Positions 1 through 64,000 of a stretch of 64,000 bases of DNA are shown here, piece by piece. The position numbers and the translations under genes were made by a program. The notes beneath the pieces are model-generated. The model saw only the letters and a program-made list of their open reading frames with translations. It did not search any database and was not told the origin of the DNA. The DNA comes from a virus, in the IMG/VR virus record IMGVR_UViG_3300023179_000069, positions 18,472 to 82,471 of that record; one strand, 5' to 3'. How positions within the stretch are numbered: the first letter of the stretch is position 1; every line of letters starts with the position of its first letter.

Positions 1-1
1 A

Positions 2-3000
2 CATCTTAAAGATGTAAAAGAAAGAGCATTAGATGCCGATGCCGCGTTTAAAGAATCTTTTACAATTCCAAAAGATGAAGCCGCTGCCCTAGGAATTAAA
101 TTAAAAGATTTAAGTAAAGTTATAAGTTATGCAGGAAAAGATACAGATAAAGCAAAAACATCAATTGACATATATGCACAATCTATTTTGCAACAAGCAG
201 AATCCAGCGACAGCATGAAAAGATTTCTTAAAACAATTAAAAATGCAGGAGATGACCCAGAAAAATTAAATAAAATATTAAATGATAGATATCAAACAGA
301 AATCATGCTTGGTCAAACAATGCAAGATGCAACTACTCATGTTTTAGCATTTGCTCAAGTTACAGGAACTGCTTTTAATGCTTCTAGCCTTAATAAAATG
401 AGTCCAGTGCAAATATTACTCAAAGCAAATAAAGAAAATCTTGGATCATTTGTAGCATCATCATTACAAAATCCAAATTCATCAACAGATCAATTGCAAA
501 CATTATTTAAAGCCGGAGGAGTTACACAAAGACGAGATTTTGTTCCACAATTGATAAAATCTTTAAAAGATGTGGTTGCTCCAGAAACATATACTAGGCT
601 TATGACAAATGAAGGTTCCATATCTGGCAAAAATGTATATAGACTTGGTTCTGGTATTGAACAGATGCAGGCTGGTTTCTTAAATGAAAGTCAATTTGTA
701 AAATTTATGCAAAGTGATAAATATGCTACAGATGCAATGAAAATTTTTGCTCAAAGACAAACTGATATTACAAATATTAATTCTGACATACAAAAACAAA
801 TTAATAAACTTTCTGGTGTTACAAATTTAGAAGATCAAAAATCAGCAAAAGAAAAACTTATTAAAACACATGAAAATGAAATAAAAGTAAATAATAAAAA
901 AATCTCTCAAGAACAAAAAATGATGGAAGCAAGAAATAAAGAATATGAAGCTCTTAACAAATCAATTGAACAACAACAAGAAATAAATCAATTAAATGCT
1001 GATGTGTCAAAAGCAAAAGCCGGTGGAAATTTAATTGATATTGCAATGGCTGAACAAGCAAGAATTTCCGGACTTTCAAAAATAGACAGAGAAAGAGCAA
1101 AAGATGCAGCAGATGCCAAAAATCAAGCTGTTATTGAAAAATTAACAAATAAAAATGAAACTCTTACAACATCTATTGATAATTTAAATACACAAATTCA
1201 AGCAATAGATGAAAAAATTGCAAAAGGTGTCGGAACAGGTAATAAAAAAGTTGAAGAAGCAATTATAAATCTTCAAAATATTCAACAGGCTGCTTCTATA
1301 GACGCATTTACACCGGAGGCCTTCCGAAATTGGCAAAAACAAAATCCATTACAAAAGCTGGGAGAATTTCCTTCAATAGATGCTTATCTTAGAAGTTTAG
1401 GAATTTCAACTAGCGGAGTTAATACAAAAGCAATTTCAGCAGTAATTGGTGGTCGAACTGCTCCAACAGCAACAGCTTTGTCGGGAACAGCAGAAAGCAA
1501 AAAAATACAATATTACATGTATATTGATGAATCTTATCAACAACAATATGTTGCTCAAAAGGGTGGCGTATGGTATCCTGCACAATATTCAACAGCCAAT
1601 AATCGCTTATATATTGCTCAAGGAGCCAAACCTTTATCAAATACAATAATTTCTAAAATAAAAAATACTTTAACCCCTTGGCAAAATAAAGCAGACGGAG
1701 GATACATTTCCGGTCCCGGAGGTCCAACATCAGATTCAATTCCTGTCAGATTATCCAATGGAGAATATGTAGTAAAAGCAGATTCTGTTAACAAATATGG
1801 AACGGAATTTCTTGATTCAGTTAATGCAGGTAAATATGCAGAAGGCGGTATTGTAAAAGAAGACACTTCTCCATTAGATAAAATATTAAAAAATCCACCT
1901 TCTAAATTCAGCGGCAGAAATTATCCAAGACCTGCTAATCCTATGACTAATGATTCTAGTTATTTAAATAAAGCATATCAAATTTATAAAAAAATTCCAT
2001 ATTCAGAATCTAAAATGGGGCTAAGCACAGGACTCGGTTGTTCTCCCTTCACATCGTTTCTTTATTCACTTTTTGGTTATGATATTTCTGGAAATGCAAA
2101 TCAACAAGCAAGATTAAAAAATGGCAGCCTTGATATTTTAAATGCTAAAAATTTAAAATCTGGAGATTTAATTTTAATAGCTTTTCCCGCTTTTAAAAAA
2201 GTTGATGAAAAAGAAATAAATGAAAGTATCAATGATTATTTAAAAATGATGAACAAAATAAATCGTAGCAATAAATCTGAGGTTTCAAAAAAACACTGGA
2301 CAGAATATTATTCAAGAAGAATTGAAAACTTGAAATCAAGATTAAAAAAGGGTTACGAAGTTGACCCATATGAATTGCCTATGGGAGTGAATCTAGATTC
2401 ATTAAAAAATATAAAAGATGAGTTTGATTCAAATTCGTTTTTTCATGCAAAAACTTGGAAGCCATATATAATGTCAGATCCATACAGTAAAAGAAAAGAT
2501 AAATCTGGTAATTATATTTCTACATGGTTAGATCCAAATGCCAAGAAAGAAAAGGGCTGGAAAAGATTTAAAGATAAATCTAGAAGATTTAAAGATTATG
2601 AATTTCATCATTCAGCAATAATTTCTAAAGTTTTTAATTCATCCATGAACAGACATTCCTTAGCTTCTCTAATTGAAGCAGGCACCGATGGTCATATGGA
2701 AGATGTAGGCGCTTGGATTGGAGAGCAACAATGGAATAACTCTCCATTAGTTTTTGATGATGGAACTATTGCAAATTTCTTAGCAGTAAAAAGATTCTTT
2801 GGCACATCATATCCTAGAAAAAAAATAGATCCAAATAATTATCCGAAAGGAACTGTGAAATTTGCCGATGGTGGACATATAACAGGACCCGGAAGCACAA
2901 CATCAGATTCAATTCCAGCCATGCTTTCAAATGGTGAGTATGTAGTTCGTGCATCATCTGTAGCTAAATATGGTGCAGATTTTATGAATTCTATTAATGA

Positions 3001-3247
3001 AGGAAAATATGGATTTGCAATGGGTGGGCTAGTGCCATCTAAGTTTTATGTTCCATCCATGAATACATCTGTTGCAAAATTTGCTGAAGGCGGCTTAGTT
3101 GATGGTGGTTCATATAATATTAATATAACTGTAAATGCATCTACAATGTCTTCTGCAGATGAAATAGCATCTGCAATTAAAAAAGAATTTGGTAAAATAG
3201 AAATTAAGAAACAAATGATGTCTACATCTAGAACGGTGACTGTATAA
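2..3247 (+). CDS. Tape measure protein, 3' part, with NlpC/P60-like domain
   Basis: Frame open from window start. Coiled coil, two ADGGxIxGPGxxTSDSIP-LSNGEYVV repeats, GLGCSPF..GDLI..HHSAI between them; tail genes follow. Confidence 0.85.
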   Translation, partial: HLKDVKERALDADAAFKESFTIPKDEAAALGIKLKDLSKVISYAGKDTDKAKTSIDIYAQSILQQAESSDSMKRFLKTIKNAGDDPEKLNKILNDRYQTEIMLGQTMQDATTHVLAFAQVTGTAFNASSLNKMSPVQILLKANKENLGSFVASSLQNPNSSTDQLQTLFKAGGVTQRRDFVPQLIKSLKDVVAPETYTRLMTNEGSISGKNVYRLGSGIEQMQAGFLNESQFVKFMQSDKYATDAMKIFAQRQTDITNINSDIQKQINKLSGVTNLEDQKSAKEKLIKTHENEIKVNNKKISQEQKMMEARNKEYEALNKSIEQQQEINQLNADVSKAKAGGNLIDIAMAEQARISGLSKIDRERAKDAADAKNQAVIEKLTNKNETLTTSIDNLNTQIQAIDEKIAKGVGTGNKKVEEAIINLQNIQQAASIDAFTPEAFRNWQKQNPLQKLGEFPSIDAYLRSLGISTSGVNTKAISAVIGGRTAPTATALSGTAESKKIQYYMYIDESYQQQYVAQKGGVWYPAQYSTANNRLYIAQGAKPLSNTIISKIKNTLTPWQNKADGGYISGPGGPTSDSIPVRLSNGEYVVKADSVNKYGTEFLDSVNAGKYAEGGIVKEDTSPLDKILKNPPSKFSGRNYPRPANPMTNDSSYLNKAYQIYKKIPYSESKMGLSTGLGCSPFTSFLYSLFGYDISGNANQQARLKNGSLDILNAKNLKSGDLILIAFPAFKKVDEKEINESINDYLKMMNKINRSNKSEVSKKHWTEYYSRRIENLKSRLKKGYEVDPYELPMGVNLDSLKNIKDEFDSNSFFHAKTWKPYIMSDPYSKRKDKSGNYISTWLDPNAKKEKGWKRFKDKSRRFKDYEFHHSAIISKVFNSSMNRHSLASLIEAGTDGHMEDVGAWIGEQQWNNSPLVFDDGTIANFLAVKRFFGTSYPRKKIDPNNYPKGTVKFADGGHITGPGSTTSDSIPAMLSNGEYVVRASSVAKYGADFMNSINEGKYGFAMGGLVPSKFYVPSMNTSVAKFAEGGLVDGGSYNINITVNASTMSSADEIASAIKKEFGKIEIKKQMMSTSRTVTV

Positions 3248-3882
3248 TGGCATGGCCTATTGGTTCAGGAATTAGTATTGGAGTATTTCCAAGTAATAGT
3301 ATTTCTAATCCCCCCGCTGCTTCAGCGGCGGGATGGTATGATTTGACAGATCACAATAGACAATCAATAAACATTAGTTTTGAGCCAATTCAAAGAGAAA
3401 AAAGAATGGCAAATGGTTATATGAGAAAATATGTCATTGCACAAAAAAGAAATGTTTCTGTAAATTGGGACATGGTTCCATCGGTAGCATCTGTTCAAAC
3501 ACAAATAATTACAGGTTCATCAGGATTGGGAAATGTTATTTCTAATCTTACAGTAGATGGAAGAGCGGGCGGGGCTTGGCTAAAAGAATTCTATGAAAAT
3601 AATGTATTCATTCCCATCTGGATTAAAATAACACATTCAACAGCATCTTCTACTGGTAACTATACAAATGGTTTTATTCCCACCGCTTCTGTCTATACAA
3701 GTTTAATGAATAGTGCATCTTACTTTTCCTATCCGACAGTTTCAAGCAATATTGGAAAACCTTTACTTCCTAAACAACCAGAAATATTCTTTGGATATAT
3801 GACAGATTTTTCATATAATGTTCAAAAGCGTTTTAAATATACCGATTATGTTGATATGGGAATAAGGATAACTGAAATATGA
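3247..3882 (+). CDS. Minor (distal-tail-like) tail protein
   Basis: Directly after tape measure; LTDHNR and RMANGYMRKY motifs. Confidence 0.65.
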   Translation: MAWPIGSGISIGVFPSNSISNPPAASAAGWYDLTDHNRQSINISFEPIQREKRMANGYMRKYVIAQKRNVSVNWDMVPSVASVQTQIITGSSGLGNVISNLTVDGRAGGAWLKEFYENNVFIPIWIKITHSTASSTGNYTNGFIPTASVYTSLMNSASYFSYPTVSSNIGKPLLPKQPEIFFGYMTDFSYNVQKRFKYTDYVDMGIRITEI

Positions 3883-6800
3883 TAGGTACATCAACAGATA
3901 AGAATTTTTTTTACAATCAAAATGCAATTGAAATAAAATCAAATGTATGGATGGAGTGGAACTATAACACCATTATTCAACCATTTGTTGTTGCATCAAC
4001 ATATAATAAACCAGAATATATTGGGCCAGATAGTGGATGGTCAGCCACTAACTCATCAATATCCAATGGAGTATCTTCTAAAATTTCAAGAAATCAAGCA
4101 AGGGCAATACCAACATCAGACTATAATTGGAATGCAAGGTCAAATGGATCGAACACAGTAACTAATTTTCAAATTAATGGAAATTATTCAGATATAGCTT
4201 CTTATACTCATTCATTTTCAACTATAAAGCCAGCCGGATATTATAAAATAGTTTTTTACGCCAAAGGCAAATTGCCAATTGTAAGTGGAAACTTAGGAAA
4301 TGTAACAACTACAACCGCTACATACGCCGGTTCAGCAGGTACAAGTTCTGCTGTGTATGCCGTTCAAGCAGTAGGAAGATATGGACAACTTGCAAATATT
4401 TTAAATGCTAATCAATATGAATTAAAAAATATAAATGCTATTTCAGCTACAAATCCAGTACAAGTAACTTGGACCGGAGTTGAAGGAGCAATAGGATACA
4501 ATATATATAGAAAAGCAGTCAATACTTCTAAAAAATATGATACATTCGCCTATCTTGGAACAGTTCAAAATTCAACTACTACTTATTCCGATAAAGCAAC
4601 TACCATTGATCCTTTTGCCAATGTTAATGTAATTGAACAAAATATTATTAATTTTACTCCACGCATTTCTTTAAAAGAAGAATTGGATAATTTAATTCCA
4701 TTTAGATATGATACATATTCATCTGATATAAATAATGGCGGACTGATTGAAGGAGAAAAAACAATTAGATTAGATGGAATAGACTGGCAAAAAATAGAAA
4801 TATACATTTACTCTCAGCAAGATTTCAAAAAAATTAATTTTGATTTTATGATAAACTCTTTCTTCTTAGAACCAACAGTTCAAGTAAGTCCAATGTGGAT
4901 ATATGAAATTTCTGAATCAGATTATTATAATAGAAAATATTTTCCATTAGAATCAATATTTTCGGGTAAAAGGCCCGGAGAAGCACTTTTAAACCCATTC
5001 ATAAACAATTTTGACAATAGTGATAATTTTAATTATTACAGAGATGTTTCTAGTGTAGATACTGCTTATAGTAGAAGAAAATTATCATATTCTTTTATGA
5101 ATGTTTCTAATATTTATGAACAGGCAACAGATCAAAGCGGAATGTTTCAAATTATTCCTGATAGAGAAAGCAAGTATAAATATTATATTTCTGATATTTC
5201 CGGCGACGACAAAGGAATTTCTGCTTATTACGATCAATACCTATCAGTAAATAAAATATACATTAAGACAAATAATGTATTTTCTCAATATTCAACTGCA
5301 TTAAATACATCTTCTTTTACAATTTATTTTAATAAATCAGATGGAACAGCATCTTCATATTTATACACAAACGCTTTAAATTTTGATTCAAATGGCATAT
5401 CAGTATTTTATTATAAAGACAACACTTGGTACAACACATCTGGAAGCGCATTTAGTGCATGCATTCAATATGCAGCATCTGTAAATTCTACAGCCAACGG
5501 CGGCTGGCTACCCCCAACAATAGGAAATAATGGGCAAATAGATTCTGCACAAATTCTTACTCAAATGACTGGCCTAGCATTTAAATATGATACTAAATCA
5601 TTAATGGGCGAAACCGAAGATAATAGATTACACCTAGTAGAAATATCACCAAGACTTGAAATAGACATTACAGATTATGTTGAATCATATAATATTTCAA
5701 AAGAAATGTCGAATGAAGATTCAGGAAATGATTTCCCATTAGGATTTATCACATCAAATTCTGGTGAAATTGTTATAAATAATTTTCCAGTGTACTATAA
5801 CAATAAACCATTTTCTATTTTTGAAAATAGAAATTCACAAACATTTTTATATGATCTATTGACTCAAAATGTAAAATTTACGGGATATTTTAGATCAACA
5901 GTTGATAGAGCAGATTTTACAAAAATTATTCCATCTTTTGTTATGTATGCAGAAAATTGGTCAGCGGAAGACATTAATAATCTTACTGTTACTATTTTTG
6001 ATGCCATGAAACCATATTTACAATCTAATGAATCTGCTCAATATGTGGCTTCATCCGAAAGTCTTGATACCGTTATTAATCATCTTTTTGCAATTTCTGG
6101 ATTTAGTGATTATAGTAGAGCTGAATTAAATAAAGTATGTAAAAATAAAACACAATCAGGGTACTTCTGGACAGAAGAATCAAAAACAGTTGCTCAATGT
6201 TTACAGGAATTATTTATATCAAATCAAATAGGATGCTATTTAGATGAAACAGGATTTATGAGATTTATTGATATAGATTCAATTATTGATAAAAAAATAA
6301 ATGATAGTTTAACAACAAATTTTGATATTTCAGATATAAAATCTTCAAACTTTCCTTACTTGCCAAACCTTATAGATAATTCATATCAAGAAACATTAGG
6401 TACAACAATTGGAAAAATTATTATAAATTATAGACTTCCAAATTCTTTTACAAGTCCCGCTGTTTTGCCAAATCAAAGTTCTTTTTCAGAACAATTAAAA
6501 AACATCTCTGGTGTGTTTTCTGAAGAATCTAATTTAGCATTAGGTCATACTCTTTTAAGCGCAAGTTTTTCAAGTTCAGATCTTGATCTTCAAATTAATA
6601 ATACATATCTTGAAAAACCAAGAAATAATCCGGGAACGCAAACGGGAGACTTCTTTGTTGGTTGTGAAGCAGTAAAATTAGATGGGCATAAATATTCATT
6701 TGTAGTATCAGGAAGTCCCGGATATAATTTCCAAAAAATAATTAGATATGATTCTGATATCAATAATGCAGTACAAGAAGTTGTGGGTCAATTTGGCAAG

Positions 6801-8342
6801 TTGGGTTCTAATGTAAAATATTCTCCAACTGGTTATTTCCCATCAGTAATTCGTGGATGCTATGGAACTGCAGTATTGGATCATCCAATAATTAAAGATA
6901 ATAATGCATCTACATATTTTACAAAATATCCTAATGCAACTTTTAAAAAGGGTGCTTGTGAAATAACCCTATCCGATGGTACAAGTTTTATTGTTCCAAA
7001 TTTGAGTGCAAAATTAACTAATTCCGGCAACACGGGAATTCATAATCATTTTTCTTTTACATTTCAAGCGTTGGATACAAATTCTAAATCTGGCGCGGTA
7101 GGAATTGCATATTATTATGATCCAGACAATTCAAATAGTGATTATTTATTATTTTTAATTGAAAAAAATATTGGTTCTGACAATAAAGAACAAAGTTCAA
7201 AATTTTATATTAAAACAAAAATTAATGGAAAGGTTAAACTTATTTCATTAAACAATTCATTGCCATTTATTTCATTGCAAAAAAAATTATTTGATAAAAA
7301 TGAACATAGATTTTCAATATGGCTAAATGACAATGAAATAATAATTAGAACAGATGATAGTAGTAGTGTAATAAAAGTAAAAGTTGATAAAAGCTTATAT
7401 TCAGTATATAATGGATCTTACAAGCCAGCATTTTTCTTTTCTACGCAAAACGCTTACGGCACAAGCTTAGATAAAAAATCACAATCTATAAGATTTAAAG
7501 AATTTTATGCAGCAGACTGGCCCAAGATTTTAAAACCTAAAGAATCTGGAATTTTTGATTTAAAAAATAATCCAAAATATCATATTCAAACTGAAACATT
7601 TTTATCAAATATTATGAAAGGTGTTAATAATGAGCCAGCCTATTATTTGTGGCAAGATTATCCTAAATTGATCGGCATGAAAGCATACAAAAATGAAAAA
7701 TTTCAATCTGCACCAGCCCTGAATGAAATAATTCAATCAGATTTTAATGGATATTCGATGGGCTGGACAAAATCATCTTTAACTCAAGATCCTGTTTTAA
7801 GTGTAGGAAGTAAAGCTTTGGCAACATCTATAATTGAATCTTATCCCTTTATGTTTAGTCAAATGCTTGTTAATAATACAAGCCCACTAAATAGATTTAG
7901 AACGGTTATTTTTTTAAAAGCTAATGGAGATAGTGTTCCGGGAGAAGAAGGAAACTCAATTTCAGTAAGTCCATATCAAATAAGAAGCCAAAGATTATTT
8001 TTTACATCTGATAAAAAGTATGAAAGAGTTATTGATTTCAACCATATTAATAATAGTATTGTTATGAATACTAGATGGATTCAAAGTGAAAAAGATGCAA
8101 AACAATTAACCAAAAAGATTTCTGCAATTCTTCCACAATTTAATTCTACCTTACAGCTCGAAATATTTGGTAATCCATTATTACAAGTTGGAGATGTCGT
8201 TGGACTATGGTATTCATTAAAAAATTTAGGATTTGATGCTAATGGCAATTCAGCAGATTCTTTAAAATATTTAGTTGTTGGAGTAAGACAATTTTGGGAT
8301 GGGGGGCTGAATACACAATTATCATTGAAACCCATAAAATGA
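3879..8342 (+). CDS. Large minor tail / baseplate hub protein
   Basis: 1487 aa; FN3-like segment (VTWTGVEGAIGYNIYR); C-terminal FGNPLLQVGDVV hub-like motif. Confidence 0.7.
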   Translation: MIGTSTDKNFFYNQNAIEIKSNVWMEWNYNTIIQPFVVASTYNKPEYIGPDSGWSATNSSISNGVSSKISRNQARAIPTSDYNWNARSNGSNTVTNFQINGNYSDIASYTHSFSTIKPAGYYKIVFYAKGKLPIVSGNLGNVTTTTATYAGSAGTSSAVYAVQAVGRYGQLANILNANQYELKNINAISATNPVQVTWTGVEGAIGYNIYRKAVNTSKKYDTFAYLGTVQNSTTTYSDKATTIDPFANVNVIEQNIINFTPRISLKEELDNLIPFRYDTYSSDINNGGLIEGEKTIRLDGIDWQKIEIYIYSQQDFKKINFDFMINSFFLEPTVQVSPMWIYEISESDYYNRKYFPLESIFSGKRPGEALLNPFINNFDNSDNFNYYRDVSSVDTAYSRRKLSYSFMNVSNIYEQATDQSGMFQIIPDRESKYKYYISDISGDDKGISAYYDQYLSVNKIYIKTNNVFSQYSTALNTSSFTIYFNKSDGTASSYLYTNALNFDSNGISVFYYKDNTWYNTSGSAFSACIQYAASVNSTANGGWLPPTIGNNGQIDSAQILTQMTGLAFKYDTKSLMGETEDNRLHLVEISPRLEIDITDYVESYNISKEMSNEDSGNDFPLGFITSNSGEIVINNFPVYYNNKPFSIFENRNSQTFLYDLLTQNVKFTGYFRSTVDRADFTKIIPSFVMYAENWSAEDINNLTVTIFDAMKPYLQSNESAQYVASSESLDTVINHLFAISGFSDYSRAELNKVCKNKTQSGYFWTEESKTVAQCLQELFISNQIGCYLDETGFMRFIDIDSIIDKKINDSLTTNFDISDIKSSNFPYLPNLIDNSYQETLGTTIGKIIINYRLPNSFTSPAVLPNQSSFSEQLKNISGVFSEESNLALGHTLLSASFSSSDLDLQINNTYLEKPRNNPGTQTGDFFVGCEAVKLDGHKYSFVVSGSPGYNFQKIIRYDSDINNAVQEVVGQFGKLGSNVKYSPTGYFPSVIRGCYGTAVLDHPIIKDNNASTYFTKYPNATFKKGACEITLSDGTSFIVPNLSAKLTNSGNTGIHNHFSFTFQALDTNSKSGAVGIAYYYDPDNSNSDYLLFLIEKNIGSDNKEQSSKFYIKTKINGKVKLISLNNSLPFISLQKKLFDKNEHRFSIWLNDNEIIIRTDDSSSVIKVKVDKSLYSVYNGSYKPAFFFSTQNAYGTSLDKKSQSIRFKEFYAADWPKILKPKESGIFDLKNNPKYHIQTETFLSNIMKGVNNEPAYYLWQDYPKLIGMKAYKNEKFQSAPALNEIIQSDFNGYSMGWTKSSLTQDPVLSVGSKALATSIIESYPFMFSQMLVNNTSPLNRFRTVIFLKANGDSVPGEEGNSISVSPYQIRSQRLFFTSDKKYERVIDFNHINNSIVMNTRWIQSEKDAKQLTKKISAILPQFNSTLQLEIFGNPLLQVGDVVGLWYSLKNLGFDANGNSADSLKYLVVGVRQFWDGGLNTQLSLKPIK

Positions 8343-8358
8343 TATAATGTGAATAATC

Positions 8359-8742
8359 ATGTCAACATATAATATACCAAATCCAGATAAATATATTAAT
8401 CCTAATACGGTCAATTTTACTAAATTTATTAAAATTTTTGCAGATGACCCTAGGAATAATCCCGCATTTTTATCTGCTAATCCCAATGTTGTTGTTATTG
8501 ATGTACCATATGATCCTGATAATGAAAACAATGTATTCTATGATGATTATGATATAGATTTTGATAATACAAACTCAGATAATTCAAATAGTACAACCAT
8601 TGAATCTCCTAAAAATTTATCAATTGGTAATTTTGAAACAAAAATTTCTAATGATGGTAATGTTTACTATACCGCAACTCTAACATTTGATGATATAGAT
8701 TATGCTGTGGATTATGAATATGTTTTGGAGATTTCACAATGA
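8359..8742 (+). CDS. Putative virion protein with Ig/FN3-like C-terminus
   Basis: In tail module; preceded by TGATATAAT. Confidence 0.5.
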   Translation: MSTYNIPNPDKYINPNTVNFTKFIKIFADDPRNNPAFLSANPNVVVIDVPYDPDNENNVFYDDYDIDFDNTNSDNSNSTTIESPKNLSIGNFETKISNDGNVYYTATLTFDDIDYAVDYEYVLEISQ

Positions 8743-9638
8743 TAAATGGATATTATGTATTAAAATCAGGTGAAGATTTTGTTGCAAGTTCTAAAAATGT
8801 CATTACAACAAATGGTTATTTAATGATGAATAAATATCTTGCCAATTCTACACAAGATTGGTCGGCGGGAATAGCAATTGGAGTATTAAATAGAAATTCT
8901 GCCTCAGCATCAGATACAGCACTAGAATATGAAATAGCAAGATATCCAGTAACATTAAAATCATATAGAACAATAAGTGGTTCAAATCAAATTTTACTTA
9001 AAGCAACAGTAGATCCAACATTATCAGCATCAATTACTGAAATAGGAGTTTTTCCATCAATCGTGATTGGAAAAGATCAGTATATAGTTAGTGATTTTTC
9101 TGAAAGTTCTAATTCAATTAATACATGGACAGCATCAGGCTCTACAAGTTCATTGCAATTTGCCCCATATTCAAGATATGGCGCAAGCAACACATTCTTT
9201 TTTGCTTCTAATAGTTTTCTTGTTAATAACAATATTTCTTTTGATATGTCTCAATATGTTTATACAGATTATGCAGATCTTCTTATCTATACCCCTGCAA
9301 GTTCATCGGGAACATTTCAAATTTCCTTCGGAGATGTAAATGGAAATATTTGGAGAAGTGGGTCAGGAACAGCTAGCATTTCCGGTGCAGGATATTATTC
9401 AGTAAAAATGCCATTAAGTGGTTCATATAACTCTTCTTTTAATTATTCTATTAATTCAGTATCAATTAGTTTTTTGACAACATCAACTGCTAGTTTACAT
9501 TTTGATGCGCTTAAATTTATATCCGGAGATGTAAAACCAGAAACTTTAAAATTAACAAGTAGAAGCATTTTTAGTACACCAATTGCTAAAATTGCTAATC
9601 AACCAATGCAATTAGAATATTATATGCAGGTGACTTAA
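8739..9638 (+). CDS. Tail/baseplate protein
   Basis: KNVITTNG..IAIG..ITEIGVF tail-collar-like motifs. Confidence 0.6.
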   Translation: MINGYYVLKSGEDFVASSKNVITTNGYLMMNKYLANSTQDWSAGIAIGVLNRNSASASDTALEYEIARYPVTLKSYRTISGSNQILLKATVDPTLSASITEIGVFPSIVIGKDQYIVSDFSESSNSINTWTASGSTSSLQFAPYSRYGASNTFFFASNSFLVNNNISFDMSQYVYTDYADLLIYTPASSSGTFQISFGDVNGNIWRSGSGTASISGAGYYSVKMPLSGSYNSSFNYSINSVSISFLTTSTASLHFDALKFISGDVKPETLKLTSRSIFSTPIAKIANQPMQLEYYMQVT

Positions 9639-12145
9639 TGGCACAATTACAATTGACCGGATTAAAACCAAATGTTACTTATAATGTATCCGTCAGAGCA
9701 ATAGGAGAAGATGGAGAATCTGAATTATCTGAAGTTTTAACATTTACAACACCTTCTTCAATTATTGATACTATAAATAAAAATACTACAATTAAATTAG
9801 AAGGTGGATCTATATATGCGGGAGCAAAAACAGGTCCCGGAGTATTATTTAATCAAAATGGTCTTATAGGTCTTTTCTCTCCAACTGCTTGTTCATTTTA
9901 TCTTAGTTCACAAACAGGTGATGCATATTTTGCCGGAAGTATAACGGCAGCAGCAGGAACAATAGGTGGATTTAGAATTGGACCTACAAGTCTATCTGCC
10001 ACAAACATTGTTTTATCTTCAACTGGTGGATTTGCCTTAGGCTCAGCTTCACAATTTTCTGTCAGCTTAAACGGAAATATGGTTGCACAAAATGCCTCAA
10101 TAACAGGATATATTAATGCCACAAGTGGTTCATTTAGCGGGGCGGTATCAGGAGCATCAGTAATTGGTGGCTTTATTTCAGGAGCATCCATATCTGGAGG
10201 ACAATTAAATATAAACGGAAATGCTTCCATTTCTGGCTATATTAATGCTACATCAGGATCATTCACAGGTGGAATATATGGAGCATCCATTTCCGGTGGT
10301 CAATTAAATATTAATGGAAATGCCTCAATAACAGGATACATTAATGCCACAAGTGGTTCATTTAGTGCTGGAATATATGCATCTGTAGGAACAATTGGTG
10401 GATTTAACATTTCATCTTCATCTTTATCGGCGGGAACAGGAACAAATACAGTAGGTCTACTTCCCGGTTCTTATCCATTTTTTGCAGGAAATGCTACACC
10501 AGCATTAGCTACATTTAGAGTAAATAATTTAGGTGCAGCATCAGCATTAAGTTTATATGCATCCAGCGGTTTTATTGCAGGAGATTTTCAAATAACTGGA
10601 AGAGTTTATGGTGGTGCAATAAGGGGCGCGGGAACTCCGGGAGTAGAAATATCCTCATCTGGAATATATGGATATTATGGAAATCTAACTAGATTTTATT
10701 TGCCAACAGACCCACTGGAAACCCCAGTTATGGCATCATTTACTTTGCTTGAAAGTAGGTATACCGGAAGCGGTGCAAATGCTGTAATTATTGCAGGAGA
10801 CATTATAAATAATAATGTAACTATAAAGGGAGATAAAACTGCTGGAAGTCCAGCAATGATATATAATACTAAATCCGGAGTGCAGACAACCTTTACCGCT
10901 GGAGAAGGATTTTATTTAGACGATACAGGAAAATTTAAATTTGGTGACGCAAACAATTACATCTCTGGTTCATCCGGCAACTTATTTGTAACAGGAACAA
11001 TTGTTGCAAAATCTGGTTCATTTAATGGAGCAATATATGCACAATCAGGCTCATTTACAGGAAATATTAATTCAACTGCATCAATATATGGTGCAGCATT
11101 ATATGGTGGTATTTTTCAAACTTTAAATACATCCGGCAGTTATATTAAAATTGACGGTACTAATAATGCTATTTCATTTTTTAATGGAAATACCACATTT
11201 GGACATATAACTCCATATGTTTCCGGAAGCGGAATTTCATTAACCTATGGGGGTTCTCCCGATCCGGGTGACACTGTATTCCCTGCAATAAGACTTGGAA
11301 AAGTTTATTCAGCCATGTATGGACAAAATGCGGGAAACAAAATAGCAGTTGGAGCCGGAGTCACAATTGATGCGGGATCAAATGATATTAATATTAATAA
11401 TGTATCCGGTTCCGATGGTAAAATTTATATTGGATCAGGAACCTCATCTGGACAACATTTATATTTTAGCGGAGGAATTTTTTATACAAATCAAGTTTCT
11501 CCTTATAAAAATCTTATGCAATTACAAAATAATGGAACAAATATTGTTGTGTTTACTTCAGTTAACGATGCCACATTATCAACAACCGGGAAAATGTATG
11601 CCGCAACCGGAACAAATCTATGGATAGATACCAGTGACAATAATGGATCAGTAAGGCTGGGACATGGATCAGCATCAACTAATAATAATTCCATCTTGTC
11701 TCCCGCAATTTTTTGGAGTATAGGTAGTGGAGGTGCAAATACAGTAAGCGTAGCAACTTCAGCATCTGATTATATAATGTATAGAAATGTTTCACGACAG
11801 GCATATAAAACTGAAATATCTCCAATTTCTCTATATTCTAATTTATCGAATAGCATTAGTAAAGAAAAAATTATTGCCCCCCTTATAGATTCAAATAAAG
11901 TTCTTGATATTACTCCTGTATTTTTTAAATCTATTTTGCCAATTGATGAAAATAAAAAATTCTTAGGATTTATTGCTGAAGATATATATGATAAATTCCC
12001 AGAACTTTCGATTCTTGATGAAAATGGAATTCCAGATTATTATAATATTAATGGTATAGTGGCAGCAATGCTTGCTGTTCTTCAAGGTCAAAAAGTAAAA
12101 ATTGATGAATTAGAAACAAGAATTGCAGCATTAGAAAATAAATAG
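9638..12145 (+). CDS. Tail fibre with N-terminal FN3 and C-terminal S74-like intramolecular chaperone
   Basis: LTGLKPNVTYNVSVRA (FN3), Gly/Ser repeats, SRQAYK..GFIAED..coiled-coil end. Confidence 0.8.
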   Translation: MAQLQLTGLKPNVTYNVSVRAIGEDGESELSEVLTFTTPSSIIDTINKNTTIKLEGGSIYAGAKTGPGVLFNQNGLIGLFSPTACSFYLSSQTGDAYFAGSITAAAGTIGGFRIGPTSLSATNIVLSSTGGFALGSASQFSVSLNGNMVAQNASITGYINATSGSFSGAVSGASVIGGFISGASISGGQLNINGNASISGYINATSGSFTGGIYGASISGGQLNINGNASITGYINATSGSFSAGIYASVGTIGGFNISSSSLSAGTGTNTVGLLPGSYPFFAGNATPALATFRVNNLGAASALSLYASSGFIAGDFQITGRVYGGAIRGAGTPGVEISSSGIYGYYGNLTRFYLPTDPLETPVMASFTLLESRYTGSGANAVIIAGDIINNNVTIKGDKTAGSPAMIYNTKSGVQTTFTAGEGFYLDDTGKFKFGDANNYISGSSGNLFVTGTIVAKSGSFNGAIYAQSGSFTGNINSTASIYGAALYGGIFQTLNTSGSYIKIDGTNNAISFFNGNTTFGHITPYVSGSGISLTYGGSPDPGDTVFPAIRLGKVYSAMYGQNAGNKIAVGAGVTIDAGSNDININNVSGSDGKIYIGSGTSSGQHLYFSGGIFYTNQVSPYKNLMQLQNNGTNIVVFTSVNDATLSTTGKMYAATGTNLWIDTSDNNGSVRLGHGSASTNNNSILSPAIFWSIGSGGANTVSVATSASDYIMYRNVSRQAYKTEISPISLYSNLSNSISKEKIIAPLIDSNKVLDITPVFFKSILPIDENKKFLGFIAEDIYDKFPELSILDENGIPDYYNINGIVAAMLAVLQGQKVKIDELETRIAALENK
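10091..10370 (+). repeat. Three NAS(I)xGYINATSGSF coding repeats in tail fibre
   Basis: Copies start at 10091, 10220 and 10319; first and third nearly identical in DNA. Confidence 0.9.
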
Positions 12146-12179
12146 TATAATAATAATCTAACTAAAGAAAGGTTAAAAA

Positions 12180-12416
12180 ATGACAGAAACATCATTTACC
12201 CCCCCGGCTCAGCAGCAGCCAAATATGCTTGAACTTATGATTCAGGAGCTTCAAAACCGTATTGGTCAAATAACAAGTCAGTACGAAACACAGCTTGCTG
12301 CACTTAAGGCGCAGGCAATGCAGGAAATTCAGCAGCGCGATTCACAAATTCAGGAACTTCGTATTGCTGTAATTAATGCTAGAAAGACTGACAGTGACAA
12401 GAAGGAAGAGAACTGA
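12180..12416 (+). CDS. Coiled-coil hypothetical protein
   Basis: RBS GAAAGG; Gln-rich heptads. Confidence 0.7.
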   Translation: MTETSFTPPAQQQPNMLELMIQELQNRIGQITSQYETQLAALKAQAMQEIQQRDSQIQELRIAVINARKTDSDKKEEN

Positions 12417-12783
12417 GATAGCACCTTTTGTTCCCAGTGGTCTTATAGCTAAGACAGAAAAGGGTTACTTTTATGTTAAGGGAAACAAAAGGTATAAAAT
12501 TGTTTCCTCAAGAGCAGTAAATTCGTGGGAACTAAAAGTTGTCAACACTTCAGAGTCATGCATGAAAAATATACAAATATCTGGAATATTAGGCTTTAGA
12601 GATGGAACATTGATTAGAGATGTTTCAAATCAAAGACTTTATTTGATTTCTGATAATAAAAAAAGAAATATATCTGATCCCGACTTTTTTAAAATATTTA
12701 ATTATAAAAAAGATGATATTATTCTTGTAAGTTCAAAAGAAGCGGGATGCCATAAAGAAGGAGAACCAATAAATGTCTACTAA
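12376..12783 (+). CDS. Hypothetical protein
   Basis: 135-aa ORF overlapping neighbours in operon fashion. Confidence 0.6.
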   Translation: MLERLTVTRRKRTEIAPFVPSGLIAKTEKGYFYVKGNKRYKIVSSRAVNSWELKVVNTSESCMKNIQISGILGFRDGTLIRDVSNQRLYLISDNKKRNISDPDFFKIFNYKKDDIILVSSKEAGCHKEGEPINVY

Positions 12784-13216
12784 TGTGACAATTACTTATA
12801 ATGATATTTCAACTATGAAATCAGATATATCAGTTTTACAAGGCAAGTTAGATAGGGCTGCCGCTATTTTCCAAAAGAGGACAGGATCAAGCTCAACAAA
12901 AACACTAAATGATTTAAATTTCATTCTTTTCCAAACAGATCTTGTGATGAAAAAGGGTGCCACATCTGTAGACATTGTAATTCCTAACGCCGCATTTGCA
13001 AATAATTTAAACAACTCTAAATTTATTGCTATTTGTTCAACAAGGCAAGAACAAGGAGATACGGGAATTTATTCTTCATATCTATATCAATCCATTAATG
13101 ACGGTAAAATTTTTTCTACAAGTGGTTCAAAAATTGGAAAAGTTTTAAGAAGTGTAAAAGCAGATGACAAATATTCATTAACCGTTGATATTCTTTTTAT
13201 ATCTCTAAACCCATAA
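12773..13216 (+). CDS. Hypothetical, possibly tail-associated
   Basis: RBS AAGGAG; 147 aa. Confidence 0.55.
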   Translation: MSTNVTITYNDISTMKSDISVLQGKLDRAAAIFQKRTGSSSTKTLNDLNFILFQTDLVMKKGATSVDIVIPNAAFANNLNNSKFIAICSTRQEQGDTGIYSSYLYQSINDGKIFSTSGSKIGKVLRSVKADDKYSLTVDILFISLNP

Positions 13217-13224
13217 GGAAAATA

Positions 13225-13980
13225 ATGACAAATGATATTAAATGGATGATGGTGTCCGATGTTCACTTTCCGCGCCATGACCCCAGAAAAGTAGAACTAT
13301 TTTTAAAGGTAATGAAAGCATGGAAGCCTGATGCTGTTGATTTGCTAGGTGATATTGATGATGCAGATTCAACAAGTAGATGGGCTTCTGAGTATCCCGC
13401 CGAATTTTCTGTTCCAGTAGGTGATGGCGGAGTTGAGGGAACTAAACAATTTCTAAAAGAAATTAATAAAATTGTTCCCAAAGCAGACAAGCATTTTCAT
13501 GATGGAAATCATGGATGGACACGACATGGAGATTATTTAGCAAAGAAGGCCCCGGCATTTCTTGATGTTATTACTCCAGAAACACTATATGATTATAAAA
13601 ATGCTGGCTTTGAATGGCATTATTATGATCAAGCACCAGTACATCGTTTTGGAGATATGTATGCACATCATGGAGAATCTATCTCTAAACATGCAGGAGA
13701 ATCTGTAAGAAATGATGTAAACAACTGGGGTGTATCGTTAGTAAGAGGACATTCTCATAGAATGGGTTCTTATTTTCAAACATACAACATCACTGGGCAG
13801 GAATTGCGTGGATTTGAAATTGGTCATCTTTGTGATGAAACTAAAATGGACTACACAATTCAAAAAAATTGGCAGCCGGGATTTGCAATAGCAAATGTTG
13901 TTAATGGATATCCACATATCCAACTAATTCAAATTCACGATTATACTTGTGTCGTGGATGGAAAAGTATTTAAAGCATAA
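13225..13980 (+). CDS. Calcineurin-like metallophosphoesterase
   Basis: DVH, GDIDD, GNH, HG and GHSH motifs. Confidence 0.9.
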   Translation: MTNDIKWMMVSDVHFPRHDPRKVELFLKVMKAWKPDAVDLLGDIDDADSTSRWASEYPAEFSVPVGDGGVEGTKQFLKEINKIVPKADKHFHDGNHGWTRHGDYLAKKAPAFLDVITPETLYDYKNAGFEWHYYDQAPVHRFGDMYAHHGESISKHAGESVRNDVNNWGVSLVRGHSHRMGSYFQTYNITGQELRGFEIGHLCDETKMDYTIQKNWQPGFAIANVVNGYPHIQLIQIHDYTCVVDGKVFKA

Positions 13981-13989
13981 GGAGAAAAT

Positions 13990-14307
13990 ATGTCTTTAAC
14001 AAGCACACAAACACAATCGTTGACCTTTCTGGTACTAGGTATTTTTGTATCTATTACAACATCTTTTGTTAAAAATATAGATTGGTCAAGAAAAACAAAA
14101 CACTCTATTTCTATAATTCTTAGTTCACTAGGAGCCATTGTAAGCTCTTACTTTCAAAAAAATGGTATTACAGACCTAGAAGATATTGCTAAGCACTTTA
14201 CATATTTATATGCTGTGTCACAAATATTCTATGCTTATGGTATAAAAAATACGCAATTTAATTCATGGTTGACAAAATTTAATTTATTTGCGACAAGAAG
14301 TGTGTAA
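13990..14307 (+). CDS. Holin-like membrane protein
   Basis: Two or three hydrophobic helices; RBS AAGGAG. Confidence 0.5.
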   Translation: MSLTSTQTQSLTFLVLGIFVSITTSFVKNIDWSRKTKHSISIILSSLGAIVSSYFQKNGITDLEDIAKHFTYLYAVSQIFYAYGIKNTQFNSWLTKFNLFATRSV

Positions 14308-14313
14308 TTTTAA

Positions 14314-14499
14314 ATGACCTGCAAAAAATGTAGTGGCAGGATATTTGTAGATAGAATGTTTGAGCAAAATTTAAGAATAGAGTTATTTTGCATAATGTGT
14401 GGCAAAAGATGGTTTATAAAAAAGGATAGTTCAGGATTTGCACAATGGTTAGCAAAAAAAGAAAAAGCCCTGAAGAAAGATTTGTGTATTTCTACCTGA
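14314..14499 (+). CDS. Zinc-ribbon protein
   Basis: CKKC..CIMC. Confidence 0.7.
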   Translation: MTCKKCSGRIFVDRMFEQNLRIELFCIMCGKRWFIKKDSSGFAQWLAKKEKALKKDLCIST

Positions 14500-14960
14500 A
14501 TGGTAATTTGCATAAAACTTTAAAAAGGAAAAGATCTGAAGACTTATTAATAGCTTGGGATTATCCAAATGAAAAGCGTGTTGCCTATGTGTTATCACAT
14601 GTTCAAAAAAGCAGACAACGCGCTTATTCTGTACCCCAAGTTGCAAAATTTATGAGCAGAGACCCTGAAACAATAAAAAGACATATGAATAATGGAGAAA
14701 TTAAAAAGCCACAATATTCTTATTCTCTTGAGAATCGCACTAGACCAATAAAATATTTTTTTAGTGAGGATGAAGTAAGAGAAATTCATGAATTTTTTAA
14801 AACTATTCATCGGGGAAGACCAAGAATAGATGGAGAAGTAACAACATCAAAAATTCCTAGTAGTGCAGAACTAGAAGCTATGATGAGAAATGAAAAAATT
14901 CTATATGTAAAAAATGATAGCGGTGACTTTGTTCCCGTGTGGAAACAGCCAGAATGGTAG
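14445..14960 (+). CDS. Putative HTH DNA-binding protein
   Basis: YSVPQVAKFMSRDPETIKR HTH-like segment; GRPR motif. Confidence 0.6.
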   Translation: MVSKKRKSPEERFVYFYLNGNLHKTLKRKRSEDLLIAWDYPNEKRVAYVLSHVQKSRQRAYSVPQVAKFMSRDPETIKRHMNNGEIKKPQYSYSLENRTRPIKYFFSEDEVREIHEFFKTIHRGRPRIDGEVTTSKIPSSAELEAMMRNEKILYVKNDSGDFVPVWKQPEW

Positions 14961-14965
14961 GATTT

Positions 14966-15178
14966 ATGCCAAAAGAAAACCCAAATAAAGATTTATTATT
15001 TGATTTATCACTACAAATGTTGCAAGATATTTATGATATTGCTAAAATGAAACAGGACACAGAAACTATGACTTCTGTATCTGATAGAATTTGTTTGTTA
15101 TATGAAAAGCAAGTTGATATTGAAATGGATAAAAAAAGTCCGTTAGGCTTTAAATTGAAAGAAGATGATGATGAGTGA
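14966..15178 (+). CDS. Hypothetical protein
   Basis: In-frame ATG just after upstream stop. Confidence 0.55.
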   Translation: MPKENPNKDLLFDLSLQMLQDIYDIAKMKQDTETMTSVSDRICLLYEKQVDIEMDKKSPLGFKLKEDDDE

Positions 15179-15395
15179 ATTAAAAACTAAAGAAGTTAAG
15201 CCAACAATTGTCAAAGTTGATTTGCAATATGTCCGCAATCTTGGCAATTTTGAAAGCATTCGCGTCGCTATTGGTATTGAAGACAATGTGCGAGCAGATG
15301 AAACTGTAAATCAAGCTACTGAAAGAATTTATAAGTTTGTTGAAGATAAACTTATTGAAAAAATGGGCGAGATTGAAAAGGAACTCAAAGGGTGA
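15165..15395 (+). CDS. Hypothetical protein
   Basis: RNLGNFES motif; operonic overlap. Confidence 0.65.
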   Translation: MMMSELKTKEVKPTIVKVDLQYVRNLGNFESIRVAIGIEDNVRADETVNQATERIYKFVEDKLIEKMGEIEKELKG

Positions 15396-15502
15396 CTTGC
15401 GATCATTTATGGAAAGTGCTAGAATGGCATGTGAATAAGGAAACTTTTGAATTTCAACCAAGTTATATTTGTAAAAAGTGTGATGCTATTAGAGAGAAGT
15501 GA
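15392..15502 (+). CDS. 36-aa Cys/His microprotein
   Basis: GTGA overlaps at both ends; CDH..CKKC. Confidence 0.5.
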   Translation: MTCDHLWKVLEWHVNKETFEFQPSYICKKCDAIREK

Positions 15503-15831
15503 TTATGACAAAGGATGATGCAAGCAAGGCTTACCAGTTGGTAAGCCTTTATCTATCTTTATATAAAGAAAAATATAATAAATCCATTGTTATAAATAAG
15601 CATAAAGAAAAATGGGGAATGGCAGAAGTTGTAGATAGTGTTGGATTTGATAGAGCCAAAGAACTTTTGATATACTATTTTAATACCAGCCGGTCTTCTC
15701 ATCCTTTACAATGGTTTTTGTATAATTTTGAAAGACTGGATGCCGTATTAACTGCTAAATCAGAAGACAATGCTCGCAGAAAAATGTTACTAGAACAAAC
15801 TAAGAGAATGGTATTAGAGAATGAACAATGA
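15499..15831 (+). CDS. Hypothetical protein upstream of helicase
   Basis: 110 aa, coupled to dnaB. Confidence 0.6.
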   Translation: MIMTKDDASKAYQLVSLYLSLYKEKYNKSIVINKHKEKWGMAEVVDSVGFDRAKELLIYYFNTSRSSHPLQWFLYNFERLDAVLTAKSEDNARRKMLLEQTKRMVLENEQ

Positions 15832-17041
15832 AGCAGCACTGATTTCTTCAGTATGTAAAAATAAAGATATTTCTGTTGTTATGGCAGAAGATGTTGATTC
15901 TATTTTTACTTCCCATAAAGATATTTGGGATGGATTAAAATCTTATTATTACAAATTCAGATCCGTTCCAGATGTATCTATTCTTTTAGAAAAGTTCCCT
16001 GACTTTGAGCCGGTAGAAACTAAAGGCGAAACAGGCTACTACTTGGACCAAGTAAGAAATGAATATCTTACTGCAAAGATTAGAAATGTACTTTTAAGTG
16101 CAGGAACTAGCCTCAAGGGTCATTCTGCCGCTAAGGTTATTTCAGATATGCAAAAGGAATTGAATACTCTTAGTCGTATGACTAACAATGTTCGTGACCT
16201 TGACCTTACAGATTACGAATTGGCAGAAAAGCATTTTGAGGCTGTTCGTGAGCGTTCAGATATGATGGGCGGAAGTCCCGGAATCATGACAGGACTTAAA
16301 GCAATTGATTATGCATACCCAACAGGTATGGCTCCCGGTCATTTAATTGTTATGATTGGCTGGCCCGGAAGAGGAAAGACTTGGCTAAGTTCCTATCTAG
16401 CATGCAAGGCTTGGGAACAGGGTTTTAAGCCTATGATTATTTCTCTTGAAATGACTCCTGAGAATATGCGTGACCGTATTTATACCATGATGGGAAGCGG
16501 TCTATTTAGGGCATCAGATTTCTCTAAGGGCGCTGTAAATATTGATACATTCGGTTCATGGGCTAAGGAAAAATTTAAGGATAAGAATAGCTTTATTCTT
16601 ATTTCTAACGAGGGTACAAGCGATGTAACTCCACAGACAGTGCAGGCAAAGATTGATCAATATAAACCAGATTTAGTTATTCTTGATTATCACCAATTGT
16701 TTAATGATACTAAGAAATCAAACTCTGAGGTTGAGCGTAACCGCAATATTTCGCGGGAATTCAAACTGCTTGCAGTAAGAAACAACATTCCTGTAATTGA
16801 TATTACTGCTGCAACTGCTGATGATATTTCAGATCATGATGATCCACCCATGTTATCCCAAGTGGCATGGTCAAAAGCTATTGAATATGATGCAGACATG
16901 GCTATGGCTGTACATCGTAACCCAGATTCAAATATTATTGAGGTGGTGAGCAGAAAGAATCGTCATGGATCTGAATTCGCTTTTTATCTTGATTGGGATA
17001 TCAATCGCGGTATCATTAATGAAATTTATGATAACTCTTAG
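15821..17041 (+). CDS. dnaB: DnaB-like replicative helicase
   Basis: GWPGRGKT, ISLEM, VILDY, IEYDAD, KNRHG. Confidence 0.95.
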   Translation: MNNEAALISSVCKNKDISVVMAEDVDSIFTSHKDIWDGLKSYYYKFRSVPDVSILLEKFPDFEPVETKGETGYYLDQVRNEYLTAKIRNVLLSAGTSLKGHSAAKVISDMQKELNTLSRMTNNVRDLDLTDYELAEKHFEAVRERSDMMGGSPGIMTGLKAIDYAYPTGMAPGHLIVMIGWPGRGKTWLSSYLACKAWEQGFKPMIISLEMTPENMRDRIYTMMGSGLFRASDFSKGAVNIDTFGSWAKEKFKDKNSFILISNEGTSDVTPQTVQAKIDQYKPDLVILDYHQLFNDTKKSNSEVERNRNISREFKLLAVRNNIPVIDITAATADDISDHDDPPMLSQVAWSKAIEYDADMAMAVHRNPDSNIIEVVSRKNRHGSEFAFYLDWDINRGIINEIYDNS

Positions 17042-17081
17042 TTCCGAAAAAGTTCGTAGTCTTGGTATAATTTTAACTAAG

Positions 17082-17357
17082 ATGAGAAAGAATATACATA
17101 ATTTCACAATATCGGGAACCATCAAAGATGATTCACAAATTATTAAAGCAAGAGAGCATTATGAAAGATTACTTGTTCAACAAATGCGTGATGGTGGTTA
17201 TGTTCCAATTCTTGACATGTCGCCGCAATTTAATATAAAATATATAGAACGAACAAGTGGTTTTTATTTTATACTTACTATGTTTGGAGTATTTGTTGGA
17301 AAGAAAAAGTCTCAACAAATAGAAGGTTTTTCAGGACAAGAGTTTGTACCTAGATAG
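17082..17357 (+). CDS. Hypothetical protein
   Basis: ATG downstream of GGTATAAT; shorter start than the ORF track. Confidence 0.6.
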   Translation: MRKNIHNFTISGTIKDDSQIIKAREHYERLLVQQMRDGGYVPILDMSPQFNIKYIERTSGFYFILTMFGVFVGKKKSQQIEGFSGQEFVPR

Positions 17358-17363
17358 GAAATA

Positions 17364-18323
17364 ATGAATAAGAAATATACTAAATCGGACATTCGATCAA
17401 TTTTGCATGCCTTAAAAATAGAAATTTTATCAGAAACATCTAAAGATTTTTTATGCCTGTGTCCATTTCACAATAATCGCAATACTCCTTCATTTGAAGT
17501 GAATTATTACAATGGGTTGTTTCTATGCTTTAATCCCGTTTGTGGAGAAAGAGGAACACTTAATGATTTAATTGCTAGGCTAACAGGCAAAAATGAATTT
17601 GAGGCGCTTAGATTTATTTATCAAACCATAGGTAATAAATCTCAAGATATTGATTTAGAATTACAGGATATTTTAAATGAAAAACAAGATTTTGTTAAAT
17701 TTCCCGCTGATAAAATTGTAGAATTATATGAAAATCTACGAATAAACAGCAAGGCAATTGAATATTTGAAATCAAGAGGGATTAACAATAATTCAATTCT
17801 TTCCTTTACTATTGGATATTCTGAGGCGCAGAACATGATTACAGTTCCATTAACATCCCCAGATGGTACATGGGTGGGAATCATTGGAAGGTCTATTGAC
17901 AGCAAAGAATTTAAGAATAGTCGCAACCTTCCTAGAAATAAAACATTGTTTAATTTAAGTAATGCCAAAAAATATGGAGGAAGGATTATAGTTTGTGAGT
18001 CGTCATTTGATGCTATTAGGATTCATCAGTCTGGGTTTCCAAATGTTGTTGCTACTCTTGGGGGTAATATATCTAATGAAAACATTCAAAATTTAAATAA
18101 ATATGCATCGTCAATTATTATTATGACAGATTCAGATGCAGCAGGAAGAAAGCTAGGCGAAGATATTGCTAAAAAACTTCCTAACAAAGAAATATTGTGG
18201 GCATCATATGAATATGGTATGATTTATCCTCATGAAGCAAAAGATGCTGGTGATATGACAGATGAAGAAATTCGTCAATGCATAATTAATGCGGTTCACC
18301 ACTACGAATATGCAATGGTATAA
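17364..18323 (+). CDS. dnaG: DNA primase (CHC2 zinc finger + TOPRIM)
   Basis: CPFH..TPSF..CF..C; ESSFD; DSDAAG; KDAGD. Confidence 0.93.
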   Translation: MNKKYTKSDIRSILHALKIEILSETSKDFLCLCPFHNNRNTPSFEVNYYNGLFLCFNPVCGERGTLNDLIARLTGKNEFEALRFIYQTIGNKSQDIDLELQDILNEKQDFVKFPADKIVELYENLRINSKAIEYLKSRGINNNSILSFTIGYSEAQNMITVPLTSPDGTWVGIIGRSIDSKEFKNSRNLPRNKTLFNLSNAKKYGGRIIVCESSFDAIRIHQSGFPNVVATLGGNISNENIQNLNKYASSIIIMTDSDAAGRKLGEDIAKKLPNKEILWASYEYGMIYPHEAKDAGDMTDEEIRQCIINAVHHYEYAMV

Positions 18324-18371
18324 TAGTATAAGAAGGGCATCCTATAGCCCACTACACTAAGGAGATATAAT

Positions 18372-19034
18372 ATGGGTATCGTAAAGGGTTTATCCCAAAT
18401 GAATAAGGCACTGGACAAGCCTACAGTCTCATCAGCAGACGGTCCAAAAGGGCGTTGGCTAAAGCTTAATGATGGTCAGAGCGTCAAGATTCGTTTCCTT
18501 CAGGAATTAGATCCCGATTCACAAAATTACAATCCAAAACTAGGTGTTGGATTTATTGCTATTGAACATACAAACCCCAAAGATTACCGCCGAAAGGCGC
18601 TTTGCAGCATTGATGATCAAGGTCGTTGCTATGGCTGCGAAATGCATCGTCGTGACATGAAGGCGGGATGGAAGGGTCGTTCCAGACTGTACATTAATAT
18701 TCTAGTTGATGATGGTACTGAAGAACCCTATGTCGCTATTTTTTCTCAAGGTGCAGGTCCTAAATCTGCTACACCTGAAGTAATTCAATACGCAGGAGAA
18801 ACAGGAAGCATTACAAATGTTGTATGGAGGCTAAAGCGCACAGGCGAGAAAACAGATACTAATTACAGTATTATTCCTTTACCAGCTTCCAACACAGAGC
18901 CAATTGATCCAAATCTAGAGCTATTTGATTTGGAAAAAATGGCAGTTCGTGATGTTCCATATGCTGATCAAGAGTCATTTTACAATGGTACAAATGATGA
19001 ACAGGAATCAACTTCTTCTGCCGTTGAGTGGTAA
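18372..19034 (+). CDS. Single-stranded DNA-binding protein, gp32-like
   Basis: KIRFL, Cys cluster, KRTG..TNY, acidic tail ending in W. Confidence 0.75.
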   Translation: MGIVKGLSQMNKALDKPTVSSADGPKGRWLKLNDGQSVKIRFLQELDPDSQNYNPKLGVGFIAIEHTNPKDYRRKALCSIDDQGRCYGCEMHRRDMKAGWKGRSRLYINILVDDGTEEPYVAIFSQGAGPKSATPEVIQYAGETGSITNVVWRLKRTGEKTDTNYSIIPLPASNTEPIDPNLELFDLEKMAVRDVPYADQESFYNGTNDEQESTSSAVEW

Positions 19035-19037
19035 TAG

Positions 19038-19085
19038 TTGACATAAATAGTGGTGTGGTGGTAGTATGAGTACTACCACCCACTA
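19038..19085 (+). promoter_or_regulatory. TTGACA-N18-TAGTAT promoter overlapped by a 10-bp hairpin
   Basis: -35 at 19038-43, -10 at 19062-67; stem 19057-66/19071-80. Confidence 0.6.
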
Positions 19086-19137
19086 CTGTTTTAGCAAAAA
19101 TATACAAATTGTTTTCATTTTATGATATAATATAATT

Positions 19138-19749
19138 ATGACAAAAAAATGTTTATTTGAAAAATGCGAAAATGCATTATATGCAAAAGGATTATGTTCT
19201 GCACATTATTCTCAAAAAAGAAGAAATACAGAATTAAGACCAATTGTTATTAAAACAAATCAATCTATTTATCCCTGCACTTTTGAGGGGTGTGTAAATA
19301 CAATACAGGCAAAAGGACTTTGCGGAGCGCATTGGAGACAAGCCCACCTTGGTAAAAAATTAACAAAATTAAAAAATCAAGAAAGCATTATGGAAAGAAT
19401 TATGAGTAATGTTTTAGTTTATAATGATACCCCCGATGGATGCTGGATATGGACTGGAAGACTTGGTGGAAAAAGGGGATACCCTCAAATTTCATTGGGT
19501 GGTAGACAAACAATGGTTCATAGAATAGTTTTTGAAGAAATAGTTTCTGAATTAGAACCGGGGCAAACAATAGATCATTTATGTAGAAATAGATTATGCG
19601 TAAATCCTGAACATTTAGAGGCAATTACACTAAGAGAAAATGTTAAAAGAATGCATGCCTACAAATCTTTAGAAAAAGAAAACAAAAAACTTATTGATTT
19701 TATTGAATCAATAGGATATGATTATCAAACTCTACAAAAGAAAGGATAG
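19138..19749 (+). CDS. HNH endonuclease with two N-terminal Cx4C-KGLC-H repeats
   Basis: CWIWTG..HR..IDHLCRNRLCVNPEHL..EN. Confidence 0.92.
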   Translation: MTKKCLFEKCENALYAKGLCSAHYSQKRRNTELRPIVIKTNQSIYPCTFEGCVNTIQAKGLCGAHWRQAHLGKKLTKLKNQESIMERIMSNVLVYNDTPDGCWIWTGRLGGKRGYPQISLGGRQTMVHRIVFEEIVSELEPGQTIDHLCRNRLCVNPEHLEAITLRENVKRMHAYKSLEKENKKLIDFIESIGYDYQTLQKKG

Positions 19750-19757
19750 GTGGTTTT

Positions 19758-20309
19758 ATGCAGACTTTTATCGTTAGTGCTGATTTTAATGAAACAGCAT
19801 CATCATTAGATAATCGTCGCCTTTAGCTTAACAAACAATTGCTTGAGGGTCGTCAGATTCTTAAAATTCTAGCTACAGGTCAACAATCTGGCGGTTGGGT
19901 AAATCACCCTGCTACTCGTATGTGGCATGGTTATGAGCGCATGTTCTATAACTATCTTACTGCCATTAAAGATGAATGTGTTTATCGTGGCATCTCCGTT
20001 GATGCCAATTGGCAGGCTATTGAAGAATTAATGCATATAGGCTCGTATAACTTTGGTCCAAACCTAATTGAGCCTTGGTGGTACGCAGATCAAGAAATGC
20101 TATTGCGTATTATTCAAACACATCGGGCTAATCTATACAAGAAAGACCCTGAATATTATTATGAATATGCTATTAATGCTAAGATGTATGATCAAATGCG
20201 TGACAAATTAGTATGTTGTCCAAAATGTAATTATTGTTGGGCTAGTCATATTGCAAAACAACGACAGGAGAAATCAGATGATGAATTTAGAATTAGACCA
20301 CTTCCTTAA
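19758..20309 (+). pseudogene. Pyrimidine-dimer DNA glycosylase (DenV-like) interrupted by in-frame TAG
   Basis: MQTF..LDNRRL*LNKQ..NHPATRMW..HRANL..KDP; TAG at 19824-26. Confidence 0.75.
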
Positions 20310-20601
20310 AGAAGTTCCCACCGGATGGCATGATTTAGTTAAAGATACACATAAAAAAATTATTGCTATTGATCCAGAGTATAGAATTAGACAAATTAAA
20401 GAAAAGTTTGGTAATCTAAGATATTATTATGAACCTTCACGCTTACATATGACTGTAGATATTGATAAAATTATTAGAACTGCAGAGATTGTTTCTTCAG
20501 TAATTTGTCAAGACTGCGGAATAGTGGGAGCAAGTCTTGTATTTAAAAATGGCTGGTATGCTACGCTATGCGACACACACTTTGAAGAATGGAGTAAGTA
20601 A
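20278..20601 (+). CDS. Hypothetical phage protein (QIKEKFG family)
   Basis: GW..QIKEKFGNLRYY..CQDCG..LCDTH. Confidence 0.7.
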   Translation: MMNLELDHFLKEVPTGWHDLVKDTHKKIIAIDPEYRIRQIKEKFGNLRYYYEPSRLHMTVDIDKIIRTAEIVSSVICQDCGIVGASLVFKNGWYATLCDTHFEEWSK

Positions 20602-21074
20602 TGAAGAAGTTTATTGCAAGTATTTTTATTGTTGGCGGAATTGCATTAACTTCCCCGGCATTTGCAGATGAAACCCCATCTCCAACCGCCTGCGCGATTG
20701 ATAGCGATGGGCATTCAACCTGCGATGATATTGTTGTAGATGTTACTAATGTACCAGTTGACGAAACATTAATTCCTATTGATGCACCATTATGCACAGA
20801 AGACATGTCAGCATGTCAGCGCGGAGAAGTTATGTATGATAAAAATATTTCTCAAACTGTCATTCATTCTGAAGATACTCATCAGCATGAAACTTGGTGG
20901 GACATCTTTACAGACCCACGACACATTGCAGCAGAACTAGGCTGGACTATTATTCAGGATGTCTTGATTCTTGGATTGCTTTATGGATTTGTATTTAAAA
21001 AGTGCATTCTTCCAAAGCTAACCAAGCGTATTCACGAAGATATTGATAAGGAGCATGGAATTGAACATGAGTGA
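20601..21074 (+). CDS. Secreted/membrane protein
   Basis: Signal peptide (AFA), acidic Cys segment, C-terminal TM helix. Confidence 0.6.
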   Translation: MKKFIASIFIVGGIALTSPAFADETPSPTACAIDSDGHSTCDDIVVDVTNVPVDETLIPIDAPLCTEDMSACQRGEVMYDKNISQTVIHSEDTHQHETWWDIFTDPRHIAAELGWTIIQDVLILGLLYGFVFKKCILPKLTKRIHEDIDKEHGIEHE

Positions 21075-21447
21075 AGGTATTCTTGAGAATACAGATATTG
21101 TTCTTGTTTGTCATAGTCCAGAAAAATGCATTGGTGAATATTGTACAATGCACAATAGAAGCAATCATTCCATGCGTTCATTTCCACAACATTGGCGTGG
21201 AGATAGAGGAATCATGGAAAGAACTTGTCCTCATGGAGTAGGGCATCCAGATCCTGATGATCCCAAAACAACAAATTGGGCGGAGTGTGTTCATGGTTGC
21301 GATGGTTGTTGTAAAGGCGCATATGACAATATTGAAATTGTGAAGAAGTCCTTCATTGATGAGGACTGGAAACTTGGGAAATGGGATAGAGTTCCTTCAA
21401 TAGTTTGGGACTACATGGAAAGATTGAATGGTAAGAAAGAAAAATAA
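21067..21447 (+). CDS. Cys/His-rich hypothetical protein
   Basis: MERTCPHGVGHPDPD..HGCDGCC. Confidence 0.65.
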   Translation: MSEGILENTDIVLVCHSPEKCIGEYCTMHNRSNHSMRSFPQHWRGDRGIMERTCPHGVGHPDPDDPKTTNWAECVHGCDGCCKGAYDNIEIVKKSFIDEDWKLGKWDRVPSIVWDYMERLNGKKEK

Positions 21448-21448
21448 A

Positions 21449-21760
21449 ATGAAGCGAAAACATTCTTATAAACAACTTTATCGCATGGTCTATGGCGGTG
21501 AGCATGAAGGCGATAAAGGATTGTTACGCGAATACAACTTTATGCTAGAAGTGTTGAGTGGTTGGCGCTCTCATGCTGATTTTCTTGCAGAGTTGATGAA
21601 ACAAGACCGCGCCGCTATTCAGCGTATTCGTGACTTGCACAAGCCAGTCCACAAAGGCGGCTGGATGGAAGCTGAAGGAGGGGATTTCTATTGTTTCTCA
21701 TGCGTAGATGTGTTGTACCCCTGTTCGACCCGCAAAGCATTGAACAGTGAGCAGGGGTGA
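21449..21760 (+). CDS. Hypothetical protein with LHKP-CxxC-YPC domain
   Basis: C-terminal domain duplicated at 58658. Confidence 0.65.
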   Translation: MKRKHSYKQLYRMVYGGEHEGDKGLLREYNFMLEVLSGWRSHADFLAELMKQDRAAIQRIRDLHKPVHKGGWMEAEGGDFYCFSCVDVLYPCSTRKALNSEQG

Positions 21761-21911
21761 AAATTTATGCTCATAAATGTACAGGCTCACCATCAGAAAT
21801 TGGTCTTGCGTTACAATGGTGGAAAGAGGAAGACGAAAAAAATATTTCATTGCGGCTAGGAATTAGCTCTATTGTATTTCGTGTAGGTATTTATTTAGGA
21901 GATAGTAAAAA

Positions 21912-24900
21912 ATGACAGACTTAGTACATTTGCATGTCCATTCACATTATAGTCTCATGGATGGACTATGTTCACCCCACGAGTTAATGCAGGCTGCAAA
22001 AAATCTAGGTCATACTGCTCTTGCCATTACAGATCATGGAACATTGTCAAGTCACCGCGATATGCAAAAGGCAGGGCGGGAATTAGGGGTGAAACCAATC
22101 CTTGGCTTGGAAGCATATATCTCAGAAACAGATAGATTCGACAAGCGTGATATTAAGAATCGTGACGATAATACTCAGGTATACAATCACATCATTCTGC
22201 TTGCTAAGAATCAGACAGGTCTTAGAAACTTGCAAACAATGTCTGAGATTGCTTGGACTGAAGGTTTCTATCGAAAGCCTAGAATTGATATGGAATTGCT
22301 TACCGAATATGGTGAGGGTATTATTGTATTGTCCGGCTGCTTAAATGGTCTTATTTCAAAAGCTATTGAGCGTGGAGACATGGCAAAGGCTGAGAGCATT
22401 GCCAAGTGGTTCAAAGATAGATTTGGTGATGATTTTTACATTGAGGTACAACCACACAATCCCATTGAAATTAATAAGCCTTTGCTAGATATCGCGGATA
22501 AATTAAATATCAAGCCTGTAACCACTTCTGACTGCCATTTTGCCACCTCTAGCCAGAGGGCGCTGGAAGAAGTGTTGCTTATTCTATCTACCAAGCCCAA
22601 TATCAATCGTGAATTCAATTATGAAAATACCAAAAAGATGAGTATGTTTGAGCGGTTGAATTCTATCTATCCAGATAGACCAATCAGTTTTCAGGATATT
22701 GATGTGTATCTGCAGAATCGTTCAGAAGCTCAGGAATGGTATAATAATTCAGGAATTAGTAGAACGGACATTTACGACAATACTCTTGAGATTGCTGACA
22801 AAATTGAAGAATATGAGTATTATGAAAACCTTTCACTCCTTCCAGTTCCTAAGAAAAGTGCAATTATCCAGCTTGAAGAGATGTGCAATGCAAAGCTTTC
22901 TGAAATGGGATTGTCTAGTAAAATCTACAACACAAGATTGATGGAAGAACTAGAAGTTATCCGTAATAAAGATTTTGCATCATACTTCCTAATTGTTGCC
23001 GACATGGTTAATTGGGCAAAAGAAAATGACATTTTGGTGGGACCGGGAAGAGGTTCGGCTGCTGGTTCACTAGTCTGCTATTTGTTAGGAATTACTAATG
23101 TTGATCCGATTGAATACGATTTGCTGTTCTTCCGATTTATTAATCCAGATCGGAATGATTTTCCAGATATTGACACAGACTTTATGGACCGTAGGCGTAG
23201 TGAAGTAAAAGAATATCTACGCAAAAAATTTAAAAATGTAGCATCTATTTCTACATTCCAATACTTTAAAGATAAAGGGGTGATTAGAGATGTTGCTAGA
23301 GTTTTTTCAGTCCCACTGGCAGAAGTTGACAAATCACTTAAAAACATTGAGACTTTTGAGGATTTTGAAAATAGCCCCAATACGCTGGAATTCAGGCAAA
23401 AGTATCCCGAAGTACTTGAGTTTGCCTCTCAGTTACGCGGAAGAATTCGTGGTGTTGGCATGCATGCTGCTGGTGTGGTTGTGTCTAAAGAGCCTATTAG
23501 TAATATCGCGCCAATTGAAACTAGAAATGATACAAATGATAGCGTTTCTGGTCGCGTTCCTGTTGTTGCTTACGATATGGATAATTGTGCAGAATTAGGT
23601 CTTATTAAACTCGACGCCTTGGGTTTAAAAACATTATCAGTTATTTATGATGCTTTAAAATCAATTGAAAAAAGAAGTGGAAAATCAATTGATTTAAATA
23701 AAATTAAATTTAACGATAAGGTAATTTTTGAAGATTTAAGTCAAGGATTTACCAAGGGTGTATTTCAAGCTGAAGCAACTCCATATACTAATTTGTTAAT
23801 TAAAATGGGTGTGGATAACTTTGAAGATTTAGTTGCATCTAATGCTCTTGTTCGTCCCGGTGCCATGAATACTGTTGGTAAATCATATGTTGATAGAAAG
23901 CATGGCAAGGAAGATATTACCTTTGTGCATGAAATTATGAAGCCGTTTACATCTAGAACTTATGGTGTCATCATTTATCAAGAGCAAGTTATGCAGGCAT
24001 GCGTACACTTGGGCGGTATGTCATGGTCTGAGGCCGACAAGGTTCGTAAAATTATTGGTAAGAAAAAAGATGCAAAAGAATTTGATGTATTTAGAGATAA
24101 GTTCATTGAAGGCGCTTCCCAACATATTACAAAAAAACAAGCAGAAACACTTTGGCATGATTTTGAAGCGCATGCTGGATATTCTTTTAATCGTAGTCAT
24201 GCTGTTGCTTATTCCATGTTGTCATATTATTGTGCTTGGATTAAACATTATTATCCAATTGATTTTGTATTTGCATTGCTTAAGAATGAAAATGATAAAG
24301 ATACAAGAACAGAATATTTATTGGAAGCCAAGCGTTTAGGAATTAAAGTACTTTTGCCACATGTTAATGAATCCGATTTGGATTTTACTGTTAAAGGTGA
24401 TTCAATTAGATTTGGTTTAAATAATATTAAATATATTTCAGATAATATTGCAAGCAAATTAATATCTCAAGGTCCATATAAAAATTATTCACATTTAATT
24501 GAAGTATCAAAAACAAAAGGAAGTGGTATTAATTCTAGAGCAATTCAAGCTTTAAATGCAATCGGTGCTGCTGCTTTTGATGACAATCCTAGAACGGGTA
24601 ATGAATCTGAAAATTTGTATGAATATCTTAATGTTCCTAAATTTGATACTCGCGGCATCACTCCATATTTAAGAGCACAAATAAATCCCATTAGTGACTT
24701 CTTGGAAACAGGATGTTTTATTATTATGGCTATGGTTAAATCAATTAAAAAAGGAAAAGGCTGGTCAAGAGTAGAACTTGTGGATGACACGGGAACGATT
24801 GGTATTTTTCATGATGAAAACACTAAAATAGAATCAAACAATATGTATATGTTTCTGGTGGGAGACAATAGAATTCATCATTATGTTACAATTAATGATG

Positions 24901-25184
24901 TTATTGATAAAAAAGATGATGTTTTTATTAACTGGATTTATGGCATGGGAGATAAAGATAAGCCATATAATGAAAAGTTTGTATTAGACTTTACCAATTA
25001 TAAAACAAAGCAGGGAAAAATGATGGCACATGTCATATTGTCTAATGCAGACAAAGAACTTGAAAGAGTCATTGTATTTCCTAAAACATACACTTTGGCA
25101 CTAGGCAAAATGAAGCCGGGAACTTGGTGTAAACCCACAATAAGCAAATTAGATGATGGTACAGTATTTATTAAGGAGGTATAA
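21912..25184 (+). CDS. dnaE: DNA polymerase III alpha subunit
   Basis: PHP HLHVHS..TDHG; GPGRGSAAGS; PDIDTDF; FNRSH. Confidence 0.97.
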   Translation: MTDLVHLHVHSHYSLMDGLCSPHELMQAAKNLGHTALAITDHGTLSSHRDMQKAGRELGVKPILGLEAYISETDRFDKRDIKNRDDNTQVYNHIILLAKNQTGLRNLQTMSEIAWTEGFYRKPRIDMELLTEYGEGIIVLSGCLNGLISKAIERGDMAKAESIAKWFKDRFGDDFYIEVQPHNPIEINKPLLDIADKLNIKPVTTSDCHFATSSQRALEEVLLILSTKPNINREFNYENTKKMSMFERLNSIYPDRPISFQDIDVYLQNRSEAQEWYNNSGISRTDIYDNTLEIADKIEEYEYYENLSLLPVPKKSAIIQLEEMCNAKLSEMGLSSKIYNTRLMEELEVIRNKDFASYFLIVADMVNWAKENDILVGPGRGSAAGSLVCYLLGITNVDPIEYDLLFFRFINPDRNDFPDIDTDFMDRRRSEVKEYLRKKFKNVASISTFQYFKDKGVIRDVARVFSVPLAEVDKSLKNIETFEDFENSPNTLEFRQKYPEVLEFASQLRGRIRGVGMHAAGVVVSKEPISNIAPIETRNDTNDSVSGRVPVVAYDMDNCAELGLIKLDALGLKTLSVIYDALKSIEKRSGKSIDLNKIKFNDKVIFEDLSQGFTKGVFQAEATPYTNLLIKMGVDNFEDLVASNALVRPGAMNTVGKSYVDRKHGKEDITFVHEIMKPFTSRTYGVIIYQEQVMQACVHLGGMSWSEADKVRKIIGKKKDAKEFDVFRDKFIEGASQHITKKQAETLWHDFEAHAGYSFNRSHAVAYSMLSYYCAWIKHYYPIDFVFALLKNENDKDTRTEYLLEAKRLGIKVLLPHVNESDLDFTVKGDSIRFGLNNIKYISDNIASKLISQGPYKNYSHLIEVSKTKGSGINSRAIQALNAIGAAAFDDNPRTGNESENLYEYLNVPKFDTRGITPYLRAQINPISDFLETGCFIIMAMVKSIKKGKGWSRVELVDDTGTIGIFHDENTKIESNNMYMFLVGDNRIHHYVTINDVIDKKDDVFINWIYGMGDKDKPYNEKFVLDFTNYKTKQGKMMAHVILSNADKELERVIVFPKTYTLALGKMKPGTWCKPTISKLDDGTVFIKEV

Positions 25185-25405
25185 TGTCATCACAAGATCA
25201 AGGAATTGATTTAACAATTGAGCAGATTCTTGCTGCAATTCTTAGTACAACAGGAAGAATTGTTGTAACAAAGGAAACATTTTTAAAAGACTACACTAAT
25301 GCAAATATTAGATTTGAAGAATTAGATGGTGATTCCGTTGCCATTGAACTAACAAAATTGGAGGTAGCAGATGATTCTGGAACGACTAGCGAAGTTGATG
25401 CATGA
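25184..25405 (+). CDS. Hypothetical protein
   Basis: RBS AAGGAGG. Confidence 0.65.
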   Translation: MSSQDQGIDLTIEQILAAILSTTGRIVVTKETFLKDYTNANIRFEELDGDSVAIELTKLEVADDSGTTSEVDA

Positions 25406-25691
25406 TACTGCTAAAGAAAAAGGTTTTTGGGATGGCGAATATAATTATGATAAAATCGGAAATAAGCTTGCACTTGTACATTCAGAGGTTACAGAAGTAT
25501 TAGAAGCAATCAGAAAAGATAAAGGACAAATAGCAATCGTAGAAGAAATGTCTGATGTAATCATAAGAATATTAGATATTTATCAGGCAATGTATGAACA
25601 TGGAGATATTACAATTTCTATTGAAAAAGTATTAAAAGAAAAAATGGAAACTAACAGAAAAAGAGAAAAACTTCACGGAAATAAATTTTAA
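25371..25691 (+). CDS. MazG-like NTP pyrophosphohydrolase
   Basis: HSEVTEVLE..EEMSDVIIRILD. Confidence 0.85.
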   Translation: MILERLAKLMHDTAKEKGFWDGEYNYDKIGNKLALVHSEVTEVLEAIRKDKGQIAIVEEMSDVIIRILDIYQAMYEHGDITISIEKVLKEKMETNRKREKLHGNKF

Positions 25692-25699
25692 GGATAATT

Positions 25700-26698
25700 A
25701 TGATTGCAGAAGAAATTTTAGCAAAGCTGGACCCGAAAACTAGACAAAGAGTTCAGCTTGCAACACAAGTAGAAATAGAAAAACAAAAAACTCCAAGTAT
25801 TGGTCTTAACATTGCACTCAAGGGCGGTTTAGGCTTTGGTCGTCAGATTCTTATCTGGGGTAATAAATCAGCAGGTAAATCATCATTTTGCCTACAAATG
25901 ATTGCTGAAGCTCAAAAAAATGGTAAGACTTGTGCATGGATTGATGCAGAAGCATCATATTCTGCAGAATGGGCAGAAAAACTTGGAGTAGATTCTTCTA
26001 CACTTATTTATTCATCTGCTAAAACAATTAATGATATGGTTGATGTTGCAGTTCAGTTAATGGAAGCAGAAGTTGATGTCATTGTTGTTGATTCTATTTC
26101 AGCATTGCTTCCTGCCATTTACTTTGAGAAAGATGGCGAGGAATTAAAGAATCTACAAGACACCAAACAAATTGGTGCAGAGGCAAAGGATATGACACAT
26201 GCAGTCAAAATGCTCAACTATGCAAACAAAAAAACATTACTTGTTCTCATCTCACAACAACGAAATCAATTTGGCAGCATGCATGCTTCCCACATCCCCA
26301 CTGGAGGAATGGCGGTCAAATTCTTTTCATCCACTGTCATTAAACTCTGGTCGTCTGAGGCTGAGGCTAATGCTATTAAAAATGGCGTTCAAGTGGGTGA
26401 CAAGATTATCGAACAAAAGGTTGGCAGACCTGTCAATTGGATTATTGATTACAACAAACTTGGACCCCCAAATCTCTCTGGGCAATATGATTTCTATTAC
26501 CAAGGCTCCCAGATTGGTGTTGACCAAACAGGAGAAGTCCTAGATGTTGCAGAAATGATGGGTATAATACAAAGAGGTGGCTCTTGGTATACAATAGAAG
26601 AAGAGCGTTTTCAGGGTAGAGTGAAAGCTATTGAATATCTTAGAGAAAATCCTAAAATTGTAAATATTTTAAAGGAGAAAATTTATGGGAAAATATAG
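25700..26698 (+). CDS. recA: RecA-like recombinase
   Basis: GNKSAGKS, WIDAE, VVDS, PTGG. Confidence 0.93.
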   Translation: MIAEEILAKLDPKTRQRVQLATQVEIEKQKTPSIGLNIALKGGLGFGRQILIWGNKSAGKSSFCLQMIAEAQKNGKTCAWIDAEASYSAEWAEKLGVDSSTLIYSSAKTINDMVDVAVQLMEAEVDVIVVDSISALLPAIYFEKDGEELKNLQDTKQIGAEAKDMTHAVKMLNYANKKTLLVLISQQRNQFGSMHASHIPTGGMAVKFFSSTVIKLWSSEAEANAIKNGVQVGDKIIEQKVGRPVNWIIDYNKLGPPNLSGQYDFYYQGSQIGVDQTGEVLDVAEMMGIIQRGGSWYTIEEERFQGRVKAIEYLRENPKIVNILKEKIYGKI

Positions 26699-26873
26699 TA
26701 ATTTTATTAATCCCAAAATTTCTAATAATAATAAATTTGAATTAATTGTAGGAAATTATGGATGTCAAACCTGTCCAAAAGAAACAGAAGAAGCGTGGTT
26801 TGATGAAAAACATAATTTAATTTTTTGGATATGTTCAGAGGGGCATAGATCGGAGATAAGAGTAGGTGTCTGA
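26685..26873 (+). CDS. Small zinc-binding protein
   Basis: CQTC..CSEGH. Confidence 0.55.
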   Translation: MGKYSNFINPKISNNNKFELIVGNYGCQTCPKETEEAWFDEKHNLIFWICSEGHRSEIRVGV

Positions 26874-27171
26874 AAGAGGTGAAGCTAAAAGAGATGGGGC
26901 CAAACTACAAAAAAATAGTGGGCGTGGTAAGTACCAAAAGGGTGATGCCCAATGGAATAATTTCGTGGTTGATTACAAAGAATATGAAAAATCAATTTCA
27001 ATCACCCCCGACATTTGGAGCAAAATTTGTACGGATACTTTTAAAGTTGATAGGAATAAATTTCCGGCGCTTAAGCTAATATTAGGAAGTAAAAGTAAAA
27101 CAAGATTAGCTGTTATTGAATGGTCATTATTTGAAGAATTAGTAGAATGTTGGGAGAAAAATAATGAATAG
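26866..27171 (+). CDS. PD-(D/E)xK nuclease, Holliday-junction-resolvase-like
   Basis: NSG..KGD..DYK. Confidence 0.7.
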   Translation: MSERGEAKRDGAKLQKNSGRGKYQKGDAQWNNFVVDYKEYEKSISITPDIWSKICTDTFKVDRNKFPALKLILGSKSKTRLAVIEWSLFEELVECWEKNNE

Positions 27172-27331
27172 TTTTGACGAGTGGTATCAATATGGAATTG
27201 ATAAAGGATGGATTACTCCCGGCTTTTGTTATACCCATGATGGTGATCCTTACATGAATGATGAAGAGGCAAAAGAATGGGAAGATGGCGGAGATCCATG
27301 TGTTCCCGTAGTTAAGGTTTTAGCAGTATGA
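27164..27331 (+). CDS. 55-aa hypothetical protein, not in ORF track
   Basis: MNSFDEW..CYTHDG..GGDPC; RBS GGAG; ATGA overlap. Confidence 0.65.
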   Translation: MNSFDEWYQYGIDKGWITPGFCYTHDGDPYMNDEEAKEWEDGGDPCVPVVKVLAV

Positions 27332-27651
27332 ATGAAACACCATTAGAAGTTGTAAGTAAAATAACTGAATTCAATGATATGTCTGAATTTATGCAAGACA
27401 AAGATTTAGACAAAGCATTGGAATTTGTGATAAAATTAATACTAAAGCCTGATGTTCCTGCTGCAAAAGCCCCAGAACTTATTGTTCAATTACAGGCTTT
27501 AAGTGCTAAATTTGCAATGCTTGCAAGACACTATACAACTCTTGAAAAAGGTGGGGATGCGGCAAAGAAAAAGAATATCTATTACACGGCAAATGATGCC
27601 GTAGATAAGCTAGTAGATGCTCTCAAATATTCAGCAAAGTTTGGTGTTTAA
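27328..27651 (+). CDS. Helical hypothetical protein
   Basis: 107 aa within recombination operon. Confidence 0.65.
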   Translation: MNETPLEVVSKITEFNDMSEFMQDKDLDKALEFVIKLILKPDVPAAKAPELIVQLQALSAKFAMLARHYTTLEKGGDAAKKKNIYYTANDAVDKLVDALKYSAKFGV

Positions 27652-28430
27652 TGGGAAGAAAAATTGTAGGCAATCTTAAATTTAAGAAAGCAGACGCAGA
27701 AGGATTTAATGCAAATGAATTTGCATCTTTACTTGAAAAAGTATATGAAGGTGATGGAAATCAAAATGGATTTAAACAAAAAACAACATTTAGCCCTAGC
27801 ACTATTGGTTATGGACATGGCAGCTGCGGAAGATATTGGTTTATCGCCTTTGAAGGAGCGGAATTTGAAGAGAAATTTGATGCAATGGCTAGAGCCAACA
27901 TGGATAATGGCAAGGCTGCACATGATAGAATTCAATCTAAAATGCAACTTACAGGAAAAGTTAAATTCCTTGAAAAAGAAGTAAAAAGTGAAGATCCTCC
28001 AATTCGTGGATTCATTGACCTTGGTTTAGACTGGAATGGCGAAGAAGTTATTGGAGAAATTAAAACTACAAAAGAAGAAGTTTATGCACATAAACAATCA
28101 AGCATGAAACCATCTCCAAACCATTTATTACAAATTCTTACTTATATGAAATTGCGTGGAGCAAAACAAGGATTTATGTTTTATGAAAATAAAAACGATC
28201 AAAGTTTTCTTATTATTCCAGTAAATATGACTGAATCAAATGAATCATTAATTAATTATGTATTTGATTGGATGAGAGAAGTAAGAAAGAATTGGGAAAA
28301 TAAAACATTGCCAACAAGACCATTTACAAAATCTGGCTCACCATGCACATATTGTCCAGTAAAGAAGGTATGTTGGAAAGAACTCGGCGAAGGAGAAGTT
28401 GATATAGAGGTTTTAAAGGTTCCAAAATGA
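27651..28430 (+). CDS. Cas4-like exonuclease
   Basis: SPS..C, GFID, EIKT, QxxxY, CxxCPx4C. Confidence 0.85.
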   Translation: MGRKIVGNLKFKKADAEGFNANEFASLLEKVYEGDGNQNGFKQKTTFSPSTIGYGHGSCGRYWFIAFEGAEFEEKFDAMARANMDNGKAAHDRIQSKMQLTGKVKFLEKEVKSEDPPIRGFIDLGLDWNGEEVIGEIKTTKEEVYAHKQSSMKPSPNHLLQILTYMKLRGAKQGFMFYENKNDQSFLIIPVNMTESNESLINYVFDWMREVRKNWENKTLPTRPFTKSGSPCTYCPVKKVCWKELGEGEVDIEVLKVPK

Positions 28431-28714
28431 TTTGTGCCTATGAAGAATGTAAAAAAGAGTTTGAGCCTAAAACTCATAATCAAAAATATTGTTGCGATGA
28501 ATGTTGCAGAACTGCCACAAATTTAAAAATTAAAGAAAAATATTATAATAATAAAGACAGATTAAAGGGTAAAATTAGATATTGCAAAACTAAATCTTGT
28601 GGTACAAAACTTAGCAGATACAATGAATCTGATGTTTGCACAGTTTGTGAAGCTAAAAAAATAGCAAAAGAAAGACAACAGTTGCTGGATGTGTTAAAAA
28701 ATGTCGTTGGCTAA
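28427..28714 (+). CDS. Zinc-finger protein
   Basis: Four Cys pairs. Confidence 0.65.
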   Translation: MICAYEECKKEFEPKTHNQKYCCDECCRTATNLKIKEKYYNNKDRLKGKIRYCKTKSCGTKLSRYNESDVCTVCEAKKIAKERQQLLDVLKNVVG

Positions 28715-29276
28715 ATTAAAAAAAAAATATTCTGGCAGAGTAATTGGAGTTGATGCAAGTACAAATAGCTTTGCTTTTTGCGTTATAGATCAAGACAAAA
28801 TAATTAAATATGGAGAAATATTTTTTGAAGGCTCTGATATTTATGAAAGAATATTGGATGCAAAAAATAAAATGGGGGCGCTCAAAAAAGAAAAATTCTT
28901 TGATGATATTGATTTTATGGCAATAGAAGCAGCAGTATCAGTAAAGAGTGTGCATACAGGAATTAAAATGGCTTATGTATTCGGAGCAATTATGGGCGAA
29001 ATCCTATCAAAAAATATTAAGGTTGTAGAAATACACCCGCTAACTTGGCAGTCTTTTATTGGAAACAATAATTTTACCAAAGAGCAAAAGCAGGAAGTCA
29101 AAAAACAATTTCCGGGCAAAAGTGAAAATTGGTACAAAGCAAAAATAAGAGAAATACGAAAGGGAAAAACTAATGAGTTCGCAAGAAGTAAAGGTGTACG
29201 CACTAGCTCTGATAATGTTTCTGATGCTCTGGGCATTGGATGGTATTTTTCACACTCGTTAATGGAGAACAAATGA
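28701..29276 (+). CDS. RuvC-like resolvase
   Basis: IGVDAS, AIE, DNVSDALGIG. Confidence 0.85.
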   Translation: MSLAKLKKKYSGRVIGVDASTNSFAFCVIDQDKIIKYGEIFFEGSDIYERILDAKNKMGALKKEKFFDDIDFMAIEAAVSVKSVHTGIKMAYVFGAIMGEILSKNIKVVEIHPLTWQSFIGNNNFTKEQKQEVKKQFPGKSENWYKAKIREIRKGKTNEFARSKGVRTSSDNVSDALGIGWYFSHSLMENK

Positions 29277-29419
29277 AAGTTTACGAATCTAAATCTTGGC
29301 TATATCAAAGATATATAGTAGAAAGAAAAAATATTATTGAAATAGCAAAAGAAGCTGGTTGCAGCCATATGACAATTCAGCGATATTTAGAAAAGTTTGG
29401 AATGATTAAAAAAAGATGA
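29273..29419 (+). CDS. 48-aa HTH protein, not in ORF track
   Basis: EIAKEAGCSHMTIQRYLEKFG; ATGA overlaps. Confidence 0.7.
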   Translation: MKVYESKSWLYQRYIVERKNIIEIAKEAGCSHMTIQRYLEKFGMIKKR

Positions 29420-30174
29420 CAAAATATTATTCAATAAATGATGCAGTAAAAAGTTTTAATGATTCAGATATTCCTATTTTTATTCCTGTATTTGAACAGG
29501 TTTCTTATGCTAAGCATATGGTAGATCAACTTACTAGTTTAGGAATTTCAAATTTTATTTTATGCGATAACAATTCCACCTATGGTCCCATGATTGATTA
29601 TTTGCATAAAATTTCTCAAGAACATAAAGTTCTATATTTAAATTTTAATTTTGGACCAAGAATATATTCCGAAATAGCTGAAGTATATAATCAAATGCCA
29701 GATTGGTTTATTGTCACAGATCCAGATTTAATATTTAATAAAAATCTTCCGGCTAATTTTATTGATAATATGGTTGAAGCCGCTTCATATTATCAACTTC
29801 CCAAAATTGGCTTTGCTGTAGAAATTTTTGATGCAGAAGCATCAAGTAAATTTTTCAATAAAGATTTAGTGCATAGATGGGAATCAAGATACTGGGAGAC
29901 CCCAATGGGAACAATGCAAGATGGCAGTCTAATTTATTCTGCAGCAATTGATACAACATTTGCTTTGCATAATACTTCAATGATTAGTGCAGATATTCCC
30001 AAAGTGCATGGAACTCCTATGTTAAGGGCTGGAAGAATTGCAGGAAATTATACTTGTGAGCATATGGGATGGTGGAAAGATCAACCATTAGAGTCAGAAG
30101 AGCTTGAATATTATAAAAAAGTGCAAACTTGGGGAAGCACAGAAAATGAAAAGAAAAGAATGGGTTATGCATAG
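29416..30174 (+). CDS. GT-A fold glycosyltransferase
   Basis: DNNST, TDPD, AIDTTFAL. Confidence 0.7.
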   Translation: MTKYYSINDAVKSFNDSDIPIFIPVFEQVSYAKHMVDQLTSLGISNFILCDNNSTYGPMIDYLHKISQEHKVLYLNFNFGPRIYSEIAEVYNQMPDWFIVTDPDLIFNKNLPANFIDNMVEAASYYQLPKIGFAVEIFDAEASSKFFNKDLVHRWESRYWETPMGTMQDGSLIYSAAIDTTFALHNTSMISADIPKVHGTPMLRAGRIAGNYTCEHMGWWKDQPLESEELEYYKKVQTWGSTENEKKRMGYA

Positions 30175-30772
30175 ACCAAAATTTTCTATTATTGCTGTAG
30201 ATTATGAATTTCATGTTCCCCGCGATGGAATGCGCCGGGGTTTAGAGTCATTAGCCAATCAAACATTTAAAGATTTTGAGTTAATTATTTGTCACGATGG
30301 TCCAAAGTCAATTCCTTATGAAGAAGAAGTAGATTTTAAATCATTGGGCTTGAACCCAATTATTATTAATACTGATGAATGGAAAGGCGATTGGGGCCAC
30401 TGGTCAAGAGATAAAGCTATGCGTATGGCAAATGGTCAATATTTTTTTCAATTTAATATTGATAATTTACTTTATGATAATTGTCTTGAAGAATTATCTA
30501 ATCATATAGATAAGACATCGGCAATTGTAACTGTTTTTCATATCAAGCATTTTAAAGTTCCTTGGTTCCCTTGGGCAACAGAAAGATTTACAGGAACTCC
30601 ACCAATTGCAAGACACATTGATGCAATGCAGCTTGTAGCGCATAGACGGGTCTGGGAAGAAATGGGATATTGGTACGATAAATCTTTTTGTGGAGATGGC
30701 TTTATATATGAAGAAATATGTAAAAAATACCCTTGGACAGAGTTACCAATAATTCTAGGAGAAAATTATTAA
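30167..30772 (+). CDS. GT2 glycosyltransferase
   Basis: PKFSII..QTFKDFELIICHDG..NIDN. Confidence 0.85.
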   Translation: MHRPKFSIIAVDYEFHVPRDGMRRGLESLANQTFKDFELIICHDGPKSIPYEEEVDFKSLGLNPIIINTDEWKGDWGHWSRDKAMRMANGQYFFQFNIDNLLYDNCLEELSNHIDKTSAIVTVFHIKHFKVPWFPWATERFTGTPPIARHIDAMQLVAHRRVWEEMGYWYDKSFCGDGFIYEEICKKYPWTELPIILGENY

Positions 30773-30804
30773 TATGATATTATTAGGTGTTGATCGGAGA
30801 TAAA

Positions 30805-31815
30805 ATGAAAAGAGTATTGCTGACAGGTGCCAGTGGATTTGTGGGAAGCCATGTATTGCGTCACCTTATTGTAAACACAGATTGGTTTATTGTTTGTCCC
30901 ACCACATTTACTCATAAGGGATTACAAGATAGAATTCGTGTAGCCCTTGATGATATTCCAAATGCTTACAAGCGTGTCAAAGTAATTCGTTGCGATTTCA
31001 CATCACCAATTTCACCTATTACTGCACATGAGTTTGGCAAAATTGATTATGTAATTAATGTTGCAAGTGAGTCACATGTTGATCGAAGCATTGAATATCC
31101 AGCTTCTTTTATTATTAATAATGTTTCTCTTATTTGTCATTTATTGGATTGGGCTAAAATTGCTCAACCAGAAAAGTTTTTGCAGGTATCAACTGATGAA
31201 GTTTATGGTCCTGCCCCAGCTGGGTATGCACATCAAGAATGGGTAGATCAGCATTTCCCAAGCAATCCATATTCTGCTAGTAAAGCAGCACAAGAAGATA
31301 TTTGTTTTTCCTATTGGCGTACATATGGAATTCCTATGGCTATTACTAATACTATGAATATTATTGGTGAGACACAAGATCCAGAAAAATTTATGCCAAT
31401 GGTTATTAAGCGTGTTTTGAATGGTGAAAAGATGAGCATTCACTCATCCCCCACAGGACAGATTGGAAGCCGTTTTTATTTACATGCCCGTAACCAAGCA
31501 GACGGATTATTGCATGTTTTAAATCAACCATTTAGACCTTATGGTGAGGTTGATACTCCAGAGCGTTTTCATATTGTCGGAGAGCGTGAAGTTGATAATC
31601 TTGAAATGGCACAATTAATTGCTTCAGCAGTTGGTAAGCCATTGAATTATGAACTTGTTGATTTTCATTCTTCTCGTCCCGGTCATGATTTGCGTTACGC
31701 TCTTGATGGAAAAAAGATGGCTGATTCTGGCTGGAGTCTTCCAATACCTTTAGAAGAATCTATTAATAGAACAGTTAAGTGGACACTTGACCATCAAGAG
31801 TGGCTAAACATCTAA
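30805..31815 (+). CDS. rmlB: dTDP-glucose 4,6-dehydratase-like protein
   Basis: TGASGFVG, ESHVDRSI, STDEVYG, YSASK, RPGHDLRY. Confidence 0.9.
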   Translation: MKRVLLTGASGFVGSHVLRHLIVNTDWFIVCPTTFTHKGLQDRIRVALDDIPNAYKRVKVIRCDFTSPISPITAHEFGKIDYVINVASESHVDRSIEYPASFIINNVSLICHLLDWAKIAQPEKFLQVSTDEVYGPAPAGYAHQEWVDQHFPSNPYSASKAAQEDICFSYWRTYGIPMAITNTMNIIGETQDPEKFMPMVIKRVLNGEKMSIHSSPTGQIGSRFYLHARNQADGLLHVLNQPFRPYGEVDTPERFHIVGEREVDNLEMAQLIASAVGKPLNYELVDFHSSRPGHDLRYALDGKKMADSGWSLPIPLEESINRTVKWTLDHQEWLNI

Positions 31816-31823
31816 GGAGAAAA

Positions 31824-32870
31824 ATGCAGCTTTATAAAATTCAGACACAAATTTGTTTTGATGATATCTTACTTGTTCCACAAGCATCAGAAGTGATATC
31901 TAGAAAAGATATCCATCTCGGCACACAAATTGGTTATGGCAAATATGAAATTGATTTACCTTTTCCAATAATTGCCTCGCCAATGGATACTGTTTGTGAA
32001 GCAGAGATGGCAATAGAAATTGGTAAATTCGGCGGACTTGGAATTATTCATAGATATATGGATATTGAAAAACAAAAATCAGAAGTGTATAAAGTTGCCA
32101 GTCAAGGTTTACTTGTCGGAGCAGCGGTATCCATAAAGGACGCAGAAGGAAAACAAGAAAACATAGAGAAACTAATTAATTCAGGAGCATCTATGATTCT
32201 TCTTGATGTTGCAAATGGTCATAGTGTGTATGCCATAGATGCTGTAAGAAAAATAAAACAAAAATTCAAGGTACATGTCATGGCTGGGAATGTTTCAACA
32301 TGGGATGGATTTTTGGGTTTATCTATGGCAGGCGCAGACTCTATCCGTGTTGGAATCGGTGGTGGTTCATGTTGTACTACAAGAATAGTAACTGGTCATG
32401 GAATGCCAACACTTTCATCTATTTTAGATGTAAGGGAAATGCTTGAGCGTATGGATTTGCCAACATCAATTATTGCTGATGGTGGAATTAGAAACACTGG
32501 CGACATGATAAAATCTTTTGCAGCAGGATCAGATGCAGTAATGCTAGGCTCAATGCTTGCAGGTCATGAAGAATCTCCGGGACAAAAGGAATATACTGAA
32601 AGTGGAACATTCAAAGTATTTCGTGGTATGGCTAGTGAAGATGCTCAAATTGATTGGCGTGGAGAAGTTTCTGTTGCAGAGGGAATTTCAACAAAAATTA
32701 ATTATAAGGGTAGCGTTATTGATACATTTAAAGAAATCAAGGGCGGTCTATCCAGTGGTTGTTCCTATTCTGGCGTAACTAGTCTTCACGATTTGATGTA
32801 TAATTCACAATATATTTTAATTTCACAAAATACAATAAAGGAGAGTTTGCCTCATGGGAAAAATGCCTAA
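31824..32870 (+). CDS. guaB: IMP dehydrogenase / GMP reductase family, no CBS domain
   Basis: ASPMDTV, GIGGGSCCTTR, IADGG, FRGMAS. Confidence 0.9.
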   Translation: MQLYKIQTQICFDDILLVPQASEVISRKDIHLGTQIGYGKYEIDLPFPIIASPMDTVCEAEMAIEIGKFGGLGIIHRYMDIEKQKSEVYKVASQGLLVGAAVSIKDAEGKQENIEKLINSGASMILLDVANGHSVYAIDAVRKIKQKFKVHVMAGNVSTWDGFLGLSMAGADSIRVGIGGGSCCTTRIVTGHGMPTLSSILDVREMLERMDLPTSIIADGGIRNTGDMIKSFAAGSDAVMLGSMLAGHEESPGQKEYTESGTFKVFRGMASEDAQIDWRGEVSVAEGISTKINYKGSVIDTFKEIKGGLSSGCSYSGVTSLHDLMYNSQYILISQNTIKESLPHGKNA

Positions 32871-33243
32871 TATAAATATTGAAAGTCATATGATGAATAT
32901 TAATAGAAATATGCCAGTTGCTCCATCAGGAGAAGCTATTTTTGAAAGATGTATGCGTCTAGCTGATAATCTTATTGCTAAGAATGTTTCGTATGGAGAT
33001 TCAGCATTAAATCCCCGACCCATTTTTTCTAAGGGCGGGCAAAATGAAAGTCTTGCATCACGCATTGATGATAAACTAAATCGTATTGCAAATAATCAAT
33101 CATATCCCGGAGATAATGACCTTGACGATTTACTAGGATATCTGGTATTATATAGTATATATAGAGAACGAGAAGATGAAAATGGATACACAGAGCTTGG
33201 CAAGGAGAGAAGAGCATGCCCACCTACACATTTAATTGTATAA
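32854..33243 (+). CDS. Nucleotide-modification-associated domain (DUF1599-like)
   Basis: KNVSYGDS..RIDDKLNR..DLLGY. Confidence 0.7.
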   Translation: MGKMPNINIESHMMNINRNMPVAPSGEAIFERCMRLADNLIAKNVSYGDSALNPRPIFSKGGQNESLASRIDDKLNRIANNQSYPGDNDLDDLLGYLVLYSIYREREDENGYTELGKERRACPPTHLIV

Positions 33244-33383
33244 ACTGTGATATAACTTTTGAAAAAGTTGTAAAGATGGACGATAGAGACAGCCAAGTTT
33301 GTGAAAAATGCGGTGAAATTCTTACAAGGTCTATTGATCGCCCCGGACTCGTATGGGCTCCTACGGCTGGAGGATATAGGTGA
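33216..33383 (+). CDS. FmdB-family zinc ribbon, not in ORF track
   Basis: MPTYTFNCINC..CEKCG; RBS AAGGAG. Confidence 0.75.
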   Translation: MPTYTFNCINCDITFEKVVKMDDRDSQVCEKCGEILTRSIDRPGLVWAPTAGGYR

Positions 33384-33387
33384 TTTT

Positions 33388-33684
33388 ATGTCTAAAAAAA
33401 AGGCAAAAAAGACAGAACTTAAGCCTTACTGGAACAATCCAAATATTTCCGTTTTTTATGAATTAGAATTTGGCAAAGAAATCATTGTTCCGGGAACAAA
33501 TATAAAAATAAAAAATGCTCGTGGTTCATTTAAATTTATTAAAATGGTTCATAATTCTAATAAAGATGTTACTTGGATTGATTGTGTGGATAATTCAACT
33601 GGTGAATTTAAATCTTTTTATATTGATAGATTAAAAAGTATTATAAAAAATAAAAGAAGTAGGGATAAAGTTGTCGGAACTTGA
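33388..33684 (+). CDS. Hypothetical protein
   Basis: ATG after AGGTGA; basic 98 aa. Confidence 0.6.
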   Translation: MSKKKAKKTELKPYWNNPNISVFYELEFGKEIIVPGTNIKIKNARGSFKFIKMVHNSNKDVTWIDCVDNSTGEFKSFYIDRLKSIIKNKRSRDKVVGT

Positions 33685-34192
33685 AATTATTGATAATTTT
33701 GAAAGAATGAATAAGGTTGTTTCTGAAATGTTAAAAGGAAACAATCCATCAATTATTGCAAAAAATCTTGATATGCCACGCGCACAAGTTTTAACATTAA
33801 TTGATGAATGGAAAAATATTGTACATTCTGACAATAGAATTCAAGATAGAGCAAGGGAAGCGTTAAGCGCAGCAGATCAACATTATGCCATGATTATTAA
33901 TGAAGCGTGGGATACAGTAGAAGAAGCAGGAGCCAATTCACAATTAAACATTAAAGCACAAGCACTTAAACTTATTGCTGATGTAGAAGGCAAAAGAATT
34001 GATATGCTTCAAAAAGCTGGTTTGCTAGAGAATGCCGACATTGGAAATCAAATTATTGAAACTGAAAGAAAACAAAAAATTCTTATTGATATTCTAAAAG
34101 ATATATCTTCTCGTTGCGAATCATGTAAAATTGAAGTAACTAAAAGAATCTCTGAAGTGACGGGAAAAGTAGAGGCAATTAAAATTGATTGA
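33671..34192 (+). CDS. Probable terminase small subunit
   Basis: N-terminal HTH, helical, coupled to large subunit. Confidence 0.65.
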   Translation: MSELEIIDNFERMNKVVSEMLKGNNPSIIAKNLDMPRAQVLTLIDEWKNIVHSDNRIQDRAREALSAADQHYAMIINEAWDTVEEAGANSQLNIKAQALKLIADVEGKRIDMLQKAGLLENADIGNQIIETERKQKILIDILKDISSRCESCKIEVTKRISEVTGKVEAIKID

Positions 34193-36020
34193 TTTAAATG
34201 AGTTTTTAGATGTTTTGGATGAAGACGAATTTGAAGAAAAGCCAGTTTCTATTGAAGAATTTGTTACATCTAAAAACTTTTTAAATCTTCCGCCATTGTC
34301 AAAATATCAATATATAATGCTTAGCGCAATGACACAAATTTACAAGCGTGAAACATTAGAAAAATTATATGGAAAAGAGGAAGGGTTAAAAAGATATAAG
34401 CAAACTTGTAATGAAGTTATTTTTCAATTAGGCAAAGGTTCTGGAAAAGACTACACATCAACCATTGCTTGTGCCTATGTTGTTTATTTGTTGTTATGTT
34501 TAAAAGATCCAGCCAGATATTATGGAAAACCCTCAGGCGATGCTATTGACATTATTAACATTGCTATTAACGCTGAGCAGGCTAAGCAAGTATTCTTCAA
34601 AGGTTTTTTAGCTCGTATTAAAAAAAGCCCTTGGTTTTCTGGAAAATTTGATGATAAGGTGGCTAAGGTAGAGTTTGATAAGGAAATCACTGTACATTCA
34701 GGTCACTCTCAAAGAGAATCTTGGGAGGGATACAATGTTATTGTTGTTGTACTTGACGAGATTTCAGGCTTTGAATTAGATTCAACTTCAGGAAATGAAC
34801 AGGCAAAAACAGCAGATGCAATTTATAAAATGTATAGGGCTTCCGTTGCATCTCGTTTCCCAGATTTTGGTAAACTAATTCTTCTATCATTTCCTAGATT
34901 TAAAAATGATTATATTCAGCAAAAATACAATGAAGCAGTTGCTGAAAAAGAAACTGTAATTAGAACACATACATTTAAAATTGATCCAGATTTACCGGAT
35001 GAACTTGAAGAAAATAAATTTACTATTGAATGGGAAGAAGATCACATTGTTTCTTATTCTGTTCCAAAAGTATTTGCACTAAAAAGACCCACTTGGGAAA
35101 TTAATCCAACAAGAAAAATTGAAGATTTTACAATTGATTTTTACAAAGACCCAATAGATTCATTATCAAGATTTGCTTGTATGCCACCGGACGCTGTAGA
35201 TGCATTCTTTAAGTCCAGAGAAAAAATTGAAAGAGCTTTTGTTACCAGAAATGGTGTTGATGAATATGGAAGGTTCGCTGACGGATTTCAGCCAGAAGAA
35301 GGCAAAACATATTTCGTACATGTGGACTTGGCGCAAAAGCATGACCATTGTGCAGTAGCAATTGCTCATGTTGATAAATGGACTATCTTAAAAGTTGGCG
35401 GACAGATGAGAGATGCTGCCCCTGAAGTTGTTGTAGATGCAGTAAGATGGTGGACTCCAACATCCGATAAAAGCGTAAACTTTCAAGATGTTAAAGATTA
35501 TATTCTTAGTCTTAGGTCTCGTGGATTTAATATTAAAACTGTTACATTTGATCGCTGGAATTCACATGACCTTATGGCACAACTTAATGCTTATGGAATG
35601 AATGCTGAAATTTTATCGGTTGCCAAAAAACATTATGATGACATGGCACTTGTTGTAACAGAAGAAAGATTAAAGGGTCCAAATATTAAATTGCTTATTG
35701 ATGAACTTTTACAATTAAGAATTATTAAAGATAAGGTTGACCACCCAAGAAAGGGTTCAAAAGACTTGTCTGATGCGGTTTGTGGAGCAATATATAATGC
35801 TGTAAGTTTAACCCCTAGAGGTGAATCAGAAATTACAATTAAAGATTATTATAATTTTGCAGATATTGATGAAGATGATGACGCAAAGATGAGACAACAT
35901 TTAAGCATTACAAGAATTCCAACTGATAAAGTTATGCCGGATAACATTAGAGACTATTTAAGTTCTGAAATTACTAGATCAGAAGAGCAAAGGTTTCTTG
36001 ACAATTTCCAAATTATATAG
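34185..36020 (+). CDS. Terminase large subunit
   Basis: GKGSGKD, VVLDE, nuclease HVDLA..D..DHP..KDLSD. Confidence 0.92.
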   Translation: MIDLNEFLDVLDEDEFEEKPVSIEEFVTSKNFLNLPPLSKYQYIMLSAMTQIYKRETLEKLYGKEEGLKRYKQTCNEVIFQLGKGSGKDYTSTIACAYVVYLLLCLKDPARYYGKPSGDAIDIINIAINAEQAKQVFFKGFLARIKKSPWFSGKFDDKVAKVEFDKEITVHSGHSQRESWEGYNVIVVVLDEISGFELDSTSGNEQAKTADAIYKMYRASVASRFPDFGKLILLSFPRFKNDYIQQKYNEAVAEKETVIRTHTFKIDPDLPDELEENKFTIEWEEDHIVSYSVPKVFALKRPTWEINPTRKIEDFTIDFYKDPIDSLSRFACMPPDAVDAFFKSREKIERAFVTRNGVDEYGRFADGFQPEEGKTYFVHVDLAQKHDHCAVAIAHVDKWTILKVGGQMRDAAPEVVVDAVRWWTPTSDKSVNFQDVKDYILSLRSRGFNIKTVTFDRWNSHDLMAQLNAYGMNAEILSVAKKHYDDMALVVTEERLKGPNIKLLIDELLQLRIIKDKVDHPRKGSKDLSDAVCGAIYNAVSLTPRGESEITIKDYYNFADIDEDDDAKMRQHLSITRIPTDKVMPDNIRDYLSSEITRSEEQRFLDNFQII

Positions 36021-36027
36021 GTATAAT
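35998..36027 (+). promoter_or_regulatory. Promoter TTGACA-N18-TATAAT for tRNA-Ile
   Basis: Perfect hexamers 9 nt before the tRNA. Confidence 0.8.
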
Positions 36028-36036
36028 AAGTTTTAC

Positions 36037-36111
36037 CGGGCGTGGGTGAGCTGGTTGACCACCGCAGGCTTATATCCTGCTATTTGATGGGTTCGATTCC
36101 CATACGCCCGA
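36037..36111 (+). tRNA. tRNA-Ile(UAU)
   Basis: Acceptor CGGGCGT/ACGCCCG; GCAGG-CTTATAT-CCTGC; T arm ATGGG-TTCGATT-CCCAT; no CCA. Confidence 0.85.
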
Positions 36112-36113
36112 CT

Positions 36114-36228
36114 GAGTGGTAGGTAGCGCATCTTAGGATGGATTAGTTACCCAAGCCGGATGAGTCCAAGTGTGAGATAGTTCTCCGACCCATTTGATGC
36201 AGGACTCGGCAAGTTCTACCTACCACTC
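36114..36228 (+). ncRNA. Unassigned structured RNA
   Basis: Perfect 13-bp closing stem plus internal stems CATC/GATG, GAGTCC/GGACTC, GAGA/TCTC. Confidence 0.65.
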
Positions 36229-36258
36229 TCAAGTATGGTAAAATATGAATGAGGACAT

Positions 36259-36756
36259 ATGCGAACTATAACGAAACAGCAAATAGTAGAAACATTAAAG
36301 AGTCGTGATGGTGACTCTTGTTTTATTTGCAAGGAAGAGTTCGTTGATGAATCACCTACTTTAGACCATTGGATTCCATTAGCTCATGGCGGTAGGGATG
36401 AAATAGAAAATCTTAGGCTTGCACATAGAAAATGCAATACGGAAAAAGCAGATAGAATTCCTAATGAAGATGGTACTATTCCTGAGCGGGGAATAAATAG
36501 TTTTGATAGACATAGAATGAAAAGAATGAATAAAAAAAAACTAAAAGAAAAAATATGTCGCGTATGCGAAGATGGAAGACTTTTAGCAAAAGATAATTTA
36601 TGTCGTGTTTGTGGAGCAAGGCCCGGACCAGAACATGCACCACATTACTTAAAAAGACCGTCTAATATTTGTGACCACAATTTAAATTGGTGCTGGGCTT
36701 GCTCAATTGGAATTGTTGATAGAAAATCAGCGTTAGCAAATTTAATGACAGGATGA
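36259..36756 (+). CDS. HNH endonuclease with C-terminal Cys-rich domain
   Basis: RDG..CFIC..LDHWIP..GG..N..HRKCN..K. Confidence 0.9.
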   Translation: MRTITKQQIVETLKSRDGDSCFICKEEFVDESPTLDHWIPLAHGGRDEIENLRLAHRKCNTEKADRIPNEDGTIPERGINSFDRHRMKRMNKKKLKEKICRVCEDGRLLAKDNLCRVCGARPGPEHAPHYLKRPSNICDHNLNWCWACSIGIVDRKSALANLMTG

Positions 36757-36768
36757 TATAATAATAAG

Positions 36769-37293
36769 ATGCCATACGAAATTAAGCATGATATTGAGGG
36801 ATGCAGTGGTTATGCCGTAGTTCTTAAAACTACAGGCAAAATTGTTGGTTGTCACAAAACCAAAGATGATGCGACTAAACATCTTATTGCTCTCAAAATA
36901 AATGTAGAAGAAGCAGAAAAAGTAGAAAAAATGCAATTTGGTCATGGGGCAAAAGTACCTTTTAAAATTGAATATAATGTTCCAGATTGTCAGGGTGGAT
37001 GGGGCGTACTTAAAGAAAATAATGGTCAGGTTGTCGGATGCTATACAAGTGAAGAGGAAGCTAAAAAAGCAATTGAAGCACTTGTTGTTCAAGTAGAAGG
37101 ATATGAAGAAAAAGGGCAGGAAGAAAAAGGCATAGAACCACTATCATTTTGGAATGGTTCATTTGCTCCAGTACTTGGCTCAAAAGATCAAGATTCTAGA
37201 TATGTATCAACTTATAATAGTCCACCGCAAAAAGATGGTAAGCCATCTACCGGATATGGAAATAAATCTGGAAAAGGTTTTAATAACCAATAA
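36769..37293 (+). CDS. Hypothetical protein with duplicated domain and SFWNGSF motif
   Basis: Two PYxI..C.G..V..G..VGC..A repeats; leaderless start. Confidence 0.7.
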   Translation: MPYEIKHDIEGCSGYAVVLKTTGKIVGCHKTKDDATKHLIALKINVEEAEKVEKMQFGHGAKVPFKIEYNVPDCQGGWGVLKENNGQVVGCYTSEEEAKKAIEALVVQVEGYEEKGQEEKGIEPLSFWNGSFAPVLGSKDQDSRYVSTYNSPPQKDGKPSTGYGNKSGKGFNNQ

Positions 37294-37343
37294 TTTGGTA
37301 TAATTAATAAGCTCAACAGAGCAAACTAAGGAGAAACAAAAAA

Positions 37344-38060
37344 ATGACAGATAAATCAATTAATGGCTGGGAAGTTATTACTTCACGCTCAGACAAGCGT
37401 TTAAAGATGAAGATTGTTCCCGGTTCGAATGTAAAGCTAACAATGAGGGCAGAGATTCTTCCCCTATTCCTAGCTCTTGCAGCAGATTTCCACAAGGAGG
37501 TAGCACCACTACGCAATGGAGAATGTGGTGCTTATGCATTCCGTAAGGCCCGTCAGGGTGGTGGAGCCTATTCAGACCACAGTTCTGGAACAGCAGTTGA
37601 CCTTAACTGGGGACACGAAGGAGCAATGGGTCCAAATGGTGGAATGAAGTTTATGAATGACGCACAGATTAAGGCTTGTGCTGAAATTCGTAATCGCTAC
37701 AAGGTTGTTATCTGGGGTGGAGACAAGGCCAAGGGTGGGGACTACAAGAGTCCAGCATCTTGGGACCCAATGCATTATGCCCTTAAGCCCGGTGTAACAG
37801 TTGCAGATGTTCAGAAGGTTCTTGCAGAACTAGGAATTGACGCAAATGGCGTTCGTAAGGGTGCAGGCACAAAGAAGCCCGGTCTTGTAACAAAGATTAC
37901 TGCTCCAAAACCAGCACCAGTTGTTAAGCCAGCATATGTAGCGCCTGCAGAAAAGCCAAAGGCAGCAGCTAAGCCTGCTACCGAAAAGCCTGCTGCAGCA
38001 AAGCCCGCAGCAAAGACAGTTGCTAAGCCTGCTGCAAAGCCAAACAAGCCTACTAAGTAG
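37344..38060 (+). CDS. Endolysin, M15-like zinc peptidase, with Lys/Ala/Pro tail
   Basis: SINGW, SDHSSGTAVDLN, WGGD, DPMH. Confidence 0.85.
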   Translation: MTDKSINGWEVITSRSDKRLKMKIVPGSNVKLTMRAEILPLFLALAADFHKEVAPLRNGECGAYAFRKARQGGGAYSDHSSGTAVDLNWGHEGAMGPNGGMKFMNDAQIKACAEIRNRYKVVIWGGDKAKGGDYKSPASWDPMHYALKPGVTVADVQKVLAELGIDANGVRKGAGTKKPGLVTKITAPKPAPVVKPAYVAPAEKPKAAAKPATEKPAAAKPAAKTVAKPAAKPNKPTK

Positions 38061-38067
38061 GCTTGTT
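38043..38067 (+). terminator. Hairpin over lysin stop (terminator or processing stem)
   Basis: AACAAGCCTAC-TAA-GTAGGCTTGTT. Confidence 0.55.
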
Positions 38068-38069
38068 CC

Positions 38070-38140
38070 GCGACTGTTGCATAATGGTAGTGCCTCTGCC
38101 TTCCAAGCAGATAGTGCCAGTTCGATTCTGGTCAGTCGCT
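38070..38140 (+). tRNA. tRNA-Gly(UCC)
   Basis: GCGACTG/CAGTCGC; TCTGC-CTTCCAA-GCAGA; TTCGATT. Confidence 0.93.
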
Positions 38141-38165
38141 CAAATTTAATTGTTAGGAGGTTAAT

Positions 38166-38522
38166 ATGCCAGAAACATATACACCAACGGATGCTATGGC
38201 TTCTGCTGCCAAAAGAGCTCTCAAATGGAAAGAAGAGGGAAAGGCAACAGGGGCAGGAACAGCCGTAGGATGGACTAGGGCAAACCAGCTTGCTAAAAAG
38301 CAACCACTTTCTCTAGATACAGTTAAAAGAATGTATTCTTTCTTTTCTCGTCATGAAGTAGACAAGAAGGGCAAAGGATTCAATTCCGGAGAAGAAGGTT
38401 TTCCATCAAATGGAAGAATCATGTGGGAAGCTTGGGGTGGAGACGCAGGATATTCTTGGTCAAAGTCCATAGTTAACAGAATGCAAAAAAATTGGGAAGG
38501 CTCGGCATTTTCCTTTAAATAA
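38166..38522 (+). CDS. Probable head-associated protein
   Basis: GTxVGxxRAxQL..TVKRMYSFFSRH..WGGDAG domain that I recall in phage head genes. Confidence 0.6.
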   Translation: MPETYTPTDAMASAAKRALKWKEEGKATGAGTAVGWTRANQLAKKQPLSLDTVKRMYSFFSRHEVDKKGKGFNSGEEGFPSNGRIMWEAWGGDAGYSWSKSIVNRMQKNWEGSAFSFK

Positions 38523-38555
38523 GTAATATTTCCGTGATATAATTAAATTACGGAG

Positions 38556-39185
38556 ATGAAAGGTTTGAAAAAACTATTAAAAACAACACAAATAGCATTG
38601 TTTATATCAATGTTATCTGTGTTGTTTTTTTCTTCTAAGTCGCAAGCAGTTTATTATAAATGTTTCAAAGAAAATATTCAATTAGGAAATGAATTACTTA
38701 CATGGAATCGTTGTAAAACTATTGAGGATTCTGCAACGCCAACTATTTCTGACAGCCCCATTGATCCTGAGCCAGAATATACTGAGTATACGCTCTCTCC
38801 CGATCCTTCTCCCAGCCAGTCTTTTCTTTCTCCTGAACCTTCTGTCTTACCAAGTGTGACATCGCTGCCAACATTAACTGTTCCATCGGAACCCCCTTCT
38901 TCAATTCCCATTGTAACACAAGATGTGAATTTAGTCACATTGGAAAATGGTGTGGAATTAAATAAAAAAGATGCAGAAAATGTTGAAATTTTACAATCTC
39001 CTGAACAATTAGCAGCATTAATTGTTATTAATCCCATCAAAGCATTAAAAGTTTTAAGTTCCGTTGGAAAAGATTTGCCTCCTAAAAAAAGAAAACAAAC
39101 ACAACAAGTTGTATTTCCAACAATTATAGTTTCATCAGTAATTGGTAATACAACAAGTATGCTAATAAAGAGGAGAGTAAAATGA
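38556..39185 (+). CDS. Secreted Pro/Ser/Thr-rich membrane-anchored protein
   Basis: Signal peptide, PST linker, C-terminal TM helix. Confidence 0.7.
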   Translation: MKGLKKLLKTTQIALFISMLSVLFFSSKSQAVYYKCFKENIQLGNELLTWNRCKTIEDSATPTISDSPIDPEPEYTEYTLSPDPSPSQSFLSPEPSVLPSVTSLPTLTVPSEPPSSIPIVTQDVNLVTLENGVELNKKDAENVEILQSPEQLAALIVINPIKALKVLSSVGKDLPPKKRKQTQQVVFPTIIVSSVIGNTTSMLIKRRVK

Positions 39186-39382
39186 AAAAAATCTGGTCTT
39201 GGATAAAAGATATTTTTGTTGAAACTCTTAATCAAACATTTACACTATTAGGTTTCTTTACAGCATGGGTATTGCTTGAAGGAAGTGCCAGAACCGTTAT
39301 AGGCTATTCAATATTAATAGCTCTAACAATCTGGCTATTAAGTCTTAGAGTAAGGGAGGGTGATGACGATGGAAAGAATTAA
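39182..39382 (+). CDS. Small two-TM membrane protein
   Basis: Hydrophobic; RBS AGGAG. Confidence 0.7.
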   Translation: MKKIWSWIKDIFVETLNQTFTLLGFFTAWVLLEGSARTVIGYSILIALTIWLLSLRVREGDDDGKN

Positions 39383-39605
39383 AAAATTTTTGTTAAGAAT
39401 TCTTGCCACATTTGTTGCTACTGCTTTAAGCATTGTAGGAGCAGGAGCAATTGCTGGCATTGAAGTGGTAAAATCAGCAATAATTGCAGGAATTGCTGGA
39501 GTTGCAACTGTTATTGAAGATTTAGCAAGAAATTATATGAAAAAGGGAGAATTGACAGATGAAGATATTGATGATGCTTTCAATTCAGTAGACGAAGAAG
39601 TATAA
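39360..39605 (+). CDS. Small membrane protein, holin-like
   Basis: Gly/Ala-rich TM helices, acidic tail. Confidence 0.6.
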   Translation: MMTMERIKKFLLRILATFVATALSIVGAGAIAGIEVVKSAIIAGIAGVATVIEDLARNYMKKGELTDEDIDDAFNSVDEEV

Positions 39606-39622
39606 TAATGTATAATATATAT

Positions 39623-39650
39623 AAAGCAAGGGGCTTTTGCCCCTTGTTTT
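39623..39650 (+). terminator. Intrinsic terminator
   Basis: CAAGGGGC-TTTT-GCCCCTTG then TTTT. Confidence 0.8.
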
Positions 39651-39667
39651 ATATTAAAGGAGAAAAT

Positions 39668-39799
39668 ATGGGAAAGCATCATGATAAAGTTTTAGCAGCA
39701 TTAGAAATTAGAAAAAAGAATGCTCCGGACAAGCCCGGATTTAATAAGCCGGGTAGCATGAATAAGCGCAAGACTGGTTATGTAAAGCGTAGGAAGTAA
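39668..39799 (+). CDS. 43-aa basic protein
   Basis: RBS AAGGAG; KPGS motif. Confidence 0.6.
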   Translation: MGKHHDKVLAALEIRKKNAPDKPGFNKPGSMNKRKTGYVKRRK

Positions 39800-39814
39800 G
39801 GTATAATATAAATT

Positions 39815-40264
39815 ATGAATGAATTAATTATTAAACTCAGACAACTACAGGCCAATGCCTTTCAAATGTATGCTCAGGCACACGGATACCACTGGAATGT
39901 AGAGGGTATGCTGTTTAAAGAACTTCATGCATTCTTTCTAGAAATTTATGAAGATGTATTTGATTCTATTGATCCAATTTCAGAGAATCTTAGAAAGCTT
40001 GATTCATTCGCCCCATTTGGAGCAGCCGCATGGCATCACAATGCCACAATTTCTATTAATGATTCAGAGGAACTTGATCCAATTACAATGCTTACTGAAT
40101 TATATAAGACAAATGATCTTTTGATTACAGAATTAAAAGACATTTTTAATGTTGCAGATTCAGCAAATGAGCAGGGCATTGCTAATTTTATTGCAGAGCG
40201 CATTGATCAGCATCAATTCTGGCGTTGGCAAATTAAAGCCACGCTTAAAAAAGTCGTAATTTGA
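39815..40264 (+). CDS. dps: Dps ferritin-like protein
   Basis: HGYHWNVEG..LH..FLE..D..E. Confidence 0.93.
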   Translation: MNELIIKLRQLQANAFQMYAQAHGYHWNVEGMLFKELHAFFLEIYEDVFDSIDPISENLRKLDSFAPFGAAAWHHNATISINDSEELDPITMLTELYKTNDLLITELKDIFNVADSANEQGIANFIAERIDQHQFWRWQIKATLKKVVI

Positions 40265-40290
40265 CAAATAAATAATTAATACGCTAATAT
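40261..40290 (+). promoter_or_regulatory. Promoter TTGACA-N18-TAATAT for the tRNA pair
   Basis: 11 nt upstream of the tRNA-Arg-like gene. Confidence 0.7.
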
Positions 40291-40301
40291 AGTTCTTATA
40301 C

Positions 40302-40378
40302 CCCTCCGTATCTCCTGTCGCTTCTAACGACTTGAAAGAGTAATTGGATACATGCAGGTTCGATTCCTGTCGGGGGGA
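40302..40378 (+). tRNA. Non-canonical tRNA-Arg(UCU), D-loop hairpin 3' of anticodon arm
   Basis: Acceptor CCCTCCG/CGGGGGG, GTCG-CTTCTAA-CGAC, T arm GCAGG-TTCGATT-CCTGT; no D arm at the normal site. Confidence 0.7.
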
Positions 40379-40388
40379 CTAAAAACAA

Positions 40389-40460
40389 TGGCGCATAGCT
40401 CAACGGCAGAGCATCCGACTGTTAATCGGAGGGTTGAAAGTTCGAATCTTTCTGTGCCAG
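40389..40460 (+). tRNA. tRNA-Asn(GUU)
   Basis: TGGCGCA/TGTGCCA; TCCGA-CTGTTAA-TCGGA; TTCGAAT. Confidence 0.95.
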
Positions 40461-40472
40461 CAGGGAGAGCAA

Positions 40473-40649
40473 ATGAAACAAAAAATACTTAGATCGTTGG
40501 CTATTGCATCAATAATTTTTATATCTTTTGAACTTTTGGTAACACCAATACTTCAACAAAGATCTCAAATTATTGGTGCAAATCAACTTTCTAATAGGTT
40601 TAAAATTGCCAATTTCGATTCTTGTATCGCCAACCACTTTGACAAATAA
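40473..40649 (+). CDS. Short membrane-anchored ORF
   Basis: RBS GGAG; N-terminal hydrophobic helix; may be truncated. Confidence 0.4.
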   Translation: MKQKILRSLAIASIIFISFELLVTPILQQRSQIIGANQLSNRFKIANFDSCIANHFDK

Positions 40650-40668
40650 TTAAATATTGTGTTAGAAT
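40639..40668 (+). promoter_or_regulatory. Promoter TTGACA-N18-TAGAAT for hsp20
   Basis: Also carries extended -10 TG. Confidence 0.75.
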
Positions 40669-40725
40669 ATAACAGCAACGCCGAAATGGGTTGCATTCTA
40701 ATTACTAGCTGAAAAGGAGTAAATT

Positions 40726-41244
40726 ATGGTTACATATTATAATGAACATAAAGGTACAGCAGATTACAAGAACCCCAAGGATTGGGGTTCATCAGCATTG
40801 AATCCATATGTTAGCTCTAGAGATGATGTTTTTCCTTCTCTAGCATCAGTAACTTTGCCTAAAATGTTAAATAACTGGTTGGGATTCGATTCTCTTTTCA
40901 ATCGTTTATTGACTCTTGATGAAGGTACTACTTCATATCCACCATTTAATGTTATTAAGATTTCAGACAATGAATTTGAGGTTCAGATTGCTGCGGCGGG
41001 ATTCGATAAAAATAACTTGACGGTAACAGAAGAAAATGGTACTCTTATTATATCTGGTGAGAATGATTCTGATAAAGCAGAATATATCTACAAGGGAATT
41101 GGCTTGCGTAAGTTCACAAAGCGTTTTGCATTGTCAGAGCATATGAGTGTCAAGGAGACATGGTACGATAATGGAATTCTTGTCGTATCAGTTATTCGTG
41201 ATGTTCCAGAGGCTTTGAAGCCTAAGACATTTAAGATTAAGTAA
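40726..41244 (+). CDS. Small heat-shock protein (Hsp20)
   Basis: YPPFNV..AGF..YKGI..RKF..F.L..NGIL. Confidence 0.92.
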   Translation: MVTYYNEHKGTADYKNPKDWGSSALNPYVSSRDDVFPSLASVTLPKMLNNWLGFDSLFNRLLTLDEGTTSYPPFNVIKISDNEFEVQIAAAGFDKNNLTVTEENGTLIISGENDSDKAEYIYKGIGLRKFTKRFALSEHMSVKETWYDNGILVVSVIRDVPEALKPKTFKIK

Positions 41245-41262
41245 TGGTCAGGTTATAATAAT

Positions 41263-41293
41263 AAGGTCATGGGTTCAAATCCCATCCCCGCCA
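41263..41293 (+). pseudogene. 3' half of a tRNA (T arm plus 3' acceptor strand)
   Basis: AGGTC-ATGGG-TTCAAAT-CCCAT-CCCCGCC-A; no 5' acceptor strand upstream. Confidence 0.65.
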
Positions 41294-41296
41294 CTA

Positions 41297-41402
41297 GGCG
41301 CTGTCCATTCCATTGAATGGTAACAGTCCCTTGCTGCTGGTAGTAGGGAATGCGCTGTTTAAGCCATGCGAGTGCTTACGCAGACAGCGCCCTACTACCA
41401 GC
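41297..41402 (+). ncRNA. Unassigned structured RNA with possible pseudoknot
   Basis: 12-bp stem 41336-47/41391-402, inner stem 41352-60/41382-90, TAAGC/GCTTA and TGCG/CGCA. Confidence 0.55.
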
Positions 41403-41409
41403 CCCAGCT

Positions 41410-41565
41410 ATATCAGGAAATAAAAGAGATAATATTTCAAGATTGAAAGCAATTAGTAAAAGTGCAGTAATTGAAGAAATAAAAAAATGTGAAGTAAGAT
41501 GTGCAAATTGTCATAGAAGAAAAACTGCAAAACAATTTGGGTGGGACAAAATCTCGCCCCTATAG
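41410..41565 (+). pseudogene. C-terminal fragment of HNH endonuclease
   Basis: EIKKCEVRCANCHRRKT without the N-terminal CxxC/FDH. Confidence 0.65.
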
Positions 41566-41626
41566 CATAAAAGAAATGCACCTGTCTTGTAAACAGGAGA
41601 AGAGGGAGCGTTACCTTCTAGGGGCT
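41556..41626 (+). tRNA. tRNA-Thr(UGU), atypical D and T loops
   Basis: GCCCCTA/TAGGGGC; CCTGT-CTTGTAA-ACAGG; T loop AGCGTTA. Confidence 0.75.
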
Positions 41627-41645
41627 CTTAGGAAAGAAGGTAAAA

Positions 41646-41879
41646 ATGATTGACCAATATTGGTCATGGATGCTCTCCATACTTGGAGGGTTTTCTATTT
41701 ATTTGGCTGGAAAAAAAGATTGGCGGGCTTGGGCAATAACCCTACTCTGCGAATTGCTCTGGTTTATATATGCAGTGACAACAAAACAATATGGTTTTTT
41801 TGTTGGAGTTGTAATCTATGGCGTAATCGGTACTAAAAATTTGGTACAATGGAGACGCGAACATAAGAAAAGAGTTTAA
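41646..41879 (+). CDS. Small PnuC-like membrane protein
   Basis: Three short Trp-rich helices. Confidence 0.6.
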
Positions 41880-41880
41880 T

Positions 41881-42894
41881 ATGAAAAAAGCTTTGATCAC
41901 CGGAATCACTGGTCAAGATGGTTCCTACCTAGCAGAATTATTGCTAGAAAAAGGTTACGAGGTTCACGGAATTAAAAGAAGAAGTTCTCTTTTTAATACA
42001 GATAGAGTTGATCATATTTTTGAAAACTCTCCCAATTTTTATTTGCATTTTGGAGATCTAACAGACTCCACGAATATTATTAGATTAATTAATGAAATTA
42101 AACCAGATGAAATTTATAACTTGGGCGCACAGTCACATGTGCATGTATCATTTGAAACTCCAGAATATACAGCAAACTCTGATGCTTTAGGTGTACTCAG
42201 AGTATTGGAGGCTATAAGAATTTTAGGGATGGAAGATAAGGTAAAGTTTTATCAGGCCGCTACATCAGAAATGTATGGTCTTGTTCAGGAAACGCCACAA
42301 ACTGAGAAAACTCCATTTTATCCCCGCTCACCATATGGAGTTGCCAAGTTATATGGATATTGGATTACAAAAAATTATAGAGAATCATACAACATGTATG
42401 CCTGTAGTGGAATTCTTTTTAATCACGAATCTCCAAGGCGTGGTGAAACATTTGTAACTCAAAAAATTGTAATGGGTCTCAGAACAATTTCTGAAGGAAA
42501 ACAAAAAGTTTTAGAACTAGGAAATCTTAATGCTTTAAGAGACTGGGGACACGCAAAAGATTTTGTTCGCGCAATGTGGCTAATGCTTCAGCAAGAAAAA
42601 CCAGAGGATTTTGTAATTGCTACGGGAGAACAATATTCTGTTAAGCAATTTGTAGAAGCTTGCGCTCCTTATTTTGGAATGAATATTGAATGGCGCGGAG
42701 AAGGCTTGGATGAAATCGGATTTGATACAATTTCAGGAAAAGAAATAATTAAAGTTAATCCGAAGTATTTTAGGCCAGCGGAGGTTGATACTCTATTGGG
42801 AGACCCTTCATATGCAAAAGAAAAAATTGGCTGGGAGCCGGAAATTACTTTTGATGAACTAGTAAAGGATATGTGTGAAAATGGATCTTTCTAG
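41881..42894 (+). CDS. gmd: GDP-mannose 4,6-dehydratase
   Basis: [33 protein letters not shown]. Confidence 0.97.
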
Positions 42895-43816
42895 TAAAAT
42901 TTTTGTAGCAGGACACAATGGCATGGTCGGATCGGCAATTATTAGAAAACTAAAAGCACTAGGGTATAAAAATGTTTTAGGTGTGCCAAAGAGTATTGTT
43001 GATTTGAGAAGTCAATCTGCAGTTGAATCGTGGTTCTCTTATAATAAACCAGAATATGTTTTTCTAGCAGCTGCAAAAGTTGGCGGTATTCTAGCTAATA
43101 GTACTTATCCAGCAGATTTTATCCGTGACAATATTCTAATTCAAACTAATGTTATTGATGCTGCTTATCGTCATGGTGCTAAAAAACTTTTGTTTTTAGG
43201 TTCATCTTGTATTTATCCTAAATTTGCAGAACAACCAATTAAAGAAGAATATTTATTCTCTAATTATCTTGAATCTACAAACAAAGCCTATGCCATTGCT
43301 AAAATCGCGGGCATCGAAATGTGCAACTCATACAGAAAACAGCATGGATTTAATGCTATTTCTGCAATGCCTACAAATCTTTATGGACCCAATGACAATT
43401 TTGATCCGGAATCAAGTCATGTTATTCCGGGGTTGATTCGTAAATTTCTAGATGCAAAAGAAAAAAAAGTCAATCCTGAAGTTTGGGGAACTGGAACTCC
43501 AATGAGAGAGTTTCTTTATGTTGATGATCTTGCAGATGCTTGCGTATTCTTAATGAATAATTATGACGAAGAAGAGCATATTAATGTTGGTTCGCCTGAT
43601 GAAGTATCAATTAAAGAGTTGATAGATATGATTCAAGAAAAAATTGGTTGTTCAGAACCCGTATGGAATATTAGCAAGCCCGATGGAACGCCTAGAAAAA
43701 AGATGGATACAAGTAAGATAGAATCTATGGGCTGGCACCGCAAGATTGATCTTAGTACAGGTTTAGATTTAACAATAGATTGGTATTTTAAAAATAAAAA
43801 GGAGACGGAAATATGA
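42881..43816 (+). CDS. fcl: GDP-L-fucose synthase
   Basis: [27 protein letters not shown]. Confidence 0.96.
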
Positions 43817-44364
43817 TTTCAAGGCAAAAATTAATTGATGCATTAGATAAGAATTCTGATAAGGTTAAATATCATGGATATCATAATGTTTACGCAGAAT
43901 CTCTGCCAGAAAAGGTTGATGTTCTATTAGAAATAGGAATTTCAATTGATGGTAGCAACAAATCTTCACTGAATGGATGGTCTCAAATTTATCCCAAAGC
44001 TGAAATTATTGGATTAGACAATGATGATTCAAAGCTAATAAATAGAGATAACATTAAAAGTTATTTAGTTGATCAATCTAGTGCTGATAGTTTGTCTAAG
44101 TTTCTTGATGAATGGTCAGGTCAGGCTGATGTAATTATTGATGATGGATCTCATAATATCAATGATTATCTATTAACTTATTCAATGTTTATTTCAAGAT
44201 TGAAAAAAAATGGAGTATATTTTATTGAAGATATCTGGAGTGGGAGCGTACTAGAAGAAGTTAAGTCTTTTTTTGCAAATTTTGAAGACATTGAATGTAT
44301 ATATCATGATAGAACATCAACAAATAATCCAGACTCAATCATATTAGAGATTAGGAAAAAATGA
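43813..44364 (+). CDS. SAM-dependent sugar O-methyltransferase
   Basis: LEIG, DQS, IIDDGSH, GVYFIED. Confidence 0.85.
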   Translation: MISRQKLIDALDKNSDKVKYHGYHNVYAESLPEKVDVLLEIGISIDGSNKSSLNGWSQIYPKAEIIGLDNDDSKLINRDNIKSYLVDQSSADSLSKFLDEWSGQADVIIDDGSHNINDYLLTYSMFISRLKKNGVYFIEDIWSGSVLEEVKSFFANFEDIECIYHDRTSTNNPDSIILEIRKK

Positions 44365-45062
44365 GAATATCATATTGCTCTTTTGCTGATGAAAAATTTA
44401 AAGAAATACAAAAAATTCAAGATGTAAATGCTAAAGTTGCAAGATTTGATAATAATTTTTTGTACACCAAAGATTGGCTAATTCAAACAGATTTTTATGA
44501 AAAAAATAAAAATATTCTAGATAAAAAAAGAAATGCAGGTCACTGCGCTTGGAAGCCTTACATAATTTTAGATGCTCTAAATAAAATAGAAGATGATGAA
44601 TATCTAGCATATTTTGATTGTGGAGATTATTTTTCAGATAATATAAAAAATTTATTTAAAAATATTCTTTCGGAAAAAGATATAATTCTTGTTTTAAATG
44701 GTTTCTCACACTCTTCTTATACAAAAATGGATTGTTTTTTTTACATGAATTGTTTTGAAGAAAAATATTTTAATGCATTTCAATTAGAAGCAGGAATAAT
44801 TGTACTAAAAAAAAATAATTTTAATATAAATTTGATGAAAGAATGGCTTGAATATTGTTGTGATGAAATAGTTAATGGAGATTATTCAGAAAAAGATGGA
44901 AACATTTGTAAGATTAGTAATGATTCAAATTTTATTCAACATCAACTTGATCAATCAATTTTAACAAATTTACAAATAAAGTATAACATTCCTACAGTAA
45001 GAATAGAAACTTTTGCTGGAGATATATTTTATAATTTTTATTGTCCGGAAAGTGAGATTTAA
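44361..45062 (+). CDS. Putative glycosyltransferase
   Basis: WKPYII..YFDCG..EAG..DQSIL. Confidence 0.6.
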   Translation: MRISYCSFADEKFKEIQKIQDVNAKVARFDNNFLYTKDWLIQTDFYEKNKNILDKKRNAGHCAWKPYIILDALNKIEDDEYLAYFDCGDYFSDNIKNLFKNILSEKDIILVLNGFSHSSYTKMDCFFYMNCFEEKYFNAFQLEAGIIVLKKNNFNINLMKEWLEYCCDEIVNGDYSEKDGNICKISNDSNFIQHQLDQSILTNLQIKYNIPTVRIETFAGDIFYNFYCPESEI

Positions 45063-45067
45063 ACATA

Positions 45068-46153
45068 ATGATTCCTATATATAAACCTTCAATATCACAA
45101 AAAGAAAAAGAATATGTAAATGATTGCTTGGACACTGCTTGGATATCATCCAGAGGTAAATATGTTAATTTATTCGAAGAAAAATTTGCAAAAATATTAG
45201 GAGTAAAGCATGCAACATCTGTGTGTAATGGAACTGTAGCTTTACATTTAGCTTTAATATCATTAGGGATAAAAGAGCGAGACGAGGTTATTGTTCCAAC
45301 ATTAACTTATATAGCATCAGTCAATTCAATTCTTTATACAGGCGCAACCCCAGTTTTTGTTGATTCTTTAGAAGATTCATGGCAAATGAATCCTGAAGAT
45401 ATAGAAAGAAAAATAACAAGTAAGACAAAGGCTATAATGGTCGTACATTTATATGGTCAGTCTTGTGACATGAAAAGTATTATGGAAATTGCCAAGCGTT
45501 ACAATCTTTTTGTCATAGAAGATTGTGCAGAGGCTGTAGGAACAAAATTTAAAAATAATTATGTAGGGACATTTGGCGATGTTGCTACCTTCAGCTTTTT
45601 TGGGAATAAAACCATAACGACTGGTGAAGGCGGGATGGTTGTAAGTAATAATGAAAATATAATTTCAAGGGCTAAGCATTTAAAGGGTCAGGGATTAGCC
45701 AAGCATAGACAATATTGGCATGATGTTGTCGGATATAATTATAGAATGACAAATATTTGTGCAGCAATAGGTCTGGCTCAACTTGAAAGATTAGATGAAT
45801 TTATAGATAAAAAAAGAAATATTGCTAATTTTTACAAAAAATCTTTTTTAAATACAGAATATACCTTTCATCAAGAAATACCCAATACTTTACATAGCTA
45901 TTGGATGTGTAGCATTTTACTGCCTGAAAGAATAAACAGGGATGACTTTAGAGAATATCTTGATGAATGTGGAATAGAGACCAGACCCTTGTTTTATCCA
46001 ATTCATACAATGCCTATGCATTATGATAAATATGAAAATCATCCAATTGCAGAAAAAATAAGTAAAATGGGAATAAATATTCCTAGCTATCCAGATCTTA
46101 ATCAAAGTGAATTGCAATATATTGTAGATTGTATACTTAAATATGAAGTATGA
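45068..46153 (+). CDS. per: GDP-perosamine synthase-like DegT aminotransferase
   Basis: NGTVALH, IEDCAE, SFFGNKTITTGEGG, GYNYRM. Confidence 0.88.
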   Translation: MIPIYKPSISQKEKEYVNDCLDTAWISSRGKYVNLFEEKFAKILGVKHATSVCNGTVALHLALISLGIKERDEVIVPTLTYIASVNSILYTGATPVFVDSLEDSWQMNPEDIERKITSKTKAIMVVHLYGQSCDMKSIMEIAKRYNLFVIEDCAEAVGTKFKNNYVGTFGDVATFSFFGNKTITTGEGGMVVSNNENIISRAKHLKGQGLAKHRQYWHDVVGYNYRMTNICAAIGLAQLERLDEFIDKKRNIANFYKKSFLNTEYTFHQEIPNTLHSYWMCSILLPERINRDDFREYLDECGIETRPLFYPIHTMPMHYDKYENHPIAEKISKMGINIPSYPDLNQSELQYIVDCILKYEV

Positions 46154-46544
46154 ATTTAATGTGCAGTATTCAGACATTGTATCTTTACTTGAATTAGATC
46201 CCGATGTTAAAAAAACATTTAGGTACTATGAAAAAAGAAAAAAAGATTCAATGAAAAATCATATTGTTAATTTTTTTTTAAAGGAAAACGAAGAAGTCAT
46301 TGGCTATGGTCACTTAGACTTTGAAGAAAAATTATGGCTTGGAATGTTTGTTTTTAAAAAGTTTTCAGGCAAAGGATATGGTAAAATAATACTTGAAAAA
46401 CTTATTGAATATGCAAAGCAAGACATATATTTATCTGTAGATAAAGATAATATTGCAGCTATAAATTTGTATTTAAGTCATAATTTCAAAATATATAGTC
46501 AAACAGACAATATTTTTTATTGCGTAAGGAGAGAAAATGTCTGA
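46143..46544 (+). CDS. GNAT acetyltransferase
   Basis: GKGYG..N..AINLY..F. Confidence 0.85.
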   Translation: MKYEFNVQYSDIVSLLELDPDVKKTFRYYEKRKKDSMKNHIVNFFLKENEEVIGYGHLDFEEKLWLGMFVFKKFSGKGYGKIILEKLIEYAKQDIYLSVDKDNIAAINLYLSHNFKIYSQTDNIFYCVRRENV

Positions 46545-46845
46545 CACTCTAGGTTCTTTGATTGACAAATTAGTTACAGTTGATATGAAAATGTGGGATA
46601 ATCAAGAAATTTTATATGAAATTAGAAAAATGTCTTTTGATGATTATAAAGAAAAATACTTTAATGATGTAAGCGGTGCAAAGATTTTGTGGGAAACACT
46701 AAAAAAAGCCACAGATTTAAATGTTCAACGCAATCAGATAATTGATGAGGTTGATCAAAAGATTGTTGAAATGATTTCTGCTCTTAAGTCCGGAGAGGAA
46801 CTTGATAAAGGTAAATTCATTCAAAGAAAACATAAGACATACTAA
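46537..46845 (+). CDS. DUF4254-like helical protein
   Basis: TLGSLIDKL..LNVQRNQIIDEVD. Confidence 0.55.
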   Translation: MSDTLGSLIDKLVTVDMKMWDNQEILYEIRKMSFDDYKEKYFNDVSGAKILWETLKKATDLNVQRNQIIDEVDQKIVEMISALKSGEELDKGKFIQRKHKTY

Positions 46846-46854
46846 GGATTATTT

Positions 46855-47715
46855 ATGCAAAAAATTATTTTTTACAATCACTATCACAATGGCGATATAT
46901 TTTTGTCAAAGCCATATATTAAGCATATAATGGATTTAATGCCTGAAGTTGATTTTTTTTATTTTCATAAAAATAATCAAAAAATTATTTTAGATTTAAA
47001 TATTAAACAAAAAAACTTAAATGATTTTTATATTAATGATAATTTACAATCATTTGTTGAAAATGATATTCTTTTTATCAACACACATATAGGTCGTTAT
47101 TTTCCCGAAATAGAAGATGCAGAATGCAACTGGATAACAACGCATAAAGTTTATGAAAAAATATATAAAACAATTTCTGAGCATTTTTCTGTTGAATTAA
47201 AAACAAAAAATATGAGAGATTATTTATATGAAGTTGATTATAGATTTTATGATATTCCTAAAAATTTAAATTTAGATTATTCAAAAACTTTTATAATTTC
47301 AAATGGACCTGTTCACTCCGGTCAATCTAATCTTAATTCTTTAGATTTTTTAATTGAATATTTGGCAAATAAGTACGAAGATATTACATTTATTTTAACT
47401 CATAAAACTAATATTGCTGCTAATAATATTTTGTACACAGATGATTTGATTGAAACAAATGGTTCAGATTTAAATGAAATTGTGTATATAGCAGATAAAC
47501 ATTGTAAATATATAATGGGAAGACAATCAGGACCTTTTACCTTTATGGGTACAGATTCAATTTTAAACAATAAGAATAAAGTTATTTTTTCTTTAAGGCA
47601 TAACAGAAATTGTGAATTTTTGTATAACTTAAAGGCAGAAAGTAAATATTTTTCTATTTTAGATACAGATATAAATTATATTTTTGATATAATTGAAAAA
47701 AATATAGGTGGTTAA
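46855..47715 (+). CDS. Putative GT-B glycosyltransferase
   Basis: HNGD at N-terminus; GRQSGP late. Confidence 0.5.
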   Translation: MQKIIFYNHYHNGDIFLSKPYIKHIMDLMPEVDFFYFHKNNQKIILDLNIKQKNLNDFYINDNLQSFVENDILFINTHIGRYFPEIEDAECNWITTHKVYEKIYKTISEHFSVELKTKNMRDYLYEVDYRFYDIPKNLNLDYSKTFIISNGPVHSGQSNLNSLDFLIEYLANKYEDITFILTHKTNIAANNILYTDDLIETNGSDLNEIVYIADKHCKYIMGRQSGPFTFMGTDSILNNKNKVIFSLRHNRNCEFLYNLKAESKYFSILDTDINYIFDIIEKNIGG

Positions 47716-48531
47716 ATGTTTTTAGCAAATCATTATGGCATAGAAGGTTGGGGCGGGGACCCAGAAATGAACTTTCCCGTTCAAGTTAGTATAAGCTATG
47801 ATACTTTTTCATATAATCAAGATGCAGATTTCAAAGTATTAGTACTACTAGAGCCGACTGATATTCTTGCAAATTACAGAAATCAAATCTATGAACTTAA
47901 TATTTGTAATCAAGATTTAATCAATTATGTAAATAATAATTTTGATCTAGTTCTGTGCTGGAATGAAAAACTATTGAATTTTTTGACTAAATCTAAAAAG
48001 TTACCGTATGGCGAATGCTTTCTTGATTTAAATAAAATTAATTATGAAAAGAAAAATAAAATATCATACTTAACATCAAGTAAAACAATGACGGTAGGAC
48101 ATAATTTTAGGCATGAAATTTACAATGCTTTATCGGGCATAAATAATATTAATGAATTTGAATATGTACAACATATGAGCCCGCCCAGACTAGAGACAAA
48201 GAATGAAATACTAAATGATTCTAAGTTTTCTATTATATTAGAAAACAGTAGGCATAATAACTATTTTACTGAAAAAATTATTGATTGCTTTATTTCAAAA
48301 ACAATACCAATATACTGGGGATGCAGTAACATTGACGAATATTTTAATATGGATGGCATAATACTTTTTAATGATACAAATAATTTATTTGAAATATTAG
48401 CGGGCATAACTCCAGAGCTATATGATGAAAAAATTCAAGCCATAGAGGATAATTTTAATCGGGCTCAGCAATTCTTTCCAGTTTTTAAAAAAATAGAAGA
48501 AAAAATCAATGAATGCCTTGGAGCAAAATAA
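47716..48531 (+). CDS. GT10-like alpha-1,3-fucosyltransferase
   Basis: KFSIILENS..YFTEKIID..IPIYWG. Confidence 0.8.
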   Translation: MFLANHYGIEGWGGDPEMNFPVQVSISYDTFSYNQDADFKVLVLLEPTDILANYRNQIYELNICNQDLINYVNNNFDLVLCWNEKLLNFLTKSKKLPYGECFLDLNKINYEKKNKISYLTSSKTMTVGHNFRHEIYNALSGINNINEFEYVQHMSPPRLETKNEILNDSKFSIILENSRHNNYFTEKIIDCFISKTIPIYWGCSNIDEYFNMDGIILFNDTNNLFEILAGITPELYDEKIQAIEDNFNRAQQFFPVFKKIEEKINECLGAK

Positions 48532-49317
48532 ATGTTATCTATAAATAATATCGGCAAGAATGGTCGTTTAGGAAATCAATTATTTCAGCTATCATCTCTT
48601 ATTGGAATTGCAAATAATTTAAATTATGATTGGGTTGTTCCGCCAGAATATCATGCCAACGATCCATTAAGCAATATATATCAATGTTTTGATATGGATA
48701 TTGATATAACAAAAAAAATACTTTCTAGTCCAACACAAACATTTGAAGAAAGACATTATCATTTTGATGAAGAGTTGTATGAAAACTGTTTAGACAATAC
48801 AGATTTAAATGGTTATTTTCAATCATATAAATATTTTCAAGAGTATCGTCAACAAATACTTGAATTATTTAAATTTAAAGATCATATTATAAATCAAGGA
48901 AATGAAATATTATTAAATTTTAATTCACAAAAAAATGTTGCAATACATGTAAGAAGAACTGATTACACACAACTCGCGTCATGGCATACAAATCTAGGTC
49001 CGGAATATTATGCAGAAGCACTTAAGCATTTTCCGGAACACAAAAAAATTGTAATATCTGATGATATTGGTTGGTGTATGTCTCAAGAAATATTTAATGA
49101 TGCATATTTTGTTAAAACCGGGAACCCATATGTTGATTTATATATTATGACCATGTGTGACAATAACATAATTGCTAACAGTTCGTTTTCTTGGTGGGGC
49201 GCGTGGCTTAACAAAAAAAATGATAAAATTGTAGTTGCTCCAAGTAATTGGTTTGGACCAAGTAATTCTCACAATAATATAAAAGACTTAATTCCTGAAG
49301 AATGGATAAAAATATGA
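48532..49317 (+). CDS. GT11 alpha-1,2-fucosyltransferase
   Basis: GRLGNQLFQ, GYFQ, HVRRTDY, SDD, ANSSFSWW. Confidence 0.92.
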   Translation: MLSINNIGKNGRLGNQLFQLSSLIGIANNLNYDWVVPPEYHANDPLSNIYQCFDMDIDITKKILSSPTQTFEERHYHFDEELYENCLDNTDLNGYFQSYKYFQEYRQQILELFKFKDHIINQGNEILLNFNSQKNVAIHVRRTDYTQLASWHTNLGPEYYAEALKHFPEHKKIVISDDIGWCMSQEIFNDAYFVKTGNPYVDLYIMTMCDNNIIANSSFSWWGAWLNKKNDKIVVAPSNWFGPSNSHNNIKDLIPEEWIKI

Positions 49318-50144
49318 TAGATATAACAAACACTACATTTATTATTCCGGTCAGAATAGAGCATCCTGATAGGGCAAGAAATGCATTTACCGTTCTATCC
49401 TATCTTCTAAATAATTTTAAAACTAATGTTATAGTAAAAGAAGTTGACACTAAATCTAATTTTAGTGAGCATGTTATGCCTATTTTGCAACAATCTGTTT
49501 CTGAAGAAAATTTAAAAAATCTTACTCATATTTTTGAAGAATCCCATGATCCAATTTTTTATAGGATGCAAATTCTTAATGAAATGCTTTCAATTTGCAA
49601 AACAAAAGTTGTTGTGAATTATGATATTGATGTTTTGTTAGAACCAAGCACTATCATAGAAGCAATTTTTAAAATTGTTTATGAGAAATATGATTTAATT
49701 TATCCATTCTTGATTGAAAATAGAATTGAAGTTTATGCTAGCATTCAAAGATGTTTTGATTTTATAAGAAATGGATACAATTTTAATATTTTAAGGCAAG
49801 ATAGCCGAAGAGAAGCTTCATTGGCGGGCTTTGTTCAATTTTTTAATAGAGAATCATATATTAAAGGTGGCATGGAAAATGAAAATTTTAAAGGCTCAGC
49901 TCCCGAAGATTGGGAAAGACTGCATCGGTTTACACACCTCGGCTATAAAGTTGATAGACTAAATCATTTTGTTTATCATATTGATCATCATAGAGGAAAC
50001 AATTCTTATCCAATTTCTATGAGTGAAAGTCCATACTGGAATGCCAATCAAGCCCTTTACGAATATTTAATAACTTTGACACCAGAAGAATTGAAAAAAT
50101 ATTATTCTGAGCAAGAGTACTTAAAAAAATATTTGGAGAAATGA
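49314..50144 (+). CDS. GT2/GT7C galactosyltransferase-like
   Basis: YDID; GGMENENFKGSAPED. Confidence 0.75.
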   Translation: MIDITNTTFIIPVRIEHPDRARNAFTVLSYLLNNFKTNVIVKEVDTKSNFSEHVMPILQQSVSEENLKNLTHIFEESHDPIFYRMQILNEMLSICKTKVVVNYDIDVLLEPSTIIEAIFKIVYEKYDLIYPFLIENRIEVYASIQRCFDFIRNGYNFNILRQDSRREASLAGFVQFFNRESYIKGGMENENFKGSAPEDWERLHRFTHLGYKVDRLNHFVYHIDHHRGNNSYPISMSESPYWNANQALYEYLITLTPEELKKYYSEQEYLKKYLEK

Positions 50145-51091
50145 TGATAGTCGCAAGCACACCACTTAGAATATCTTTATTCGGAGGTTCTACTGATAAT
50201 CCATATTTTATTGAAAAATTTGGATATGGCTCAGTAATAAGTTTTGCTTGTGATTTAAAAACATATATATCAGTCAGCCAAGACAGGTTTGGTCAAAATA
50301 AACATGACAACAAATATATAATTAATTATTCAAAAAGAGATGAATCTTTAAACATTCCAGATATAAAAAATGACATTGCTAGATTAGTTTTAGATTATTT
50401 TGATGTGCCACCAGTATCAATATCTATGACTAGCGATGTTTTTTCTCATGGCAGTGGTCTTGCATCATCATCATCTTATTTAATTTCATTGATAAAAGCA
50501 GTATCAATGTTTCTAAATAAAAAAATGACAGATACAGAAATTTGTAGTCTTGCATTAAAACTTGAGCAAATATTAAATCCTTATTGTGGATATCAAGACC
50601 CTTATGGATGTGGTGTTGGTGGATTTAAAAAGATGGATTTTTTCAGAAATGGAAGAGTTAATTATGAATTTTTGCCTACCAATTTTTTTGATTCTTATGA
50701 CATGCATTTAATATTTACAGGAATAACTCGGAGTTCAACAGATGTTTTGAAATCAGTCACCGATAATATAGAAAAATCAAAACCACTTTTAAATACTGTA
50801 AGCAAAGCATATGAAGCAATCATTGAAAATGATTATGAATTTCTAATTAATTTAATAAATGAAAGCTGGATACAAAAAAAAGATACAACTTCTCATATTA
50901 CGGAAAATCAAAAAATAAAAGAAATAGATGAATATCTTTTGAATGAAAAAACGGCTATTGCCCATAAACTTTGTGGAGCTGGCAATGGTGGATTCTTTTT
51001 TGTAATATCAAACAAAAATACACTATCGGTTCCATATGAATATGTTAAAATTGGAGTATCTACAAATGGAGTAGAAGGGCATAGGTTATGA
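50141..51091 (+). CDS. hddA: GHMP sugar kinase, heptose-7-phosphate kinase-like
   Basis: PLRISLFGGSTD, GSGLASSS, GYQD, GAGNGG. Confidence 0.85.
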   Translation: MMIVASTPLRISLFGGSTDNPYFIEKFGYGSVISFACDLKTYISVSQDRFGQNKHDNKYIINYSKRDESLNIPDIKNDIARLVLDYFDVPPVSISMTSDVFSHGSGLASSSSYLISLIKAVSMFLNKKMTDTEICSLALKLEQILNPYCGYQDPYGCGVGGFKKMDFFRNGRVNYEFLPTNFFDSYDMHLIFTGITRSSTDVLKSVTDNIEKSKPLLNTVSKAYEAIIENDYEFLINLINESWIQKKDTTSHITENQKIKEIDEYLLNEKTAIAHKLCGAGNGGFFFVISNKNTLSVPYEYVKIGVSTNGVEGHRL

Positions 51092-51588
51092 GTTTTTTTG
51101 ATGACTGTATTGATGCAATAGATTCATGTGGACCAGATTACTTAAAATTTAAAAAAGTATTTGATCAATATGAAGATATCATTATTTTAGGAAATGGTGG
51201 AAGTAATGCTATCGCTTCTCATATTAGTCAGGATTATACCAAGCGGGCGGGAAAGAGAGCAAGGTCTTTTTCAGATCCATCTATGCTCACTTGCTATATG
51301 AATGATTATGGAGTAGATAACGCTTATGCCGAATTCCTAGAAGACTTTGCAAATAATGAAACACTTGTTATTTTAATTAGTTCATCTGGAAACTCATGGA
51401 ATATTGTTAACTCTATTTTGTATTGTGAAAAAAATGATATTCCTTATGGGATTTTGACAGCATTTGATATTGATAATAGATGTAGAAAAGTTGCAGAAAA
51501 AGCATTATTTGATTATTATATAAACACACATAGTTACGGAGTAGCAGAATGCATTCACCAGATATTCCTCCACGCAGTAGTGGAATAG
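51088..51588 (+). CDS. gmhA: Phosphoheptose isomerase (SIS)
   Basis: GNGGS, NDYG, SSSGNS, E..H. Confidence 0.85.
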   Translation: MSFFDDCIDAIDSCGPDYLKFKKVFDQYEDIIILGNGGSNAIASHISQDYTKRAGKRARSFSDPSMLTCYMNDYGVDNAYAEFLEDFANNETLVILISSSGNSWNIVNSILYCEKNDIPYGILTAFDIDNRCRKVAEKALFDYYINTHSYGVAECIHQIFLHAVVE

Positions 51589-52289
51589 TTTATTGTTTTG
51601 ATCTTGATGGAACAATTTGCACAAATGTAGAACATAGCGACTATCAAAATGCAAAGCCGGATCAAGTGGTTGTTGATGAAATTAACAGGTTGTATGAACT
51701 AGGCGCTATAATTAAAATTATGACAGCAAGAGGTTCTGTAAGTAAAATTGATCACACGGAAGTGACTACGAATCAGCTTAATTCTTGGGGTGTAAAGTAT
51801 CATGAATTGATTATGAATAAAAAGCCTTATGCAGATTTATTTGTTGATGATCGTGCGGTGCATATTGATCATTGGAAAAAGTCAATTCCACAAAAATATG
51901 GAGTGATTGCTGGAGCGTTTGATGTCATTCATCCCGGATATATTGAGATGTTTATGGAAGCAAAAACAAGATGTACTCACTTAACTGTAGCCTTACATGT
52001 AGACCCATCTATTGAAAATGGAAAAGAAAAACCAATATTATCAACACTTGATAGAAGCAGAATACTCAATGCCATTAAGTATATTGATAATATTGTTCCG
52101 TATGGCTCAGAAAAAGAATTAGAAACTTTGCTTAAGATTAGAAATTTTGATATTAGATTTTTGGGCGAAGACTATAAAAATAAAGAAATTACTGGTAAAG
52201 ATTTAACTCCAGAAGTCTGTTATCTAAATAGACTTCATGGATGGTCAGCAACAAAATTTAAAAATATGATAAGGGGTATCAATGCCTAA
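51549..52289 (+). CDS. HAD phosphatase fused to HIGH-family nucleotidyltransferase
   Basis: FDLDGT..TAR..KP..DD, then GAFDVIHPGY..GEDY..WSAT. Confidence 0.85.
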   Translation: MHSPDIPPRSSGIVYCFDLDGTICTNVEHSDYQNAKPDQVVVDEINRLYELGAIIKIMTARGSVSKIDHTEVTTNQLNSWGVKYHELIMNKKPYADLFVDDRAVHIDHWKKSIPQKYGVIAGAFDVIHPGYIEMFMEAKTRCTHLTVALHVDPSIENGKEKPILSTLDRSRILNAIKYIDNIVPYGSEKELETLLKIRNFDIRFLGEDYKNKEITGKDLTPEVCYLNRLHGWSATKFKNMIRGINA

Positions 52290-53178
52290 AAGTTTAGTCA
52301 CAGGTGGAGCCGGTTTTATAGGCTCAAATTTAGTAGATATGTTGATTGATTTAGGTCATGATGTTATTGTTATTGATAATGAATCTGCAGATAATAAAGA
52401 ATTCTATTGGAATGAAAAAGCAGAAAATTATAAATTAGATATTTGCGATTATGATTCAATTAAAAATTTATTTAATGGAGTTGATTATGTTTTTCATTTA
52501 GCAGCAGAATCTAGATTGCAAAATTCAATTGCAAATCCAATCGAAACTGCATATAAAAATTTTGTAGGTACTTGCATAGTATTACAATGTGCAAAAGAAG
52601 CAAATGTTAAAAAATTAATGTATTCTTCTACATCATCAGCCTATGGATTAAATCCTCCACCAAATAGCGAGGAAGATGAAAGAAATTGTCTTAATCCATA
52701 TGCAACAACAAAAGTGGCGGCAGAAGACTTATGCACACTTTATACAAAGCTTTATGGATTAAAAACTATTATATTTAGATATTTTAATGTTTATGGGGAG
52801 CGTTCTCCTGTAACTGGACAATATTCTTTAGTTTTAGGAATTTTTCTTGATCAAGCTAGTCGCAATGAACCTTTAACAATTGTCGGAGACGGATCTCAAA
52901 GAAGAGATTTTATTCATGTAAAAGATGTTGCTTATGCCAATATTATAGCAACACAAAAAGATATTCCAGACGAATACTATGGAACTGTTTTTAATGTTGG
53001 TAGCGGAGAAAATATATCAATTTTAGAGATTGCAAATATTATTTCAAATAATCATGTTTATTTGCCTGAAAGAGCTGGAGAGGCAAAAACAACATTGGCT
53101 AATATTAATAAAATAAAAAACATGTTTGGCTGGGAGCCAAATGTTCATATTAAAAAATGGATAGAAACCAAAATATGA
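52282..53178 (+). CDS. NAD-dependent sugar epimerase/dehydratase
   Basis: TGGAGFIG, YATTK, RYFNVYG. Confidence 0.92.
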   Translation: MPKSLVTGGAGFIGSNLVDMLIDLGHDVIVIDNESADNKEFYWNEKAENYKLDICDYDSIKNLFNGVDYVFHLAAESRLQNSIANPIETAYKNFVGTCIVLQCAKEANVKKLMYSSTSSAYGLNPPPNSEEDERNCLNPYATTKVAAEDLCTLYTKLYGLKTIIFRYFNVYGERSPVTGQYSLVLGIFLDQASRNEPLTIVGDGSQRRDFIHVKDVAYANIIATQKDIPDEYYGTVFNVGSGENISILEIANIISNNHVYLPERAGEAKTTLANINKIKNMFGWEPNVHIKKWIETKI

Positions 53179-54038
53179 ATATAAATAAAGTAAAAAAGAA
53201 TTTTTCAAATATTGATTTTATCATTCCCTATCAACACGGAAATAATTTTGATAGAGTCAAGAATCTCTCTATAGTCTTATATTATATTTTAGATAATTTT
53301 GATACAAACATCTATTTAAAAGAAACCGGATCAAACTCTTATGAAACACATATTATTCCTTATTTAAATTATCACAATATTGATATTTCTAAAATAAAAT
53401 ATTTTAATGAAAAAACATATTATGAAAATTTTCCTAAAACTAAAATTTTAAATGATTTAATAATGGAAACAAAAAATGATTTTATTATTATGCATGATGC
53501 TGATATTCTTTTACCCATTTTTTCTTATTCAGCAATATCAAAAATTACTGAAGAAGATTGTGATTTTTTGTTGCCAATAGGTGATCATGGTAGTTTTTTG
53601 ATAAAAAAAGAAAATGATTTTATTTATTTAAATCCTCATACCATTTATAACATGATAAATGTTGATCCTTTTTTAAATAATGTTAATCCCTATCTTCCCG
53701 GACCTCCGGGGGGTGTTCATTTTATGAGAAAAAAAGCATATTTTGAAGGTTATTTAGAAAATGAAAATTTTTCAGGATATGGTCCGGAAGATTCAGAAAA
53801 AATATTAAGATTTAAAAAATTAGGATTTAAAGTTGAAAGATTTAATGGAGCTGCTTTTGATTTATTACATGAAAAAAATGATGAAAAAAATATATATGGG
53901 CATCCTTTATATAGAACAAAAAATATAGAAAATAATTTAAAATTATATGAATATTTAATTTCTTTAAACAGAGAAGAATTAATAGAATACTATAAAAATC
54001 AAAAATATTTTAAAAAAAGAATGAAAGGCAAAAAATGA
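53175..54038 (+). CDS. GT2/GT7C glycosyltransferase, paralogue of 49314
   Basis: HDAD; ENENFSGYGPED. Confidence 0.75.
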   Translation: MNINKVKKNFSNIDFIIPYQHGNNFDRVKNLSIVLYYILDNFDTNIYLKETGSNSYETHIIPYLNYHNIDISKIKYFNEKTYYENFPKTKILNDLIMETKNDFIIMHDADILLPIFSYSAISKITEEDCDFLLPIGDHGSFLIKKENDFIYLNPHTIYNMINVDPFLNNVNPYLPGPPGGVHFMRKKAYFEGYLENENFSGYGPEDSEKILRFKKLGFKVERFNGAAFDLLHEKNDEKNIYGHPLYRTKNIENNLKLYEYLISLNREELIEYYKNQKYFKKRMKGKK

Positions 54039-55180
54039 GAATAGGATTTTTAAGCTCAGATTGGGCAGATTATTTTACTTCATCTCCCGGAGGATGTTGC
54101 TGGATTAGGGCAGTTAGTATTGCAGAGCAAATTAATAAAATAGATGGATATGAATCTTTTGTCGGAGAATACGGGTGGAAAGAAGACGAAGGCTTTGTTG
54201 TTGTCCCAACATGGGAAAGAGTGAGATTTGGAAGTCATGCACCCATTGAAAATTTTGACAAATACGAGGGAAATTTAGATGTTGTCGTTATGAAGCTTTG
54301 GATGTGGCATGAATATGAATATTATATTAGAAGGGCGCAAGAATTAGGTCAAGTAATTATTATTGATATTGATGACTTTTTTAGTAATCTTCCACAATAC
54401 AATATTGCTTTTCACACCACCGACCCAAAGAAAAACGAAATTTGGAATAGAGACCATATGCTTAAATCTTACAAGTATGTTGATGGTCTTATAGCAAGTA
54501 CACAATTTATTTATGATTATTATAAAAAGGATAATCCTGAAATCCATCTGGTAAAAAATGCAGTCAATCCTGATTTATTTTTAAAGAGAATGGATTTCTC
54601 CGGCAACAAACCAAAAATTGGTTGGGTTGGCATCATGCTGTGGCGTGGTGAAGATATTGAAACTTTACAGGGTTGGCTAGGGCCATTTTTAGAAAAACAT
54701 GATTTAAAATTTCATCATTCTGGCATGCTTGCAGATAGACCTAAACAACTTGCCGAAATTGCCAAATTTGATCCCGAAAGATTAGAAGAAATTACTGGCA
54801 CAAATGTATGGAATTATGGCAATGTATTGCTTCCTATTGATATAGGACTAATTCCATTAACTAATAATCAATTTAATGAAGCAAAGAGTAGTTTAAAGGG
54901 CGTAGAATATGCTATGTCTGGCATTCCATTTGTTTCCGGCAATACTTATGAGTATCGCAAAATGGCGGAAGAAGGTGCCGGAAGAGTTGCAAAAAAGCCT
55001 CACGATTGGATAAAACATTTAGAAACCTTGCTAGATCCAGATGTCAGGCGGGAAGAGGCTAATAAAAACCATCAAATTGTACTAGAAAAATACAACTTAA
55101 AGACTAGAGTTTATGAATGGATTGATGCTATTAATAAAATATATGAAAAAGCCATGTCTGATGGGCGTACAAGAGGTTGA
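54035..55180 (+). CDS. GT4-like glycosyltransferase
   Basis: DIDD, IGWVG, DIGLIPL..KS.LK..EY. Confidence 0.8.
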   Translation: MRIGFLSSDWADYFTSSPGGCCWIRAVSIAEQINKIDGYESFVGEYGWKEDEGFVVVPTWERVRFGSHAPIENFDKYEGNLDVVVMKLWMWHEYEYYIRRAQELGQVIIIDIDDFFSNLPQYNIAFHTTDPKKNEIWNRDHMLKSYKYVDGLIASTQFIYDYYKKDNPEIHLVKNAVNPDLFLKRMDFSGNKPKIGWVGIMLWRGEDIETLQGWLGPFLEKHDLKFHHSGMLADRPKQLAEIAKFDPERLEEITGTNVWNYGNVLLPIDIGLIPLTNNQFNEAKSSLKGVEYAMSGIPFVSGNTYEYRKMAEEGAGRVAKKPHDWIKHLETLLDPDVRREEANKNHQIVLEKYNLKTRVYEWIDAINKIYEKAMSDGRTRG

Positions 55181-55205
55181 CATATATTATAAAAGTTGAT
55201 ACTAT
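55177..55205 (+). promoter_or_regulatory. Promoter TTGACA-N17-TACTAT, leaderless
   Basis: ATG 6 nt after the -10. Confidence 0.7.
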
Positions 55206-55211
55206 TAATAG

Positions 55212-55700
55212 ATGAGTCTATGGAGAAAAGGTTTTTGCTCCCTAGTTGCGCCTCTTATGGTTTTTACCGTAATGCTACCAACCAGCTCAGCAAATACCAG
55301 CCAGAAAACATTAGAAACACCTAAAATTATTAAAATAGAAACAAAAAAAAATAAAAAAGTAATAGTAAAAAAACGGGCATCACGCGCTACGATTCGCAAA
55401 GTTGCTCAATCTTATGCAATTAAGACTATGCATTCGAAATATAATTGGGGTCTAGGACAATTTAAATGCCTTAATCATATTTGGGAACATGAAAGTCATT
55501 GGCAATGGGATGCTAAAAATAAGCGTTCGGGCGCTTTAGGAATTCCCCAAGCATATCCCGGTCATAAAATGAAAAGTGCAGGCAAAGACTATAAAACAAA
55601 TTATAAAACTCAAATTAACTGGGGTTTAAATTACATTAAAAAGAGATACGGCAGTCCATGTAATGCACATTATTTTAGAAAAAAACATAAATATTACTAA
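55212..55700 (+). CDS. Secreted lytic transglycosylase (SLT/Rpf-like)
   Basis: Signal peptide; HESHW..SGALGIPQA..QINWGLNYI..RYGSPC. Confidence 0.88.
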   Translation: MSLWRKGFCSLVAPLMVFTVMLPTSSANTSQKTLETPKIIKIETKKNKKVIVKKRASRATIRKVAQSYAIKTMHSKYNWGLGQFKCLNHIWEHESHWQWDAKNKRSGALGIPQAYPGHKMKSAGKDYKTNYKTQINWGLNYIKKRYGSPCNAHYFRKKHKYY

Positions 55701-55996
55701 GGGGTAGATCGGTTTCGACAGTTGTTGTGAACAGTCTACAGCAGCCCAAGTTGTGCAAACTTGTAAAACGGTACAAAACAAATAATCGGCACACTTATTA
55801 CCGAATCAGCACTACGCAACAAACTAGAGACTTTCGTTAGAATTTCTGTAGCAGCGTAATCGCCACGCTGATGACTAGCGCGGGAACAGAATAGTCATAC
55901 TGTATAATAAGATAAGTAATACAAATAGCAATACATGGCTGTAATACTGTAATTGGGATAGACAATTGGACGCGGGTTCGATTCCCGCCTACTCCA
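55701..55996 (+). ncRNA. ssrA: tmRNA
   Basis: GGGGTAG/CTACTCC with G3:U, GGTTTCGAC, T arm; tag ORF 55788-55859 ends VAA*. Confidence 0.93.
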
Positions 55997-56008
55997 CAAG
56001 GAGGCATA

Positions 56009-56308
56009 GTGGAACCAGATTTTGAAAACATGGAATCATTAATTGATTACCTTATGGAGAATAAAGCATTAGAACTTTATGGAATGGCGGAATCTGGTGA
56101 ATTTACATATAGAATAAACTTAAATATTCTACAAGAAGTTCTTCCTAAACTTTATGAAATGTTAATGGAAGATATAAATGATACTTTATTGGATCTTTAT
56201 AAAGAAGAATATGTTGAGATGGAATATGACGAAAATTTGCAACCGAAATTTAAATTAACTGAAAAAGGTAAAGAATTTTTAAAAAATGGTAATGATATTG
56301 AATTTTAA
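56009..56308 (+). CDS. Winged-helix-like acidic protein
   Basis: RBS AAGGAGG; LTEKGKEFL. Confidence 0.65.
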   Translation: MEPDFENMESLIDYLMENKALELYGMAESGEFTYRINLNILQEVLPKLYEMLMEDINDTLLDLYKEEYVEMEYDENLQPKFKLTEKGKEFLKNGNDIEF

Positions 56309-56320
56309 AAAGGAGATAAT

Positions 56321-56470
56321 GTGTCAAATTTAATTATAAATATTTTTTGTTTTTCAGCTGGAACCATTGTAGGTATATTTTTTATAGGATTAGTTGTGGG
56401 AAATAAGTTTCAAGAATCATGGCATAATGGTTATCGGGCGGGCAAATATGGAGCAGAGAATAATAGCTAA
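56321..56470 (+). CDS. 49-aa single-TM protein
   Basis: AAGGAG plus GTG; hydrophobic helix. Confidence 0.55.
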   Translation: MSNLIINIFCFSAGTIVGIFFIGLVVGNKFQESWHNGYRAGKYGAENNS

Positions 56471-56585
56471 TGTTTTTATTTACTGTAAAGATAAAACTCA
56501 TTCTTCATGTACAATAAAAGAAAAAATTAATTCTATTACTTTTATTTGCATATGTGAGTGTCATTCAGTTCGTCCAATTATTTAA
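56448..56585 (+). CDS. CxCxCH microprotein
   Basis: C..H..C..CICECH. Confidence 0.45.
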   Translation: MEQRIIANVFIYCKDKTHSSCTIKEKINSITFICICECHSVRPII

Positions 56586-56597
56586 GTAAGGTATAAT

Positions 56598-56756
56598 ATG
56601 ATTAAGTGTTTGTATTGCATACATCAAGAAGCTAAATATGAGATTGTACAAAAAACTCTTGTAGCCGGTAAAGATTTTGAATTTACCGCAAAAGTATGCC
56701 TGACATGCATGCCAGTAAATAATTATTTACTAAAAGATTATAAAATAATTCAATGA
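56598..56756 (+). CDS. 52-aa zinc-binding microprotein
   Basis: CLYC..CLTC. Confidence 0.45.
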   Translation: MIKCLYCIHQEAKYEIVQKTLVAGKDFEFTAKVCLTCMPVNNYLLKDYKIIQ

Positions 56757-56774
56757 AAGAAGGTGAATAAGTAA

Positions 56775-57029
56775 ATGGCAACAACACCACAGCGTGACAT
56801 TACTGCAGTCCAGCCAGCCACACAGGATTTAGATGCTCCAAGCACAACATCTGAGGCACTCGGACCAAACAATGCGGACAACCACAGAACACCAATCACA
56901 AACCTTGGAATTAACGAGGCAAGAGAAATGACAGGCTTCCCAAGTATCAGTGGCGGAGCAAATGTTTCAATGACAGATGCACAGCCCGGAGGCGGACCTA
57001 CAGTAACAACTGAGGCAGGACCTTACTGA
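56775..57029 (+). CDS. Disordered Thr/Pro-rich protein, possibly virion
   Basis: RBS AAGGTGA; low complexity. Confidence 0.6.
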   Translation: MATTPQRDITAVQPATQDLDAPSTTSEALGPNNADNHRTPITNLGINEAREMTGFPSISGGANVSMTDAQPGGGPTVTTEAGPY

Positions 57030-57805
57030 TGATTGGAAATACCAGTAGTCAACATAAAGAACCAGATGATGTTGATCTGGATTTTTATGTTGAACAAAAT
57101 AATAAAAAGAAAGGTGGTGAAAACAAAATGGATAACAATCTACAAAATGAAACAGTAGTTCAGCCATCTGCAAATCCAAGTACGGGATTTAGCGCAACAG
57201 AGCCTGATCCAAAGGGTGAAATGGCAGCACAAAAGTTTGATGTTCCAGTTCTACAAAAAGCTATTGATGAAATTGAAAGTGTTCTTAAATCTTTTGATGA
57301 AATTGAGAAGTCAGGATACCCTAATGTATCACGCCCATCGGCCCCAGCAACAGTTTCAGGCGAAACATGTCCAAATTGCGGTTCTTCCATGAAGAAAGCA
57401 GAAGAACCAGACACGAGTCGTGCATCATCTGTAACTGTAAATAATGAAACAGAGCCAGATGGCAAGGATGCTAGCCCAATCGTTAAAAATGATATTTCAG
57501 ATGTAATTGCTAAAGCAAAGGACGCTCTTGATGCAGTAAGAGCAGAATTGGTTGGCAAGGACAAATATGAAAATCAGAACCACTCATATGACGCAGGCAA
57601 AGATACTGCTGAAGTTACAAAAGCAGCACAATGCTGCGACAATGCTTGTGGAAATTGCACAGGTCCCGGATGCGGATGCTGTGAAGACTGCAAAAAAGTA
57701 GAAAAAGCTGCAGAAACTTCTGAAACAAAAGAAGAGGAATCAGCAGAAGAAATCAAAAAGTCTGTTTGGGGCGGCGCATTTACCCCAGTAAACGCATACA
57801 ATTGA
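57029..57805 (+). CDS. Acidic scaffold-like protein with KSVWGGAF tail (alternative start 57128)
   Basis: Repeated KA/KS sites, Cys clusters, C-terminal WGG motif. Confidence 0.65.
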   Translation: MIGNTSSQHKEPDDVDLDFYVEQNNKKKGGENKMDNNLQNETVVQPSANPSTGFSATEPDPKGEMAAQKFDVPVLQKAIDEIESVLKSFDEIEKSGYPNVSRPSAPATVSGETCPNCGSSMKKAEEPDTSRASSVTVNNETEPDGKDASPIVKNDISDVIAKAKDALDAVRAELVGKDKYENQNHSYDAGKDTAEVTKAAQCCDNACGNCTGPGCGCCEDCKKVEKAAETSETKEEESAEEIKKSVWGGAFTPVNAYN

Positions 57806-57836
57806 TTTTGATTGAGAAATGTGAGATCTCACACAG

Positions 57837-57865
57837 CAACGGTCTATGACCGTTGTTTGTGTTTT
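57837..57865 (+). terminator. Probable terminator
   Basis: CAACGGTC-TAT-GACCGTTG then T-rich tail. Confidence 0.55.
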
Positions 57866-57878
57866 ACAAGGAGGAAAC

Positions 57879-58277
57879 ATGAGAGTATTAGTAATTGGAA
57901 GTAAAGATTGGAAAGACTATAATGAAATCATTCGTAATCTTACTTTAGCCATTGAAGATATAAATTATTATTATCCCGATGAAAAACGAATTACTTTTGT
58001 ACACACAGGTCAGCGCGGCGCTGAAAATATGGTGACTGAATATGTAGGCAAAGTTGAAAAGTATATGCGTCAAAAAGGATATACAATCAAAGAAGAATTA
58101 GTAAGATTACCTGCCGGAAAATTTGATTTATCTTCCAGAATTCAAAGAGATTATGAAATGATTAATTCTGGAATCAACTATGCTCTTATTTTTAATGATG
58201 GGACTTGCAAAAGATCAAATGCATGTGCTAAGATATTGCATGAGTTTGAAGTTCCTACAAGAATAATCAAGGAGTAA
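57879..58277 (+). CDS. YspA-like SLOG family protein
   Basis: MRVLVIGSKDW..VH..RGAE. Confidence 0.7.
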   Translation: MRVLVIGSKDWKDYNEIIRNLTLAIEDINYYYPDEKRITFVHTGQRGAENMVTEYVGKVEKYMRQKGYTIKEELVRLPAGKFDLSSRIQRDYEMINSGINYALIFNDGTCKRSNACAKILHEFEVPTRIIKE

Positions 58278-58280
58278 CAC

Positions 58281-58649
58281 ATGAAGGAGTCTGAATCGCG
58301 TCTTTCAAATAGAGATAGGCGTTATTTAAAACTTGCAGTAAACGCTGCATTGTCCTCAAAGGAACGCAGAAAGCATGGAGCGGTAATTGTAAAATCAAAT
58401 AGGGTACTTAGCATAGGAATAAATAAATTTAGAAACCACCCAGACATCATACCTGAAAGTTTTATCAAGCAAGTATGCTCTGTTCATGCAGAAGTTGATG
58501 CTTTGAAAAAAATCAATGATGCAAGAAATGCTACAATCTATGTGGCAAGAGTTAATAATCAAAATAAGCCTATGATGTCCCGCCCATGTAACAATTGCTA
58601 TTCTGCAATTCGTGAGGCGGGAATCAAAAACATTGTCTACACGGACTAG
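58281..58649 (+). CDS. Zinc-dependent nucleotide deaminase
   Basis: HAE..PCxxC. Confidence 0.88.
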   Translation: MKESESRLSNRDRRYLKLAVNAALSSKERRKHGAVIVKSNRVLSIGINKFRNHPDIIPESFIKQVCSVHAEVDALKKINDARNATIYVARVNNQNKPMMSRPCNNCYSAIREAGIKNIVYTD

Positions 58650-58657
58650 GAGCGAGA

Positions 58658-58828
58658 ATGAATCACGACGAAGCATTGGCAGCCATCCAGCGTGTTTGTG
58701 ACTTGCATAAGCCAATTTATGAAGGCGGTTGGATGGAGGCAGAAGGAGGGGCTTTTTATTGTTCTTCATGTGTAGATATGTTGTACCCCTGCCCAACTAT
58801 CAAAGCATTGGAAGGTGAGCAGGGATGA
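58658..58828 (+). CDS. 56-aa LHKP-CxxC-YPC protein, not in ORF track
   Basis: RBS AGGAG; paralogue of the 21449 C-terminus. Confidence 0.7.
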   Translation: MNHDEALAAIQRVCDLHKPIYEGGWMEAEGGAFYCSSCVDMLYPCPTIKALEGEQG

Positions 58829-58943
58829 GCGCCTTTATATATGAAATCGTCACATCTGATGCTTTTATTAATGAAAATGTCACGCTTGACAGCCAAAACA
58901 ATCTTTATCACAAAAAATTGTCACAAAGTACATGGGGCGAAAA

Positions 58944-59078
58944 ATGAGCCGGAAGCCAATGAATGTGTCAGGATTCTGTAATACACAACATCACGATTTA
59001 TGTAAGCATGAGTTTGATTTTGGATCAGACTACAACAACAGATATTTCACTTGTCAATGCAAGTGTCATACAAAATAA
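58944..59078 (+). CDS. 44-aa CxCxCH microprotein
   Basis: SGFC..H..C..CQCKCH. Confidence 0.55.
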   Translation: MSRKPMNVSGFCNTQHHDLCKHEFDFGSDYNNRYFTCQCKCHTK

Positions 59079-59139
59079 ACAAAAGCATATTCAATATGCT
59101 ATACTATATCAATTATAACTACTACAGATAGGAAAAATT

Positions 59140-59364
59140 ATGTCTAATTTGACAGAGTTGAATTATGACGATGCTCACAGTTTTGTTGAGAAGAATAAGT
59201 TTAGAGGATTCTATTGGGACGGTTGGAACATGGTAAAGTTTACACCCAACGCCAACGGTTATGTACAAACTAATGGAATGTTTCGTAATGGCACATGGGG
59301 GTACGCCACCACAATTCCCATGACCGATTCAGGTACATGGAAAGTACTAGCAAAATATGTCTGA
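59140..59364 (+). CDS. Hypothetical protein
   Basis: YWDGW motif; RBS AGGA. Confidence 0.65.
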   Translation: MSNLTELNYDDAHSFVEKNKFRGFYWDGWNMVKFTPNANGYVQTNGMFRNGTWGYATTIPMTDSGTWKVLAKYV

Positions 59365-59665
59365 TTATCTTAAAAATAATGGCATTGATAAACAAGATGT
59401 AAGATGGTGGAATCTAGCTGCTTGTGAGAACATGAATGTAAACTGGTTCTTTGATGATTATGAATCAGATCAAGTTCTAGCCAAGCAAATAGATAATGTG
59501 TGTATGTCTTGCCCTGTAATTAAATTCTGCTATAAAGAAGGAATAGAGAACAAATTACAAGGAGTCTGGGGCGGGGTGTATGTGAAATACGGAAAGCCCA
59601 AGAAGCAATACAATATGCACAAAACCCCTGAAGTGTGGAGAAAGTTGAAAAAATTGCATGGATAG
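59357..59665 (+). CDS. whiB: WhiB-family Fe-S transcription factor
   Basis: AAC..CxxCPV...C..GVWGG. Confidence 0.9.
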   Translation: MSDYLKNNGIDKQDVRWWNLAACENMNVNWFFDDYESDQVLAKQIDNVCMSCPVIKFCYKEGIENKLQGVWGGVYVKYGKPKKQYNMHKTPEVWRKLKKLHG

Positions 59666-59975
59666 TTTAGTTTGGAATGAAGAACCTTTTGAAAAACAAA
59701 AGCCTGTAAGAATTACATATAATATTAAAATGGCAAAAGCTATCAGAAATATTAAATGTCCAGTTAAAGGTTTGGTTTTTGATATTAAAACTAGACCAAA
59801 TTATCTTGCAATTACAATTTATGAAAGCAATATAATGGAATATAATGATTCTCAAAGAGAACAAATCATGAATTATTTATTGCTTGTTCGTGAAGTAATA
59901 ATGTCTTATGGAACACCATGCGAAATTGAGGGCGTAAAAGATGACGAGCAAAAGAAAAAGGGAATCAGATTTTAA
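59658..59975 (+). CDS. Hypothetical protein
   Basis: Operonic overlap. Confidence 0.6.
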   Translation: MDSLVWNEEPFEKQKPVRITYNIKMAKAIRNIKCPVKGLVFDIKTRPNYLAITIYESNIMEYNDSQREQIMNYLLLVREVIMSYGTPCEIEGVKDDEQKKKGIRF

Positions 59976-60150
59976 TCAAATAATTTATATATTTGATGAG
60001 AACTGCCTTGGTCAGATAGTTTCTTATGGCGCTCATGCATCAAAAGTAAAATATAATAAAAATGGAATAGAATACATAGTTGATTTGCTCAACGAAGAAT
60101 TTGAGTTAATTGCCGATTCAGGTATTCATTATATAGAAGAGGATTTATAA
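59941..60150 (+). CDS. Hypothetical protein
   Basis: Operonic overlap. Confidence 0.55.
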   Translation: MTSKRKRESDFNQIIYIFDENCLGQIVSYGAHASKVKYNKNGIEYIVDLLNEEFELIADSGIHYIEEDL

Positions 60151-60380
60151 TGCTATGTCAATCATGTGAAAAGCCAAAAGCTCAGCTTTTTTCAAAAAAC
60201 TCCAATATAATTAATGATATAGGTTTAGTCTTATGTCAATCTTGTATTGATTCCAAATATGAGCCCCGATGGATTATTATTTTGGCGGGAAGATCAAATG
60301 GAGTAGAATCAGTAAGATCATATATTACCAATAGGCGTTATATAGGCAAAGAGATTATAGCCTCAGAACTCATTGTATAG
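60150..60380 (+). CDS. Zinc-binding hypothetical protein
   Basis: CQSC twice; EPRW. Confidence 0.65.
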   Translation: MLCQSCEKPKAQLFSKNSNIINDIGLVLCQSCIDSKYEPRWIIILAGRSNGVESVRSYITNRRYIGKEIIASELIV

Positions 60381-60389
60381 GGAGAATAA

Positions 60390-60683
60390 ATGTTAAGTAT
60401 TACTGACAATATGGATTTAATTAAATCCTCTCAGAATTCCATTGTGGCCTTTACAGCCACATGGTGTGGTCCATGTGTAAAGCTAAAACCGGAATTTGCA
60501 AAAGCTTCTGTTCTTGATAAAGACAGAAGTTATTTTATGATTGATATTGATAAGATTGACAAAAAATATTTAGAAGAGTATAGTATTAAAAGTGTTCCTT
60601 CAGTATTTATTTTTAATGAAGGCATTATAGTAAAAAAAATTGATTCCAGAACCGCGCCGGAAATTATTAAGGAGGTGCAATAA
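60390..60683 (+). CDS. Thioredoxin
   Basis: WCGPC; SVP. Confidence 0.92.
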   Translation: MLSITDNMDLIKSSQNSIVAFTATWCGPCVKLKPEFAKASVLDKDRSYFMIDIDKIDKKYLEEYSIKSVPSVFIFNEGIIVKKIDSRTAPEIIKEVQ

Positions 60684-60940
60684 TGATTAATAAATCTTTA
60701 TATTACATAATAGGAAGAACTACAGGCTTGGCATTTTTTCTATTTATTAATGGATATGCCGCTTATGATGCTTTTTTAAAAATTAGAGCAGGTGAAAGTT
60801 TTGTATCAAGCTTGGCTTTAATTTTTGCATTTGCAGCATGGCGCAAAACTCTATTAATTAATGCATATGTAACGGAATTATATATAGCAAAGGAATCGGA
60901 AAATGACTTGTATCGTAGCAGTTTCCAATCCGATAAATAA
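60683..60940 (+). CDS. Two-TM membrane protein
   Basis: RBS AAGGAGG; hydrophobic. Confidence 0.6.
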   Translation: MINKSLYYIIGRTTGLAFFLFINGYAAYDAFLKIRAGESFVSSLALIFAFAAWRKTLLINAYVTELYIAKESENDLYRSSFQSDK

Positions 60941-61463
60941 TAGTATAGTTATCGGTGGGGACAGAGCAATATCAGACGCAATAAATGGTATTACTATTAC
61001 AACAAAACATCCCAAGGTATTTAAATGGGGTTCGTATCTATTTGGTTATGCTGGAGACATAAGAGCAGGCAAAATTGTTCAATATTATTTTGAACCTGAC
61101 GAACCACAAAAGGATATGGAATTAGATGAATATATGAATAGATTTTTTGTATCACAATTAAAACAATGTTTAGATGATAGTGAATATGAAATTAACAAAG
61201 AAGATAGTAATTCAGGTTTTGGATTAGTTGTTGCAGTTAATGGTCATATTTTTGAAATTACTTCACAATTTGAAGCAATTGAATATGCCACTAACTATGT
61301 AGCAATAGGTTCAGCTTCAGAATATGCGTTAGGTTCTTTGCATTCGACAGAATTTAATAAAAAAATTACAATGAAGCAAAGAGTAGAATATGCGCTTGCT
61401 GCAGCAGCGGAGTTTTCCACAACCTGTTCAGCACCATTTGATATTATTAGTATAGGAGAATAA
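60903..61463 (+). CDS. Ntn-hydrolase, HslV/proteasome-beta-like protease
   Basis: N-terminal MTC, GGD, PKV, GYAG, AIGS. Confidence 0.8.
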   Translation: MTCIVAVSNPINNSIVIGGDRAISDAINGITITTKHPKVFKWGSYLFGYAGDIRAGKIVQYYFEPDEPQKDMELDEYMNRFFVSQLKQCLDDSEYEINKEDSNSGFGLVVAVNGHIFEITSQFEAIEYATNYVAIGSASEYALGSLHSTEFNKKITMKQRVEYALAAAAEFSTTCSAPFDIISIGE

Positions 61464-61741
61464 TGATTCAGGCAATTGGAACTTATGTAGTTATTAAAGA
61501 AATTAAAGAAGAAAAAGAAGAGACCACTAAATCTGGTCTTTACATTGCATCATCAGAAATTGATAGATCGGTTCCTAGGGGCATCGTAATGTCTACTGGA
61601 CACGAAGTGCCAGAAAATATTAAAGAGGGCGATACAGTGCTGTTTGCGCCCCATTCTGGAGTAGAATTTACTGAGAATGAGCAAGATTATCTTGTAGTAG
61701 TATGGAATGCTCTTTATGGAAAGGTTGGCGGGAATGAATGA
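61463..61741 (+). CDS. groES: Co-chaperonin GroES
   Basis: TKSGLYI mobile loop; KEGDTVLF. Confidence 0.88.
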   Translation: MIQAIGTYVVIKEIKEEKEETTKSGLYIASSEIDRSVPRGIVMSTGHEVPENIKEGDTVLFAPHSGVEFTENEQDYLVVVWNALYGKVGGNE

Positions 61742-61955
61742 TATTCCAGTATCTAAAGATACATTAGAAAATATCGTAGCAGAAGTAGCTATTGGTTTAT
61801 TAGAAGCATGGGCCATTGATAATCGTATTCCAGATGGAGAAGAAACAAAATACAGTATTTATGCTGTAGATGACACCGCTACCGTAATTAATCTCTTTAT
61901 GGAGAAATTTAATGAAGCAATGTCTCAATCACAACGCCAATCACTTTCAATTTAA
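61734..61955 (+). CDS. Hypothetical protein
   Basis: Operonic overlap. Confidence 0.55.
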   Translation: MNDIPVSKDTLENIVAEVAIGLLEAWAIDNRIPDGEETKYSIYAVDDTATVINLFMEKFNEAMSQSQRQSLSI

Positions 61956-62129
61956 TCTTAGACAAGTGGTAAAATATATGCATGGAGTGAAAGTAATTTC
62001 ACTCTAAATCTATATAAAGGCGATGATATCATCAAAAACATACTGAAAAAGATAGAAATAATATCTGATACAGTAGCCATTTGGTCAGGGAAACCCCTGT
62101 TTCTATTTCTCCATCTAATTTTTTGGGGG

Positions 62130-62378
62130 GTGTGGATAGGGTTTAAAATAGAACCCTTTCCATATGGTCTACTAACATTAATAGTATCCTTAGAAGCAAT
62201 TCTACTATCTGGATTGATTCTATCCTCATCAAATCGGGCGGCGGAACGAGATAGAAGAGTAGCCAAAAAAGATCTAGACCTATCAGAAGAAACAAATGAC
62301 ATTATAGATAGAATGGCAGACGATATTCACAAGATTCGTAATGTTCTCTGGAGTTCTAGTGCAAATAAATACAAATAA
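62130..62378 (+). CDS. DUF1003-like membrane protein; true start probably near 62028
   Basis: EPFPYGLLTLIVSLEAI..NR..RD. Confidence 0.75.
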   Translation: MWIGFKIEPFPYGLLTLIVSLEAILLSGLILSSSNRAAERDRRVAKKDLDLSEETNDIIDRMADDIHKIRNVLWSSSANKYK

Positions 62379-62435
62379 ATATGGTAGAAAAAAAATTAAA
62401 TATGGTAAAGTAATGTAGATTATGTATTTTTGATA

Positions 62436-62476
62436 TAATCCACAATATCCACAGGTTATCCACAGGTTTATTCACA
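62436..62476 (+). promoter_or_regulatory. Four tandem DnaA-box-like 9-mers
   Basis: TAATCCACA, ATATCCACA, TTATCCACA, TTATTCACA. Confidence 0.7.
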
Positions 62477-62648
62477 GGGCCTTTCGTAATGTTAATTTGT
62501 GGGACAAGGCGGGCATATAAATATGGGAAAACACCTATAAAATATGCCCGTTTTTGTGTATTTCTCTCCACTTTATACCCTTTTTATATAGGTAAAACAC
62601 TAACTTTCCTCCACTTTGCGGAAAAAATTGGGGGGCCTTTCGTAATGT
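62477..62648 (+). repeat. 16-bp direct repeat GGGCCTTTCGTAATGT
   Basis: Copies at 62477-92 and 62633-48. Confidence 0.85.
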
Positions 62649-62686
62649 CATATATGATTGTGTAGCGGATAGTAAAATATAAGAGT

Positions 62687-62718
62687 AAGCCCCCCGAACG
62701 CCGCAATTCGGGGGGCTT
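62687..62718 (-). terminator. Terminator for leftward genes
   Basis: 12-bp stem AAGCCCCCCGAA/TTCGGGGGGCTT. Confidence 0.7.
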
Positions 62719-62801
62719 GGTGAATAGATGTTATTCTTTATAAGACTTGGTAGGAAGTACCTGATAGCCTATCTATTCTGTTATGTATATATTATATCAA
62801 A

Positions 62802-63110
62802 TTAGGCTCCAATGAATTCCCGCCCGGTTACATCATAGGTGGGATTTTTGATAGGGTCTAACTCTTCACTAAGAGCATAGTCTTTTATCTTCTTACACAT
62901 ACGCACAATGTCATAGCGGTCTACTGGAATAAGACCAATTTCATAATTGTAGGCTTGTGCATAGATGTAAGACAGAATAATGTTCATAAGGCGAGCATGA
63001 ATGTCATAGGGTTCTGCTTCTAATCTATTGACTAGGGCAGGTTCATTCATTCTAAAGTCCCCCAACTCCTTGACTAGCACCTTATAGACCTTATCTGTGG
63101 GTGTGGACAT
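62802..63110 (-). CDS. Hypothetical protein
   Basis: RBS AAAGGAG before MSTPTDK. Confidence 0.7.
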   Translation of the reverse strand: MSTPTDKVYKVLVKELGDFRMNEPALVNRLEAEPYDIHARLMNIILSYIYAQAYNYEIGLIPVDRYDIVRMCKKIKDYALSEELDPIKNPTYDVTGREFIGA

Positions 63111-63139
63111 AGACACTCCTTTCGTGTAGTGACATTGTA

Positions 63140-63478
63140 TCATGCCACTCTGACATCAGATTCCTTAGATGTAACAACAATTGACGGTGCAAGAATACCA
63201 CCATCACATACGCAATAAATCATATGCATAGAACATTCTCTACAAGTAACAAATGATACTTCATAGCCTTCTACGGTATGGCCCTTTAGAGTCCGACCCA
63301 GCCGGACTGCATTTTCTCCCAGCTTGTGAAAATTAATACCGGGCTTTGGGGCGGGTTTAGAAGAAGACTCATCGAATGTACCACTATATTCAGCAATAGC
63401 ATTCTTCATAGCTTCAGTAAACCTCCCCCGCTCTCCTACATTAAAGCCTAGGGACCTAAGATATTCGCGTTTTGTCAT
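63140..63478 (-). CDS. Lsr2-like DNA-binding domain plus zinc finger
   Basis: REYLRSLGFNVGERGRF; CxxC..CxC. Confidence 0.65.
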   Translation of the reverse strand: MTKREYLRSLGFNVGERGRFTEAMKNAIAEYSGTFDESSSKPAPKPGINFHKLGENAVRLGRTLKGHTVEGYEVSFVTCRECSMHMIYCVCDGGILAPSIVVTSKESDVRVA

Positions 63479-63807
63479 AGGTTATACTCCGTTCCTTCTT
63501 CATCTTCATATGTGAGATACAAACTACCATCGTCTACATAGAGATAATAATGTTCTGGTAATTGACTATTCATCCAATCAATAGCCAATGCGGATTCTTC
63601 CCACAGGGCTTCATTGATATCAGCAATTTCCTCATATGGCAATTCATCATACATATCCATATCGTTCTGTAACTGAAAATAATCAACATCATAGCCATTC
63701 TCATAGGCTAGTCTAATGATACGAAAATCCAATTTGTGGGCGGGAATGTGAGAGCCATCAATAACACATCCCAAGTCAGAACCATCTACATTATTTAGTC
63801 TGTTCAT
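63475..63807 (-). CDS. Acidic hypothetical protein
   Basis: GGAG 6 nt before ATG. Confidence 0.65.
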   Translation of the reverse strand: MNRLNNVDGSDLGCVIDGSHIPAHKLDFRIIRLAYENGYDVDYFQLQNDMDMYDELPYEEIADINEALWEESALAIDWMNSQLPEHYYLYVDDGSLYLTYEDEEGTEYNL

Positions 63808-64000
63808 TATCATCTCCAATTGTTTCGTATTTTTCCAATAGGCTAAGGGCATTAAATGCTTCTTCAATATCTGTATCTGGGTCAAAGTAGTCTACCACAA
63901 TCATCCCCTCCAAGTCAAGTCTTTGGAGGTCCGGGTTAATTGGGGCGGAACAAAGAATACCCTGCTTCATAAAGTAACCAATACCACTTCCTTTAGGTGC
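63791..64000 (-). CDS. Hypothetical protein, 3' part
   Basis: Open frame from window edge to TAA. Confidence 0.5.
   Translation of the reverse strand, partial: APKGSGIGYFMKQGILCSAPINPDLQRLDLEGMIVVDYFDPDTDIEEAFNALSLLEKYETIGDDNEQTK

Follow-up and report, generated by a model that had tools for sequence, protein, structure and literature searches.

A phage RNA family with a core complementary to helix 69 of the host 23S rRNA suggests a small RNA directed at the ribosome

We identified a 115-nt intergenic element in a 64,000-nt stretch (hereafter, the window) of the virus record IMGVR_UViG_3300023179_000069 that belongs to a family of conserved, structured, non-coding RNAs. The members share a covarying closing helix and a near-invariant core, and this core is complementary to helix 69 of the 23S rRNA, with a switch of two core letters between two RNA families. 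From the sequence comparisons described below, we moderately favor the interpretation that the element encodes a trans-acting small RNA of an actinobacterial phage that would pair with helix 69 of the host 23S rRNA. These observations suggest that phages employ such RNAs to grip or disable host ribosomes.

The element (36114–36228) contains no ORF and is present in a single copy in the 82-kb record. It was described in a first-pass annotation of the window as part of a GC-enriched intergenic island, in agreement with the G+C content of 0.47–0.51 over 36050–36249 compared with about 0.28–0.38 in the flanks. The promoter predicted ahead of the tRNA-Ile gene (Table 1) starts within the 3' end of the terminase gene (34185–36020). 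The Rfam tRNA model (RF00005) covers 36037–36111 (36.8 bits, E = 3.5e-6) and the ARAGORN prediction ends one nucleotide later; therefore, the 115-nt unit begins 1–2 nt past the tRNA, directly behind it as the annotation had placed it. Given this flush position, tRNA end-processing would free the unit, and the proposed release gains plausibility from the relatives, among which a tRNA ends no more than 6 nt upstream in 35 of 95 distinct cases; in 27 of the 95, a tRNA begins no more than 12 nt past the 3' end. On the other side, the HNH gene starts 31 nt 3' of the element, and a TGnTAnAAT sequence is found just past the closing helix in most relatives, as in the window.

Table 1. Features of the locus encoding the candidate helix 69-complementary RNA; positions refer to the window
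Feature	Position	Strand	Evidence or predicted role
Predicted sigma-70-type promoter, TTGACA-18 nt-TATAAT	35998-36027	+	12/12 hexamer letters; ahead of tRNA and RNA
tRNA-Ile(UAU/tat)	36037-36112	+	ARAGORN; upstream partner, predicted to be co-transcribed
Closing helix P1, 5' arm, GAGTGGTAGGTAG	36114-36126	+	Perfect 13-bp complement of the 3' arm
Linker j1 (CGCAU)	36127-36131	+	Lengthens rRNA complementarity to 23S 1930-1935; alternatively pairs with 36196-36200
Core M1, CUUAGGAUGG-AU-UAGUUAC	36132-36150	+	Complementary to the loop, the 3' stem strand and the flank of actinobacterial helix 69 (1910-1929 in E. coli numbering)
CCA behind core	36151-36153	+	Two C predicted to extend the pairing in the actinobacterial helix to G1909 and residues on the G1908 side
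Clade-specific interior	36155-36210	+	Helices present; no compensatory pair across the family
Interior helix, GCC/GGC and GAGTCC/GGACTC	36155-57/36208-10 and 36162-67/36202-07	+	Clade-specific
GAGAUAG motif	36174-36180	+	Conserved; common to 27 distinct long forms
CAUUUGAUGC-AGGA motif (CAUUYNRUGCNGGA)	36191-36204	+	Common to 27 distinct long forms
Closing helix P1, 3' arm, CTACCTACCACTC	36216-36228	+	Perfect 13-bp complement of the 5' arm
Extended -10-like element, TGGTAAAAT	36236-36244	+	Read from the sequence; precedes the HNH gene
HNH gene	36259-36756 (ORF)	+	Pfam PF01844, E = 1.3e-11; phrog_9645, E = 1.1e-47

Comparison with Rfam 15 gave no family that fits the 115-nt unit, which the first-pass annotation could not assign to a known family either: at the gathering score, the whole window yielded a tmRNA and three tRNAs and nothing else (ARAGORN predicts four tRNAs and a tmRNA), and at E ≤ 10, the region 35900–36400 yielded the tRNA and two chance matches. 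The models of small self-cleaving ribozymes (hammerhead, twister, pistol, hatchet, hairpin and HDV-like) had no match in 35900–36400 at E ≤ 10 or in the loci of 10 relatives at E ≤ 1. No tRNA-like cloverleaf was detected in 36113–36228, where ARAGORN calls no gene and from which the Rfam tRNA match is absent. A group I intron is likewise not indicated, with no Rfam match at E ≤ 10 and a free-standing unit of 115 nt compared with a catalytic core of at least ~200 nt. No terminator-like site was called at 36114–36240, where the "loop" would be 89 nt long and the closing helix is followed by TCAAGTATGG, with no U-run. Among 50,697 phage records, no DNA similarity to 501 nt of the locus was found, and a 35-nt core query produced five matches at E ≤ 10, four of which were chance matches in coding or unannotated DNA; the fifth, in a 5' UTR of the Arthrobacter phage PinkFriday, was not accepted as homology.

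The closing helix is perfect over 13 bp, as originally proposed, and a search of the whole window with the 13-mer, allowing up to two mismatches, returned the two arms only (0.33 matches expected). Among 30 long-form relatives, all 13 pairs show compensatory changes and 98.3% of the cells are paired; among 39 short forms, compensatory changes were found at 12 of 12 pairs of the corresponding helix. The unit is predicted to fold with -41.0 kcal/mol (z = -3.26), and none of 200 shuffled sequences folded as well. Folding of the opposite strand is predicted to be just as favorable (-43.1 kcal/mol, z = -3.93), so that folding energy alone leaves the strand unsettled; the plus strand was assigned because of the consensus promoter and the tRNA. 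The interior of the unit is less uniform. The hairpins CATC-TTAG-GATG and GAGA-TAGT-TCTC and the GCC/GGC plus GAGTCC/GGACTC stem drawn in the first-pass annotation are present in the sequence at the positions given there, but they are mostly clade-specific: CATC/GATG, GAGTCC/GGACTC and GAGA/TCTC show no two-sided change and are broken or absent outside the small clade of the window, which argues against their being helices of the family. The alternative pairing of GCATC (36128–32) with GATGC (36196–200), also noted there, fared better, being the sole inner pairing with compensatory change, at two of its five pairs (7 of 30 rows have U-A instead of C-G). A second family motif, UGC-N-GRA ahead of the 3' arm, is found in the window within 36191–36204. 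The stretch 36127–36153, originally drawn as a hairpin and a loop, corresponds to the mostly unpaired core conserved across the family. The overall view of the element as a conserved, structured, non-coding RNA is supported, as is the absence of its family from Rfam.

Searches for the core motif and the helix, performed by script, defined the family membership (hereafter, family 1). At least 119 viral contigs contain the core pattern, and 91–99 distinct members have a closing helix of 11–17 bp that varies in sequence. Just inside this terminal helix, the members carry CUU(A/G)G-N-(A/G)UG(G/U)-N1-5-UAGUUAC; the window core, CTTAGGATGGATTAGTTAC at 36132–36150, follows this rule and is the commonest variant, shared by 31 of 99 distinct members. 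The window unit is a tRNA-linked long form, whereas other members are stand-alone genes of 75–90 nt or circularly permuted versions, in which the core is kept and the helix is replaced. The short forms have the same core letters, the terminal helix, and neighbors such as Hsp20, Dps and small HNH genes, and 20 of 36 promoter-driven short forms have a U-run behind the helix; compared with them, the window copy has an extra interior domain, lacks a promoter of its own and is located flush behind the tRNA. A search of bacterial genomes (596 Gb) with this core pattern gave 51 matches, about the number expected by chance according to our own estimate, and the family architecture was found in two of these 51 (L232 and L249). 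No member is from a cultured phage. Two members come from MAG contigs that carry the labels Polynucleobacter and Methylococcus, and a search of the two MAGs holding family members for 23S rRNA found none. Ten family 1 loci searched against Rfam (E ≤ 1) yielded only tRNAs or tmRNA.

The core (CUUAG-N-AUGG-NN-UAGUUAC) is near-invariant across 99 distinct relatives. Its mean unpaired probability is 0.69, compared with 0.35 for the whole RNA, and in each of the eight members that were folded, it is less paired than any other part of the molecule; by prediction, the first core block is partly paired (unpaired probability of 0.24–0.62). In E. coli rRNA, an alignment-type score placed the best complementary site of all four core variants so that it ends at 23S position 1929, with shuffled sequences scoring as well in 7, 0, 7 and 1 of 100 cases, respectively; an energy-based test against E. 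coli rRNA was not significant (-20.8 kcal/mol compared with -19.6 ± 1.8 for shuffles). Two core letters mismatch E. coli and predict a variant of the 23S rRNA, and the corresponding 33-nt pattern was found in at least 114 metagenome contigs, in every case inside a 23S context. All 10 full-length copies of this variant carry an insertion of ~92–106 nt after E. coli position ~1404–1416, the nearest named records are 11 Actinomycetota with 85–89% identity, and the exact variant is present in all five named Actinomycetota that were tested (Tsukamurella, Kitasatospora, Pseudarthrobacter, Streptomyces and Actinomyces). The other helix 69 type is found in Bacillus badius and E. coli.

In an actinobacterial rrn region, helix 69 is the best site for all six core variants; none of 60 shuffles scored as well for five of them, whereas 6 of 60 did so for the variant with the "AC" spacer (not significant). 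The pattern used for the actinobacterial target had been built from the core letters; its occurrence is a successful prediction, but these shuffle statistics are not independent of that choice. The duplex of 36127–36153 with a named actinobacterial target comprises 24 pairs, nine residues of the second block being paired, and covers approximately positions 1909–1935 of the 23S rRNA (E. coli numbers), with a predicted energy of -33.8 kcal/mol compared with -11.1 ± 2.9 for shuffles (minimum -24.1). The linker j1 adds 8 alignment score units compared with 2.1–2.5 for random linkers (p = 0.03–0.04 for the linker type), and over 47 linker types, the excess is modest (mean gain of 3.6 compared with 2.2 for random linkers). 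Inside the pairing blocks, substitutions at core positions 4, 7 and 14 place a G where other members have A, so that a wobble pair with U is kept, and a G to U change at position 10 creates a new pair with A1919. The window spacer, AU, lies opposite U1917 and A1918 and does not pair, and core position 6 varies freely (G, A, U or C) although it lies opposite C1924. No consistent further rRNA-complementary blocks were found in the interior of the window unit. Literature searches for a natural RNA against helix 69 found no description, and none of the best-ranked papers describes such an RNA; the motif letters matched unrelated primers only, and searches on phage tRNA clusters and stable RNAs gave no relevant paper.

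A second set of viral sequences carries a complement of helix 69 of the E. coli type (CUUAGGACCG..UAGUUAC). It was found in at least 120 other viral contigs, and rDNA accounts for 1 of 78 distinct contexts. This family 2 is a different structured RNA, in which a third block, UUCGCUAC, is complementary to 23S positions 1930–1937 in 49 of 77 contexts. A permuted tmRNA is located at 7 of 120 family 2 loci, one of which scores as a betaproteobacterial tmRNA; eight family 2 loci searched against Rfam contained only tRNAs and tmRNA, and a family 2 stretch and its neighboring protein had no match among cultured phages. Core letters 8–9 are UG in family 1 and CC in family 2, matching 23S positions 1921–1922 as CA or GG. 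With the E. coli-type antisense in family 2 and the actinobacterial type in family 1, the phage cores switch with the host rRNA type. The host of the window phage is probably an actinobacterium, as judged from the terminase, which has 63–69% identity to Streptomyces phage terminases; of its 370 matching records, 232 are Streptomyces or Gordonia phages.

This switch bears on an alternative that we consider unlikely, namely, that the core is a site for a protein or another RNA, as in a Y-RNA-like scaffold or a ribosome-binding-site mimic that titrates the 30S subunit, and that the helix 69 match is a by-product or a relic. The 5' block does resemble an actinophage Shine-Dalgarno sequence, and the match to the PinkFriday 5' UTR, upstream of gene 6, extends over 23 of 25 positions (E = 0.1); furthermore, pairing is not preserved at the spacer and core position 6. 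However, the anti-Shine-Dalgarno sequences of Actinobacteria and Proteobacteria do not differ in a way that would explain the change from UG to CC, whereas this change fits 23S positions 1921–1922 exactly, and in family 2, a third block continues the complementarity over the 8 nt of the 23S rRNA that follow. As to a scaffold, Y RNAs (YrlA, RF02553; partner Ro60/Rsr) are likewise ~100 nt long, end in a long helix, often lie near tRNA-like modules and occur in phages, and such small RNAs with a terminal helix reportedly function as protein scaffolds. Against this, the YrlA model (RF02553) had no match in 35900–36400 at E ≤ 10 or in the loci of ten relatives at E ≤ 1, and the 82-kb record (66% complete) contained no TROVE/Ro60 gene (PF05731). 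Mimicry of the 16S rRNA 790 loop was considered as well and rejected: the 13/21 identities are at chance level and equalled by chance matches elsewhere in the 23S rRNA.

Also improbable, in our view, is a guide RNA whose core would direct a nuclease to the rRNA (RNase III acting on the ~24-bp duplex) or to the rRNA genes (an HNH protein acting at an R-loop), ending host ribosome production or destroying the host chromosome. The 24-pair duplex and the HNH gene next to the element would suit such a guide, as would the HNH genes of two families that occur within 3 kb in 20 and 13 of the loci of 72 relatives. Moreover, according to PMC7104398 and PMC2790883, the homing endonuclease I-CeuI has this same 23S stretch as its 26-bp site, so that this stretch is favored as a nuclease target at the DNA level. 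The HNH neighbors, however, belong to two unrelated families, and many are encoded on the opposite strand at a distance of ~1.9 kb. Packaging modules reportedly often include an HNH gene next to the terminase genes, and we know of no RNA-guided nuclease that consists solely of an HNH protein of 90–165 aa.

The complementarity would equally serve a protective mask or splint that covers or holds the helix 69–70 stretch against a host defense toxin or enzyme and keeps the ribosomes usable, a possibility to which we give little weight. It suits a phage that invests in translation, with its tRNAs and tmRNA, and mycobacteria are known to have toxins that cut the 23S rRNA close by, such as MazF-mt6, which reportedly acts in helix 70. 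To our knowledge, though, no toxin acts on 23S positions 1909–1937; an RtcB-type ligase was not found in the 82-kb record (66% complete), and a bound antisense RNA would itself stop helix 69 from working in the 70S ribosome. Finally, a passive role between the tRNA and HNH genes, as a processing spacer, an insulator or a terminator whose helix would matter and whose interior would not, is very improbable: the U-run of many short forms and the new -10-like element past the helix in the window and most relatives are compatible with it, but the 19-nt interior core is near-invariant in 99 distinct members while the helix letters change completely, circularly permuted members replace the helix and keep the core, and the window helix has neither a U-run nor a called terminator-like site.

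For the favored trans-acting RNA that pairs with helix 69, the following course can be envisaged. The 115-nt RNA would be transcribed together with tRNA-Ile from the consensus promoter and released by the enzymes that trim tRNA 3' ends, and the 13-bp terminal helix could clamp and protect both of its ends. The working part would be the largely unpaired stretch 36127–36153, of which the UAGUUAC block might nucleate on the exposed loop of helix 69, after which pairing of the CUUAGGAUGG block and the linker could spread along the 3' strand of helix 69 and its flank. Helix 69 is the central bridge element to the small subunit, and in the mature ribosome, it is a folded hairpin buried in the 70S particle; hence, pairing with its 3' strand requires opening of the stem. 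The presumed target is the nascent 23S rRNA or free 50S subunits, which the pairing might keep from forming 70S ribosomes or from being assembled. Because the phage needs working ribosomes, a simple ribosome poison is hard to square with the carriage of tRNAs and a tmRNA. More tentatively, and with somewhat less confidence than doubt, we propose that phages of at least two phyla encode host-matched anti-helix-69 RNA effectors that track the host rRNA. In the window, where the element is wired into a tRNA operon, such an effector would be made in step with the phage tRNAs and could contribute to a coordinated takeover of translation, in which old ribosomes might receive the tRNAs of the phage and newly made large subunits might be blocked or marked.

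That helix 69 is reachable and vulnerable follows from work with synthetic peptide nucleic acids (PNAs) that recognize the same rRNA element by antisense pairing and, according to Kulik et al. (2017) as cited in PMC12828698, block translation and growth of E. coli. The helix 69 PNAs are man-made, short, unstructured and of the E. coli type, whereas the phage RNA is natural, structured and of the actinobacterial type.

Among natural RNAs, one parallel is with the trans-encoded base-pairing sRNAs of bacteria and phages, which are likewise short and structured, with a conserved unpaired antisense stretch stabilized by flanking helices. The phage RNA differs from these in that its proposed target is a functional center of rRNA rather than an mRNA, and its complementarity (two blocks, 24 pairs) exceeds the usual seed, with no chaperone implied. 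Self-splicing RNAs inserted in the 23S gene (insertion points 1917 and 1951) contain guide sequences complementary to the same part of the 23S rRNA and associate with ribosomes. These ribozymes are 250–500 nt long and reside in the rRNA gene, whereas the phage RNAs are 75–135 nt long, free-standing and virus-encoded, with no Rfam group I match. Expression of such 23S-inserted RNAs slows the growth of E. coli, according to Raghavan et al. (2008) as cited in PMC4990558. The box C/D guide RNAs of archaea and eukaryotes also have paired ends and recognize rRNA by antisense elements of 10–21 nt. Bacteria are not known to have the box C/D partner proteins, and the phage RNA has no box C/D or K-turn, nor is a role in methylation implied. 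By description alone, the phage RNA can also be likened to the "species 1 and 2" RNAs (rnaC and rnaD) of T4, which are small, stable, encoded in a phage tRNA cluster, co-transcribed with its tRNAs and freed when these are processed. The host of T4 is E. coli, and we know of no rRNA complementarity in these RNAs.

If the proposed pairing is true, this would be the first natural trans-acting RNA known to us that is aimed at a functional center of bacterial rRNA and the first case of a virus fitting an RNA to the ribosome sequence of its host, singling out helix 69 as a naturally used antisense site. It would offer a testable route for phage control of host translation or ribosome biogenesis and could account for an abundant class of small RNAs, so far unexplained, that phages encode in tRNA arrays and between genes. 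The core could further serve as a host marker for uncultured phages, with GGAUGG pointing to an actinobacterial-type and GGACCG to an E. coli-type helix 69. Whatever the effect proves to be, that of a guide, a mask or a scaffold, this is a large and conserved family that has not been catalogued.

Several other readings of the core were considered and dropped. An anticodon- or codon-like role of UUAGRAU is at odds with its third letter, which can be any base, and with the occurrence of UUGGG. Core position 6, which would be the middle letter of GGA in a CsrA/RsmA sponge, can be G, A, U or C, and the same variable letter would have to form the G.A pair of a K-turn or box C/D element, for which, in addition, the helix-adjacent linkers are unpaired in several subtypes. 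A lambda-type boxA is present in one linker subtype only. For antisense pairing with the phage's own genes, the best transcribed-strand matches are within background, and two further core-like stretches in the window, at ~21960 and ~38260, both lie in coding sequence.

The window comes from an 82-kb IMG/VR virus record (66% complete), and the locus around the RNA element is summarized in the table below. The features that the first-pass annotation had described for this island, including a 13-bp closing helix, internal hairpins and an alternative pairing, were all found at their positions, and its statement that the RNA could not be assigned to a known family agrees with Rfam 15, in which no family matched the element. 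The G+C content at the element climbs to 0.47-0.51, the 13-mer arms of the closing helix have no other occurrence in the 64-kb window, and the predicted fold of -41.0 kcal/mol (z = -3.26) beats all 200 shuffled sequences. The opposite strand folds equally well; thus, the strand was assigned from the promoter and the tRNA.

Features of the locus encoding the RNA element and of its surroundings (window coordinates)
Feature	Position	Evidence or setting
Large terminase subunit	34185-36020	phrog_2
Promoter TTGACA-18-TATAAT	35998-36027	12/12 consensus positions matched
tRNA-Ile(UAU)	36037-36112	Rfam tRNA, 36.8 bits
RNA element	36114-36228	between tRNA-Ile(UAU) and HNH gene
TGGTAAAAT, -10-like box	36236-36244	downstream of element
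HNH endonuclease gene	36259-36756	after -10-like box
Protein starting MPY..G(C)SGY..GCH	36769-37293	no Pfam family
Phage tmRNA	55701-55997	ARAGORN; Rfam RF00023, 100.5 bits

In the window and in most relatives, an extended -10-like TGnTAnAAT box follows the closing helix at a distance of no more than about 20 nt, suggesting a fresh promoter directly after each RNA that would serve the next, often leaderless, gene. At 43 of 72 loci, the RNA is followed downstream by the gene for the MPY..G(C)SGY..GCH protein, of which the 174-aa version in the window has the domain duplicated; further recurring neighbors in these loci are an 80-aa zinc-ribbon protein (19), Dps (18) and Hsp20 (15). The tmRNA encoded by the phage itself specifies an unusually long tag peptide, GTLITESALRNKLETFVRISVAA.

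The loci around 80 related terminase genes contained clear copies of the element in four contigs, each following the same tRNA, and weak ones in others. In all copies, CTTAGRATGG-NN-TAGTTAC is enclosed by a closing helix of 11-14 bp, the helix sequences being unrelated. The pattern alone matched at least 119 viral contigs, which yielded at least 91 distinct elements of this family (family 1), with at least 95 obtained using a relaxed core and at least 99 using fuzzy matching and a helix of at least 11 bp. By our own estimate, the 51 matches among bacterial and archaeal genomes (596 Gb) are close to chance expectation, and only two of these, in contigs binned as Polynucleobacter and Methylococcus, combine the helix with the second motif; thus, we regard the RNA as a phage trait. 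Short forms span 73-95 nt; in 36 of them, a loose test detects a TAnnnT hexamer 4-9 nt upstream, and 20 of these 36 are followed by a U-run. Long forms, to which the element in the window belongs, span 96-136 nt, with a tRNA ending no more than 6 nt upstream in 32, and 27 distinct long forms share the GAGAUAG and CAUUYNRUGCNGGA motifs with it. A tRNA starts no more than 12 nt downstream of 27 of the 95 family-1 elements, often long forms. Additionally, we identified circularly permuted forms, in which the 3′ motif is fused directly to the core and the ends are closed by a different helix. In these members (contigs L085, L090, L092, L119, L180, L186 and L195), GUGCAG..AAU is followed after 2-5 nt by the core, the new closing helix is 13-15 bp long, and several lie directly before a tRNA.

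Across 30 long forms, 98.3% of the cells of the closing helix are paired (31-41% in slid controls), and every one of the 13 pairs shows compensatory change, which bears out the helix proposed in the first-pass annotation; in 39 short forms, such changes were found at 12 of 12 predicted pairs. The proposed CATC/GATG, GAGTCC/GGACTC and GAGA/TCTC hairpins are paired in 65%, 73% and 88% (the last mostly gapped), with an imperfect alignment of the interior; no pair changes on both sides, and these hairpins are valid only within the six-member clade of the window. The alternative GCATC/GATGC pairing is better supported than these hairpins, with compensatory change at two of its five pairs (C-G to U-A in seven rows). 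The robust structure consists of a clamp joining the termini, perhaps lengthened by a short extension, and an interior whose conservation is not accounted for by internal pairing. In all eight members folded, no part of the RNA is less paired than the core, and the UAGUUAC block of the core has a predicted unpaired probability of 0.59-0.93.

A universal RNA target, sought by duplex energy against the E. coli rrn operon, was not found. With an alignment-type complement score against E. coli 16S, 23S and 5S rRNA, the best site ended at 23S position 1929 for all four core variants, equaled by 7, 0, 7 and 1 shuffles per 100 trials. In this pairing, UAGUUAC faces G1910-A1916 and CUUAG.A faces U1923-G1929, with a poor fit at core letters 8-10. 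The 26-bp I-CeuI site is reportedly the same 23S stretch (PMC7104398), and I-CeuI is reported not to cut Actinobacteria (PMC2790883); the letters of the site are also present in the E. coli rrn operon, so the actinobacterial helix-69 sequence must differ. The variant predicted from the core has AACCAUCCUAAGG replacing AACGGUCCUAAGG, and a 33-nt pattern containing it matched at least 114 metagenome contigs, every time in a 23S context and with the compensating 5′ strand GGUGG. All 10 full-length copies carry an insertion of about 92-106 nt after E. coli position ~1404-1416, the actinobacterial 23S signature. The closest named records to the variant 23S are 11 Actinomycetota, and the exact variant helix 69 is present in Tsukamurella, Kitasatospora, Pseudarthrobacter, Streptomyces and Actinomyces but not in Bacillus badius or E. 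coli, which carry the other type.

Within an actinobacterial rrn region, each of the six core variants has its best site at helix 69; none of 60 shuffles does as well for five of them, whereas 6 of 60 do so for 'AC', a variant that is therefore not significant. Because the target pattern was derived from the core, these statistics show fit rather than independent discovery. The independent parts are the existence of the variant in named Actinomycetota and a second RNA family. Positions 36127-36153 are predicted to form 15 + 9 pairs with the actinobacterial target at -33.8 kcal/mol, compared with -27.9 for the E. coli-type target and -11.1 ± 2.9 (minimum -24.1) for shuffles. Within the family-1 pairing blocks, A is replaced by G at core positions 4, 7 and 14, a wobble with U being retained each time, and a G-to-U change at core position 10 gains one pair. 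The core is complementary to helix 69 of the host type. The phage terminase shares 63-69% identity with Streptomyces phage terminases, which makes an actinobacterial host likely.

If the pairing is functional, phages of hosts with an E. coli-type helix 69 are expected to carry CUUAGGACCG instead of CUUAGGAUGG. The pattern CTTAGGACCG-N0-4-TAGTTAC was present in at least 120 viral contigs, and rDNA itself accounted for only one of the 78 distinct contexts among the matches listed. Family 2 is a differently built RNA of about 95-110 nt (loci L402-L520, for example, L433:711-810), with no family in Rfam, in which the core CUUAGGACCG..UAGUUAC is flanked by short pairing segments and which contains a covarying GGCGGCUGCUGCC hairpin and an invariant AAGUGAGC at the end. 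Furthermore, 49 of the 77 family-2 contexts among the matches listed contain a third block, UUCGCUAC, complementary to the eight rRNA letters that come next (1930-1937), and together the three blocks are complementary to E. coli-type 23S 1910-1937. A permuted tmRNA is present at seven of the 120 loci among the matches listed, one scoring as a betaproteobacterial tmRNA (118.5 bits); the betaproteobacterium R. eutropha has I-CeuI sites, as reported in PMC7104398, and thus the E. coli-type sequence. UG in family 1 and CC in family 2 correspond to CA and GG at 23S 1921-1922, that is, these two adjacent core letters change together with the rRNA. The core switches with the host rRNA between two phage groups whose hosts, assigned indirectly, belong to different phyla.

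The genomic context suggests that the element is transcribed from the consensus promoter jointly with tRNA-Ile, its 5′ end probably being freed by tRNA 3′-end processing and its 3′ end shielded by the helix; in relatives located between two tRNAs, the 3′ end would be set by RNase P cleavage of the next tRNA. In the most likely mechanism, the exposed UAGUUAC block would dock onto the helix-69 loop, after which the CUUAGGAUGG block, together with the linker, would anneal to the 3′ stem strand and the helix-70 junction. Helix 69 is exposed on nascent 23S rRNA and free 50S subunits and forms bridge B2a in 70S ribosomes; pairing would be feasible on the former two and not in 70S ribosomes. The outcome could be large subunits that fail to mature or to join, such that host ribosome production would be halted and engaged ribosomes, with the phage tRNAs, would carry on. 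The direction of this effect is conjecture. A synthetic PNA against helix 69 stops translation and growth, according to PMC12828698, indicating that the site is vulnerable. Against this mechanism stand the energy cost of opening helix 69 and the requirement of the phage itself for ribosomes. Furthermore, the AU spacer of the window core is unpaired with the target, core position 6 is variable despite facing C1924, and partial pairing is predicted for the first core block.

A protein scaffold or a mimic of a ribosome-binding site is suggested by the 23/25 match between window positions 36127-36151 and a 5′ UTR of Arthrobacter phage PinkFriday (PP978843, 2501-2525), located just before the gene 6 start codon and behind the terminator of the capsid gene. 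The core may resemble an actinophage ribosome-binding region, with the match possibly due to chance (E = 0.1), but this explanation, which we consider unlikely, accounts for neither the UG-to-CC switch nor the third block. Two other alternatives retain the complementarity. In one, the RNA might guide a nuclease, which could be RNase III cutting the 24-bp duplex or, on rDNA, the enzyme of the adjacent HNH gene, given that the target is a classic homing-endonuclease site (PMC2790883 and PMC7104398) and that HNH genes are found near the RNA in 33 of 72 loci. However, these HNH neighbors come from two unrelated families and are often on the other strand, and a guide function seems rather unlikely. 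The other, a protective mask against an rRNA-directed toxin, is improbable, and a role as passive spacer or terminator only, contradicted by the conserved core and the permuted forms, is very improbable.

By pairing with helix 69, the RNA would work as trans-encoded antisense RNAs do, except that it targets rRNA. Its closest parallels in function are synthetic PNAs against helix 69 and the spliced 23S introns of Coxiella, expression of which slows E. coli growth, according to PMC4990558. Box C/D guides likewise pair with rRNA, but their defining K-turn was not found in the phage RNA. Y RNAs are alike in outline; however, the Rfam Y RNA model matched neither the element nor its relatives, and no Ro60 gene was found in the 82-kb record (66% complete). 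T4 encodes stable RNAs within its tRNA cluster, and only this genomic setting is in common. In the part of the freely accessible PubMed Central literature that was searched, we found neither a published description of a phage RNA complementary to helix 69 nor a paper carrying the motif. The present analysis contributes the tRNA-linked long form, the permuted forms, the actinobacterial rRNA variant, predicted and then confirmed in named genomes, and the second family that switches with the host.

Two core-like stretches on the plus strand of the window, GUAGGAUGGACUAGG (38250-38290) and AUGGAUGGACUAUG (21950-21985), lie inside coding sequence, the first encoding a conserved AVGWTRA motif, and were taken as coincidence. 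In contig L052 (4930-4945) and its clade (L097, L100, L113, L120, L140, L155, L169, L181 and L199), a second block, CCGUUAUAG, is perfectly complementary to E. coli-type 23S 1914-1922, even though the main core of the same members is of the actinobacterial type.

What the first reader, a model, noticed from the sequence alone, without database searches (positions are those of the whole stretch)
40302..40378. tRNA-Arg(UCU) with a rewired cloverleaf: D-loop hairpin placed after the anticodon arm
Seen: intact 7-bp acceptor stem, T arm with TTCGA and anticodon loop CTTCTAA, but only 8 nt (TATCTCCT) between acceptor and anticodon stems, so no D hairpin. The 22 nt after the anticodon arm hold GAG (can pair with CTC 40312-14) and a GTA-ATTGGA-TAC hairpin. 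Known: AATTGGATA is a typical tRNA-Arg D-loop carrying G18G19 and the A20 ArgRS identity base. It has its own promoter and a normal tRNA-Asn neighbour. Inference: a functional tRNA that rebuilds the L-shape with altered connectivity, supplying AGA decoding or evading host tRNA nucleases.
Basis: partly seen in the sequence, partly recalled or inferred. Interest (0 to 1): 0.85.

Follow-up and report, generated by a model that had tools for sequence, protein, structure and literature searches.

The report
Phage arginine tRNA with swapped segments
This 77-base phage gene is very probably a working arginine tRNA in which two internal segments lie in swapped order, so it breaks the universal cloverleaf layout while keeping every piece needed for the usual L-shape.

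Summary
Window 40302-40378 (+) has a 7-bp acceptor stem, a T arm and an anticodon arm (UCU), but no D hairpin. ARAGORN misses it, and Rfam tRNA scores 25.7 bits against a cut-off of 29.

It is not a wreck. It belongs to a conserved phage family: 82 distinct sequences collected here, scoring 59-100 bits on my model, while ordinary tRNAs score 26 or less.

In this family the 5' D-stem strand and the D loop lie after the anticodon arm.
- The CTC/GAG helix across the anticodon arm is paired in 82 of 82, with four pair types at each of two positions.
- The base at the R15 position covaries with the base just before the T stem, as a Levitt pair would.
- The base after GG is A in 47 of 49 Arg members as aligned (49 by my realignment of two) and in 0 of 31 Ile members. 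That is the position-20 mark read by ArgRS.

Close relatives carry a normal tRNA-Arg(UCU) behind the same promoter. AGA makes up 59% of this phage's Arg codons.

Charging, decoding and nuclease evasion remain untested. I found no paper describing this layout. This scan has already noted the family on other DNA.

The parts
40261..40290 (+). Sigma-70-like promoter: TTGACA, an 18-base spacer, then TAATAT. It ends 11 bases before the tRNA.
   Evidence: 10 of 12 matches. The same promoter block is conserved in front of the canonical tRNA-Arg of L002 and L024.
40302..40378 (+). The whole rewired tRNA-Arg(UCU) gene, 77 bases including the discriminator A. CCA is not encoded; the next bases are CTA.
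   Evidence: R1 96.3 bits. RF00005 25.7 bits, under the cut-off. Missed by ARAGORN.
40302..40308 (+). Acceptor stem, 5' strand (positions 1-7).
   Evidence: Pairs with 40371-40377. All 7 pairs covary in the family.
40309..40311 (+). TAT, read as U8, A9 and then the U that takes the place of position 22 (opposite U 40341, the place of position 13).
   Evidence: TAT is invariant in 20 of 20 sequences that were found without fixing it. The mapping to positions 8, 9 and 22 is inference.
40312..40314 (+). CTC, one strand of the D-like helix. It takes the place of D-stem positions 23-25 and runs on into the anticodon stem.
   Evidence: Paired with 40338-40340 in 82 of 82 family members, with 4 pair types at each of two positions. 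Recovered de novo by RNAalifold.
40315..40316 (+). CT, read as the place of position 26 and of position 27. The U of 27 lies opposite U 40332 (the place of 43).
   Evidence: C is invariant and T is present in 19 of 20 in A1. The mapping is inference.
40317..40331 (+). Anticodon arm: a 4-bp stem (40317-40320 with 40328-40331) and the 7-base loop CTTCTAA, with anticodon TCT at 40323-40325.
   Evidence: All 4 stem pairs covary. U33 and A37 are present.
40332..40337 (+). TTGAAA connector from the anticodon stem to the second helix strand. I read it as positions 43, 44 and 45 plus an AAA linker.
   Evidence: Conserved, but it was part of both search patterns. Variants with other connectors exist: a 13-base one in Vibrio phage 424E50-1 and AAA alone in L239. 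The mapping is inference.
40338..40341 (+). GAG plus T, which takes the place of D-stem positions 10-13 (5' strand).
   Evidence: G at the first position is invariant, as G10 is in ordinary tRNAs (recalled).
40342..40350 (+). D-loop equivalent AATTGGATA: A14 at 40342, A15 at 40343, G18G19 at 40346-40347, A20 at 40348, A21 at 40350.
   Evidence: GG is present in 73 of 82. The base after GG is A in 47 of 49 Arg members (the 2 others also by my reading of shifted rows) and in 0 of 31 Ile members. The R15 column covaries with 40353.
40351..40353 (+). CAT linker to the T stem. Its last base (40353) acts as position 48, the Levitt partner of A15.
   Evidence: Column 42 with column 54: AU 62, GC 11, GU 3, GG 4, AC 1, UG 1 of 82. 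Column 54 is the highest mutual-information partner of column 42 (0.53 bits, next 0.21).
40354..40370 (+). T arm: 5-bp stem and loop TTCGATT.
40371..40378 (+). Acceptor stem 3' strand (40371-40377) and discriminator A (40378).
   Evidence: The 3' strand is nearly identical to that of the canonical tRNA-Arg in L002 and L024.
40389..40461 (+). Ordinary tRNA-Asn(GTT), 10 bases downstream and probably in the same transcript.
   Evidence: 68.7 bits. Co-transcription is inferred.

Best explanation
The gene encodes a working tRNA-Arg(UCU) of a phage-borne family whose sequence is a non-circular permutation of the ordinary tRNA.

Take the canonical segments as S1 (1-9), S2 (10-21: 5' D-stem strand plus D loop), S3 (22-45: 3' D-stem strand, anticodon arm, start of the variable loop) and S4 (46-76). 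The canonical order is S1-S2-S3-S4. Here the order is S1-S3-AAA-S2-S4.

The D stem still forms (CTC 40312-14 with GAG 40338-40). It now closes around the anticodon arm, on which it would stack as in a normal tRNA. The D loop (A14, R15, G18G19, A20, A21) follows its own stem strand and can reach the T loop and position 48 as usual.

The RNA would therefore fold into an L-shape with three chain connections re-routed. It would then be cut by RNase P, receive CCA (not encoded here), be charged by the host ArgRS through A20, C35, U36 and A73, and read AGA, this AT-rich phage's main Arg codon.

Shown here: the conserved family, all four helices by covariation, the 15-48 covariation, the class-specific position-20 base, and replacement of a canonical gene at the same locus.

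Inferred: the 3D fold, processing, charging and decoding.
For: (1) Family. Two pattern scans of IMG/VR plus covariance model R1 gave 84 matches, 82 of them distinct, at 59-100 bits. The window element scores 96.3 bits. Ordinary tRNAs in the same loci score 25.7 bits or less.

(2) Helices. 98.0% of 1639 pair cells are standard pairs, against 62% in shuffles and 36-45% when partners are slid. The covariation score is 0.942 against 0.228. The D-like helix is paired in 82 of 82, with AU 36, CG 31, GC 10, UA 5 at one pair and CG 60, UA 17, AU 3, GC 2 at the next. Neither search pattern fixed those four columns. RNAalifold finds the same helix unprompted. In Streptomyces phage Mildred21 the otherwise fixed third pair is flipped to G-C.

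(3) Tertiary pair. The R15 column against the base before the T stem gives AU 62, GC 11, GU 3 and 6 other of 82. It is the top mutual-information partner.

(4) Identity. All 82 anticodons are Arg (ACG 25, TCT 15, CCT 6, TCG 2, CCG 1), Ile (GAT 19, TAT 12) or CAT (2). Outside the anticodon, the best Arg/Ile discriminator is the base after GG: A in 47 of 49 Arg and in 0 of 31 Ile. Next is the discriminator base, A in 31 of 31 Ile. This matches the bacterial identity sets in Table 1 of PMC9976931 (passages read): Arg A20, C35, U/G36, A/G73; Ile A73, U20. CCA is encoded right after 25 of 49 Arg members.

(5) Same locus, same job. Behind the conserved Dps-gene end and promoter, L002 and L024 carry a canonical tRNA-Arg(TCT). 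Likewise L003, L008 and L009 have a canonical gene where L014 and L023 have a rewired one, between conserved flanks.

(6) Need. No other tRNA-Arg is found in the 82-kb contig. AGA is 346 of 589 Arg codons in 56 crude ORFs. The phage's other tRNAs (Ile-UAU, Gly-UCC, Thr-UGU, Asn) also match A/T-rich codons.

(7) Gap filling elsewhere. In bases 70,000-131,976 of Mildred21, the only canonical Arg tRNA is Arg(cct). Rewired genes supply ACG, TCG and TCT.
Against: - There is no direct evidence of transcription, processing, charging or decoding. No RNA run held the element. The one RNA contig laid covers only the tRNA-Asn part, 40396-40450.
- CCA is not encoded in the window gene.
- The D-like helix has only 3 Watson-Crick pairs, and the 13-22 equivalent is an invariant U-U.
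- Under my mapping, pair 11-24 is purine-pyrimidine in 77 of 82. By my recollection, bacterial elongator tRNAs usually have the reverse.
- The family was collected with sequence patterns. Conservation of TAT, CCT, TTGAAAG and TA is therefore partly by construction. Alignment A3 was fitted to the model.
- Related sequences inflate shuffle statistics.
- The single-sequence MFE fold does not give the tRNA-like fold (z -1.70).
- The 3D claim rests on reasoning from the canonical structure, not on a model.
Confidence: 0.8

Rival explanations
1. It is a tRNA-like decoy or regulator rather than a translational adaptor. The RNA would mimic tRNA-Arg well enough to soak up a host tRNA-directed nuclease, a modification enzyme or ArgRS, or would serve another tRNA-like role, without delivering arginine to the ribosome.
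For: The unusual topology might be tolerated more easily by a mimic than by the ribosome. No expression or charging data exist. Carrier phages such as Mildred21 also encode an RNA ligase, a polynucleotide kinase, a CCA-adding enzyme and a Ro-like protein, which points to conflict over tRNA integrity.
Against: - Acceptor stem, T arm, 7-base anticodon loop, discriminator and often an encoded CCA are all kept.
- The anticodons are restricted to sense anticodons of two amino acids, with matching synthetase marks.
- The gene replaces a canonical tRNA-Arg(UCU) at the same locus and is the contig's only tRNA-Arg.
- In the part of Mildred21 examined, rewired genes are the only CGN decoders.
Confidence: 0.1
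2. It is a functional D-armless tRNA with a long extra arm. In this reading the 22 bases after the anticodon arm form their own hairpin, as in class II tRNAs, and the region before the anticodon arm is a plain connector, as in mitochondrial D-armless tRNAs.
For: In the window sequence GTA (40340-42) and TAC (40349-51) can pair. Two of the three pairs are invariant in the family. Rfam aligns the stretch as a variable-region insertion.
Against: The outer pair forms in only 3 of 20, and its 5' base instead covaries with 40312. The 'connector' CTC covaries perfectly with GAG (82 of 82). The stretch carries D-loop marks (A14, R15, GG, A20, A21) and a 15-48-type covariation.
Confidence: 0.05
3. It is a decayed or rearranged pseudogene, or an assembly artefact, with no function.
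For: Standard tRNA finders reject it. The close relatives L002 and L024 have an intact canonical gene at the site.
Against: There are 82 distinct sequences with compensatory changes in every helix across very different phages: Streptomyces, Microbacterium, Bacteroides crAss-like, Vibrio and freshwater contigs. The identical arrangement appears in contigs from three other studies.
Confidence: 0.02
4. The transcript is rearranged after transcription, by cutting and rejoining, into a canonical cloverleaf order, as happens for circularly permuted tRNA genes of a red alga.
For: Some carrier phages encode an RNA ligase and a polynucleotide kinase.
Against: The swap is internal, so a circularise-and-cut route cannot restore the order. 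Restoring it would need two cuts and two specific ligations. I saw no intron-like or bulge-helix-bulge motifs (no dedicated search was made). The CTC/GAG helix and the 15-48 covariation are selected in the permuted order itself. The window was not searched for a ligase.
Confidence: 0.03

Closest known systems
Canonical class I bacterial and phage tRNA-Arg(UCU) (Rfam RF00005), for example the syntenic genes of L002 3491-3565 and L024 3485-3559
   Same: Same locus, promoter and anticodon. It has a 7-bp acceptor stem with a nearly identical 3' strand, a 5-bp T stem with a TTCRA loop, a 7-base anticodon loop and a D-loop sequence with GG followed by A.
   Different: The order of segments differs. 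The 5' D-stem strand and D loop lie after the anticodon arm, so the D stem encloses the anticodon arm and there is no D hairpin. There is an extra AAA-containing connector. It fails the RF00005 cut-off and ARAGORN.
Non-circularly permuted hammerhead ribozymes (type SGC), Eckert et al. 2023, PMC10085705 (passages read)
   Same: Both are natural RNAs whose conserved blocks occur in an order that no circular permutation can produce, while the 3D core is presumably kept. That paper states that such permutations were previously unknown in natural RNAs.
   Different: It concerns a different RNA class, a self-cleaving ribozyme. In the passages I read, tRNA is mentioned only for circularly permuted genes that are restored by processing. 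Nothing there concerns a permuted mature tRNA.
Metazoan mitochondrial D-armless tRNAs, such as mt-tRNA-Ser (review PMC7609411: outline and passages read; PMC9427863: search listing only)
   Same: There is no D hairpin between the acceptor and anticodon stems, and standard finders struggle with them.
   Different: Those tRNAs have lost the D arm and rely on a flexible connector. Here the D stem and a full D loop with G18G19 are kept but re-routed, in phages of bacteria, with an ordinary T arm.
Circularly permuted tRNA genes of the red alga Cyanidioschyzon merolae (recalled; mentioned in the introduction of PMC10085705)
   Same: The gene order of tRNA segments departs from the cloverleaf.
   Different: There the 3' half precedes the 5' half, and processing restores a canonical tRNA. 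Here both acceptor strands are at the ends, the swap is internal, and the permuted order itself is under selection.
Bacterial and phage tRNAs with 8/4 or 9/3 acceptor/T branches (allo-tRNA and others), Mukai et al., PMC5389517 (abstract and passages read)
   Same: They are non-standard tRNA designs found in metagenomes and phage tRNA clusters.
   Different: Those keep the cloverleaf order and change only stem lengths. That paper has 0 occurrences of tRNAArg or tRNAIle by my term search.

Membership tests
Canonical tRNA (Rfam RF00005 cloverleaf) | Score at or above the curated gathering threshold (29 bits) | tested here: not met
   25.7 bits. No match at gathering threshold.
Canonical tRNA (Rfam RF00005 cloverleaf) | D hairpin (stem 10-13/22-25 closing the D loop) between position 9 and the anticodon arm | tested here: not met
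   Only 8 bases lie between the acceptor and anticodon stems. The model's D arm is deleted in the alignment.
Canonical tRNA (Rfam RF00005 cloverleaf) | 7-bp acceptor stem, 5-bp T stem with a T-loop consensus, and a 7-base anticodon loop with U33 and a purine at 37 | tested here: met
Canonical tRNA (Rfam RF00005 cloverleaf) | Aminoacylation and use on the ribosome | not testable with these tools
   No RNA run held the element.
   96.3 bits, against 25.7 bits or less for ordinary tRNAs. The window sequence was one of the 20 used to build the model, so its own score is partly by construction. Members found later score 59-94 bits.
   CTC/GAG in the window. Paired in 82 of 82, with 4 pair types at each of two pairs.
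   The window has A at 40343 and T at 40353. Family counts: AU 62, GC 11 of 82.
Bacterial tRNA-Arg identity set (A20, C35, U/G36, A/G73; PMC9976931 Table 1) | A at the position-20 equivalent, C35, U36, and A or G at 73 | tested here: met
   A 40348, C 40324, T 40325, A 40378. The class-specific A is present in 47 of 49 Arg and 0 of 31 Ile. That ArgRS reads it in this topology has not been tested.
Mitochondrial-type D-armless tRNA | Loss of the D stem and of the D-loop/T-loop contacts, replaced by a short connector | tested here: not met
   A D-stem equivalent and a GG-bearing D-loop equivalent are conserved elsewhere in the molecule.
Class II tRNA (long variable arm) | A conserved base-paired hairpin in the variable region | tested here: not met
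   The outer pair of the candidate hairpin forms in 3 of 20, and no covariation is seen.
Circularly permuted tRNA gene | The 3' half is encoded upstream of the 5' half, with the acceptor strands adjacent in the middle of the gene | tested here: not met
   The acceptor strands are at the two ends of the gene.

The most novel reading that the evidence does not exclude
This is a natural, functional non-circular permutation of the tRNA fold. It arose once, spread among phage tRNA arrays and diversified by single-base anticodon shifts: ACG-UCG-UCU-UAU-GAU/CAU, with the position-20 base and the discriminator switching along with the amino acid. It persists because the re-routed core is not recognised by some host or rival factor that reads the D-arm side of tRNA-Arg or tRNA-Ile, such as a defence nuclease or a modification-dependent toxin, while ArgRS, EF-Tu and the ribosome still accept it.
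Probability: 0.2. Interest if true: 0.95.

Novelty: new variant of a known kind. Interest (0 to 1): 0.85.

Why it matters
The cloverleaf order of tRNA is treated as universal. Known exceptions lose arms or change stem lengths, but none re-orders the strands.

A charged, ribosome-competent tRNA with swapped internal segments would show that the translation machinery reads the 3D shape and a few bases, not the chain path. It would be a second natural case of non-circular permutation in a structured RNA, after the hammerhead ribozyme, and in the best-studied RNA fold.

There are also practical consequences.
- Gene finders miss these genes or mislabel them. In Mildred21 one is annotated tRNA-Phe(gaa), because the TTGAAA connector and the base after it are read as an anticodon loop, and two are unannotated. 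Phage tRNA inventories and codon-supply analyses are therefore incomplete.
- The design could give new scaffolds for orthogonal tRNAs.
- Cultured carriers exist, so the question can be tested directly.

Tried and rejected
- Single-sequence folding gave a non-tRNA MFE fold with z -1.70. It was uninformative.
- blastn of 1.9 kb around the gene against GenBank phages found only generic tRNA similarity, with no close relative.
- An exact 30-base scan of IMG/VR found 0 matches.
- The Hsp20 neighbour gave no related loci.
- blastn-short of the element against the Dps loci gave only short hits. Two of them, L014 and L023, led to the first homologues.
- Pattern scan of 185,579 species genomes: 11 matches, of which 0 are family members by R1 and 0 lie near a tRNA. 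This shows only that this exact motif is not common in cellular genomes. Divergent forms and prophages would be missed.
- RNA evidence: no RNA run holds more than 0.04 of the sampled words. The RNA contig laid (X19) covers only 40396-40450, inside tRNA-Asn. Expression is therefore neither shown nor excluded.
- A motif-free grammar scan of all 265 held loci (2.14 Mb) found 89 unique candidates. 83 have Arg, Ile or CAT anticodons. The 6 singletons with other anticodons look by eye like misparsed ordinary tRNAs and I dropped them. The loci were fetched through Arg/Ile-type patterns, so this does not exclude other amino-acid classes elsewhere. Earlier notes of this scan mention Tyr and Trp forms, which I did not test.
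- The weak Rfam YrlA and plastid hits over the element are far below their cut-offs and I ignored them.
- The second R1 hit in the contig (14.4 bits) lies in the tmRNA's tRNA-like end.
- Literature: searches found no description of a segment-swapped tRNA. The 2020 review PMC7609411 has 0 occurrences of 'phage' or 'permuted'. Subscription journals and supplements were not visible, so a description there cannot be excluded.
- I did not build a tree, so single origin and the direction of Arg/Ile shifts are untested.
- I made no 3D model.
- Mildred21 bases 1-69,999 were not inspected for tRNAs.

Full report
**What is in the window.** The window comes from an 82,471-base IMG/VR phage contig, estimated 66% complete, with GC of 33.4%. 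Nearby genes are a terminase, an endolysin, a Dps/ferritin-like gene (39815-40264), an Hsp20 gene and GDP-mannose-pathway genes.

- a 7-bp acceptor stem;
- 8 bases;
- a 4-bp anticodon stem with loop CTTCTAA (anticodon TCT);
- 22 bases;
- a normal T arm;
- discriminator A.

ARAGORN finds Ile(TAT), Gly(TCC), Asn(GTT), Thr(TGT) and a tmRNA in the window, but not this gene. Rfam finds it only below threshold: RF00005 at 25.7 bits against a cut-off of 29, with the D arm deleted and an 18-base insertion after the anticodon arm. A TTGACA-18-TAATAT promoter match ends 11 bases upstream. A canonical tRNA-Asn starts 10 bases downstream. Contigs from three other studies' DNA runs cover the same arrangement with 0-3 differences, so it is not a misassembly.

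**Relatives at the same locus.** The Dps-like neighbour retrieved 80 related phage loci. I ran ARAGORN on 29 of them.
- In the two closest, L002 and L024 (Dps 76-77% identical), the conserved gene end and promoter are followed by an ordinary tRNA-Arg(TCT). Its acceptor 3' strand is almost the same as the window's.
- In a second subgroup, L003, L008 and L009 have an ordinary tRNA-Arg(TCT) after a tRNA-Leu.
- L014 and L023 have, between the same flanks, a gene with the window's odd layout but different stems.

The odd form thus stands in for the canonical gene in at least two lineages. Across the 80 Dps loci, R1 finds the odd form in 3 (L014, L023, L053).

**A conserved family.** A pattern drawn from the window/L014 comparison found 48 matches in 47 IMG/VR stretches, and 24 of them lie in this layout. 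Twenty distinct sequences (alignment A1) gave covariance model R1.

R1 then found 65 matches at E of 1e-5 or below in the 71 new loci. A pooled search of 80 sources gave 84 matches, 82 of them distinct, at 59-100 bits. Ordinary tRNAs in the same loci score 25.7 bits or less.

Carriers include cultured phages:
- Streptomyces phages: 75 of the 80 GenBank records hit with one member as query;
- Microbacterium phages;
- a crAss-like Bacteroides phage;
- a Vibrio phage with a longer connector.

A scan of 185,579 species genomes for the strict motif gave 11 hits, none of them a member.

**Structure from covariation.** On A1, 98.9% of 380 pair cells are standard pairs, against 64.9% in shuffles and 39-50% when partners are slid. 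16 of 19 pairs show double changes. On the 82 sequences the figures are 98.0% against 62.0%.

The pair types are AU, CG, GC and UA at one pair and CG, UA, AU and GC at the next. Neither search pattern constrained these columns. RNAalifold predicts the helix unprompted. One Mildred21 member flips the otherwise fixed third pair.

Its outer pair forms in 3 of 20, and that base covaries with 40312 instead.

**The stretch after the helix is a D loop.** It reads A, R, 1-3 bases, GG, N, N, A, as D-loop positions 14, 15, 18, 19, 20 and 21 do. Three results tie it to the tRNA core.
- GG is present in 73 of 82.
- The R column covaries with the base immediately before the T stem (AU 62, GC 11, GU 3, other 6 of 82). 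That base is its strongest mutual-information partner, 0.53 bits against 0.21 for the next. This is what the 15-48 Levitt pair would give.
- The base after GG is A in 47 of 49 Arg-anticodon members. The other two also read GG-A by eye once a shifted alignment is allowed for. It is never A in the 31 Ile-anticodon members (T 24, C 2, G 2, gap 3). It is the best class discriminator outside the anticodon.

The discriminator is A in 31 of 31 Ile members. These match the bacterial identity sets listed in PMC9976931: Arg A20, C35, U/G36, A/G73; Ile A73, U20. CCA is encoded after 25 of 49 Arg members.

**How it most likely works (inference).** The polarity of the strands fits a swap of two adjacent segments.
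- After U8-A9 comes the strand that normally is 22-25. It runs through 26 into the anticodon stem, as in any tRNA.
- After the anticodon stem and a U-G-AAA connector comes the strand that normally is 10-13, followed by its own D loop.
- A C-A-Y linker, whose last base acts as position 48, then leads into the T stem.

All four helices and the conserved core bases (U8, A14, R15-Y48, G18G19, A21, the T loop) are present. Only three chain connections are re-routed: 9 to 22, 45 to 10, and 21 to 46. This is a non-circular permutation. I expect an L-shape, normal end processing, CCA addition, charging by host ArgRS and reading of AGA. None of these steps was observed.

**Why a translational role is likely.**
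- The contig holds no other tRNA-Arg.
- AGA is 59% of Arg codons (346 of 589 in 56 crude ORFs).
- In Mildred21, ARAGORN tRNAs, one tmRNA and one undetermined tRNA in 70-100 kb, but none of the four rewired genes.
- The GenBank record leaves two of those four unannotated, calls one 'tRNA-OTHER', and calls one tRNA-Phe(gaa), apparently reading the TTGAAA connector and the base after it as an anticodon loop.
- In bases 70,000-131,976 of that record, the only canonical Arg tRNA is Arg(cct). Rewired genes supply ACG, TCG and TCT.

**Against, and limits.**
- No RNA data exist.
- The family was gathered with patterns, so parts of the apparent conservation are by construction.
- A3 is model-fitted, and relatedness inflates shuffle controls.
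- The helix is short.
- Pair 11-24 is purine-pyrimidine under my mapping.
- Nuclease evasion is pure conjecture.

**What is known.** Eight literature searches and reading of passages in PMC7609411, PMC5389517, PMC9976931 and PMC10085705 found no segment-swapped tRNA. PMC10085705 reports non-circular permutations of hammerhead ribozymes and says none were known in natural RNAs before. In the passages I read, its only mention of tRNA concerns circularly permuted genes that processing restores.

Earlier notes of this scan describe the same family on other phage DNA, and their authors also found no paper. I reached the family independently from the window's own relatives before reading them.

**Verdict.** This is a new variant of a known kind, with high interest.

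Noticed in passing
window 55701-55997 (+): A phage-encoded tmRNA (Rfam RF00023, 100.5 bits) with the predicted tag GTLITESALRNKLETFVRISVAA. The relative L024 and Streptomyces phage Mildred21 also carry a tmRNA near their tRNAs.
   Followed up: no
window 36113-36230 (+): Directly after tRNA-Ile(TAT) lies a stretch of about 120 bases closed by a 13-bp stem. Its MFE is -42.2 kcal/mol, z -2.80, and 0 of 200 shuffles fold as well. It has no Rfam match in 35950-36250. It may be a structured RNA of unknown kind.
   Followed up: partly
L263 (MF155946.1) 91367-91442: In Streptomyces phage Mildred21 a rewired tRNA-Arg(TCG) is annotated as tRNA-Phe(gaa). The connector motif appears to have been read as an anticodon loop. 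Two further rewired genes (73703-73779 Ile-GAT, 94857-94933 Arg-ACG) are unannotated, and one (86379-86453, Arg-TCT, divergent, 43.5 bits) is labelled tRNA-OTHER.
   Followed up: yes
L122 4482-4558 (-), and 31 other sequences in A3: The same swapped layout also occurs with isoleucine anticodons (GAT 19, TAT 12) and with CAT (2). These members have T rather than A after GG and always have discriminator A. All family anticodons are linked by single-base steps.
   Followed up: partly
L266 (OX241437.1) about 129800-129883; L239: Variants of the layout have other connectors. A Vibrio phage member has 13 bases instead of 6 between the anticodon stem and the second helix strand (50.1 bits). One IMG/VR member has only AAA, with a 4-bp helix and a 5-bp anticodon stem.
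   Followed up: no
window 40302-40308 and 40371-40378, compared with L002 and L024: The window's rewired gene and the canonical gene of its closest relatives share almost the same acceptor stem, while their bodies differ. This hints that the body was exchanged by recombination inside the gene rather than the whole gene being replaced.
   Followed up: no
window 40261, 40639 and many loci (for example after the tRNAs of L003, L014, L015): TTGACA-type promoter boxes recur right after or before individual tRNA genes of this phage group, so many of these tRNAs may be separate short transcription units.
   Followed up: no
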